Origin: Octopus vulgaris
Taxonomy: Eukaryota
Reading direction: 5' to 3'
Length of the DNA stretch: 64,000 nucleotides
Assembly: GCA_951406725.2 (NCBI GenBank)
Contig: OX597821.1
Span: 70,618,001-70,682,000 of the forward strand
Of this stretch, positions 1-64,000 are shown one piece after another. The notes under the pieces were generated by a model that searched no databases, had not been told where the DNA came from, and was given only the letters and a program-made list of their open reading frames with translations. The translations under genes were made by a program, and so were the position numbers. How positions within the stretch are numbered: the first letter of the stretch is position 1; every line of letters starts with the position of its first letter.

Positions 1-53
1 CAAATTTTTGCTGAACCCTAATTATAATTATACTCGTAATTATAAAATATTGT

Positions 54-206
54 TATATATATATGTGTGTGTGTGTATATATATATGTATGTATGTATAT
101 ATATATATATATGTATGTATATATAAGTATATATATGTGTATATATATATATACATACATACATACATACATACATACATACATACATACATACATACAT
201 ACATAC
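54..206. repeat. Compound (TA)n/(TG)n/(TACA)n microsatellite, representative of dozens of similar tracts across the window
   Basis: Read directly. Such tracts generate the [12 protein letters not shown] ORFs in the track. Confidence 0.95.
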
Positions 207-950
207 TTATGGTGAAAAGATGCTAGCGAATGCGGAGAATAGATAAGCACCGAATTAGAGCTCGGAGTGACGACATTTAAAAACATCCAACTCCTTAACC
301 AGGACAAAATAGTCCGGCAAAAGAAGAAATGCAAAACGTGAACGAGTAATGAAAGGACAAAAGATAAACAATCAATTATTGATAGCAGAAATTCATTTAT
401 GAATTATGTTTTACAGGTTCAAAGTAGTTTTATACACAATTATGCTTGAACGTAGGTCGTCGAGAATTTTCTCTGTCTCATCGTTTTTGTTATAGGTGTT
501 GATGCTGTTTCTTCTTTTCGATCATATACTTGTCTTTACTCGAGTTTGTTGTTCTTCTTGTTGTCCTTCCTATCGCAGCTGCCAAATATTCTCTTTGATT
601 CATCGAAAGATTTCATAACACAAGAGCAATCATCTGATCTCCTTCCTCAAAGCGTACTTTTCACACCAAAACCACAACCACAACCACCAATAATCCCGAC
701 AAATCCCTGTATTAATCCCTTAACCACATTCGTTCACATAACACTAACCCAAGAACCGAAACGCCACACAGTGGAATGGAACCCCGAAACTGCATCATTG
801 CAAAGCGAGCTTCAATTTGAAACAGAAAACAGAAACGGGCCTCCGTCACTAGCAAACCTCAAACTATGTAAGGGGACTTGAGCCAGATGAATGCGATTGA
901 ATTCAGTCTCATTGGGACAGCGATCAGTGACTGACAAATTATCTTGATGT

Positions 951-1275
951 GTGACTGTGTGGCAAGCAGTTTGCTTCCCAACCACATATGGGTCCGAGTT
1001 CAGTCCCACTGCGTGGCACCTTGGGCAAATGCCTTCTACTATAGCCTCGGGCCGACCAAATTCTTATGAGTGCATTTGGTATACGGAAACTGAAAGAAGC
1101 CTGTCGTATATATGTATGAGTATGTGAATATATGTATGTGTGCGTGTGCGTGTGTGTTTTTGTACCTCTGTCGCCCGCAAACACTTGGCAATCTTAAAAG
1201 AATAAGAACGAAGAGCGATTCATTCGACTAAAATTCCTTCCAGGCAGTGCCCCAGCATGATCGCTGTAAAATGAT
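951..1275 (+). mobile_element. tRNA-derived SINE, family A (CORE-like segment), degenerate
   Basis: B-box-like GAGTTCAGTCCC, CORE-like GGCACCTTGGGCAAATG and tail GCAGTGCCCCAGCATG. Homologous to 38723-39090. Confidence 0.85.
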
Positions 1276-1781
1276 AGCGTTCTCTACCGTCCAGCACCCA
1301 GGTCCGCCTGCATCTGCCATGTTCTCTCGGTTGCTAAAACAGGGTTTTTTTTTTGTAATAAGCAAGATGAGAAGACGTTGCAAAACTCTCGCTCAACCCT
1401 TCCGGTTGCATTTGAGCAATGGAACAACGTGTCGTTGTTCTCCATTCGACCACATCGTCTCCCTCTAATTTGATTTCTTGCTTTCGATTTTCCTCTGAAC
1501 GATCGCAAAGTAAAAGGCTCTCTCACTAGTGCATCGATAATCAGCAGAAAACTATTGAAAAAAAACATTCTGCTACGTGTTTATCCTATACAATGCGTAT
1601 GTATATACATACATATATTTACATACATACATATATTTACATACACGAGTGCGCAAGTATATACGCACACTGCACACACATATACATGTGTATGTATATA
1701 TGTATATGAATATATGTGACCTATGAAGACTACCTGCAATATTTTTCCCTCTGTCCTCCCGCCTATCTTTATTTCTCCTAT

Positions 1782-1816
1782 GTTTCCGACGAAGAGCTCC
1801 GCTCGAAACGTCATAC
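1782..1816 (+). ncRNA. Minimal type I hammerhead ribozyme-like motif (family H1) in a short non-autonomous PLE-like element (about 1715-1910)
   Basis: GUUU-CCGACGA-A-GAGC(UCC)GCUC-GAAA-CG-UC-AUAC, with imperfect stem I. The downstream ~100 bp is homologous to 46371-46490. Confidence 0.55.
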
Positions 1817-1906
1817 CCTCCTTCTTCCCTTCCTTCCTGAGCGTCCAATAATACTTTATTTGTTCCACATCCTCGCGTTGTTGTCTTTTTGTTTTCTTTT
1901 TTGGAT

Positions 1907-1952
<46 letters not shown>

Positions 1953-1953
<1 letters not shown>

Positions 1954-2317
1954 TAGCAGTATCGCCCGGCGTTGCTCAGGTTTGTAAGGGAAATAACTAT
2001 AAAGCATTTTTTCTATAGCCAAAAACTAGTCAAAAAAATAGAAAAAAAATGATGGTAAACTTTTTTTTGAGAGTAAAAAAGGTTGAGTTGCGTCCCCTAG
2101 ACAGTCTGTGGTTTATTTTTTTTGATTCTCGACCCCATGTCGAATTTATCGATTTTTTTCAGAACTGGGGGAACTTTTCAAAATTTTCCACTGCGTTAGT
2201 TTTGAATTATGACATTGGGCTATGTGTGTGTCAAGTTTCATCAGAATCGGTTGAAAGCCGTGTCAGAGTGAGGGTACATTTAACAGACACACAGAAACAC
2301 GCACAGACAAACTGCCG

Positions 2318-2320
<3 letters not shown>
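1953..2320 (-). mobile_element. Non-autonomous Helitron-like element inserted in (TA)n
   Basis: On the minus strand it ends with an imperfect GC hairpin (plus-strand CCCGGCGTTGCTCAGG, 1965-1980) followed by CTAG (1953-1956). It has CTGT-type repeats near its 5' end and a TCAACCGATTCTGATGAAACTT motif related to 40620-40642. Confidence 0.75.
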
Positions 2321-2355
<35 letters not shown>

Positions 2356-3090
2356 ATATATATATATATATGTATATATATGTATAGTTAGATAGATATG
2401 TATGTATGTATGTATTAAAGGTACATGCGTAAACAAAAAATTCCACAAGAAATAATGGAGATCGACCACCACTCACAATAATCGAACAAAGAATGGCATG
2501 TTTCGTAACAAATGAGTTACTATTTACATTTAAAATTTATATTGTTTATACGAAAAATTCTGTTGGCGTAAGCGCACGCTCAAACACACACACAAACATA
2601 CACAGCGCATTACACGTATATATATATATATATATATATATGCATGTGTGTATACATACATATATACATACACACACACACGGAAACATACATACATATG
2701 TGTGTGTGCGTGTGTGTATACATACATACACACACACATATATATATGTACATATACATAGAATGTATATGCTTGCAATGAAGGTACGTATATATACTCA
2801 TATGTATACATGTTGTTTGCATGCAACGCACATCCAAGTGTGTGTGTGTGTGTGTGTGTGTGTAAACATTAAAAGTTCACTGTGTAGATTTTTCCAATGT
2901 ATGTATTTGCCGATGAAGATTAACACCATTTTCAATACTTATATTCCATCAACGTCGCTAAAACAATCGCCATTTTCCTTTTTTCTCTATTTTCATTTCG
3001 TTTTTATCAAATTCTCAAGAACAGTTTTATTTTATTGGTTTGCCGATAATTCCAGAGGACATTTCCATATGACTATTGCAACGCACATTC

Positions 3091-3163
<73 letters not shown>

Positions 3164-3241
3164 GAACATACACATATTTATATAATTATCTATGTATAAG
3201 TACATAAACACACATATTTTTTAAGCACATATAAATAAGTA

Positions 3242-3290
<49 letters not shown>

Positions 3291-3538
3291 TCATGTATGA
3301 ATTTGTGTGCGTATAAACATAAAGTGTTTCGTTAAATGCGCTAAATTTGTTGTCCTCTAATTTGTTTATATATATTCTGTATCTGCAATTTTACGTCTAT
3401 TTCGTATTTATATATATTATACACACACACACACATATATATATATATACTATACACATATATATATTATGTGTATTATATATATATATCTGTGTATTTA
3501 TATATATATGTATGTATGTAAATATATATATATGTATG

Positions 3539-3601
<63 letters not shown>

Positions 3602-4371
3602 CACACACACGCAGACACACACGTGTGTAGATGCCTTTTATACATATTTTATCGTTCTTTGTTTTTTAGACGCTCGGTGAGAGGCAGGTTGTTTGGTTTA
3701 AAACTTTTCTTTTAATTTATTTCTTGATTTTTGTTTGTAAACGTATTTGCAGAAAGAAAAACTGTATAAACAGCAGCAGCCGTCACTCCAACACCGCCGA
3801 TTCAGACATTTATATATGCATGTGTTTGTGCGTGTGAGTGAGCGTGTGTGTGCCTGTATGTGTGGATATACAGATGTAGGAGTGTATGTGCTTATATGCA
3901 TAACTATATATGTATATATATATATATGCATGGGTGTATGTATATATATATATATATGTAAAATATAACAAGATCAAAATTTCCCTTTCCCTTTCTAATG
4001 TCCCTCTCATTTTTCTGTATCTATCTGTCTCCTCATTCTCTCTCCCCTTCTCTCTCTCTCTCTCTCCCCCTCTCTCTCTCTCTCTCTCCCTCTCGTACAT
4101 CATTAAAGTTCTGCGCGTGCTTAGGGTTTCCCAACTTTTGTTTCTTTAACGGTTGAGAGGAGGGAGAGACACGATAAGAGTTTTAAAAAAATGGCGGTTC
4201 TATTAAATTACGCCATTTTATTTCCTCCAGTATAAGGTTCACATTTTCGCACAGTTTTTAATAGTCTTCAAACATTAATCGCTTATATGCAGACACGTCG
4301 AACAACCATCGTTTTCTATCGGTCTACAACATCACTTTAACAATCTTGATACTTACATACATACAGCCAAT

Positions 4372-4372
4372 A

Positions 4373-4466
<94 letters not shown>

Positions 4467-4486
4467 ACTACCTACCTATCTATCTA

Positions 4487-4557
<71 letters not shown>

Positions 4558-4620
4558 ACTATATCTATCTATCTATCTTCTATATATCTATCTATCTATC
4601 TATCTATCAATCTATTTATA
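4372..4620. repeat. (TATC)n tetranucleotide microsatellite
   Basis: Read directly. Confidence 0.95.
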
Positions 4621-4706
4621 TATATATATATATATATCTGTTTATCTAGCAAGCTATCAATCTTTCTATATAATTATCCATCTATCATTCAATCTATCAA
4701 TATCTC

Positions 4707-4776
<70 letters not shown>

Positions 4777-4947
4777 CATGTTTTTTGTTTTGTGTGCATA
4801 TCTGTGTATCTACGCATGAACATATGTAAATATATATATACAAATGTATATGTATGTAAATATATAAATATATATAAATATACACACACAAACACAAACG
4901 CATAAATACATATATAAGTGTATGTGTGCGTGTGTTTATGCTTTTGT

Positions 4948-5023
<76 letters not shown>

Positions 5024-5343
5024 TGAAATGCTAAAAAAACTAGATTCGATCATGTTTGTCGCTGAAACAAACCGAATGTAATTACAAATAAAACTTTTTT
5101 CAAAATGAATCAACAATGAAACAACACCAACCAGCAACTTCTCGGCGAAAACATACACAAAAATGCCTTTTTTTCCTTTTTACCTTTTACCTTTATTTTT
5201 CCCCTCATTTCTTGTGGCGGCTGAATATTTTTTAACGGGCGGAAACTGTCGACGTGCTTTTGGTTTTTAAACAACTGTTTCTCGTCTGATAGGTTTTCCT
5301 CATCCATTTTCAATATGCACATACATACATATACACATGCACA

Positions 5344-5419
<76 letters not shown>

Positions 5420-5480
5420 CATACATATACACATGCATAAACATATACATACATATATACATATATATGCACACATACAC

Positions 5481-5536
<56 letters not shown>

Positions 5537-5823
5537 CGTTTAATAAAATCTATTACCTCAGTAGATCATTGCTACATTCAATTTTGATTGACTCAGACAG
5601 GTTTTTTGACTTCTTTATTGCTATTTTTGCTTTCATTTCGGGGGCGGGGAGGGCAGGGTGTGAATTTATGCAAAGTGTTGCTTTTTCGAATTGTTGCTTT
5701 GCAATTCATACTAATATGTGTATACACACAAATGTATATTTATGTATGCGTATAAACATGTATATATGCATGTACATCTATATATATATACATACACAAA
5801 TATATACATACATACATATCTAC

Positions 5824-5875
<52 letters not shown>

Positions 5876-6846
5876 ATGTATATATATGCATATATATATA
5901 TATATACATATATATGCATGTCTGAGTACATATATATACGGTGATGTTATACATGATTTGCCTTCATTCTGTTGCTTTTTCCTCTCTGTTTCACTTTTTG
6001 TTTTGTTTTTTTTCATTCTTTTCTTATTCTTTTTTATTCTTTTGTATTATTTACTTTACAGATTTCTCTGAAATCTCCAAGACCTCTGACAGTCTTCCGT
6101 TTCTGTGTTTTTTAACATTTTGCACCGTTTCTTTGGTTCTTACCAAATTGATACAATCGTGTTTCGAAGAAAATGGATGGCAGTGCGAGAGAGAATGATA
6201 GACTTCATACTACACACATACATACACACGGATATACACACGCTCACTCGCTCAAACACACACACATATCTTTTGAGGGAGATTTCGCTGTTATTTTTAA
6301 GTGGTTGATAATACCTAACTTCTCCGTATGTTGTTTTTGTTGTTATTTAATCCCAAATTAACGACATCGGAACCATAATCCAAGAGACTCCAGTTGTGAC
6401 CTTCCAGCCTTACGCTTTGACACAGTGTATCCATCATCATATTGTCCAATGCATCATTTTCTAAGCATTTAATTTAATTAGAGGATATGCTAACCTCTTG
6501 AAGAGATGGTGGCGTCCAAGGAAATTGTGGTTCAATACCTAGTATTGTTGGGGAATGAAATTCCTTTAAAACAAGAGGTATATATTAAGCATTTACTTTA
6601 TATCCAGTTAAAAGAAGAAAAAAGAAATGAACTGATACTTACACATATAATATCTCAAGGTACATCTTTTTTTGTCTCTCTGATGAGATTATGCTCACGT
6701 CACATGAAACCAAATTTAATGTGCAAATTTGTAATTTAACTATTGAGTATTAATTGAAACGGCTGTAAGAAGATGACCAATTTGTTAATGATAAATAATT
6801 GTTAACTTCCTTATCGCCATTTCCTTCTCTTCTTTAACGATATATA

Positions 6847-7462
6847 TTGGGTTGGCAACTAAATTCCCGCTGTTTTTTTAAAATTTTGGAATTTATTGTG
6901 TTTTTAAATTTTAGAATCTATTTTTTTTCGAGAATTCTATTTTTGAAAGGACCTCTTATGATTGGTATGCCAAGTTCAAAATGAAAATTTTGACCTCAAA
7001 GACGCACCTCGTTCTGGTCGTCCAGTTGAGTTCGATGAAGAGCGATTAAACCAATTTTTGCACGAGAATTCTTGTCAGACGACAAGGGAACCGCACCCCC
7101 GCATATCACCAATACGACCAAGGAGGCCATTCAAACGCATGGCTGGTAAATGCTGCCACACCCACCGTGCTCTTCTGACTTGGCACCATCGGATTTCCAC
7201 CTCTTTCGATCTCTTTCAAATGCTATGCGCGGAGTTTCGTTCAATACTGATACAGCATTGAGATCTTGGTTGGATCAATTATTCGAGTCGAAATCGGGTG
7301 ATTTCTAACAAGAAGGTATTGAAAATCTTGTTGAACGTTGGGAAGAAGTTGTAAACAACAAGGGTGAATACATTATTGAATAATTAGTTGTTATTTTTTA
7401 TTAAACCTTTTATGATATTTACATTTAAAAAAAAAACGGTGGGAACTTAGTTGCGAACCCAA
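6847..7462 (+). mobile_element. Internally deleted mariner transposon with intact TIRs
   Basis: Left TIR TTGGGTTGGCAACTAAATTCCCGCTGTTTTTT; right TIR (revcomp) TTGGGTTCGCAACTAAGTTCCCACCGTTTTTT; TA on both flanks. Peptide remnants FDLKDAPRSGRP and HPPCSSDLAPSDFHLFRSL (mariner YSPDLAPSD motif). Confidence 0.92.
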
Positions 7463-7463
7463 T

Positions 7464-7498
<35 letters not shown>

Positions 7499-7544
7499 GA
7501 TAAAGTAAAGCGTTCGATATTGTTAATCGAAATGCTCTGTGTCT

Positions 7545-8100
7545 AATTGTAAGGAAAATAAGTTGCCCAGAAAAATTTGTAAAGATGATAAGGGCTTTGC
7601 ATCAAGATATGAAAGCTAGAATCAATTTCAAGGAGACCTTGATACACCCATTTTCTTTTCAATATACTTTGATGTTGGTGCTGTTACATGCTTTTCAAAA
7701 CTCCGAGTCTCAGCTAGTGATGATTTTGGCTTGACCATCAACTAGAATAACAGTTGTAATGTATCAAGCTGCAATGTAGTGCTGTTTGCAACCCCACTAA
7801 AATTTTCGTTTAGAGTATGTTATTTGAGGCTGTTATTAAACCTTTTATAATTTGTACTAAATGATGGAAACCTGAACACAGAAATACATCTGCGAATCCA
7901 AAGGACAGCACAAGCATTTGGTGGTTTGCAGTCAAGCATTTGGCGCCAACGACATATGAATGACAACACAAAATTGGCTCTTTACAAATTGTTTGTCTTA
8001 CCATTCCTGTTGTATTCTTCTGAAACAATGGACGTGCTATGAAAGACATTTCAAATTATTAGAATGAAAGGCCAGGATGACGACACATGCAAGACTCAAG
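7545..8100 (+). mobile_element. Degenerate RTE-clade LINE reverse transcriptase fragment
   Basis: Broken frames give RALHQDMKARINF, DDFGLTIN and WRQRHMNDNTKLALYKLFVLPFLLYSSET, resembling RTE/BovB RT and thumb motifs. Confidence 0.7.
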
Positions 8101-8109
8101 AATGATTTA

Positions 8110-9690
8110 AAGAAGAATACTGCGATCGAGAAGGTGAATGTTGCGATCGAAAAGAACGTAGTGCTAGCAATAAATGATATAGATGCAAACTCAACTGATG
8201 GATTCCCAGCAATCCTACGCAAGTCATACAAACGAGTTCACGCAAAAGCATTGCGGCTACTTTTCCAGAGCTTCCTCTCTAATGGTAAGCTCCCGGGCAA
8301 ACTAAAGGAGGGGAAATATGCCCTATCTATAAAGGAGGAAGCAGAGCAGATACTAAAAACTATAGGCCTATCTCTCTGACCACATAATCAGCACAAGCAT
8401 TTGGTGGTTTGCAGTCCGAAGGAAATTAATTGCCTTCCTTGAAGGGAATGATTTGCTGACTGACATCCAACATGGTTTTCGACCAGGGAGAAGCTAACTG
8501 ACACAGCTCTTGCAACATTACGACTGGGTGCTAAAGCAGCTGCTACACAACTCAAATGTGGACGTGATATATCTCGACTTTGAAAAAGCTTTTGATAAAG
8601 TCGACCATGGTATGATTTGTCACAAGCTGCGAAATTTTGGCATTGTTGGAAAAGATAGAAGACTGGTAGTGGTGGTCAATGGGGCCACGTCCGAGAAACT
8701 CAAATAATGAGTAGTGTTCCACAGGGCACCGTGTTGGCCCCCTGCTATTCATAGTGGCCCTCAAGTTACTACCCTTGCCAGCTATGCAGACGATACAAAA
8801 GTCTCTAAAATGATACAAAACGCTGGAGACGTTGTGCATCTGTAACGTGAGTTGGACGCAATTTACAGATGGGCTGCGGAAAATAACTTGCAGTTTAATG
8901 CTGGAAAATTCCAAGCTTTGCGCTACCAACACAAGAAGCTCAATGAAAAGTAGATAGGATACACTGTCCCAGGAGGAATTCCAATCCCCCAATCAGAATC
9001 AGTGCATGACCTGGGCATCGACATGAGTAATGATGCATCCTTCCAGCTGCACATTACCAAGTTGGCAATAAAATGCAGACGTCTGGCCGTATGGATCCTT
9101 CGAACATTCAAAACAGGAGAAAAGGAACCATGATGGTCCTCTGGAGGACTTTCGTTCTCAGACGTCTGTGGTCACCAAACAGTGTAAAATTAACAACGGA
9201 ACTCGAGGCGATTCAGCGAAGCTACACAAGGAAGATAAATGCAACGAAACAGCAGCTACCGGGAGAGAGTGAAAGAGTTAAGACTGTATATAGTAAAGCG
9301 AAGGCGGGGAAGATATGCAGTAATATACACCAGGAAAATCCTAGAAAATCCTGTGCCAAACTTTGCCATTGTCAGCTACACAAACAGCAGTACAGGGGTG
9401 CCACTGCATAGTACCAATGGTCCTAACATTGCCTTCAGGATGCAGGACCAGATACTGCAACAACCTGGGCTTCAAAGGCCCACAGCTCTTCAATATTCCC
9501 CCACAAAGCCGAGAGACTGCATGGCGTGAATGTAGGCTTTTTCAAGACAAAACTAGTACTCCTTCTGTTAAGAGTTCCGCATAAACCTATCTCTAGGCAA
9601 GAAACACAGATGAGGGCAGCATCCACGAAATATCACATATCAGAGGAGGCTTAATGAAAGTGTAGCAAAGTAGACGGCGATGCCGTATAA
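8110..9690 (+). mobile_element. 5'-truncated, frameshifted CR1-like LINE (RT pseudogene), copy 1
   Basis: Motifs KNYRPISL, QHGFRPGRS, VIYLDFEKAFDKVDHG, YADDTKV and ELEAIQRSYTRKI over several frames. Collinear with the inverted copy at 10032-11645. Confidence 0.92.
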
Positions 9691-10031
9691 GGACTGTTTA
9701 AGGTTCAGATCTGGGATATTGAACAAATGTAGACAACATCTAACACCATGTGAAAACGCAAGCTTACAGGATTGAGTGGGTTTATACACCGAAACACTTC
9801 ATGGAAATAAGCACACATACACTTAATATGTTAAAGCTTGCAATATTTAACAAAATTTCAAAATTGAAAAGGAGTTGATTTTACAGAAACAAAGTGTTAC
9901 ATCACCACTTTGCACTATATTCTACGCATACATACAACTGGAATTTCAAACTGCTAAAACCGCATTCTGTAACATACAAAGATAACTTATTTTATTTATT
10001 TATTTATTTATTTTTATCTTATTTTATTTTA

Positions 10032-11645
10032 TCTAGTTTCAGCTCACGAGATGTGGCCATGCTGGGGCACTGCCATTCGGTGTTGCTACATGATTTTACT
10101 TCACGAATGCTTTTTAGCAATTTTCATTTGGTGCATGAGAGAGTTCGATGCAGCTGCCCTCATCTGCACCTCCTGTCGTGAAGTTGGTTCATCTGAGACA
10201 CCTGACAGGAAGAGATCCAGTTTTATTTTAAAGACATCTGCATCCACTTCATGCAGGTCTCTCAGGTTCTTCGGGAGGATATTGAAGAGCTGTGGACCTC
10301 TGAAGCCCAGGCTATCACATTATCTTGTCCTACATCTTGGTGGCAAATTTGGAGTCCTTGGCACTATGCAGTGGCGCCCAGTTCTAGTATTTGTGTAACT
10401 CTCGATGCCAAAGTTTGGGACAAGTCCTTCCAGGATCTTCCAGATGAATATTATGGCATATCTTTCTCGCCTACGATCCGCTCTAAGGAATAGAGTCTTA
10501 ATCTCTTTAGTCTTTCCCAATAGCTTATATGCCGCACAGAGGCTATCTTCTTCGTGTAGCTTCGTTGAATCGCCTCAGGTTCTGTGATTAACTTGACACT
10601 GGATGGTGACCATAGCTGAGAGCAATAGTCAAAGTGGCTTAGGACAAGTGTCCTCTAGAGGACCATTATGGTTTCCTGGTCTCTTGTTCTAAAGGTTCTA
10701 AGAATCCATCCGGTCAGCCGTCTACATTTCATTGCCAATTTAGCAACATGCACATGAAAGGTTGCATCATTACTCATGTAAATACCCAGGTCTCGCACTG
10801 ATTGTGCCTCTGGGATTGCAATCCCTCCATGTCCAGTGTATTTATTGGGTATTGCATTTAGTTTTGCATGCTGATAGCATGAAGCTTGAAACTTTTCAGC
10901 ATTGAACTGCATGCTATTCTTTTTAGCCCACTTGTTTATTTTGTCCAGCTCACATTGCAGATGCATAGTGTCATCAGGGTTCTGTATTGCCAGTGAAACT
11001 TTTGTATCATCTGCATAACTTGTGATCGTGGCTCTCTGCGTGGATGAGGGTATGTCTGAGAGGGCCATTATGAATAGCTGTGGTCCCAAAACATTGCCTT
11101 GCGGAACACCACTCACTATTTGCGTGTTAATGGAGGTGGCCCCATTAGCTACTACCACCTGTCTTCTATCCTTCAGAAAGTCATGAAGCCATTCTCCCAA
11201 TTTTCCAACTATGCCAAGATCACGCAGTTTGTGACGTATCATTCCATGATCGACTTTATCAAAGGCCTTTGCAAAGTCGAGATATATGACTTCCACATTT
11301 GAGTGGTTGAGCAGCCGTTTCATCACCCAGTCATAGTGTTGTAGGAGCTGAGTTAGGCAGCTCCTTCCTGGTCGGAAACCATATTGGGAGTCAGACAGCA
11401 AGTTATTTTCTTCAAGGAAGGCGATTAGTTTCCTTCTGACTATTCGTTCCCTGACCTTGCTGATGTGTGAGGTCAGAGAGATAGGTCTGTAGTTCTTGGC
11501 CTCCGCTCTGCTACCTCCTTTATGAATAGGGCATATTTTACCTTCCTTCGGTTTTCTTGGAAGTTTGTCAGTTGCAAGGAAGCTCTGAAAGAGGAACTGC
11601 AGTGGTCTTGCTAGGACTCTCTTACATACTTTTAGGAGGATTTCG
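10032..11645 (-). mobile_element. 5'-truncated CR1-like LINE, copy 2, with 3' UTR stem-loop and (TAAA)n-like tail
   Basis: RT ORF plus downstream remnants (LYSLERRRERY-like, IWKILEGLVPNFG). The 3' end reads GGCAGTGCCCCAGCATGGCCACATCTCGTGAGCTGAAACTAG, followed by an A-rich tail to about 9987. Confidence 0.93.
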
Positions 11646-11707
11646 TTGATATAAATAGTTTTTTTTTCTTTTGCTAAAGTCGTAAAATTGTTGTAGAAGA
11701 GCAACAA
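10655..11707 (-). pseudogene. LINE ORF2 reverse transcriptase domain (350-aa open stretch, premature stop, no endonuclease; first ~20 codons are flanking DNA)
   Basis: KGGSRAEAKNYRPISLTS, QYGFRPGRSCLTQL, YLDFAKAFDKVDH, SGVPQGNVLGP, YADDTK and VRDLGI are the canonical non-LTR RT motifs. Confidence 0.93.
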
Positions 11708-11797
11708 TTAATTATTCCACTGTATTACGTGTATTGAGTACTTTTGTTGTATTCATAGTAACTCAATAGCATTAAATAATTATTACACATGACTTAA

Positions 11798-11861
<64 letters not shown>

Positions 11862-13584
11862 TTAATAAAATCGATAAAATAGAGTACAGTGAACTTGCCG
11901 TGAGGAGTGGGGAAACCCACCGTTTAGGGCATAGTTCTTTTTCAAGGAAAAATGAGATGCTGTAGAGTTTTACATCCTTTGAATTGGTAAAAAAAAACCT
12001 CGCTTGTGGAGTCACTCGTCGCATCGACAAATTATGTTTTAGCAAGATAGAACTGCACAGTTCAAAAACTTGAAACCAGTTAGCTGAACAATCCGTACGA
12101 TGAATATTCTGATAGTTGGTATGATTTGTGCAGAGCCAGCCGCACCCTCACGTCGTTCCACTTCGTACTGACCTTGCCCAACAAGTACCAGAAGCCCAGT
12201 TATCAGGCAGCATCGTTTATGTGAACTTACCTTCTCTTACGCAAGCAGGTGAAGTGCTGACGGACTTCCTCTGGGTAGGGCTGAAAACCTCATTCGATAC
12301 TGGTGCACAACGAGTTCAGGAGCAGCAGGGTTTTGAGGAGTGTGGGGCCATATCTTGGCCAATATTGTTCTCAGGTCTACTCTGACCTGGAGTAGTAGCA
12401 TTGGTCAAGCTCCTAGCTATGCCCAGAGGAAAAGGCCACGTGTGTGCGTGTGGGTGGGTGTGAGTGTGTGTCTGTGTGTGTATGTACGGTGTATGTGTAT
12501 CTATGTATGTAAGCGTAAACATATATATATATATACATGCAGACGTATATATACACCCACGTTTCATACATGAATACATCATAAATGATGCATGGAAACA
12601 TACACACGTGCATACACAGGTACATACACAGGTACATACACGCATGCATAAATGCATACATGCGTACATATTTATATAGTTTATTCAATTATTTTTCGAC
12701 AGAATCGAGTTTCATGCCACCCAGATTAATCAATATTGTTAAAAGATACACAGATCTTCGGACAATATTTTACCTCTGTGTGTGTATGCGTGTGTGTGTG
12801 TGTATGTGTGTATGTATGTATGTGTGTGTATGTGTGTGTGTGTTTGTGTACGTGTGTGAATGGCCTACTACTTGTGCATGCAATGTGTGTGTGTGACATT
12901 GAGAATTTGTGCAGTGTGTGCGTGTGGATGCGCGTATGGTTGTGTGAGGTGAGTGTAAATAGAAGAGTATGAGAGCAAAGTACCTCTGTCTATGTTTCTT
13001 CCTCTGTTCCATCAAGTTAGGATTGTGTGTGTGTCTGTATGTGTGTACTCGTGCGTACGAATGTAAATCTGTGTTATTGTACGTGTTTATGTGTGTGTGT
13101 GTGTGTGTTGTGTGTGTGCACAAGCCAGTGAACTAACAAGCAACTTTAGTTTGCTAAGTCAAATAACTAATATTTACCGACAGTGTATTTAACTTGCTAA
13201 TTGCCTTGTACAAACGGCTCTTCGCTCATAAAGGATCAGAATTGACAGAAGACAATCAATATGCAGTTTAATTAAAGACAGGAATTAACAATAGCACTGA
13301 TTAATTATCGGTAGCCTGGGCAAATTTAAGTAAATAGAATTTACCACTTAAAAGCATATATATTATGACCCTCCGTTTTGTATTGGTGTTTAGCACCATC
13401 CTCGTTTCTTATCTTTATCTTCATTCATTTAGTCTTAATTTCTATTCAAACAGACAAATATACACACACATTTCTCTTTATCCATCATTCTAGTGATCCA
13501 TTCATCCATTTCTCTCCAACTCTCTGTCTATCCATTCTTCCCACCATCAATCTGTCTATCCAGCCATCTATCCATCTGTCAATC

Positions 13585-13770
13585 CATCTATCAATCCATC
13601 TATTCAGCCATCTATCAATCCACCTATTCAGCCATCTATCAATCCACCTATTCAGCCATCTATTCAGCCATCTATCAATCCATCTATTCAGCCATCTATC
13701 AATCCATCTATTCAGCCATCTATCAATCCACCTATTCAGCCATCTATCAATCCATCTATTCAGCCATATA
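13585..13770. repeat. 24-bp minisatellite (CTATCAATCCAYCTATTCAGCCAT), about 7.5 units
   Basis: Visible periodicity, also seen as HLFSHLSI repeats in ORF 13378..13902. Confidence 0.9.
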
Positions 13771-14224
13771 TTCATATCTCCATCGATCCATATACACATG
13801 TACATAGATAGAAACATCTACGGATGTATGCATGTGTTTAATATATATCCACAAAATGCACTGGTGTACTTCGGTTATCTTCAGCTGTTGCCTGGTCCCT
13901 AAGTAGTCGCTCAAGCTGCTAGAAATAGAAGCCAATACTCATCCAAATCATACCAAACCATGCTGGTTGGAAAAAGAAGGCTAAATTATGTGTGTGCGCG
14001 CGCGAACGCGTGTGTGAAGGTATGCATATATGAATGTTCGATATGGTTTTATATTTCGAATTTCTCACCAATGACAAATGAGTTGGTTTCCGACTTGAAA
14101 CAAGACTTTTTCTTGAGAATTTAGTCATCAGCCAGTTTGGTGTTGTATGTATATATGTATGTAAATATGTATACGAGCATTTACGTAGTATTTGTATGCG
14201 CGTGTATGTACATACAGCTTGGAT

Positions 14225-17200
14225 TGTGAAGCTTTCCTCTTACCTTGTTTCAATTCCCCAGAAGACAGATTCTTTACAATTCTAGTATTACTCGTTCAGA
14301 CAAGATGTCCACTCCACCTTAAAGCACACCGGATGATAACAGCTTTAATGCCGCTCATTTGAGTCTTTTTTCCAGAACTTCGTTGTCCAGGGTATCTGTG
14401 GTCCAGTTCACATTGAGTGTATATCTCAAGCAAGCGTGCTTGAAACTGTTTGAGCATCTTTACTTGGTGTTTGTAGATCATCCAAGTTTCACAGCCACAC
14501 AATAAAGCTGCGAGTACAAAGACTGCTTTCCAGATTCCCAAAAGTTGTCGAAGCCTTCATTCTGTAAAAGATCTCCTTCTTCAAATTCACATCATCTGAC
14601 CAAATCCTTCCCAGATAATTAAAAGACTTCCCCACTTTTAAATCTTTATCTCCTGCTTATATATTTGACATCATTTATACTCTTCCAGTGCAACTGGTAA
14701 AATAACTTCGGTTTTCTTCCAATTCATTTCCAAAAAGCTTTGCATGATGCATTAAACACTCATCATATCCTTCAGATCCGCTTCTGTGTGAGTTGTGAAA
14801 CCACAATAATCTGCAGATAACAGCTCCCTAACAAAAGATTCAATCATCTTAGTGTCGTCTCCTGATGTTGAACATATTTCCCCATGGTTCTAATTCTGAT
14901 GTAGATTCCTTTGGTGTCATTTTCGAATGCTCCCATGAATACTGCTGTAAAGAGCAAATAACTTTGGTGGAAGAATACCTCCTTGCTTTACTCCTCTTTT
15001 AACAGCAAAAAGGTCAGATAAATTTCCACTAAAGCCTTCAGGTTGTTATGCAAAGGTCGTATCAGGTTTGTAAACTTGTTAGGACAACCAAACTTCTGAA
15101 ACACATTTCATAGTGTCCATCCGTTGAGTGAGTCAAATGCCTTGGTGAGATCAACACAGCATTGATACAAGTCATGAAATTGCTCAAATACAACTTACAG
15201 AAAAATCATGTCGTTAGTTTCTCTTTGTACTCTAGAACCACATTGCACTTGTAGAAGAATGTCAGTTGCCATTGTGGATCTGAATCTGTTCAGCAGAACA
15301 TTTGCGAAATCTTTGCCCACAATAGAGAGCAGTGAGATGCTGCAAATATTTCTGCACTTAGATTTTTCACCTTTCTTAAACAGGGATACCAATATGGCAT
15401 CTCACCAGTCTTCAGGTGTTAAAGTGTCCCATACATAAGGGATTCCCTCATATGGCAGGCCATTCAGCTTACCCCTTCCACGTTTCAATACCTCTGCAGG
15501 TATTCTATTCAAGCCTTTTGATTTCCCATTCTTTGTGTTTTGAATTTGTTGACTTCTTCCTGATTTGGATTTTCATCGAAACATTCCTTGAATAGCAGCT
15601 GTTCAATATCTTCTGGCACAGATTCATCAATCACTGTTATCCTGTTCAATAGCTCACTATAGTGTTCTCTCCTGTGTTTAATTTGGCTGTTTCAAGTTGT
15701 TATATCCATCCCTGGCCTTAATAAGAGCAAAAGATGACTCTTGTAGACCATACACTTCTTCAAGCAGTTGGTACGTGGTCTTAGAATTTCCAGTATCTGA
15801 TCCATTTTGAAGGACCTGAGATTTTTTTTTCCTCCCTCAAGCATTCTTGATTCTGTGCAAACACCTTTGGACCTCAACTTTCATTTTCCTTAATGCTTCC
15901 ACTGTTTTCTCTTTATTGAATGAGAATAAATTTGGAAGAAGTCGCCTTTATTGTAATCTTTGTTTTTCCTTCAGAAAGTTACAAATCCCTTTATTATTCT
16001 CATGAAACCAGTCTTGGTGTTTCTACTTTCTACTGGCCACAATTCCCTTAGATGTTCTGTCGATATTTTTCTTGAAATCTTCCCAAATATTCATCTGGTT
16101 TAAAGGTTCCGCACTGTCAATAGCTGATATCAACAAATTTTGAGTTCCTTTTGATTAGCATTTGCCTACATTTGGTTGTTTGCGTTTAATTGCTTTGCAC
16201 TAAAACTTAGAGCGTATCCTAAGCCTGAACTTAGCTCTGACAAACTGATTTATAAGACCAGAACTCAGCAACTCTCACGACTTTCATTATTTTCCTATCC
16301 TTTAGATTATGCTTTCTTGTGATGCTAAAGTCAATAACTTGCCAATGCTTTGAACGTGGGTGCATCTATGTCCCTTTCTACTTGCTTTTTTGATGCAAGA
16401 ATGTGTTGCTGATAACCAGGTGATATCCTTTGCATAAATGCAGGAGATGCAGTCTATTGCTGTCGGTTTTACCAGGACCACGTTTTCAAAGTTTCTATTC
16501 TAGCATTAAAGTTTCGCATTGGAAATATCTTGTCACTCTTTTGAATGTCAGATATCATCTTTCTCAGAACCGTAATCTATCATCCTCAGAATGTGTCCAA
16601 GTGGAAGCCGTATGCACTGACCATTGTGGCATATCTTCCTTTATCCACTGATACTCAAACACTTATCATTATTCTATCTAATATGCCAAAAGGTAATTCT
16701 TCAAGCGCCTCAACTAACTTGATCTTTATAGCTAACCCAGTATCACCCCTCTCTCTCTCTCTTTCTCTGTCTCCTCCCTTCTCTCTCTGTCTCCCTCCTC
16801 TCTCTTCTCTCTCTTCTCATCTTCTATTTTTCTCTTCCAAAACAATCTATAACTTGTGAACTGCCCTTCATTAGCAAGTCGTGTTTCCAAAGGTGCTGTA
16901 ATAACAATATCCTATCTCCTTAACACCTCTGCTAAAAGAGCAGCCTTTCTTACCTCTCCATTTTCACTTCCAGGGTCAAGTAAGGTACGAATATTCCAAC
17001 AACCAATCTTCAGATTCATGATGCCGATATATCTTCCAACCATCACCCTTTTTTTTTTTTTTTATTGCTGTTTTTCTTCTCCGTGTCTCTTTTGCCACCC
17101 TAAATGAACAGCCATCATCTGCGGCAGGCTGATCAGTTTGAAATGAGGTAAGCATTTGTTTCAAACCCCTTTTTCTAGTTTCCCTTCCACATTGTGAGTA

Positions 17201-17860
17201 AGCAGTTCTGACTTTAAGAGGATGATGAGTCTTCAAGTGCCAAGATGTTGCTCTTACTACTTCCTTTCACTTTAGAAAACGACATTATGATACACAATGG
17301 ACCTCCAATTCACAGGTTTTCAGCTGCATACTTCCAGTCTAATAAACCTGTATGGGTCACCGCTGCCCCATTGCCACTGGACTTTCAAGAAGAACAAATC
17401 ATTCTATTTATGGTAATCAATCCCTTCCAAGGTACCTTGTGCGTGGGTATATTTCGGTTGTATATATCTTGCACAGCACCCATCCACTTTTTGGATGTTA
17501 GAAGGCTTACCAACAGAGCTCAAATGCGAGACGTGACTGACATTTATAATTCTTCATGTCTTCAGAGTCTTCTCTCATATTATAGTCCTCCTCATACTCG
17601 AGCAGATGTGGTCTCCAGTCAACTATAAAGTTCCTCACCGAGAGCATGGTACTCTTTGCCATGATGCCAATCTGCTGACATATGCCTTTAGAGTTACCGC
17701 TACCCATAAAAAAGCAAGATTTGTAGTCAGGATTGAACCCCCTGCCTTTATTGTGTTCGGTTAGATACAAGACTACCTTAGGAAGGATGTGATCTTAAGA
17801 AGAATGACACCTTAGGAAGGATGAGATCACTGAGGGCCTAGGAGCCCTTCTCTTGACTTC
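14225..17860 (-). mobile_element. Near full-length but heavily decayed RTE/BovB-like LINE (APE endonuclease + RT)
   Basis: Minus-strand remnants HPRSKHWQVIDF (~16350), LFKKGEKSKCRNICSISLLSIVGK (15.3 kb), DLTKAFDS, GVKQGGILPP, LLSADYC, LLCGCETW and LRWSGHLV. The 5' boundary is uncertain. Confidence 0.85.
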
Positions 17861-18169
17861 AACACACGCGTGATACACCTAACTCTCAAAGTTCAAATAG
17901 AATGGGCATGTAAAGGATCCAGCAAACGCTCGCTTATAATTGCTTCATATAGCCCTGACTACTTTATTGAGCACTCCCCGCCAATGACTCCAGAACTCCT
18001 GATAAAACTGATGACTAAACAGCTTTTTGACTAAGCGAGGATATTAAATTGCAAAATATACAAAATATACAAGAACAAAAAGTATAAAGAATATCAAATA
18101 AATAATAAAGGGCAATATAAATGAATATAAACACATGTAAAACAAAATAAACATACACTTGGCTCAATA

Positions 18170-18374
18170 TTCTTTCCTACTCTAGGCACAAGGCCCGAAA
18201 TTTTGGGGAAGGGGGCCAGTCAATTAGATTGACCCCAGTACTTAATTTAATCGACCCCAAAAGGATGAAAGGAAAAGTCGACCTCGGCGGAATTTGAACT
18301 CAGAACGTAGCGGCAGACGAAATACCGCCAAACATTTCGCCCGCCGTGCTAACGTTTCTGCCAGCCCGCCGCCT
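18170..18374 (-). mobile_element. tRNA-derived SINE, family B
   Basis: Revcomp reads GGCGGCGGGCTGGCAGAAACGTTAG (A-box-like) ... GAGTTCAAATTCCGCCGAGGTCGAC (B-box). Homologous to the 22296 and 52046 copies. Confidence 0.9.
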
Positions 18375-19479
18375 TATACGCTCACAATATTGGATGGTCC
18401 TTGACTCTCGTGAGTTCTTTCTCCTTTCACTGGTTTTGCTTTTCGTTGGGCAGGGTGCGCAAAACTCATTCTGTTCAAGGGTTTTCAGAAAAAGAAATCA
18501 ACCAACCGAATCATACATTACAAATACAATCTGTAAGCAGAACAGTAAAAATATGCAAGACTTTTCTCAAGTTCAAAATGTGAATTTGCTTTTGTCCAGT
18601 GCATTCCAACGATGGAGCTTTGTATCTTTGCTAAAAACCAATTCCTTCCTTACAGAAATACAGCACTGTTAATAATGAAAAACAGAAAAGAACACACACG
18701 CGTGCGCGCGCATACAAACACACACACACAGTCATACATACAGAGGGAGAGAAAGAGAGAGAGGGCAATATCTAAGTTAATAGACTGGTGTGTAGACAGA
18801 TCCGTAGGTAGAGTGGACGTCAATTGGGGGAGTAAATATATTAGATATAATGGATATTGTAACATAAGACTTATTTTATAGGATAAAATCCGGAAGATAT
18901 TTTGCTTAGTAATTTACTCAACAATTTCCTTAGTCAACCGATTTTTCTCTTCAGGGCCCAAACAATCATGGCCGTATCAGTGAAATGATCAATATGATTA
19001 TGTCGTTTGTGATTCTCTTACAGTGCAGCTTCGTTTGCGATAAATGCCAGGGGTACAATTAAATCCCGTGCTAAACCGACAATTTATTGGAAGCTTCACA
19101 GATCCTGTAATTGTAATACAATTTCATGTGTGTCGTTGTGTAGTGCCAACTGATGTGTTTAACCGACTGACGAACGTTTATTAGCTGACCTACCTGTAAC
19201 CGGCTCCTTCACGTATTCTTATTCGCCTCGCAGAAGAGCGATTGGAAAGTATGAGAAGGAAGATACTTGGCTTGTAATTAAAGAGCAGTTAGAGGAAGAC
19301 AGTCAGCGAAGGAGAGGGAAATTAGTTGACTAGTAAGCAGATTCAATGGGTTAGAGATAATATACACAATATATACGAAATGATTTATACAACAGGTTTA
19401 TCCTTAGATTTTGTCCATCAAATTCTAATCCTAAGGAATTATTTTTCGGCAGGAAGGGACAAGCCCATGGCGTTTACAT

Positions 19480-19800
19480 TCCCTGCGGACCAGTGAAGTC
19501 GATTTCAAAGTGAACGTCATGAGCCTTTGAAAGTTAACACTTGCAGAAAGATACGGGAAGGGAGGAAATAGCAAAGGGAAAAATGACAAGTTGTAATGCT
19601 TATTGCTGGTTCTGGAGGGTTGAATACTGCAAGGACGATGCTAAGAGGAGGGATAAGTGGAGCAGAACTGCCTGAGGAACGAGAGAGTCTGTGGAACGGT
19701 GGCTTGCATCCAGCCAGTTCTGAGAAACAAATACCATCACAGTAGCTGTAGAAAAAGGAAGAAAGTAAAGTGAAGGAGACAGTGAGAGAGGGAGAGAGTG
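19480..19800 (-). mobile_element. Old LINE ORF2 C-terminal remnant (CR1/Jockey group)
   Basis: FFYSYCDGICFSELAGCKPP resembles the FYRY..CSS.LA.C.PP C-terminal motif of invertebrate LINEs. Recalled similarity only. Confidence 0.45.
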
Positions 19801-20112
19801 ATGAGAGAGAGGGCACATCTGTGGGTCAAAAGCTGGGGTGTGTCTGTGAGTGAATTTATACCAATTAGTGAGGGATGGGGGTTTCTTATTTTTTGATACA
19901 ACTAGGATGTCTACATGTGCAGCTGCAGTGCCCGCATCTCAGATGTGAGAGAAGAGCTTTGTAGATTGTTCAACCCGAAGTTATATTAAAAGTAATCTGT
20001 GGTATTGAACACGGAACTACGGGCCCGTGAAGTAAACATTTTAACAATACAGTTGTGCCTGCGCCTATGTAGATACACATACGCACATGCACACAAACAC
20101 ACACACACACAC

Positions 20113-20153
<41 letters not shown>

Positions 20154-20194
20154 GCACGCACGCACATACACACACACACACACATACGCACGCA

Positions 20195-20271
<77 letters not shown>

Positions 20272-20372
20272 CGGTAATAATGAAGGGTGAAATTAATTAA
20301 TTTGGAATAATTATCAATTACACCAAGTAGTCTTCGGTATGTAAAAGCCTCATTCGAGGAAACCCTTTATTG

Positions 20373-20415
<43 letters not shown>

Positions 20416-20418
<3 letters not shown>

Positions 20419-21726
20419 GGCTTGGACAAAATAATGGAAACACCTAGCATCATAGCATCATAATTTTGAAATGCCTATAAAACCATCAAAAGCTTGTTTA
20501 TTTTAATATTTTTTATTTATTATTAGTGCTGCTTAATATGTTTTGCTAAAATTTCTGTTTCTTTTCAGATATCATCAGAAAAAGGTAATTAAAATTCATT
20601 AAAATTGCAGATCTATCGGCTTTCGAAAATGAATAATTGTTGGTGCTCGTATAGCAGGCGCTATCGTAATGAAAACAGCCGAAATGTTTGGTGTATCAAG
20701 AAGTACTCTCTCAAAAGTAATGTTTGGTGTATCAAGAAGTACTGTATCAAAAGTAATGACAGCCTTTGAGAAAGAGGGAAAAACCTCCTCGTCGAAACGA
20801 AACTCCAGAAAAAAACCAAAACTTTCAGAACGTCGGACTCTTACGCGAATTATTAGAAAGGATCACAAAAGTAAGGATAACAAAATTACTGCAGAGCTTA
20901 ATGACCACCTCAAGAACCCAGTTTCCACAAAAACTGTTCGCCGGGAGCTGCACAAAGCCGGATTTCACCGGAGAGCTGCAATCAGAAAACCACTCCTTTC
21001 AAAAGACAAATGTTACAGAACGTTCAGAGTGGAGTAAAAACCTACAGAATTGGTCCCTAGAGCAGTGGAAGAATGTTATTTTCTCGGACGAGTCATCCTT
21101 TATCTTATTTCTGACCACCGGCCGAGTATACATCTGGAGACAGCCAAAAGAAGCATTTGACCGAGACTGACTTCTTCCAACGGTTAAACATGAAGAAAGA
21201 TCTGTGATGATCTGGGTGGTGGTGGCTATATCTTGGAAATCCGCCGGTCCAATGGTTTCCCTTCATGGCAGAATTCATAGTCAAGACTATTTAAGAATTT
21301 TATCGTATCAAATACATCCTATGGTTGCGGAACTGTTTCCGGAAGGAAACACAACCTTTCAGGATGATAATGCACCAATTCGCACAGCTAAAGTTGTTAC
21401 TGAATGGCACGAGGAACATTCTAGTGAAGTTGAAGATCTTATCTGGCCACCGCAGTCACCAGATCTCAATATTATTGAACATTTATGGTGCATTTTAGAA
21501 AAATAAGTAAGGTGTCGATATCCTCCACCATCATCATTACTACAAGAACTGGAGACTGTTTTAGCTGAACAATAGACAAAAATTAATTTGGAAACAATTG
21601 AAACTTTGTACGAGTCCATGCCTCGTAGAATTCAAACTGTAATTACTGCCAAAGGCGGTCCTACCCCATGTTAAAATAAATCTGTCTGAAATTTTAAGGG
21701 GTTTCCATTATTTTGTTCAACCCATG
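20416..21726 (+). mobile_element. Full-length Tc1-type DNA transposon with disrupted DD36E transposase (Incomer-like)
   Basis: Left TIR CAGGGCTTGGACAAAATAATGGAAACACCT; right (revcomp) CATGGGTTGAACAAAATAATGGAAACCCCT; TA on both flanks; 1311 bp. Confidence 0.95.
20605..21675 (+). pseudogene. Tc1-family transposase pseudogene (frameshift near 21000, stops at 21168 and 21504)
   Basis: HTH region (FGVSRSTVSKV), IRKPLL, WKNVIFSDES, FQDDNAP, WPPQSPDLNIIEHLW, SMPRRIQTVITAKGGPT. Confidence 0.92.
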
Positions 21727-22295
21727 TATATATACTCATAGACATATACACTTTCATATTTACAAATCCCGAGAACAGTCTTGACCGCCATAAAAGACCC
21801 TATCACTCACTTTGTTAGTAACTGGTTTGAATTCTGCGAACAACTTAAACTTCAAAGAAAAGCGGACATACACGCATGAATTCATTTCTGCAGTAAGAAT
21901 GAATTAATGCTTGCAGCAGAAATCTGTAAACCTGTGGCTTGTTTAAACATTATTCATAAACTCTATACAAATATAATGACTTATTTATTCTCAATGCTAA
22001 TCGCTGTTGTGTTTCGTCACTGGGAAACAACTACTCACAAATGAATGTGTGTTCATAACACCCTCGATTCCTTAGTGTCAGGGGACTTTGGAGCACCCGC
22101 TATTTCACATCAAAAATTTATTTGCTGACCTGTGGTATTTGCGAATCGATAGCAAATCGTCATATGAATGGTGACCAGCGAGAATAAAATCGGTGACTAT
22201 TATATTCATTCTGAGTGGATTTCATCAGATTCGAACGTGTGTCTCCCAGACTCCTTTTACACTAATGGATCAATTATTCTTTTAGAACGGCAACA

Positions 22296-22478
22296 AGGCG
22301 GCGAGCTGGCAGAATCATTAGCACGCAGGACGAAATGCTTAGCAGTAGTTCGTCTACCGCTACGTTCTGAATTCAAATTCCGCCAAGGTCGACTTTGCCT
22401 TTCATCCTTTCGGAGTCGATATAATCGACTGGCCCCTACCCCAAATTTCAGGCCTTGTGTCTAGAGTAGGAAGGATTA
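22296..22478 (+). mobile_element. tRNA-derived SINE, family B
   Basis: GGCGGCGAGCTGGCAGAATCATTAGCACG...GAATTCAAATTCCGCCAAGGTCGACTTTGCCTTTCATCC. Confidence 0.88.
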
Positions 22479-22541
22479 TTTTAGATCGGGAACAGCTGGC
22501 ACCTCATCTGGTTATTCGAATTTTAAGTGTCCGAAACTCCG

Positions 22542-22575
<34 letters not shown>

Positions 22576-22612
22576 CGCTGCTATTATGCATATCTATCTA
22601 TCTATCTATCTA

Positions 22613-22670
<58 letters not shown>

Positions 22671-22952
22671 TATCGTTGCTATTATACAAAAGTGTCGTAA
22701 GTCCAAAACATTGCTTTTTTCAGAAAACGAAAAAATAGTTTCTCTATTCCATAGCAAAACAGTTGTACTACACTTTGACAATTTTTGATATCTTGGCATC
22801 TGAAGCAACAGGAGGTACGACAGTTTGACCAAAAGAACCGGCTATTGCCAGCAAAAATAAATATTGAAGAAAAACCGCATTTGGCCAGATTTGGACATAC
22901 GACATCCGTTCATATACATACATATGCGCATGAATATATGTATCTATCATTT

Positions 22953-23362
22953 TTTTGTTTCAGTCATTAGACTACGGCCATGCGGGGGCACCGTCTTGAA
23001 GAGATTTTGGTCGAATGAATCGATCCCCGTACTTACGCTATCAGTTTCTTTTGCTGAACATCTAAGTCACGGGGATGTAAAAAAACCAACATCGGTTGTC
23101 AAGCGGTGGTGTGGTCTAAAAACAGACACAAAAACACACGCACGCATTATTACATACATTCATACAGACATACATACATACATACATACATACATACATA
23201 CATACATTCATACATACATACATTCATACATACATACATACATGCATACATGCATACATACATACATACATTCATACATACATACATGCATGCATACATG
23301 CATTCATACATACATACATACATTCATACATACATTCATACATACATACATACATACATACA

Positions 23363-23398
<36 letters not shown>

Positions 23399-23568
23399 TA
23401 TATATACATATGTATATGTATGACGGGCTTCTTTCAGTCTCCGTCTATGAAATCTACTCACAAATCTTTGGTCGGTCTGCTGCTGTAGTAGAAGACACTT
23501 CTCCAAGGTGCTACGCGGTGGGACTGAACCCGGAACCATGTGTTTGAGAGTAAGCTTCTCCCACACAC
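22953..23568 (-). mobile_element. SINE family A with expanded internal (TACA)n tract
   Basis: Head at 23420-23568 (revcomp GGTTCCGGGTTCAGTCCCAC), tail at 22953-23000 with the GTC-TAAT-GAC stem-loop. Confidence 0.85.
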
Positions 23569-24372
23569 ACGTACGCGCACGCACACGCACACACACGAAG
23601 CTGGGGTTTTTTTTTGGGGGGGGGGGGGTTAAGACAAATTAATAAGAGAACTCTAGGGAAAGCGAAGAATACTTTTCTCGGATTCGAAAAAGTTTTCGAA
23701 TTTGGAAACGAAAGTGACGAAGAGTTTGCGACTAAACCATGGCCGAGTCTGAGACAATAAATGTCATTCTAACTAATTGCAGTGGACATTGAGGTGATGG
23801 AATTGGAGTAATATGTCCGGAAACCAAACAGAAATGGTTACATTTTGGAACGGGGCAAAATAAATAGTATAGCGGTAGAAACATGTTTAAAGGTGAGGGA
23901 ACAAAGTCGGAAGGAAGGAAGAAGGAAAGAAAGAAGAAAGAACGGAAGGAAAAAAGAAAGTAAGAAAGAAAAGAAAGAAAGACAGCGAGGAAACAAAAAT
24001 AAAGACAGAAAGAACTAAAGCAAAAAAAAAAAAATAAACGTTAGAAAGAGGTAAAGTAGAAAATTGAAAATTGACAAAACTGGAGACAATTATTAAAAGA
24101 TAATAATTAGAAAGAAAATAGGGGAAAAGACAGCGAGAATGAGGTAATGAATGAAAGAGGAAAAGTGAAAGAAAGAGATGAAACTAGGAAGAAAGAATGA
24201 AAAAAGAAAGACATAGAAAAACTGATAAAAGAAAGAAACCGACAGAATATAGAAAGAAAATGTGCGATACAAAAAATGTTTAAATTAAAACTGAATATAA
24301 AAGAATGAAATGGAAAGAGAAGATATAAAAGGTGAAAGAGTAAAAGAGGAACAGAAAGCAGAAAGAGGATCG

Positions 24373-24440
<68 letters not shown>

Positions 24441-25565
24441 GAGAAAGGGAAGAAGAAAACGATCAAAGAAATCCTGTGATAAAAATCTAAAAACCAAGAT
24501 TAGTTTGAAGAGAATAGGATTTGAAGGGAAGCCAATGGTTTTTGATTGTTTTAACACGAGTTACAAGCTGCTGTTTTGATTGATCAAATATTTGGCGATG
24601 TCATCCAACATGGAGTTGATGCTTTTTTTTCTTTTCTTCTTTTTTTTCGCATACATAGAAAAAAAATGAATAAATACAAACCTGATAAACAATATAAAAA
24701 AATTTCTCCTTGCAGCGTTCACTTCACTGCATTCTTCGACCATCCCTGTATACACACATGTAACATACACACGCACTAATAGATGGACACACATATACAC
24801 GCAAACACAGACGGACACACACACTCACACACACATGCACAAACACACTCACACACACATAGACGGACACACTCACACACGCAAACACAGACGGACACAG
24901 ACACTCACACACACACAAACACACTCACACACGCATACACAAACACACTCATACACACATATAGACGGACACAGTTTTGCCAAACTTGTTATTTTTATAT
25001 ATTTTATTTTGTTAATGAAAAGGTATTACGTCACGTCCCGATCTCGTGGTGAGAACCGGAAAGGATGAGGAAGAAGGGGAAGTAACTGAGATGCGGGGAA
25101 AATTGGAAACAGAAAAATGTAGGAAAAAGAAAGCAACATCGGTCATTTTGAAATTTGGAAAGAAAAAGAAAACCGAGCACACGAATACATTCGCAGAAAA
25201 CCATTCATACACATATTGACACACACACACACACAAACACATACACACTTCCTCCAGACACAGTCACGCGCGCATAGTGATGTTAGCAGAAGGAATAATG
25301 GTGCGAGGCTTGCTTCCGTACCGAACAATTTACACAATTTGGAGGGGTTTAAGTGAAAACTGGTATTCGATTTTAAGAAAAGATTTTAATTAGTGGACTT
25401 TTAGTTAATTATACACACACACACACACACACACACACATCCTTCCATAGTGTTGGTGGTGGTTGACAACTGGAAGTGGATGGCACGGTGTAAGATTCCT
25501 CTTTGAGAAGCTGAAATGAATTCTTGCACCTCCGCGTTTCTTTTTCCTTTATATATTCTTCATCG

Positions 25566-25644
<79 letters not shown>

Positions 25645-25647
<3 letters not shown>

Positions 25648-25933
25648 TGGCAGACTAGGTTTAAAAATAATGGTTGCCAGGAGACTAAGTGGGCCCACCG
25701 CAACTACAATACTATAATATTTTTGGGGGGTTTGTTAAAAGTATTCTTTTCAACTGTGTATAAATACAGCCAGGCTGAAATAATTAATGCACTCTTCCAG
25801 GAGAGAATAAAAAATTCTCAAACTTGAGGGGATGGGCTCCTTAGATACTAATATGGGTGACCATATTTGGATTCTAATGTGCAGGGGCCCACTTGCCATC
25901 GGGCAAGCTGGCAACATGGCCAGTCCGCCACTG
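25645..25933. mobile_element. MITE with CAGTGGC terminal inverted repeats (hAT-like)
   Basis: Left CAGTGGCAGACTAG, right (revcomp) CAGTGGCGGACTGG. Inserted at the end of (TA)n, so the TSD is ambiguous. Confidence 0.75.
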
Positions 25934-26006
25934 TATATGCATATACGTACTTATCTACCGTATATGCATGTATCTACGCATACTTGTATGAATATATTCA
26001 GATGCA

Positions 26007-26044
<38 letters not shown>

Positions 26045-26358
26045 CGAGTGTGTGTGTATGTGTGTGCGTGCGAGTGTATGTGAGTGTGTGCGTGCGAGTG
26101 TATGTGTGTGTGTGCGCGTGTTGATACTTTTTATGGCAAGTTATATAAAATGAGCTGAAAGCTAAAATTAACGACCACACAACTTTTTATAATGTACAAT
26201 AGTTATTAAGTTTTATTTTACAAGTAGATATTTGAAAGTGACTTCGAAGCTTCGGTTTGCTAGCTGATGACAGATAGGAAGTCGAAACTTTGAAGTCACA
26301 CTACTTCTTCCGTGTAAAAGTTATAAAAATGTCACTCTCTCCGTCACTCTGTAGGTAA

Positions 26359-26447
<89 letters not shown>

Positions 26448-26481
26448 CAGATAGATAGATAAATAGATAGATAGACAGATA

Positions 26482-26800
26482 GCCGCAGGCGTGTGTGTGT
26501 AGTATCAAGCTTGTTTGCCAACCATGTGTTTTCGAGTTCAGTCTCACAGCATGGCTCCTTGGCCAAGAGTAATCTACTATAGTCTCGGGCCGATTAAAGC
26601 CTTGTGAGTGGATTTGGTAGACAGAAAGTAAATGAAGACCGTCATGTGTGTGTGTGTGTTTGTCTGTGTTTGTCTGTGTTTGCTCCCACTACCATCACTT
26701 GACAACCGTTGTTAGTGTGTTTACGTCCCTGTAACTTAATGGTTCAGCAAAAGAGACCGATAGCGTATCAGTCTTTAAAAAAATAAGAACCGGGGAAGTT
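26482..26800 (+). mobile_element. SINE family A, degenerate, 3' tail missing
   Basis: GAGTTCAGTCTCAC...GCCTTGTGAGTGGATTTGGTAGACAGAAA matches the 38723 copy. Confidence 0.8.
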
Positions 26801-27657
26801 TGAGTTTCCCAGCAATAGAGTTTTCTTTCGCGGTTTTTTTCCTTCTCCAGGTTATTTTGCATGGTCTGTAGCAGTTGGCTGGCAATTTTCATTGTCGGCG
26901 CTATTTACCTTAGCTTGACGGATCTTGTTATCCTGTAGTAGTGATTCAATATCATCTGCGGGAAAAGTTAACTGGAATAAATTTAGCCCCCTATCCAGAA
27001 GGAGAATTGCGTCTCAACTATTCAACATAAAGGCTAGAAATAAAAGCAATTTCAGAGCCCTGTAGCGATTCTTATAGCATCATCTACCCCCCACCAGCTC
27101 CTCGACAGTGCTTACCACCACGTGATGTCTACTTTATATTCAACCAGACACTCACATGTCCCTATGCATCGCTGGTCACATTTCTCTGCATTACGCCCTT
27201 CTCATTCATAAACGAAATTTACCGAACTTTTCGACTATATCATCTTTCCATCGTCTGCGCGGGAAAGCCTTCCGAATTGTCTCTTCGGAACCTTGGAAGC
27301 TTTGTAAAATGTCCGGATCAGTGGAGATTCTACTGTTAGTATTTCGCGATTACATCGTCTACTACAATCTTTTTCCTTAATTACCTCTTAGTATGGATAC
27401 CGGTATGTTGTTCTTCCTTCTTTGCAGTAGTCCACGTCTCACTTGCGCATAAAAGCGCAAGAAGGACGATGCAGTTGAAAAGACAGGCATTTAAGATCCT
27501 ATGCCACTGTGCTTTAAGCACATCTTGAATCTAAGCAAATGCTCTCATCTTGTTTTTATCCGACACCAGATTTCAGCATTCTTATCTCCTTATGTATTTT
27601 CTGTTGACCTCAGGTAGACGTAAACCATTAACCCCTCAAATAGATAGGTAGATATTT

Positions 27658-27712
<55 letters not shown>

Positions 27713-29319
27713 AGGAGGGGGAGAGAGAGGGGAGGAAGAGAGATAGTTAGGCAGACATATAGACAGAAACAGACACATTTAGATTGACAGAGACAAACAG
27801 ACAGACAGACAGACACATACATACATCCTTACTCTTGATAAATTAAGGGATGAAACCTAGAAAAACAAACGAACGTATCTGACAAACAAAAAAATCATTC
27901 TTTCAACTAAATTGAATCTTAGATTTATTTTCAGCCAAAATCACTGCTGCTCAGTCAGTGAGTTTGTTTATAGACTAATCGATCAATTGACATTTGGAAT
28001 AGATCATCCAGCATTGGAGACTGGAGAAAATTACCTCCCACCCAGAGGCCATGAATAGATTCGTTTTTGCTTTTTCATCATAAATATTTAGCTTTGGTCT
28101 AATATTATGAATGTGGAGAAGAGAAAAACAGAGATTTGGCGTTCATGCCTGTCTAAAATGCATCAACGAAGTAAGTGGAATAAACAGGGAGTTGTTCCAA
28201 TTGCGCCCAGGATTTACATTATCCAAAGCAGCCTTCGTTGGCAGTAAGTATTGAGTTGTAGTTTTCATGTCTACGGGGTTTTATGTGTGTGTATTTATGA
28301 ACATCTTATTTTTTATCAAAACTTTTAAAAAAAAAAGATAACGATTTCCTTTTCATAACCCTTTTCAAAATTATACCACGACCGATTTGGTGTCGGAACC
28401 CCTACATTGCAAACTGCCGAGATAAAAAGGACAACTTGTTTGATAAACAACGAATGCATCTGTTCGACTGGATGCTGATATCGGATGCCTGGGAATCTCA
28501 AGAAGCCCTCACAAAGTGGACATTGGTAACAACTGAACCTTCTGTACAAATGAGCCTGGCCCTATCAGGATAAGTAAAGGGTTGATGTGCCAATCCCGTA
28601 AGATATTCCTTGAAGAGCGATGAGGTGGGTATTACACTACCGAATCGATATACAGATTCATGAACAGCCATCTAAAATTTCAAAAATAGGTTTAGAAATA
28701 AGTTTAGAAAATCTAAACCTATTTCTGTGAGAGATTAACCATTTTGACCATCACGCCTTCCTTACTTCTTACCCACTTTATATCGAACCTCAAACACTGT
28801 ATTTTAGACTGACCTTTGTTTCCGCTCTAAAAGCTGCCCGATATGGTCACATTTCTTTAGGCGCTAGATTGCAAGGCCACTGACCTGTCCTGGTTAACCT
28901 AAACTTCTTGTATACCCTTACATGCCTCTTTTGCCTTCCTCATGTGGCTTAGTGTTAGCGTTTTATAAACATGACATTGAGTAGGAACACGGCAAAATGT
29001 GGCAATCAATCGGTACCGACAGTTAGTGCTCAGAGCGGAGCAGGCACCTGAAATTCAACGTCGAACGAATCCAAGCAAAGAAGAGTTGGTTCTAGGTAGC
29101 GTACCGGTCAAACTAAAGAAAGTCTGATAAAATAAATGAGATGAACAAGCGGTTGTGAATGGCGTCAAAACAGTTATGAAATACTGAAGAGATTCAATCC
29201 CATCAACATTTTACATTGTATCAAAAGTAAAGATTATGTCTATGCGGCCCTTTCAAAATCGTACAACGAATGTAGATTCTCATGATCTATGATAATGATT
29301 GCAAACGCTACCCTAGAGT

Positions 29320-29763
29320 TTTCGACCGTGTGTGTCGCCGTACTTCCGCGCAGCCGCGTCGCCGTACGCTCTGCGTCGCGCCGCCAAGCGCCGGAACACT
29401 TCTTCACGCGAAGCGGCGGACCGGTACGGGGCTGTAACGTTGGCGTCGGACTCGGCATCCCGGGCGCCTTTCCCTCTCCGCGCGCGGGTCGAGGCGTGCG
29501 GCGGCTTCACGCCCTTCGATTTTGGTGACTTTGGATAACTGTCAGTACGATAGCACGGGCTAGTATCGAACAGCCTTCGCACGACGGGTCCCCCGCGAGT
29601 CCGCCCTATCAACTGTCGACAGCTCGGCAAATGCAGACCGTGGTGGCAACGGGTAACGGGGAATCAGGTTTCGATTCTAGAGAAGGAGCATGCGAAACGG
29701 CTACCACATCCAAGGAAGGCAGCAAGCGCGCAAATTACCCACTCCCTGCACGGAGAAGTAGTG
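29320..29763 (+). pseudogene. Dispersed 18S rRNA gene fragment (5' domain, V2 region to about V3), pseudogene
   Basis: Conserved SSU blocks TTTGGTGACT..GGATAAC, GCCCTATCAACTGTCGA, ACGGGTAACGGGGAATCAGG and GAAACGGCTACCACATCCAAGGAAGGCAGCA.GCGCGCAAATTACCCACT. There are substitutions in invariant positions (CCGG to CTAG), an abrupt end at 29763, and no ITS, 5.8S or 28S nearby. Confidence 0.92.
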
Positions 29764-31917
29764 CCATATCCCTCTGGACATATACTTTTCACACTAAAAA
29801 TTAGGGAACCAATGTGGGCAGAAGCAGTAAGACTGAACGCAACCACGGACAGAGCGCCCGATTTGGAATTTCGCAGATACATGGTAGTTATTTTCATCGT
29901 TGAACAAATGCTGTTGAATAATGCAGCGATCCAGTCTCTGAATAACACTGAATTATTAAGATAAAACCTCACTCCCATTAGCACGGTGTGAGTCAGCAAT
30001 GAGACAGAAAGTTGATATTGTAATTTCTCCGTCCACCGACCTTCCATCCCTCCCTGCTTTGCTCATCCCCGCTCCCCCCATTCCTGTTTCTCACAGAACA
30101 TGTCCTCTCTTTAGCTTCCTCCTGCTATCCTACCACAGCCACCATCACTGGCAGAGTCAACACTTCTCTCTACCATAACTAACTAACTACCCTGTACAAA
30201 TAATGTTGAATAATGATATAAGCGGCTAATTGCAAGCTCTGGAAATTTACAGTCGGTTTGGAGATCAAAAGACAATTTCTTAATGCTCAGACTTGCAAAC
30301 ATTTCACTGCTTGAGTTTCATGTTTTTAGTAAACCTTGGCAGCTTTTCCGCTGATCAATTCCACATTGTCAGAGAGAGGAGGGGAGATGGGGGAAGGAGA
30401 GAGCGAGCAAAGACAGAGAAGAGGAAGGATGATGAAGAAGCAAGAAGAAGGCAAGAAGATTATGGGAAAGAAGAGTAGGAAGATATATAGAGTTGCTAAA
30501 TGGATGGATGGATGGATGGATGGAGCTGAGGCGGTGAAATGATGACGATAGTTATTGTTGCAATTGTTGTTGGGTGATGGTGGTGGTGGTGGTGGTGGTG
30601 GTGGGAGGTGGAGAAGAAAGAGGAGGAGCAATTTGCAGCTAATTTTGAACCTTTCTCATGAAACCTTCATTTTGTGTTAGGGATGGGGAGGCGAGTAAAA
30701 GGGGTTATGAAGTGAATAGGGGTGTGTCAGGGTGTGTGTGTGTGTGCGTGAACATGTATATATGTGTGTATGTGTGAATAAATCCACGTGTGTGTGTGTG
30801 TGTATGAATGTATGTATAAGTGTATGTATGAAACTGTGAGGGAAAGCTGTACCAAAACGAAGACGAACTGAACTTACAGAGCGATGACACACACACACAC
30901 GTGGTTATATATATGTGTATATGTATGTGCGTGAGTGTGTATGAATGTATGTAGATAGATAGATAGATAGATAGATCGATAGATAGATAGATAGATAGAT
31001 GGATAGATAGATAGATAGATAGATAGACAGACAAACAAATACACACACACATACTAATACTATTAAGGCGAAGGTGGAAATATGTAAGGGAAAGTATGGT
31101 ATGCGTGTACGTACGTACGTGGTTCTGTGTGTGTATGTATTGTGAATGTGAGAGAGGGAGAGGGAGAGAGAGAGTGTGTGTGTGCGTGTGCGTGCGCGCA
31201 TGTGCAAGTGGTTAATGTGTTAAGATGTCTGTGTGTTTTTGTGTGCGTCAGTGCGCATGTGCGTGTGTGTGTGCGTTAGGAGAAGGGGAAGCGTTCGTGA
31301 TTGCTGCCAAGCGTGAATCTCTTAACAGTGTTGTGTGAAAATTTCGGCATCATTTCCACATGAGTGGAGATGTGAAGATAAACAATTTTGGCACACTTTA
31401 AATGAGTTATTACCGAAATGCTTCGTGTAAAGACAAGTTGCCATAGAGACTGTGCGAAGTTCCGAGAAAGAAAATCCAGTTAGAAAAGATTATTGAAGCT
31501 ATTTGCAGCTAGATTCTGTTCGATTAGTTATCGAAACAGTGAAGCGATGTTATTGGGGGAATGGCGCACAAAATGAACTTTCAACTCTTACTGCGTGCGT
31601 GGCTCTGTGTGCGAATGTGTGTGTGTGTGCGAATGTATGTGTGTGTGTGTGTGTGTGCGAATGTGTGTGTGTGCGCGCACGCACAGGTGTGTGTGGTGGG
31701 GGTATGTCAGTATTTGTGTGTGAGCGATATTTTTTTTCATTCGTCGTTCGAACAACCGCTAATTTTCCTTATACACGCAGGCACACCTACTTTCATTTCT
31801 CTCTCTCTCTCTCTGTCTCTCTCTCTCTCACACACAAACACGCGCGCGCGCAGCAGAATTTGGGGAAAAAGAGAGACGGACAGACAGACTGAAAGAGAGG
31901 GAAAGGAATGGAAACAA

Positions 31918-31964
<47 letters not shown>

Positions 31965-32489
31965 TACCTGTACTTTCAAGATGGAATTTGTCACGTGATC
32001 GATCAAAGACTATCTGAAATATCCTTCAAATGAAATCTAAGTATCAATAATTAAAGTATGTGTATCGTTGACAGGTAAGATGTTGCGGATTTGGTCCAAG
32101 ATAAAATCTCTAACAGTCACGCTGTAGTTAAATACACAATACGTTTCGGAGAGAGACGAAAAACTACCCAAGCAGAGGCCAGAGGGAACGCCAAGTGTAT
32201 TTCGGCTTTCTTGAGCCTTGTCAGTGACCTGTACTCGCTGCCAACCAACTCGCTTCTGATATAGGAAACTATTCACTGACATTGCAAATAACCGCTAGGC
32301 TGAGAAAAAATTTCGGTATGCGCATTTGAGAGAATATTTAATTAAACCAATATTATCATATTTAACGTATCTACACCGTATGACAGGCAAAACACGGTGA
32401 TTTTCGTCCGAGTTAAAATCTCTTATAGATATGCTGTGTTAAACAAAAATATATTCCTCACTTGGAATTCCTTCATTCCAAACCGGTTA

Positions 32490-33011
32490 CCGTAAATCTT
32501 CGAGTATAGTCCGCCCTTGAGTATAACACGCAGGAGATTTTAGGGAGCTGTACCTCTGAAAAATCTAAACCTTGTGCATAACACGCACCCCTTCTCTAAC
32601 TTGAGTCGTGCGTAATTAAGCCAGCAGCACCTAGTCGAACAAGCACTTCCGCGCATGCGTAATACAATAATGGTGATGTTCTTAACTGTTATATGGGAAT
32701 ATAAATATGTTTGCAAATTGTTTTTGTTACATGTTATTCTGTGTTCTGAATACTTTTATTTTAATAAATGTTGCTTACTGTAAGTTATGGATGATTCTTT
32801 TATGACTTCATTGCTTTCAGGCTTAGCTTAAGGCATTTTCACGCCCGACATCACAAAATGCGTCTGAATAAACATTGCCGGACAGCAAATAGAGACTCGG
32901 ACATTGCTTAGAAATTGTTTTTCATTTTTAACCTAGTATATAGTACGCACTAGGGATTTTGGCCTTTAGATTTGGTGGGGAGGGATGCGGATTATACTCG
33001 AGGATTTACGG
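32490..33011. mobile_element. Tc2/pogo-like MITE (Tc1/mariner superfamily)
   Basis: TIRs CCGTAAATCTTCGAGTATAGTCCGC and (revcomp) CCGTAAATCCTCGAGTATAATCCGC, TA on both flanks, subterminal TATAACACGCA-type repeats. Confidence 0.88.
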
Positions 33012-33172
33012 TAAGTTACTTCTTTCTTCTAGTAAAACGATACCCTCAACTTGTTTCATTTTCTTTTCAATGTGACATCCGAGACCCAAACCGTTTCTTC
33101 ATTTACTTCGACCATTTCCTGGAAATCCACATTTCCATATCATTATTACGCCATTGCAATAAAGACTAGATC

Positions 33173-33542
33173 TATCATGTGCTTAAGGAGTTCGCATTGC
33201 GACTACATGGTTTCCGGTTCAGTCCCACCGCGCGACACCTTCGGCAAATGTCTTCTCCTTTAACCTGAACCGACAAATGCATTGTGAATTAATATGATAG
33301 ACGGAAACTGTGCGGAAGCCCATCTTGTGTGTGTGTGTGTGTGTGTGCGTGCGTGTGTGTTCTTGTCCCTGCACCGCTTGACCACTGGTGTTGGCTTGGT
33401 TTCTGTACTGACAACTTAGCGGTTCAGATAAAGTGCCCGATAGAATAAACACCAGCCTTAAACGAAAAATAAGAACTGGGTCGGTTGATTCGACAAAATC
33501 CTACAAAGCAGTGTCCCAGCATCGCTGCAGTCCAATGACTCC
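33173..33542 (+). mobile_element. SINE family A
   Basis: GGTTCAGTCCCACCGCGCGACACCTTCGGCAAATG ... GCAGTGTCCCAGCATCGCTGCAGTCCAATGAC. Confidence 0.85.
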
Positions 33543-33601
33543 ATGTGTGCACGTGTGCGTGTGTGTGTGTGTGTGCGTGTGCATGTGTGTGTATGTGTGT
33601 G

Positions 33602-33646
<45 letters not shown>

Positions 33647-33909
33647 GATTTAAATAAGCAGAAAATGCTTATTTAAATTTGATTCCTGATAAACTTTTGT
33701 TTATTCTGTTGTTACCTGGACCCAATGAGCATAGAGTGCCTGCAGACCCATGCCCAGGGTTAACATAGGTAATTGATACCAGTAGTAAGAACGGATTTTC
33801 TTATCCCTTAGACAGTTATTCCAGTCGCTAACCCGTCTTCCCTATATATATATAAATGCATATGCGTGTGTGGGGATGTGTATATGTGTTTATGTGTGCG
33901 TGGTTTTTA

Positions 33910-33990
33910 ACAGGTGAAAAATACATTTCAAATCATAAATAACATGCGGTGCCCCAGCATGGCCACAGCTCGTGAGCTGAAACTAGAATC
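33910..33990 (+). mobile_element. Isolated 3' terminus of the CR1-like LINE (extreme 5' truncation)
   Basis: GCGGTGCCCCAGCATGGCCACAGCTCGTGAGCTGAAACTAGA is nearly identical to the revcomp of 10032-10074. Confidence 0.8.
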
Positions 33991-34259
33991 AATTAATCAA
34001 TCAAACTGAAAAAGAGTATATATGGATATTAGTTTCAAATTCCAGCAAGTCGTTTTTTGCTTTGTTTTAAGACAGTAAATTATAATGGGAACCTGAAGAC
34101 ATTTGTCTGAAAAGAGATAGAATTTCTTCAAATTTCAAAAACGATGAACAAAAGATGGAGAGGAAGAATCGAGACAAAAAAAAAACCCTATTAGTTTGGA
34201 AATAATAGATTTCTAAATCTCTCAGAGAGATTTATAGAGTAGTAACACGATAAAGTGGC

Positions 34260-34391
34260 GGTATGTTGTCAACTTAATGTGAAGGACACAGGAAATGTGT
34301 CAAGGTCGACAGGAAGCGGTGCTTCCTAGGGCTAAATAGCAGTAGTATTCTTCCCTTTCATGGGACTGTCACATTAAGTTGACAACATACC
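34260..34391 (+). repeat. Short element bounded by a perfect 23-bp inverted repeat, homologous to the arms of the 59.6-60.0 kb palindrome
   Basis: GGTATGTTGTCAACTTAATGTGA / TCACATTAAGTTGACAACATACC. Internal AAGGACACAGG..ATGTGTCAA and GCTTCCTAGGGCTA are shared with 59901-59961. Confidence 0.75.
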
Positions 34392-34398
34392 ACTACTA

Positions 34399-35285
34399 TT
34401 AGGTTGTCATAGAAATTCGTTTTTCTAATGTTATTGAAATTAATACAACGGATGTATTTATCGTAGTGTTTCGCAGTTTTTGTTGTTTACTTTTTGTTTC
34501 TATTCTTTTCTCTACAATTTTTGTTCATCGTTTTTGAAATTTGAAGAAATTCTAACTCTTTTCAGACGAATATCTTCACTTCCAATCAAGGTTCTTAAAC
34601 TACCAAAGCTTCTTTAAATATTTGTGCTGTGGAGGGGAAAAGCGCTGTTAGTGAAAGGATTGCACAGAAATGGTTTTCCTGTTGAAAAAGAGGGGAAATT
34701 CGACCTCGCACACTTTTCGAGTTCCGGTTGACCTGTTCACTTCAATGAGGATTGATTGAACGGGCTCGTCCACGAGGTTCCGCACCACTGCACTCAGGAA
34801 TATCGCCCAACAGATGGAATCCTCTCATGATACCATGACCTTTCACCTTCACGCGATGTATAAAACCCAAACAACACGACCGGCAACACTGCTTGCTTCT
34901 TCATCATGACATTGCTTGTCTCCACGTCAATGCGACCAAAAATGCTTCATGAGACCAAAAATGTTATTCAAGAGCTCGGCTAAGAAGTCTTATCGCACCC
35001 ACTGTATATTTCTGATATAGCATCTTCAGTTCATCGACTTTTTTTGCTCGCCCTCCATCAGATTGTGAGGCGTTTCGTTTAACAACGACGTGGGACAGAA
35101 AACGTAGTTGAGTGAAATCTTCGAGTCAAGATCTGATGATTTCGACAAGGTTAATGGAACGTTGGCAAGATCTCGGGAACAATGAAGAAGTTATCGACTG
35201 ACTTGTTTGAATTGTCGATGACATATAAAGATTAAAATAAAGGGAAAAAAAATAATAAAACGCTGAAACTTATGTGACAAGGCAA
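34399..35285 (+). mobile_element. Old degenerate mariner element; an inverted fragment of its 5' part lies at about 34096-34190
   Basis: Remnants ICAVEGKSAVSERIAQKWF and SHPLYISDIASSVHRLF (degenerate HPPYSPDLAPSD); weak TIRs TTAGGTTGTCA / (revcomp) TTGCCTTGTCA. Confidence 0.7.
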
Positions 35286-35349
35286 TATTTTGAGAGACGC
35301 GAGAGGAAGTATAAATTAGCAGAAAAGGGAGTCAGCCAAAATGTTTGTG

Positions 35350-35870
35350 TTGTTTCATTACGTTGTTTCAAATTTCAAGTTCAAATCTAAGCGCGATCCA
35401 TTTTGTCTCTCATTACTGCGAGGTTTATCAAATAAAAATAAAAATTATCAATCAAGCATATAGAGATTGTAAGATCAAATGTCTCTGATCCTTTCGTTCC
35501 TCACCCCAGAGGCGGATGGAGATAAAATAAGGAGCAATCTTGTACTGGCGAAAATTCTATCGTAAGCTAAAAGAATTGGGTGCTGGGGCATGGGGAACAC
35601 ATCTTCAGACAAGAGTGACCCTATTAGTGAGCTAGTTGTGGACATGGTGCTTACAAAGGATCTTTTACATCCTGCTAGAAATAGTAGCCACCTCTCGCTC
35701 AAATTACACACACTTCTTTCTGTCATTAAAAAAAAAAAAGAGCACATTGGATAATGTTTCCCCTGGATTCACAAGTGAAAATGACAAGATGGTCATAGTT
35801 GGAATTTGATGATTTGTTTGATCCGAGGTCTGATGGATCAAGGGTGACCTAGGGTTGAACAACAACAGGA
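35350..35870 (+). mobile_element. SINE-like family C (GCTAGAAATAGCAGCC domain, (AAC)n tail)
   Basis: B-box-like AGTTCAAATC head, CCTGCTAGAAATAGTAGCC and GGTGACCTAGGGTTGAACAACAAC tail. Related 3' parts occur at 13915 and 47.6-50.6 kb. Confidence 0.6.
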
Positions 35871-36255
35871 ATAACAATTCACCTTAAAACTCACCGTCAA
35901 CGGAACAGGCCTCAGTAATCGCCAGGCTGCACTTACGCCCACCCCGAAGTCTAAACTTCTCCTTTCACATTTAATACGCGTATTTTGATTGGAGGAATTT
36001 TATGTCTATTGTCGTCGTCCATCTTTACAAGCAACCACGATCCTCGGTATTAAAACTACCATCCACCCTGACCACTTTCAAAACCGACAACGATTTCACA
36101 TACGCGCTCGCACATACACACGCACACACACACACACACACACATACACACGCACACAAGTACATCCGCACGGCACAACATCGAGCGTTCCCTCAAACAG
36201 TTTTTCCCTCTCATTCCTACATCTAACTCTATATTATATATGTGTGTGTGTGTGT

Positions 36256-36311
<56 letters not shown>

Positions 36312-36373
36312 AGAGATGTGATCGTGTTTGTATGTTCGTATGTATACAAACATACATTTATGTTTATATATAC

Positions 36374-36408
<35 letters not shown>

Positions 36409-36512
36409 CGTGACCGACCAGACTATCAGATGTTGCTACACATCGCTGGTCACAATGAACTTCGCATTGTTTTAGCCTTCAAATGATGCCACCCCGCTGG
36501 CTAAGCGAGCTG

Positions 36513-38722
<2,210 letters not shown>

Positions 38723-38724
<2 letters not shown>

Positions 38725-39090
38725 CGCAAGAGTGGCTGTGTGGTAAGTAGCTTGCTAACCAGCCACATGGTTCCGGGTTCAGTCCCACTGCGTGGCATCT
38801 TGGGCAAGTGTCTTCTGCTATAGCCCCGGGCCTTGTGAGTGGATTTGGTAGACGGAAACTGAAAGAAGCCTGTCGTATATATGTATATATTTATATATAT
38901 ATATATATATGTATGTCTGTGTTTGTCCCCCTAGCATTGCTTGACAACCAATGCTGGTGTGTAACTTAGCGGTTCGGCAAAAGCGACCGACAGAATAAGT
39001 ACTGGGCATACAAAGAATAAGTCCCGGGGTCGATTTGCTCGACTAAAGGCGGTGCTCCAGCATGGCCGCAGTCAAATGACTGAAACAAGT
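38723..39090 (+). mobile_element. SINE family A, best-preserved full-length copy
   Basis: Pol III A-box TGGCTGTGTGG (38733-43), B-box GGTTCAGTCCC (38776-86), CORE-like CTTGGGCAAGTG and LINE-like tail GGCGGTGCTCCAGCATGGCCGCAGTCAAATGACTGAAACAAG. Confidence 0.92.
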
Positions 39091-39101
39091 GTATATACAT
39101 T

Positions 39102-39158
<57 letters not shown>

Positions 39159-39549
39159 GTATATATATATACATGCATACATACACACACATACACACAT
39201 ACACATACACACGCTCACACACAAATGTACAAACACACACACGCAGGCGCACACACATATTTATGTGTGGGTGTTAATGTGTGTTTATGTCTGTGGACAT
39301 GAAAAGAAACGAACGCAAGGAGGCAGCTCTGCGCACGCGTGCACACACGCGCACACGTTCACATAGCCATGCAGCATTTCTTGCCCCTTTCACCAACCTC
39401 AGCCCATAACACAAGGCGCCCAATCAAACGCTACATCTCTACGACACCGGCTCCCTCTCTCTCTCTCTACTTACCTCTTTCTCTCCCCTCCTTCTTTCCC
39501 TCTACTTAACTCGCCTGTGACACGGTTCGTTTAGAAATCACACGCTTCA

Positions 39550-39658
39550 CTGATTCGCTCTATCCATAGACAATGTTCTCAATGGCAGATGTCGCTTGAA
39601 GGCAAAACCAGCAAACCGTCCGATAAGCCTGTACACGTATGCAAGCATTTACTCTCTC

Positions 39659-39698
<40 letters not shown>

Positions 39699-39824
39699 CC
39701 TGATTCGCTCTATCCATAGACAATGTTCTCAATGGCAGATGTCGCTTGAAGGCAAAACCAGCAAACCGTCCGATAAGCCTGTACACGTATGCAAGCATTT
39801 ATTCTCTCTCTCTCTCTCTGTCTG

Positions 39825-39840
<16 letters not shown>
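39550..39840. repeat. Tandem duplication, period 150 bp (about 100 bp unique + (CT)n)
   Basis: CTGATTCGCTCTATCCATAGACAATG...GCAAGCATTTA is identical at 39550 and 39700. Confidence 0.95.
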
Positions 39841-39857
<17 letters not shown>

Positions 39858-40403
39858 AACACACACACGCACGAATGCATACGTGTGAGCGCGTGTGTAT
39901 ATTTATGTGTGCATTTCAATTTGCCGAGGCGTATACATACATGCGTGTGTATATGTATATACATACGTGATTAAATTTACGCATATATGTCAACGATTCA
40001 TTGAGTTTGATGTTATATGAGTATTTGTGTCTATGGATCTTTTCTTTTTGAAAGCCAGATTTTCCTAGTAAACTAAACAATTTGAAACTTCGTATACTGG
40101 TAGAATGTGTCAAAAGAAAACATAATTGTAAACCAAAATGAAAACGGAATTGTAATTTCTAAGTTTAACGTTGTTTAAAAATTCGAATTTTAACCAATGA
40201 TATTCTTTCTTTCGGCCTCATATTATTTACTGCTTCTCAAAATATTATTACTGTGACGTAAACAGCTATTTTGTGACGTAGTTAACGTAAACATGTAAAT
40301 AGCTAACTAAAATGTAAACATCTCCGCTTATCATAAACTTCGTGGAGTATATATAAAATTTGTGTAGATTCTAAATAGCTACACACACATGTAGACAAAC
40401 ATA

Positions 40404-40452
<49 letters not shown>

Positions 40453-40549
40453 CTATTTTTGAAACAAACACATTGCCTCTTTCGTTTTAAAACAATAAAA
40501 CAATACTACCTTAATACATTGGTCCAACAAGCAAAACATCACCCACTCT

Positions 40550-40670
40550 CATTCTTTTATGTATCTGAGAATGTGTGCCTGTCTGTCTGTGTGTTTCCCT
40601 AAAACTTGAGAACTACACAACCAATTTCATTCAAATTTTACACATGACTTACTTAGGGTATAAGGAGTGT
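40550..40670 (+). mobile_element. Helitron-like 5' fragment abutting the PLE
   Basis: CTGTCTGTCTGT repeats then CAACCAATTTCATTCAAATTTTACACA, similar to the 5' part of the 1953-2320 element. Confidence 0.5.
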
Positions 40671-40724
40671 GTTGAGCTGGGCTCTGGGCGCCATTGGGCT
40701 CACTGTCCACGGCTACGAGACTAC

Positions 40725-41594
40725 AGTTATCCTTAGGAACTTAGTCGGCAATGTAGGTAGAAGAATATCTTCAATTTCTTCGGACGAGGCAGCATTCCAT
40801 AATGCTGCACCTTATTACGATAGCGCATTAAAGAATAGTGGATTCTCTGAGAAGATCCAGTTCAACCAGCTTAATGCTGATAATAATACTGCACGAAGAA
40901 CTAGGACCAGGAAAATTTTGTGGTTCAACCCGGCTTTCAATTTGGCCGTAAGACTAATATAGGTAAGGAATTTTTGAGATTAGTCTCTAAGCATTTTAAG
41001 CAGGGTCATAAATTCTATAGGATATTTAATAGAAGAACCCTGAAGGTTAGCTATTCTTGTTGCAGAAATTTCGCCTCTTACATTAGCCAACATAATAGGA
41101 AGCTAATTGAGATTAGACATGGTGCCGAGCCCATTAAGAAATGTAATTTCAAAAACGAAAGCTCCTGTCCGTTAGAAGGGAAATGTCTAGTGAAAGGAGT
41201 AGTTTATAGAGCCAAGGTGCAAGTGGAAGGCTCATCGGAATACAAGACATACACAGGGGCTTCAGAAAATTCATTTAAAACAAGATTTTATTCTCATAAA
41301 AATTCATTTAAATACCCAGAGAATAGGAAGAAAACCAGCCTAGCAAAATATGTCTGGGAACTAAAAGAAAAGGAAGCCCCACCTTTCAACGTGACATGGA
41401 GCATTCTGGACAGGGCGGCACCATACAGGCATGGATCATACAAAAATAATTTCAAGTGCAAGCTTTGTCTATTAGAAAAAATGTACATCTTATTCAAAGA
41501 CAATAATTCTTTGAATCAAAGAAGTGAGCTAATGAACTTATGTAGGCACGCGGCTAAATTTAAAATGTCGAATATAAATATACCATATGGATAG
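40725..41594 (+). pseudogene. Penelope-like element ORF, 3' part: RT thumb/linker + C-terminal GIY-YIG endonuclease (one frameshift near 40945)
   Basis: Joined frames give RRISSISSDE..F..AAPYY..AL..SG, RKILWFNP, KTNIGKEFL, IFNRRTLKVSYSC, CPLEGKC, GVVY...KTYTG, FKTRFYSH, CKLCLLEK and LNQRSELMNLCRH. The RT catalytic core is absent. Confidence 0.9.
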
Positions 41595-42662
41595 AGTATA
41601 TATTTTGTATTTTTGATTTTGATTTTGACTCTTGAACGATGAGCGCTACGTTGGATTTTGTTTTCAAGCTATGCGGATCTTAATCCGTATAGCAAAGTCT
41701 TATGTTTCTACATATATATTAGGAAAGACCTCCAACTTTGTTTTCATGTTATTGTATTGTATAGGATTACCTTGATTATTTATATTACCTTGATTATTTA
41801 TAAATGACCCAAAATAGGATGTTATATTTTATTTTATAAGTCTTTCGTATATATATATTTTTATTAATGCACCCATTTTTAAAAAGCAATGTTTTTTTTA
41901 AAAAAAAGCAATGTTGTCAAAATTAGAATGTTGATATAAGTATGTGTATAGCAAAGCATATGTATTTGTAAGCATGCGTATCTGTGTATGTGTAAGTGAA
42001 AGTATGTTAGTGCTTAAGCACACATATACACGACTGTATGTATATGTATCCATCCGAACTTGTGTATGTATACTTGTCTCCATATATGCCAATAATGCCG
42101 TTACACTGCTTGTATACATAATTTTTTCTTATTTCGTTTTTTTCCCCACCCCTCCTTCGTTCCTTTTTCTCTCTCTCCCTTTCTTTCGTTCCCCCCCTTA
42201 CTCAGTATATGAGAATCGCTACATACATGATTTTTAGCTTGCGTGCGAGATGGTTTGCGTGAATATATGTACACGTGCATTTATGTGTATATTTAGATTT
42301 ATATTCATACGTCTGTATATGTATGGCGTTTACGCGCATCCTTTTGTGTATGTTGATATATATATGTAGATTTTAATATAAATATGTATTGCAGTGTAAT
42401 ATTTATAACAGGTTTAATTTCTATGCATTAATTTGCACTTTCTTCATTAACGTCAATATGTATTTTATTCAATGTAAGGTTTTTTCCTCGGATTTTATAA
42501 TTTTTATAAGTTTTTTTATATATATATACATATATTTTTGACCATTTTGTTTATCGCTCGAAGATTGACCGTTTTTTTCTAAAGGGCCAATCAAACAAGT
42601 CCATTTCTTTTTAAAGGTGTAGCGTTTGTAAGAGTATAGATTGAATTAATATATATGTTCCA

Positions 42663-42723
42663 TTCTAGCAAAAACTGTCTGATGAACGGCAACGAGAAAC
42701 TCAGAGTAACAGATTTTGTTGAA
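42663..42723 (+). ncRNA. Minimal type I hammerhead ribozyme (family H2)
   Basis: Stem I CAAAAACUGU/ACAGAUUUUG, core CUGAUGA (42679-85), stem II A-CG(GCAA)CG-A, GAAA (42696-99), self-complementary stem III ACUC-A-GAGU, predicted cleavage after GUA (42708). Confidence 0.8.
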
Positions 42724-42816
42724 TTTTCTGCTGCTTAAAATAAAGCATATTACTCTACCACTGGTATTTGAGTACTCTTTTTTCCACCTTGTTTCACATT
42801 TATGTGTTTACTCCGG

Positions 42817-42862
<46 letters not shown>

Positions 42863-43123
42863 TGTATGTATGTGTGTATGTATATATGTGCGTGTGTATA
42901 TACGTATAAATATAAACAGGTATGCTTGTACGTATGACCGTGAAATGGTTCTCATGTGCATGTAGGGATGTACAAATGTGGGTGTGTACGTGCACGAGTG
43001 TTTCTTGTTAAACCGGCGCTCCCACCGCGCCATATCTGTATGTATTTATGTTCGTTTAAACGTACACGTTTCTATGTATGTGCTTGAGTATATAAGTGTG
43101 AGTATGTATGCGTGTATGTGTAT

Positions 43124-43165
<42 letters not shown>

Positions 43166-43540
43166 GTGGACGCGTATGCGCGTGTGTGTACTTTACAGTA
43201 AATACCTGTATAGATTAATATACTCAGCTATAGGTAATCGAAAATAATGGACAAATGTAAGCAAATAATTAGCAACCCCTCAAACTTATACTTCCTACAT
43301 ATACAGCACGCTGTTGTATATTTAAGTTAGCCGAAGCAGACTGCTTAGCGAATCTAAAGTTAAGTGATCTAGCTGTCCACAGCGCGTTAGTTATGCCAAT
43401 CAGATTTTTCATTTCAATTAGGTTTCTAATTGTTTGTGAATCTGTGTGTGTCTATGCGCGCACACGCGTGTATGTATGCACATAGGCATGTATACATACA
43501 TTATCTTCGGAGACAGATGACGGGAGCTTAACACAAACAT

Positions 43541-43990
43541 AAACATAAACACAAAACCAAGGAAATGGACATAAAATTTTTTTACCGTAAAAATTTTTTA
43601 TCTCGTTTGGCTTAACAGCCCTTCTTGTTTGTGTTACTGTTATTCTCCGTGTCCTGTCCTTTACTGTTTATATTTTGTACTGTCGTTACTATCTTGTTTT
43701 TGTTACCATTTTTACCCCTCCGCAAAAAAATCTCACATTTTATTTAATTTGATTTTCGCGGGAAGGAAATTTTCATTGAAGTCATGTATCGCCTTGACCT
43801 TCGAAACGTGGAGTAAATGAAATTAAGGCGACTGAAGAAGGGGAATTTTCCTTGTTTTGTATGTCCTGTACTCTATTTTTTTTTTTTAAATGTCCATTTC
43901 CTTGGTTTTGTGTTTATGTTTTCGCTTCTCATTGTGTTCGACGTTTTTTTTGGTGTCCTGTACCCATATATGCATGTAGAGGTAGGTACG
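43541..43990 (+). repeat. Non-coding element with a perfect 32-bp inverted repeat (43541-43572 / 43890-43921), PLE pseudo-LTR-like architecture
   Basis: AAACATAAACACAAAACCAAGGAAATGGACAT and its exact reverse complement; broken hammerhead-like pieces at 43769-43845. Confidence 0.6.
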
Positions 43991-44038
43991 TACATATATG
44001 TATGTATATATGCATATGTTTCATTTATTTATTAATTC

Positions 44039-44089
<51 letters not shown>

Positions 44090-44090
44090 A

Positions 44091-44320
44091 CTTTATTTTA
44101 AGCAGCAGAAAATTCAACAAAATCTGTTACTCTGAGTTTCTCGTTGCCGTTCATCAGACAGTTCTTGCTAGCAAAAACTGTCTGATGAACGGCAACGAGA
44201 AACTCAGAGTAACAGATTTTGTTGAATTTTCTGCTGCTTAAAATAAAGCATATTACTCTACCACTGGTATTTGAGTACTCTTCTTTCCACCTTGTTTCAC
44301 GTTTATGTGTTTACTCCGGT
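44091..44320. mobile_element. Solo PLE pseudo-LTR forming a 158-bp loop-less palindrome with back-to-back hammerheads
   Basis: 44091-44169 is the reverse complement of 44170-44248 (one mismatch seen). 44168-44320 is nearly identical to 42665-42817. Confidence 0.92.
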
Positions 44321-44345
44321 ATATATATGTATATATATATGTATG

Positions 44346-44377
<32 letters not shown>

Positions 44378-44394
44378 TACGCACACACATACAG

Positions 44395-46220
44395 ACATAT
44401 CACAAAGCCTTGGAAAGCTAAGTAATCTATTTCTATTTAAGATTTTAGACTTTAAAAATTTTAAATATTTTAATAAGTCTTATTGTATTATTTTGTATAC
44501 TATATAAATACTGATTGTTATGTAATGATTTAGTTATCGAAGTTATGTATATAATTTTTAGATTTTAACTCTACGTTATTTTTAAGATTTTACTTAGCCA
44601 AAGAGATATATAGATCGTTAATAGTAATACGATTTTTAAAGTTAGGTTTCTTGTTTTAATTTGATTTTAATCTTTAATTTTTTTAATGTATCTCATAATT
44701 ATATTATATTAATATTTAATATTTATGTAAGTAGTATTGGATTAATTAATTTATTTATTTTTCTTTATTTGTCTATACATTTATTGATAGCACAAATTTT
44801 AGTCTTTAATTACTATATTTGTTGATAGTAATTTAGTTATTATTTTTAAATATTTTATAATTATTAGATGTGTACTTAAATCTAAAATATAAATAACGAT
44901 TATTTAGTTAAATAATTTGGTAATTAAAATTTTGGACTATAACTGAGTTAAGGATATTTGTGAGTTTATTATGTTTTTTTTAAGCTATATTATATATTCA
45001 TAAATATCTCTAATAGTTGACTTTGTTCTATTATAGCTTAAATATAGCTATTTTCAATTGATAATTTGTAGTAGTATTTTTCATTGATAAAATATATTCG
45101 TAGTTTTCATTGTTAAAGAATTTTCCATTTGTTTATTTTTTTTTAGTTAATGACACGTTTTTTAAAAATAAGTAAACCTTTTTTTTTATATTTTAATAAT
45201 TTATGTTATATGGCATTTATTGGATACTATATAACTACGGATTGTATAAGTATTTAGTTGTTGAAGATATGTAATTCATTATTTCATTATTAGATCATAA
45301 CTATACGGTTTTTGTAAGTCATTAATTAGCCAACGAGATATATGGATCGTTAAATAGTTATAGGGTTCTTTTAAGATAGTTTATACGTTTTCAATTTGCT
45401 TTTTCATCTTTAATCTTTTAATTTTTTAATATATTTCATAAGTAATAATGAATAATTAATTCATTTAGTTTTTTAAAATACGTATATATATTTATTGATA
45501 GAGATAATTTTAGATCTTAATTATCATATTTATATATATTTATATATATTTATTGATGATTTAGTTACTATTCAAATATTTTATAATTATTTGATTTGAA
45601 CTAAGTTCAAATATGAATAGTGATTATTTTTTTGCTTATTGTTTTTTTAAATAATTAGGTAATTAGATATTGACTATAACTGAGATTAGGTTATTCGTGA
45701 GTTTATTATGATTTTTTAAAGCCATATTATATCTGAATAGATAAATACATTTTCTATCTATTCTTACCTTGAAAATTAATATTTAACATTATAATTGGAT
45801 TGTATGACATAATCATAAACGTTAAAGTTTCTAATTTGATAATTATTATTTTATTCATTTCTTAAAAAATATTGTTTAAATATATTTGCTTATTTATCTA
45901 ACTATTATCATTAACCTGAAGATTGACTATAACCATAATTCCAATTTTTAATCGAATTTGAATTATTTTAATTCGAATTAGGTTTTGAACATGAAACGTA
46001 CGTAGTGGTTTTACTTATTATCTTATAATTAATTTAAATTTAAAAATCTAAAAATTTATAAATATAGATTAATAATTTTAAATTTAAATAATTTAAATTT
46101 TAAATTTTATATTTTATATATTTTGAATATTATATTAATTATTTTAATTTTTATGTTTTGGTTTATGTTTTTCACTGTTTGATTTGTCTAATAGTGGTTT
46201 TATCTCTAATTTAATTTATA
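44395..46220. repeat. Very AT-rich non-coding repeat with internal diverged direct duplication; terminus shared with 37190-37375
   Basis: TTAGCCAA.GAGATATAT.GATCGTTAA at 44593 and 45326, GACTATAACTGAG at 44935 and 45672. The terminal TTTTCACTGTTTGATTTG.CTAATAGTGGTTTTATCTCTAATTTAATTT also occurs near 37322. Confidence 0.7.
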
Positions 46221-46370
46221 TATATATATATACTTATACACATACATATATATATATGTTTGTATGTATATGTATGTATATGTGTATATGTATGTATATA
46301 TGTATGAATGTATGTATGTATGTATGTGTATGTGTGTATGTATGTATGTATGTATGTATGTATGTATGTA

Positions 46371-46490
46371 TGAAGAAGAGCTTTGCTCGAAACGTTAATT
46401 CCTCTTTCCTTTCCTGAGTGTTTGATAATACATTACTTGTACCACGTCCTCACGTTGTTGTTTTTTCATGTTTGTTTTTGTTCATTGTTT
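46371..46490 (+). ncRNA. 5'-truncated hammerhead-like motif (family H1) plus conserved downstream tail
   Basis: UGAAGA-A-GAGC(UUU)GCUC-GAAA-CG-UU; C3 and the 5' strand of stem I are replaced by microsatellite. Homologous to 1787-1900. Confidence 0.55.
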
Positions 46491-46726
46491 GGATACACAC
46501 ACACACATAAATATATACATGTGTGTGTGTATGTGTGTGTGTGTGTGTATTTGTGTGTGTGTGTGTGTATTTTTGTGTGAGTCAGAGGTTGAGAAACCAA
46601 GGGATAGTACCTATCCAATATACTACTGGTAGTGTACCCAATTATTCATACCTAAGTGCTACTTATTGCATGGTAATCTTGCAGTTGATTATTATATCTG
46701 GGCAGGGGTAAAAGAGTGATGTACCC

Positions 46727-47060
46727 TTGATTTATGCGGCAAATAAGAAAACGGAGAAGACTCAAAGTCGACAAAAATCAGCTAGTAAACATTCAAGTGT
46801 GAGCAACGGGCAAATGAGCAAAAATATAAATGGATGTGCAGGTACTATATTTTTGCTCATTTGTTTCTATATACTTATATGTTATTCACACCTTTGTCTA
46901 TACAGTTACCAGCTTTTTCCACTCGCTAATCTGTATCACTCATACATGTGGGTGTGTATTCATCCAATACATTTGAATAAATAGACATACTTGAATGTTT
47001 ACCGGCTGATGTCTGTCGATTTTATATCCTCTCTGTTTTCTTATTTGCCGTATGTATATT
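46727..47060. repeat. Fold-back element: ~70-bp imperfect inverted repeats with an internal 18-bp hairpin
   Basis: CGGCAAATAAGAAAAC..GTCGACA..AATCAGCTAGTAAACATTCAAGT is inverted at about 46987-47052; inner CAAATGAGCAAAAATATA / TATATTTTTGCTCATTTG. Confidence 0.7.
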
Positions 47061-47121
47061 TGCTAGCTTCCGATATACGGAGCTTTTAACTGGTAGCACT
47101 TGCATGTATAAGTTGTTTGCA

Positions 47122-47202
<81 letters not shown>

Positions 47203-47241
47203 GTGTGTGTGTGTATGTATGTATATATATATGTATGTATG

Positions 47242-47287
<46 letters not shown>

Positions 47288-47831
47288 TATACATATATGT
47301 AAATATATATATATTTATATACATAGATAGATATATAGATATAGATATATACATATGTATACATACATATGCGTGCGTATGTGTGTGTACATGTATGTAT
47401 ACATACATATATAGATAAAGATGTACACAAAAATTATAGTGACAGAGGGAGACAGAGAATAAGAAAAGGTGTACAGATGAGGGGAAAGTGAAAGTATGGA
47501 GATAGATTCTTTCTAAAAAGCCACTACACAATGATGTCCATATCCGTATCATTAACAGCGCAAATAACATCCTCCTCCTCCTCCTCATCATCATCACCAT
47601 CACCGTCGTCGTCGTCGTTTTCGCCGTCATTAACTTGGTCGTAATTGTTAATTAGTCGGTCGACATGCTAGGATTAGCAGCCGGCTTCGTCGCTCAAACT
47701 ACATTTGAATAATGTGGCCCTGAATGTACTAAAACTGAGCAAAAAGCGGATGATTGTGATTGGAAAGGGTTTGATGATTTGAATGAGCGATCTGCATGGT
47801 CGATGAGGACTAACCTGTGGCTAAACGCTTC

Positions 47832-48003
47832 CACTACGACCACAAACTCGATCATCTGCACCAGTCAACCTGGGAGTATCGATATCGGTGTTTCTAAGCT
47901 GGTGTCCATATGACTCTCACTACGACCACAAACTCGATCATCTGCACCAGTCAACCTGGGAGTATCGATATCGGTGTTTCTAAGCTGGTGTCCATATGAC
48001 TCT
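47832..48003. repeat. Exact 86-bp tandem duplication
   Basis: 47832-47917 equals 47918-48003. Confidence 0.95.
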
Positions 48004-48287
48004 TGGAGATCCCTATATGTATTAGCGGGGTCCAAGCAAGCAAAATAGTAAACTGGGAACCCCGCGCAGCATTTCAAGAGTCCATGAAAAGTCTTGATTC
48101 TTTTTGTTTAGCGCTTCACAAAGTCTAACCTATACAAGTGAATGCGTGAAAAGCAAAATAGGAATTTTGAAAGATGTTTCTATAAAACTAGATTTTAAAC
48201 ATCGAATGGCTATGGTGAAGGGGGCGCACAAGAATAGAATAGTAATCAAAGGGGTCTGCAGGTATAAAAAAAAGTTGAGACCCACTG
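47972..48287. mobile_element. Degenerate hAT-like MITE
   Basis: Left CGGTGTTTCTAAGCT, right (revcomp) CAGTGGGTCTCAACT, with internal GGGGTC motifs typical of Charlie-like MITEs. Confidence 0.55.
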
Positions 48288-49940
48288 AGCTATATGGTTA
48301 CCACTAGAAATACCAGCCAAGTATTCAGATTACTTACTACTCTCTTTTGAAACAGGAAGGGCACATTGGAATGATGGGATCTTAGCTATACTCTACTTTA
48401 TAATGCCCAAAATAGATGGATTGGTCATGTCTGAAATAATTATTCAGTATAAATTAGATCTCTTTGATAAAAGATGACATGGACAAACAACAACAACAAC
48501 AACAACAACAACAGAAATACAGCCAATACGCCCAGACGGAGCATTCATCTAATTAACTATGTACTAAACTGAGCAGTTGGACACGTGACTGACTGGCCAC
48601 AAAATAAGGTTATCAGACTAACCAAGTGCTAATTAAACCTGTCATGGTCATCAAATTGACCAATGAACCTGTTAACTAGCTTTTAAACTGGCCAAAGTAT
48701 CAAGTCTGCTCGGTCAGACTTGGTTTAACAACCTCAACCTTTACGTAATTACTGACATGCTAGAAATAGCAACCAATTATCTTTTAAATTACACTTTACT
48801 CTCTTTAAAAGCCCCAGCATGACCGCGTTCCAATGACAAAAAGAAGTGAAAGGTCAAAGATAAAAGATACATAAGGGAGGGTCATGATTGAGACGCTTTT
48901 GTTCACGGATCTAGATGGCCAAAGCTAACTGGTGGTTGTACAGCAACAAAAACAACAACAACAGCAACAACTAAACCACAAGGATGGTAAGTCCAGTGAT
49001 GTATGACCAAGTAATCAACTGATAATGGTAAGTCTCTGCTCAAAGAACTGATTGGTTGAGATCAAAGAAACTAATTTTCTGACCAATGGAACCACTCTAT
49101 TGACAGCAGAACAGATTAAACAATCACCAAATTAACCAGTCACTTGATTGACCAACTGATTTGTCTCTCCCTCACTCTCCTGCCTCATCATTAGTATGTC
49201 TGCTTATCCATATACTTACTAACAGGAGACACACAATATAATGTGACCAACGAGCCACCAGAGTGACCAACAGCCCGACTTTGAAACCATTCAGTCAACC
49301 AAGAAACCAACCAACGTATCAACTACTCTGCGGTCCTTCTTTCAAACGAGCGGCCATCTGACGTGTTTACAACCATATTGAGCAACCACAACAGCCATTA
49401 TGACAGTCTCTATTCTGATCATCTGCTTGACTACGAGACAACTGGAGAGCGCCTGCGAGGCAAAATTTCTCTCAAATCCTACCCTGTGGCAAAAACAAAA
49501 AAGAAAGTAGGAAAACCACGTTGAAAAATCCGTTCCCTGACAACGTAAAGGACGAAAAAGCCATCAGAAGAAGAATAGATCCGCACAGGAGGATAAATAT
49601 TAAGAACATAGCAACCACTTGATTACTAACGGAGGCTCAAAGTGATAATTCAACACGCTAGAAATATCAACTGGATCTGCCTCAAATCAGATCCTGCGGT
49701 CCTAAGAAATACATAATGTAGATTTAAATATATAGTATTTGTGAAAATGAAAAAAAGAAAGACTGCATGGTCACCGTTGGAATGTCTTCGATTATAAGAA
49801 GTTTGGTGTATTGAAGCTGTCCTGAGGTTAAACAACTACATCAGTAACTGGGCTAGAAACCACTGACTACTAAATCAGACAAAGAGTCACGGTGGTAGTC
49901 AACCATGACAGCGTTGCTCACCATATTGACAACATTTAAC

Positions 49941-49997
<57 letters not shown>

Positions 49998-50766
49998 GAT
50001 AAACCAATCGACCAATCGACAAACAAATAGAAAATACTAATAAAACAAAAGTGACCAGCTGCTTAAACCACGAAACACGACTGGTCAGTCAGCAGAATGA
50101 CCAACAGCCTCACCAGCAAACCAAACAATCACCTAGTCTACTATTACATTGATTGACCGGTTGACCGTGAAACCAAACTACCAACAGACAAACAAACCGA
50201 TCAGACAACGGGTCAGCTCGCCAGCCGGTCAGTTAGATAATATAACTGCAATTAGAATGACTAATCGCTTTACTATGAAACCAAGCTGCTCGTACTACCA
50301 ATATGTCGGACACCAGACTGACCAACAACATGTCTACGAAAGCAAATGCTTAACGAATGACTGGGCCTCTACAAAGTCCGTCTTTATACTAAAAATAGCA
50401 GCCAAATCTCCAACTTTTTAAAGCGCTACCATTTTTAGCTAAATAGAAGGCAAAAAACGTGATGCAATTCTAAATGCAAAATGCTGGAAACGAAAGATGG
50501 AATGGCCACGGAAAGAAAAAATTTGATTGTAGAACCATTCGACTAACGTTGACCTGAAGCTAAACAACTATAATGACAATTGCTGAAACATGAATCCTGT
50601 GAAATAAAAAAAAACAACGAAACAAAAGAGGTTTTACTATCTTTTTATATTGCTGACACACACACACATACATACATACATACATACATACATACATACA
50701 TACATACATACATACATACGTATGCACATAAACTCTTTTACACAAATAAATGCACACACACACATA

Positions 50767-50851
<85 letters not shown>

Positions 50852-51409
50852 GGATTGTTACGAAGTAGCATTAGCATTACCTTTAATTCCTGATTGTATA
50901 TGTATACAATTGCTTAAACATATCTATCTAGCAACCCCTTCTCTCTCTTTCTCTGTTATGTATACAGTATATTCATATTCAAAAACAAAAAAAAAAAAAG
51001 GAAAATGGCTAACGAACTTTGGTATGGATAAAAGAAAGAAAACATTTACAATTATATCCAAATATGCTACTAGTTTCAATTGTTTTTAAGACGATTTAAT
51101 CATGGTGTAAGAGAAGGAAAAATAAAATAAGTTAGTGCTTCATGATGTCAGTTCTGGAGTTGCACATGTTTTTCATACAAAATTTCTATGGTGGCATATA
51201 TATATACATTGCTTATATAAGCTCACTCACACAAACACACATATAATTGCAGTATAAACTGCCATACACTGAAAAACGGTGGACAAAATGTCATACAATA
51301 TTTATTTACGACTTTGCCTTTCGGTTTTATCCGTAGAAGACCGTTGAATGATATAGAGGGGATACGCGTAGAATGTAGCATTCAGTTTTCCCTTTTACAA
51401 ATACAAGCG

Positions 51410-52262
51410 CATTCAGGTTAGCAAAAAATCAATAACAGCTATGCACTTAAGTCTGTTTAATTGATGCCTTTTGATAATCCTTCTGGCTCTTTAGAGTCTA
51501 AGTTCAAATCCCGCTGATGTCAGCTTTCCTTTCATCCTTTCGAGGTCGACAAAATAAAGTACCGTGTAATCGACTCACCCACCTCAACTAGAACCGCTGA
51601 TCTGGTCCCAAAATTTGAAGCATACACAGTGAGGTGGCAGAATTGTTAGCATGCCGGACAAAATACTTCACGGCATTTAATCAGCTTTTAACGTTCTGAA
51701 TTTGAAGTCGAGCATCGAGGTCGGCAATATTTTCCAATCTTTCGTATGCGATAAAATAAAGTACCAGTTAAGTATTGGGTCTGTTGTAATCCACTTCCCC
51801 TTGCTCTACAAATTTCTTGGATTCATTTCATTGAGGGCCAGTAAAGAACAGTTACACAGAAAGTCAGCATAAAAGCTTTACTCTAACGATTTAGTTTCGT
51901 CTCTAATTTTGCGTTCGAATTCTGCGAGTTATTGACATTTGCCTTTCAACTTAAGCGCTTATATTCTTCTCTCTGTGGATTTAGAAATCAATTTCTTTGA
52001 ACAGAAGGTAATTTTGCATACATGATCAATATATTTTTTCCTCTGAGGCGGCGAGCCGGCAGAATCGTTGGCACGCCGGATAAACTGCTTAGCAGTATTT
52101 CGTCCGTCTTTACGTTCGGTGTTCAAATTCTGCCGAGGTCGACTTTGTATATTTCATCGTTTCGGGGTTGATTAAATAAGTACCAGTTGAGCACTGGGGT
52201 GGATTTAAATTACTTACCCCCTCCCTCGAAATTGCTGGCCCTGTGGCAAAATCTGAAACTAA
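51410..52262 (+). mobile_element. Three or more tandem family B SINE copies of different ages (best copy 52046-52262)
   Basis: Repeated GTTCAAAT, GAGGTCG and AAGTACC blocks near 51500, 51720 and 52120. Confidence 0.8.
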
Positions 52263-52677
52263 TACATCTTCTCCGTTTTTCTTCTTTTGTTGTATTATTT
52301 GTGATTCTGCGGAATGGATCGAGTTGCTAACACTTCTCAATCCAGCACGCACATGCACGTGTATGTAGAAGCACACTGTAACCAATGCAGATATATGTCT
52401 CTTTATGGACTTGTGTGTGTGTGTGTGTGGCGCACGTGTGGGGGTCGTGGGCGTGTGTGGTTCTGTGACTTAACAGACGCATATACAAGAATGTATAAAT
52501 GCAAGCAATGACCACTAAGCACGAGTGTACGTGTTTATATGTGCGCGCCCGTGTCAACATAATATACACACACATCTGTTTATACGTTCATACGCCGAAT
52601 AATGACAACGCCTGCGTATCAACATATACAGATACACGTGTGTATATAACACATCTCTCTCTTTCTCTCTTTCTCTA

Positions 52678-52735
<58 letters not shown>

Positions 52736-52878
52736 GAAATGGATGGATAGATAGATTGATAGGTAGAGAGAGACACAAACGGATACCCGACAATCCAAGG
52801 ACTATGCGCGTTTGCAAGGGTGTTAGTGTGTACACGTGTGTGTCGACATGAAAAGACCCTCCACAGATATGACACTCG

Positions 52879-52918
<40 letters not shown>

Positions 52919-53102
52919 AGACGGCAACAACTCAGAGATGTTATATGGGGTGTGAGAGACTGGATAGAGGCGGACGGGGGGGATTAAAGACGCTTATGTA
53001 AATGAAAATAACTCAACTGAGCAGAGAAACGGGGAAAAGGTTGGGAGGAAACACTTTTTGGAAAAAGGAGAAAAATATGGAAGATGATAATAAATTAAAG
53101 AC

Positions 53103-53205
<103 letters not shown>

Positions 53206-53490
53206 GGATGACAATGATGATGATTAATTATGACAATGATGATGGAGATGATGACGAGGACGACGCCAGTGATTAAATATCATTTCATTTACTGTCTCAA
53301 AGGTGATAGTGATATTCTAATGATAGAAACCCTTTTTTTTTAAATTCTGTTTTAGTCTTTGGTATTTTTTGTTTTTATAAGTATAATATATCCATAGTTA
53401 TGATCAGAAGACGACGAATTGACAACAAACTTGCAAAGAACAAAAATATGAAAATGTCCGTGTGTATTTTATACACATGCCTACATACAG

Positions 53491-53544
<54 letters not shown>

Positions 53545-53588
53545 TAGATAGATAGATAGATAGATATACAGATAGATATGATAGATAC

Positions 53589-53622
<34 letters not shown>

Positions 53623-53624
53623 AA

Positions 53625-53656
53625 GAGATAGATAGATGGATATGATAGATAGATAA

Positions 53657-53691
<35 letters not shown>

Positions 53692-53692
53692 T

Positions 53693-53738
<46 letters not shown>

Positions 53739-54035
53739 TAGAGAGATCGATAGATAAGTTTCTTTATTGGCCACACAGGGTTGCACACAGATGGGACAAG
53801 TTACAAGGTAGAACTTTTCTTTTGGGGGAGAAAAAAAAAAGGTGGCGTAGGTTTTCGATCAAAAGGGATCGTAAAAGGGAAAAAAGAACAAAAAAAAGAA
53901 AAAAAGAAAAAAAGAAAAAAGGGAAAAGGAACAAAAGAAAAGAAAAATGAAAAAAGAAGAAAAAAAGAGGAAAAAAGGGGAAGAGGAAAAAAACGATAGA
54001 GAGAGAGATAGAGAGATAGAGAGATAGATGGATAT

Positions 54036-54095
<60 letters not shown>

Positions 54096-54096
54096 T

Positions 54097-54138
<42 letters not shown>

Positions 54139-54430
54139 TAGAGAGATCGATAGATAAGTTTCTTTATTGGCCACACAGGGTTGCACACAGATGGGACAAG
54201 TTACAAGGTAGAGCTTTTCTTTTGGGGGAGAAAAAAAAAGGTGGCGTAGGTTTTCGATCAAAAGGGATCGTAAAAGGGAAAAAGAACAAAAAAAAGAAAA
54301 AAAAGAAAAAAAGAAAAAAGGGAAAAGGAACAAAAGAAAAGAAAAATGAAAAAAGAAGAAAAAGAGGAAAAAAGGGAAGAGGAAAAAACGATAGAGAGAG
54401 AGATAGAGAGATAGAGAGATAGATGGATAT

Positions 54431-54514
<84 letters not shown>

Positions 54515-54530
54515 TGATAGATATGATAGA
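53625..54530 (-). repeat. 400-bp-period tandem duplication of a retroelement-like 3' UTR embedded in (GATA)n/(GA)n
   Basis: GCGATAGAGAGATCGATAGATAAGTTTCTTTATTGGCCACACAGGG at 53735 and 54135. The minus strand is pyrimidine-rich and ends AATAAAGAAAC then TATC repeats. Confidence 0.85.
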
Positions 54531-54567
54531 TAGATAGATTGATATATATATATATATATATATATAG

Positions 54568-54613
<46 letters not shown>

Positions 54614-54616
54614 CTC

Positions 54617-54675
<59 letters not shown>

Positions 54676-55212
54676 GGATGGATGGATGGATGGATGGATA
54701 GATAGACAGATAGATAGATCATCATCATCACCATCACCATCATCATCATCATCATCATCATCATTATCATCATAATAATAAATTCTAAAACCATCGCGGG
54801 TCCAGAAATATTTGTGGAGCGAGAGATACACAGTTGAATAAATGTAATTCGATAATAGAATGGTATTTATTTTGTTCGTAGCTAGATGAAAGGCCAAGAA
54901 GTTGAACCCCAGAGGGAACAGAACTCAAAAGATCTTAAACAAGAGCAGCAACGACCCTTCCACGATTCCAAACACTGCAGACCCCTTATAAAGTGGTTGT
55001 GTGGAGATGAATATTTGTTTTATGCATATTTAATACAAGAAAGTTTCTAAGAGAATGGTCCAAAAGTATTCTCAAAAATAATTATCTTAAATTTCGTCAA
55101 TATGATCGCAATGTCCTTCATCGAAAACCTATCTCGGCAAAATTTCATTTTAAAAAAGCAGTATTTTTCAGAAAAGATAAATCACCAGCATCGTTTGTTA
55201 AGCAGAGGTGAG

Positions 55213-55891
55213 CAGTGGTGCCTCGTGTATAGCAACAGCGGAACTGCAGCTCCCCTTATTTCCACTCGATATTATTGATAACATTAATGTCATGAGTCCT
55301 TTTTTCTTTAATTCTTTTTTTTATACTTGTACATTATATAATCCTTAAGCTTAATGTCAGTAGCCATCCCCTAGTTTGTGAAAGAAATACGAAAATCCTT
55401 GTATAGAACTGTGCGCCTCACAGTTCCAGTGACGCGGTGTTTGGTTGTTGTGCGCATGCTCACGTGTCCGAGATAGAAAGCTTCATACTAGGGAGAGAGA
55501 GCACTGCATGAACGACAGTGCCGGGTGGAAAGTAGTGTTTCTTTTGACTCCGCGTGTTTTGTGCTTAAAACACTGTTTATATTCTTAAATGTGATAAAGT
55601 GTAGAATTAGATTATTATCCTGCTTCCAGCTTCATTGTTGCTGCCAGGATTTGAAAAATAAGACAGATTCCCCGTCCCGCCCTTTATTTTGTGATTTAGT
55701 GGAGATTTCTGAAAAACAAGGGGAAATTGGCGACGGTGTTCAGTGAACAAATTAAAAACTCCCCGGCAGTGGCTAAAATGCAAACCAATCAGGTTTTTCA
55801 TACGTTTGTTTCCTTTTATACAATATTAAAACAACGGCTAAAAATTTTGTGAAGCAGAACTCCAACTTATTTTATCTGCGAGCCGCCACTG
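55213..55891. mobile_element. Non-autonomous hAT-like DNA transposon with target-site duplication
   Basis: Left CAGTGGTGCCTCG, right (revcomp) CAGTGGCGGCTCG; AGGTGAG is directly repeated on both flanks (55206-12, 55892-98). Confidence 0.8.
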
Positions 55892-55924
55892 AGGTGAGGG
55901 ATAAACACAAACACACACACACAC

Positions 55925-55972
<48 letters not shown>

Positions 55973-56019
55973 ACATAACCCTCCCCCCCACACACACACA
56001 CATGCACGCACACACATGG

Positions 56020-56175
56020 ATATACGACGGACTTCTTTCAGTTTCCGGCTACCAAATCCACTCACGAGGCTTTAGTCGTTTCGACGTTATAGAAGACACT
56101 TGCCCCGGGTGCTCCCACAGTAGGACTGAACCTGGAACAATGCAGTTGGGAAGCAAGAATCTTACCACACAGTCA
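56020..56175 (-). mobile_element. SINE family A, 5' half
   Basis: Revcomp TGTGTGGTAAGATTCTTGCTTCCCAAC...GGTTCAGTCCTACTGTG...GGGCAAGTGTCTTCTA. Confidence 0.8.
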
Positions 56176-56457
56176 AGCCTGTTTTTGCTGGTGGAGGGAG
56201 AAAAGTGTGTCTGTGTATGGTTGTATAGTGATGTGTGTACGCGTTTACGAATTTGGTGAGTATCGCTGCCATGTACTACTTCAATTAATCGATCAATTTA
56301 TCAACACAGATCCCTCACTCCCTCAATCAGTGTTTAGCTTTTTATCGGTGAATATATGTATGTGAGTATGTAACTATGTACATATTCCAACTATACAGAA
56401 ATACGTACATACATACATACATACATGCATACATACATACATACATACATACATACA

Positions 56458-56490
<33 letters not shown>

Positions 56491-56575
56491 TTGTGTGTGT
56501 GTGTGGGCGTGTGTGTGTGTGTGCATGTACGTACACACATGCATTTATATATATGTATATTTATATATATATATG

Positions 56576-56619
<44 letters not shown>

Positions 56620-56873
56620 CATACATGTATATATATATAAGCAATAATAAATCTCTGACCTAGGTATAATATACTTCACGATGTATCATCGTGAAGCATA
56701 CATATATAAATATATATATATTTGCACATACAAAGCTATACATACGCACATGTATATATATATATATATATATGTACACATGTATACACTACATATTTAT
56801 ATGCATATATATATGAAAATGTAAATACATGTCCATATATATGTAAATATATATATATATATATATGTGTGTG

Positions 56874-56928
<55 letters not shown>

Positions 56929-56938
56929 ATATACTATA

Positions 56939-56984
<46 letters not shown>

Positions 56985-57432
56985 CATACATACATACATA
57001 CTTATTCATCTATTTATCCCTGAATGTGAATATACATTTGTCTTGTTGGCTGTCAAGCTGGTTGAACGTCTGCAGCCAAGTTTTCATTCCGCCGTCCGCC
57101 ATCCCCCCACTAAAATTCCCCGCTCGCTCACCCCTTCTCCGTCGCTTCACATCCATATTGGCGACCATACAGTACACAGTTCACAGATCGCCAGCTATGA
57201 CTTCATAGTTCTCCATGCATAGGGCTTCTTTTGACTTTTAAACTATGGCTTCACCTCATTACTAACACACTTTTAGCACCCGACAACGTTTCTCAAATCA
57301 AAGTCTTTGATCAAACATGGCGGTTACTTTCCTGATTAAATTCGGAGGTACAGTCTGCTGTTGGATCATATAGTTTCGAATAATAATAATAACGATGCTT
57401 CCACCACCACTACCACCATCACCAGCACCACA

Positions 57433-57771
<339 letters not shown>

Positions 57772-57974
57772 CAAAGTAATAATAATTATTTTTAAGCAAA
57801 GAAAACATTGGCCTCATATGCCCAATACCACCGTCACCACTAGCATCCATTTCTGTTATTTTCTCATTCTTAATGTAACGTTGCTCGCCGCCAACTTCCT
57901 AATCCAGCCGAAATGTGTGCATGAGTGTGTGTGTGTATTATATTTATGTATATATTTGTACGAATGTATGTATG

Positions 57975-58007
<33 letters not shown>

Positions 58008-58229
58008 GTATGTGTGCATGTATTTATATATATATATATATAAATATACATATATATATATATACAAATACATATATATACATGCATATGTATATACATA
58101 TTTACAAAGGCACATATGTATGTACATACGTACAAACATATAAGTGTACATACACGTTACATTATTCACCTTTATAATATATATATATATACATACATAC
58201 ACAAATCTAAACATAAATGTTCTCGTATT

Positions 58230-58272
<43 letters not shown>

Positions 58273-58344
58273 TTATGTATTTTATATATGTACTCATGTA
58301 CGTGCATACGTACATATAAATATATATAAGTATATGTGTATATA

Positions 58345-58380
<36 letters not shown>

Positions 58381-59602
58381 TGTATGTATGTATGTATGTA
58401 TGTATGTATGTATGTATGTATGTATGTATGTGTGTATGTATGTGTGTATGTATATGCGACGTGCTTATATCTAGCTCGTGATTATTATTGTGGATAAATT
58501 TGTTTGATACTAAGAGGAAAATTAAGAATCAGCTATAAAATAAACGCAAACAAAATGTATAAAACAAACAAACAAGCGAGGCATCACGGTTATTTAATGC
58601 ATCAGCTGAGGAAACTGTGTGTTATTAGGAAGTTATTTAAGCTCACAACACTAATGGTCCATCTGAGATCAATCAGGAGATGTGACTTGTCGAAAGATGT
58701 GTAGCGTTGCATCTTCGAAATGGAATCGTATATATGTAAGGACTTGTGTGGTTTTCATTCTGTTTCTGTTTGTGTGTATACATGCATGCATGGATGTACG
58801 GATATGCATGTACGTATATACGTATGCATGTGTGTATACGTATATCTATAAGTATATGTGTGTATGATATCTATATGTGTATGTGTGCATATGCATGTAT
58901 ATTTGTATTTATGCATGCATGTATATATGCGTTTACATATGTGTGTGTGTGCGTGCATATGGCGAAGTGGCAGAGTAGTTAGAGCGTTCGATAAAATATT
59001 TTGCATTGTTTGTTGCGAATCTTGGCGTCCTACACTCTAATCCTACCGAAACCGGCCTTGCCTGTTATTTGTTGCGGCTCGGTAAGCTCTTGTGGGAGAT
59101 GTAATGGGACACAGCATGCACGACAAGTATGAGTCTTTCTCAAAACGTTTCATAAATGTATGTACAGTTGCACGGACAACATTGACTAACTGAGGCCCCA
59201 GAGTTCAGTATGTATGTATCTCTGCTGGTTTTCTTTCAAGTGTTCCTGTAAGGAAACTTGCTTGCTAACAAAGATACAAAGCCCCTTCATTTAATTGTAA
59301 ATAACATTTTAAACTTAAGAAAAGTCTTCCGTATTTATATATGTGTTATTGTATTCATATGTACGTGTATGTTTTTTTTGTATTTATGCATGCATGTATA
59401 TATGCGTTTACATATGTGTGTGTGTGCTAACAGTATAGCTGTGAATCCATAAGCTGAGTAGTTAGAGCGTTCGATAAAATATTTTGCATTTTTCCATTAT
59501 GCACCGTTTGGGGCATTTATACCCAAAAACCTTTAATAGCTTTAAAACTACTCGTCCGCTTTTCGTTCGTATTAACATTTAAGGGTAAACTTAATTCATA
59601 GT

Positions 59603-60020
59603 ATGGTTGTATACTGTCAATCTAACACGAACGTGACAGTAGGGGGGTACACCACCGCTATATAGCCCTAGGAAGCATCGAACGCCTCCTGATGGCTTTG
59701 ACACATTTTTCCCTGTGTCCTTATATACATTTACGAAGGGGAGACAAACACCCCCGGCCGCCGAAGCTGCATCTAGGGATACGTGTTTCAGGATCATTGT
59801 CCTTCATCGGCCTAGATGAAGGACAATGATCCTGAAACACGTGTCCCTAAATGCAGCTTCGGCGGCCGGGGGTGTTTGTCTCCCCTTCGTAAATGTATAT
59901 AAGGACACAGGGAAAAATGTGTCAAAGCCATCAGGAGGCGTTCGATGCTTCCTAGGGCTATACAGCGGTGGTGTACCTCCCTACTGTCACGTTCGTGTTA
60001 GATTGACAGTATACAACCAT
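59603..60020. mobile_element. 418-bp palindrome (206-bp arms, 6-nt spacer) centred on a hammerhead motif; probable inverted PLE pseudo-LTR pair
   Basis: 59603-59808 is the reverse complement of 59815-60020, with about 4 substitutions and no indels; spacer GGCCTA. Confidence 0.92.
59770..59818 (-). ncRNA. Minimal type I hammerhead ribozyme (family H3, C at core position 4)
   Basis: Minus strand: CAUCUAGG-CCGAUGA-AGGA(CAAUGA)UCCU-GAAA-CACGUA-UC-CCUAGAUG, with a perfect 8-bp stem I and 4-bp stem II. The other arm keeps the fully palindromic ACACGUGU stem III. Confidence 0.8.
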
Positions 60021-60609
60021 TCTATCGCCCCACCACCGTACATGTCTCTACGTATTAACATTTAAGGGTCTTATTAATTCATAGTATTTTCCCCTTATGC
60101 GCCAGTTTGGCTGGGTAACATTTTAAGCAAGCAAGCAAGATTCAAACTGACTTTTAATGTCAGATGGACGTATTTCGGCATTGTCAACGTTTCATCACGC
60201 GATTAGGGTTACGTCAGGACGAACCTGCTACAGTTGACTTAGCCAAGACTCGTGACCAACGGACGTTATATAGTCTTCCCTTTTTCTTTTTAATTTAGAT
60301 TAAACTGTGACCGGCCACCGACTTGGTAGCAAGGTTGTGAAGGTAAGTATTCTGTATGTATGTATGTATGTATATATGAATGCATGTATGTATGTATGTA
60401 TGTATATGTGTATGTATGTACATGTGTATGTGTGCGTTTGTGTATGCATGTATGTACGTGAGTGTGTGCGTGTGTGTATGCATGTATGTAGGTTTGTTGT
60501 CACGAAATAGCTTGTTTTCGGATGTTCATGAATATTTCAGCTGGGATAGAGTCAGAATCTAGGACCTTGTCGTTCGAGAGAAGCTTACTTGCTTTTTGGA
60601 CCTTTACTT

Positions 60610-61180
60610 CCTTTGGATGCTCTGCCAGCGACGTATTGATGTCAAATTGGGGCATATGAAAGACAGCTTCAAAGTTAATAAAAAAAAAAGCTGTTCAGGT
60701 TGTTGTTGAAGTGCTTTGCTCACCTTTTTAGGATTGATGAGAGTGATTCTGTCAGCAACGAGCAGTGGAAAACAATGTCTCATACACTGAGGCCATCTCT
60801 CGAGCTGATCTACTTTGTTCAAAAGCCCGACACATGCCTCCCCGAAATGCTTTTCGACAGTGAACTGACGAAAGGTAAGTGCTAGCAAGATGAAGAGAAA
60901 AAACGCTTCATGGACACAGTCAAAGGCTCATCGAAGAGCTTTGAGATCAACCCCGACACCCGACTTGCATCAGAGCCTTCTAGGCACGCATCGGACTGGT
61001 TGGTCACAGAAGGACATACTGTGCCGTCTTTTCCCATATGATGTTCTTGGTCATCGTGAACAACGATGGCTGGATGATGATGATGATGAAGAAGAAGAAG
61101 AAGAAGAAGAAGAAGAAGAAGAAGAAGAAGAGGAGGAAGAAGAAGAAGAAGAAGAAGAAGAAGAAGAAGAAGAAGAAGAA
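60610..61180 (+). mobile_element. RTE/BovB-like LINE 3' fragment ending in a (GAT)n(GAA)n tail
   Basis: PDTCLPEMLFDSELTKGKC*QDEEKKRFMDTVKGSSKSFEINPDT resembles the RTE C-terminal RLPK.LFYGEL..GKR..GG.KKRFKD.LK motif. Confidence 0.75.
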
Positions 61181-61327
61181 ATGTTTCTTTGGGATGTAAT
61201 TTGATGTTTTTTTTGCTATGTAGACTTCAAGATGGTCATGAACAAAGAAAACACGGTAAGACTCTTTTGTTTAAGTCAAATGAACATTTTAGAGTCGAGA
61301 CTACCTACGCTGATTGACGCATGCATA

Positions 61328-61361
<34 letters not shown>

Positions 61362-62405
61362 CGTATGTGTGTGTGTGTGTGGATAAACTTGCATATTTGT
61401 GTGTGTGAGCAGATGTGGATAAACTTATTCACGTGACTGCATGTATCACAATAGAACACAAGTGTATATTTTCTAACAGTTTATGGGTGTGAGTTCAAAT
61501 GTATTCCAGATGTATAAGAGATTGAGAGTAGATGTTCAACCAGGAACCTCGAATGGAGAAACCCACAAATGTTCTCCAAGCGTTCACTGTTCTTCTGATT
61601 GATATTATATCTGGAGAATGTGAATCAGTTGACTCGACATATTGGCTAACCCAAGCACTTCAAGGTTTCTATGCAAAGCTCTTGGTATGTGTAGCGATGA
61701 CAATAGAAACAAACAAAAATTTATAGCCTGGATATAAGAGTTGCAGTTTTCTCATTAGATCACCATGAATGTTCTCTTTCTCCCCAATTTTTGAATAGAC
61801 ATTCATATCCGCTGGGCATCTGATCTCTGCAACGGTTCACAGCTTTTGCTCCCTGCACCTTACATCTTCATCTCATCCCCATGTGACTTACAATGGCTTT
61901 CTGCTTTTATTGTAATGATCCAGCAGAATTCTTTATTGCTAAAACTATGGGAACATTTGATTTTAGTGAGCTTCTGATATGGCAAACAGAAGAAGCCTCG
62001 CTGCGTATAACATTGTAGACTGTCTTGGCGACAATCTCATGTCGCATCTATGCAAGTATATATATATATCTGTAACTATGTTTGTATAAATGTATGTACG
62101 TACTTAAGCATGTGTGTACGTATGTAAGCATGTATACGCGTTCGTACGTGTGTATGTGTGCGTGCGCGTAATATGTCTATATTTGTTAATGAAAAGCGTC
62201 CCTATCCTCAAAATTCTGTCCTTGTTTTCTTGTTTCATCACATTTATTTGACCGTTCAGACATTAATTTCATTCCGCAATCATTAGTCTTCTACTACGAT
62301 CACACTCCGTATCAAGTTGGCTATTTTAAGACTAATCAAATCCGTAGAACAGTCGGACAATTTGCTCGTTGATTCAACGCCTCAACAATTCCATTCACCG
62401 ATGTG

Positions 62406-62446
62406 AAACTGTCCGACGAACGGGAACGTGAAACTCCGAGTAACAG

Positions 62447-62450
<4 letters not shown>
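62406..62450 (+). ncRNA. Minimal type I hammerhead ribozyme (H2-related, C at position 4) at the end of a short element before (TA)n
   Basis: AAACUGU-CCGACGA-ACG(GGAA)CGU-GAAA-CUC-C-GAG-UA-ACAGCUUU. Confidence 0.78.
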
Positions 62451-62492
<42 letters not shown>

Positions 62493-63354
62493 TAGCCTGT
62501 GTCTATGTGATAAATGAGGTAGTCTCAGAACCATTTGACATCTATTTCTAGCATGTGGCATTACTCAGTAGTTGCTCTTATTATAATTTTATGATTATAT
62601 TTATAAAATTAAATACTGTGTATTATTGTTTTACCTAAACGGATTTTACATGCTAGCTACTTGATAAAACCCTATAGAGATTTTACCCTTGATTATAATG
62701 ATACACACACACACACATATACATATGTATGTATGTATAGTGGATTCTACCATCGGCTTCTACGTCTGAGGGTCTAACAGCAATTAGCCGTTAGGCTAGT
62801 TCACATAAATGGTATGTTTTCAGTGATGACGGCTTCTGTAGGGTCAACCACCCTTTTTTTTTAAATGCTGATGGCAGAAAGCAGATGTAAATGTTTGCTA
62901 CATATGCAATGACGAACATACGTCAGGCCTTTATGTTCGACAACCCTGTAAGGCGAAGTGTGCAACAAGGCACCAAACAAAAATTTCAAACTCTGCGGCC
63001 ATACATAAACTTTCTCTCTCTTTCTCTCTCTCTCTATCGCTCTCTCTCTCTCTCTCTCTCGCTCACACACACTCACATATGATTAAATTGAATAGTTTGG
63101 GATATTTGTTAAGCGGAACGAATACAAGACGAATAACGTGGTGGTGAGTACATCAGTCTTTGGCGGTACTCTCTTCTGAGATGAACTCTTAATTGGCGGA
63201 TTTTGGTCAACCATTCGTTCAATTTAACGTAACCGGTACACACACATGCACATGTGTGTGTGTGTCTTTGTATTAACACAATGGACTGGAACACTGATCC
63301 GTGATTACCCCGTGTTTTACATTGAACCCCTCGAAGGTGCTACTAAAATTGACT

Positions 63355-63510
63355 TCTTATTTAGACACAAGGCTTACATTTTGAAGTATGGGTAATAGGG
63401 GCCTGTTACAATCCCAGAAGTGGACCGGTACTTTATTTTGTCGAGTCTTCAAAATAAAAAAATAAAAAAAAACCCTGATCTCAGCGAGATTTGAATTTAG
63501 CTCCGCTTAG
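63355..63510 (-). mobile_element. Degenerate family B SINE
   Basis: GACACAAGGC, GGTACTTTATTTTGTCGA and GATCTCAGCGAGATTTGAA are collinear with 18185-18300. Confidence 0.6.
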
Positions 63511-63856
63511 CTCAGCTTCGGCTATCAAATATCTCTGGTCGATAAAATGACGGGAAAGTCAATAAAAATTCAGTACCAGTTATATACTGGAGCGAAAATA
63601 CTTCCTTCTTATACTTTCAAATAGTATGATGCATGCACAGACACACACACATACGCACTCACACACTTACACACACACACACACACACATACACATTCAA
63701 GCAGATCTACACCACCACGCCCAGGCTGTCTCACATGTGCTCAACGAAGTGACTATAAGCAGAAAACACATGTTTATATATGTGCAAATGTATATATACA
63801 TAGGGACAGAGAGAGATACATGCACATATATACATATGCAAACATGTATATATATA

Positions 63857-63938
<82 letters not shown>

Positions 63939-64000
63939 GAGACTAGAAAAACAGCCAATAACTGATGAAGGGTCGTTCTTTGTGTTGTTTGTTTCGTTTT

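Follow-up and report, generated by a model that had tools for sequence, protein, structure and literature searches.

A hammerhead ribozyme motif lies at the axis of an almost perfect 418-bp palindrome in the window, the whole stretch of Octopus vulgaris DNA analysed here (64,000 nt of contig OX597821.1). The initial annotation proposed that a cDNA had snapped back on itself at the ribozyme, giving a non-coding fold-back retroelement that mimics a MITE. The locus raises the question of how its two arms came to be joined, and whether the palindrome is an element in its own right or one product of a larger family. Papers are cited by accession, for the available portions of their text.

Geometry of the palindrome and its hammerhead

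The arms of the palindrome (59603–59808 and 59815–60020) are 206 bp each, with no indels and four mismatches, all transitions (59645, 59660, 59773/59850, and 59780), around the 6-nt spacer GGCCTA. Direct sequence comparison reproduced exactly the earlier description of 206-bp arms with about four transitions, no indels, and a 6-nt spacer; a repeat finder stretched the inverted repeat to 211 nt at 98%. The insertion is longer than the palindrome. Its right arm continues to 60052, and it is flanked by a 12-bp direct repeat, the left target-site duplication (TSD; TTAATTCATAGT, plus strand, 59591–59602) being identical to the right one (plus strand, 60074–60085). Both copies lie within another high-depth repeat that hosts the insertion (59470–59602 and 60074–60183). 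BLAST mapping onto a real monomer of the parent repeat placed the left arm on the minus strand at 59603–59816, as unit 327–365 followed by 1–175, with its outer end at family end A (~175–181) and its inner end at a truncation hotspot (326–331). The right arm mapped to the plus strand at 59815–60052, as unit 335–365 followed by 1–207, and runs 32 nt past the palindrome.

The right end is irregular at this locus. A direct repeat (D18) and the sequence itself revealed a 16-nt copy of upstream target DNA (59570–59585) on the plus strand at 60053–60068, in place of unit 208–229; it is followed at 60069–60073 (plus strand) by TCTTA, which matches the commonest outer end and is tentatively, on 5 nt only, a remnant of family end B (unit 230–234). 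The 16-nt copy is likely a templated insert, and we read the right end as a B end with such an insert; a degraded TSD of 33–37 bp, instead of 12 bp plus an insert, is possible. The equal 483-bp spacing of D18 and another direct repeat, D17, was rejected as meaningful, being a coincidence with no colinear homology.

The inversion junction (59809–59816, no strand) consists of the spacer and a 2-nt microhomology (GA). The initial annotation had placed a 4-nt GATG/CATC microhomology here, but the minimum is 2 nt (GA/TC), the modal value of the family (16 of 98 junctions), and GATG/CATC is merely the innermost pair of the arms. The axis does fall at the hammerhead, inside the 5' strand of stem I, but at neither its core nor its cut site. 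A junction 26-mer, searched at ≤1 mismatch, matched the genome only at the locus itself; hence, the palindrome arose once, from a repeat that is itself common.

The damaged type I hammerhead occupies 59772–59816 on the minus strand, as judged from its pairs against a native copy and from the conservation of family columns. Reading from 59816 to 59772, it has stem I, the core CCGAUGA (59810–59804), stem II AGGA/UCCU (59803–59790), and GAAA, with the predicted cut site between 59778 and 59777. The native family form is UCUAGG-CCGAUGA-AGGA(CAAUGA)UCCU-GAAA-C(ACGU)G-UC/CCUAGA, with a 6-bp helix I, a 4-bp helix II, and a helix III of two pairs with a palindromic loop; a canonical metazoan hammerhead with such a helix III works as a dimer (PMC4209133). 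Core columns were conserved at 94–99% in about 190 arms, except for the variable position 7. Two subfamilies differ at unit 337 and 348, in core position 7 (U or C) and loop 2. Unit position 363 is G in 185 of 193 arms and A at this locus (59780), a change that turns GUC into AUC and leaves stem III with C.A where its only C-G pair would be. The hammerhead, earlier called complete, therefore retains stem I, CCGAUGA, stem II, GAAA, and the cut site, but not stem III. Its 8-bp stem I does form, but only six of the pairs are native and two were made by the junction, from the opposite arm: native copies read UACUCUAGG where the locus has CAUCUAGG. The plus-strand copy is incomplete, as previously stated: its stem I is without a 5' strand, and its core is short of its first two bases, C3 and C4.

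AUC is cleavable in other hammerheads (PMC1636495), but the partner base of this position is unchanged at the locus. The family core carries C at position 4, a base that lowers activity in vitro (PMC3088659). Judged from its sequence, the hammerhead at this locus is predicted to have no catalytic activity. The Rfam models, which the initial annotation had named as a check, recognised no hammerhead either at the gathering score or at E ≤ 10; hence, its identity rests on the motif and on family conservation. Sub-threshold Rfam matches to microRNA hairpins were produced by the palindrome. The predicted fold of the whole palindrome was one hairpin of −418.5 kcal/mol that buries the ribozyme, as had been anticipated for a read-through transcript.

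The parent repeat family

The palindrome represents a single insertion from a family of non-coding hammerhead repeats, 365 nt long and of the non-LTR retrozyme type. BLAST of one arm against the assembly (2.8 Gb in 227 contigs, microsatellite-rich) gave at least 54 matches, with the best 40 of 2,687 candidates scored; the best 45 of these matches were 94–100% identical across nearly the whole arm. Neighbouring copies were spaced 365 nt apart, which is the unit length. The unit is numbered in circular coordinates, position 1 being the first base 3' of the GUC cut, with a real copy (L002:1167–1531) as reference. A 23-mer from its 3' part matched 1,685 times at ≤1 mismatch, against 0 for the control. 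Each unit has a canonical type I hammerhead and encodes no protein, the unit falls within a tandem range of about 170–400 nt, and the TSD (12 bp here) exceeds 4 bp. In four sequencing runs that are possibly RNA, contigs spanned 26–28 of the 29 bins of a unit dimer, a coverage from which strand, ends, and level are not readable. No family of this kind was seen in the available part of the octopus repeat annotation of 2026 (PMC13282606), and searches of the open-access literature turned up no paper about the family or about retrozyme truncation linked to structure. Elsewhere in the window, 34199–34346 holds short, diverged fragments (about 75%) of the same or a related repeat, and 29533–29762 a degenerate small-subunit rRNA fragment (Rfam, 60.4 bits), probably a piece of a pseudogene.

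The architecture of the family was determined from 200 distinct mapped insertions (111 first, then 89 new). Most sampled copies had fewer than 2.3 units and were 5'-truncated, and half were inverted; tandem and single-arm copies were common, with tandem arms of 580–831 nt in 8 loci. Inverted insertions, joined 5' end to 5' end, made up 105 of the 200, and in 89 of these 105 an outer end at 171–181 was paired with one at 228–244 (near unit 180 and 235), so that a tail of ~56 nt lies between ends A and B. The commonest outer end was 235 (93 of 315 arms). The rule was also seen in a subset picked by the 3' 23-mer alone, irrespective of the ribozyme: 48 of 78 were inverted, 41 of the 48 with the same pairing. 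The reverse order occurred at two loci, at one of them between two separate insertions. By raw count, simple inverted insertions contacted (TA)n in 72 of 98 cases; of the remaining 26, 19 had TSDs of 6–14 bp.

These data bear on whether the palindrome copies itself, as would a family of MITE-like or fold-back elements with the ribozyme at their centre. The locus resembles MITEs in being short and non-coding with long terminal inverted repeats, and in 4 of the 98 junctions both ends fall within the ribozyme. However, those four ribozyme-centred junctions are all different, the junction differs in every copy examined, and the 26-mer of this one occurs once; TSDs vary instead of being fixed, copies are not uniformly full-length, and tandem and single-arm copies abound. 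A self-copying palindrome is thus scarcely credible. Of the proposed non-coding fold-back retroelement mimicking a MITE, the non-coding nature, the hammerhead, and the mimicry stand, but not the palindromic copying, the junction being unique.

Each of the four differences between the arms is a rare allele, present in 2 to 6 copies among about 190–300 arms, and the two arms share the common subfamily alleles; therefore, they were probably identical at insertion. The rare alleles also speak against an assembly artefact, in which a chimeric fold-back read would have created the palindrome, as do the extra family sequence of the right arm, the 12-bp TSD around the insert, and the occurrence of the same layout in 105 of 200 loci. 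Long palindromes are error-prone, and no DNA contig bridging the junction was seen among those listed, but a gap there proves nothing. We consider an artefact very improbable.

Proposed priming, stalling, and joining of the two arms

Insertions of the family have an inverted 5'-truncated neighbour, a one-sided tail between fixed starts, and an AT-rich or microsatellite target. The initial annotation had pointed to Penelope-like elements (PLEs), and the inverted layout, the one-sided tail, and the (TA)n targets indeed match PLE insertions, for which an inverted 5'-truncated copy, a one-sided tail, and a (TA)n bias are described (PMC8557442), the inverted layout being reported for endonuclease-bearing PLEs (PMC3846280). 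With the only purified PLE protein, both strands are cut and extended, synthesis starts at two RNA sites that bound the tail, and the RNA is used uncut, ribozyme cleavage being unnecessary (PMC11167929). By analogy, the family ends at ~180 and ~235 would fit two internal PLE start sites. One proposal is that non-LTR retrozymes derive from PLEs and are non-autonomous (bioRxiv 10.64898/2026.07.22.740005).

With a probability of about 0.75, we infer that the locus is a single, slightly decayed retrozyme insertion made by a PLE reverse transcriptase (RT)/endonuclease priming from both ends of a staggered cut. A PLE protein would bind the multimeric or circular repeat RNA in trans, and its endonuclease would cut AT-rich DNA with a stagger of ~12 nt. 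One DNA end would prime at unit ~175–180 and the other at ~235, and both cDNAs would extend toward the 5' side of the RNA through the uncut ribozyme, to stop, in this copy, at 327 and 335. The two cDNA ends would then be joined via a 2-nt microhomology, leaving two arms inverted 5' to 5' and a tail on one side only. There was no enrichment of stops at the cut site (363–5; 3 of about 49 passes), indicating that the template was uncut; cleaved linear monomers were rejected as the main template, there being no excess of ends at that site.

A simple snap-back of one cDNA, as first proposed, does not account for the locus: in unit coordinates, the left arm spans 175 to 327, and the right arm, from 335 to 207, has 32 nt and a tail remnant with no counterpart on the left. 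Because each arm holds sequence absent from the other, a single cDNA folded back on itself cannot yield both. In 18 of 38 unbiased pairs, as in this copy, the arm with the shorter 3' end reached further 5', and hence two primings are needed. The inversion is only partly tied to the ribozyme. Its 5' edge is over-represented among the break points, 19 of 98 junctions having an end at 326–335, but the other 79 lie elsewhere in the unit. A snap-back product at stem I, with the partner at 1–10, was rejected, as it was found in 0 of the 19 junctions at the ribozyme 5' edge.

Junctions that were symmetric to within 20 nt were in excess (14 of 38 against 5.6 expected; 0 of 10,000 permutations), and rare variants were shared within the arms of one insertion at 2.3 per kb against 0.4 per kb between insertions. 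Both arms of an insertion were probably copied from one RNA. These two results also favour a salvageable form of the snap-back idea, in which two primings still occur and an intramolecular fold-back creates the junction: the 3' end of the left cDNA (327) would pair back and make a sense strand, and this sense-strand DNA would then meet a short cDNA from the other end. Several near-symmetric junctions coincide with natural hairpins, overlapping by 6, 12, and 20 nt, the junction here reads CCTAGATG, which equals unit 1–8 and would permit a two-step slip, and self-priming has been proposed for PLE palindromes (PMC3846280). On the other hand, none of the 19 junctions at the ribozyme 5' edge continues at 1–10, the cDNA end folds weakly (−2.6 kcal/mol), and two cDNAs copied from one RNA would join into an identical product, so that sequence alone cannot separate fold-back from two-cDNA annealing. 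We regard the fold-back as possible but rather unlikely.

Where the cDNAs end was examined in two stages, both hotspots having first been picked after inspection of the data. In the discovery set, 7 of 41 passes stopped at 326–331 against 3.4%; in the pre-specified replication, 13 of 94 did so against 5.6% (p = 0.002), one locus (L236) having been left out as a duplicate of L235 (14/95 before removal). Stops at 31–60 occurred at 1.45 against 0.43 per 100 nt in the discovery set and at 1.45 against 0.33 in 46 independent partner arms (p = 0.0008); this zone includes a TA-rich stretch that possibly favours microhomology joins. The stop at 327 in this copy is likely not due to chance.

Both hotspots lie at the ends of a predicted helix of ~50 bp (unit 1–56 with 273–332; −67.9 kcal/mol, z = −7.45) that extends helix I. 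The opposite strand folds too (z = −8.19), and thus folding energy alone leaves the strand unfixed. Common variants gave G.U on the ribozyme strand at nine pairs and A.C at one (p = 0.011). Two-sided compensatory changes were almost absent, and there were two common variants that break pairs (15/315, G.G in 51/130; 22/307, C.A in 51/121). On this model, the positions of the stops suggest that RNA structure stalls reverse transcription at both ends of the helix. An enzyme moving 3' to 5' would meet the base of the helix at 56 in the ribozyme-closing register, and the same ~50-bp helix, when closing the monomer, would put its base at 332. The truncation map may accordingly be read as a footprint of RNA structure, with two enzymes, each primed by one end of the cut, on one uncut multimeric or circular RNA stalling at the bases of extended helix I as its register flips between ribozyme-closing and circle-closing; we hold this tentatively, at somewhat less than even odds. 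The near-symmetric junctions exceed what shared hotspots would give (14 of 38 against 5.6), which argues against the two enzymes stalling independently.

The hotspot at 326–331 might instead be a run-off end, that is, the 5' end of the RNA. Ends at 326–335 also occur away from inverted junctions (18 of 39), and a branch-point/acceptor-like sequence (CTGAC...TCTAG/G), judged by eye, lies just upstream. Newt satellite-2 transcripts may start upstream of the cut site, for which a literature search gave no confirmation. In D. virilis, the 5' end of helix I coincides with the end of an intron (PMC4209133). Yet about 80% of passes run past 331 (150 of 190 pass 326–335), eleven ends include 326–327, upstream of the AG, and the second hotspot at 31–60 is left unexplained, so a run-off end appears unlikely. 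If the footprint reading is true, it is the scaffold of the ribozyme and not its chemistry that sets where inversions form, and hundreds of natural copies report how PLE inverted repeats arise, the route to which is described as still open (PMC8557442).

Relation to Penelope-like elements and other systems

The locus is an ordinary copy, predicted to be dead, a PLE-type inverted retrozyme insertion whose layout is already known. The new findings are two truncation hotspots, each replicated, that mark the ends of the predicted extended helix, and a passenger ORF carried by the same 180/235 ends. The family offers a compact template, a 365-nt non-coding unit on which start sites are fixed and stops cluster in two replicated zones at a predicted helix, and it is the anatomy of its insertions, not sequence homology, that backs the proposal that PLE enzymes move animal retrozymes. 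Palindromes of this kind risk being mis-annotated as MITEs or microRNA hairpins.

Metazoan non-LTR retrozymes (PMC7229834; bioRxiv 10.64898/2026.07.22.740005) share with the family the canonical type I hammerhead, the 6-bp helix I, the 4-bp helix II, the helix III of 1–2 bp with a palindromic loop, TSDs longer than 4 bp, a non-coding tandem unit (365 nt here, 350–390 bp in mussel), and a highly self-paired RNA. They form long arrays, whereas the copies here are mostly shorter than 2.3 units, 5'-truncated, and half inverted, and the C at core position 4 is a further difference. Inverted insertions were not found in the available text of these two papers, the word 'inverted' being absent from PMC7229834. 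Among the Xenopus elements, only one of nine cleaved (bioRxiv 10.64898/2026.07.22.740005).

The family shares several traits with endonuclease-bearing PLE insertions (PMC3846280; PMC8557442; PMC11167929): copies are 5'-truncated, have an inverted 5'-truncated neighbour, and carry a tail on one side only, bounded by two start sites; their targets are AT-rich or (TA)n, and their TSDs vary around 10 bp; the ribozyme lies upstream of the tail and is uncut in the template; and passenger genes are carried between the repeats. It differs in lacking an RT/GIY-YIG ORF, in its tail of ~56 nt against the published 30–40 nt, and in its canonical rather than minimal hammerhead. In L1 twin priming, a 5' inversion is made by two primers at one target site. 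The family has the 5' inversion, the two primers, and the one target in common with it, but differs in its putative fixed internal priming sites 56 nt apart, its overlapping copy, and its lack of poly(A).

We searched for an autonomous partner. The unit had no significant match in 30 of 148 GIY-YIG loci (best E = 0.025), which yielded no homologous partner, nor in 17 other hammerhead loci (20 retrieved, three of them of this family), and no Penelope-like protein (RT plus GIY-YIG ORF) or passenger-ORF match was found anywhere in the 64-kb window. A PLE family is present in the genome, with many intact 781-aa frames that combine an RT with a C-terminal GIY-YIG (L274, L279, and related loci). Its 3' region is internally repeated and bears no resemblance to the 365-nt unit, and the hammerhead pattern was absent within 1.5 kb of its endonuclease match. 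PLE-like fragments were seen near seven of the fetched family loci (five independent sites). A genome search with a hammerhead-core pattern (L299–L325) gave 390 matches against two in the control; many of these belong to a second, more diverged family with the core CTGATGA and unrelated flanks.

The passenger ORF is restricted to a composite subfamily. It belongs to a gene family of about 410–470 aa (L238–L267) with a CCHC knuckle, LINE-ORF1-like by eye, for which no Pfam match was obtained and no reverse transcriptase was seen in the units read. There were 103 matches to these genes, many with open frames, and the genes stand in tandem units of ~1.8 kb that end in AATAAA or poly(A); examples are G000:C1:178667978-178669210 (L089/L032) and C4:70043452-70051584. 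The ORF adjoins the hammerhead repeat in 18 of 30 loci, the other 12 having no match to the repeat, and typically lies inside it at 298–314 with an apparent 17-bp duplication. Copies that carry the ORF have a further hammerhead variant with an extra G in loop 3, and these composite copies share the 180/235 ends and the inversions.
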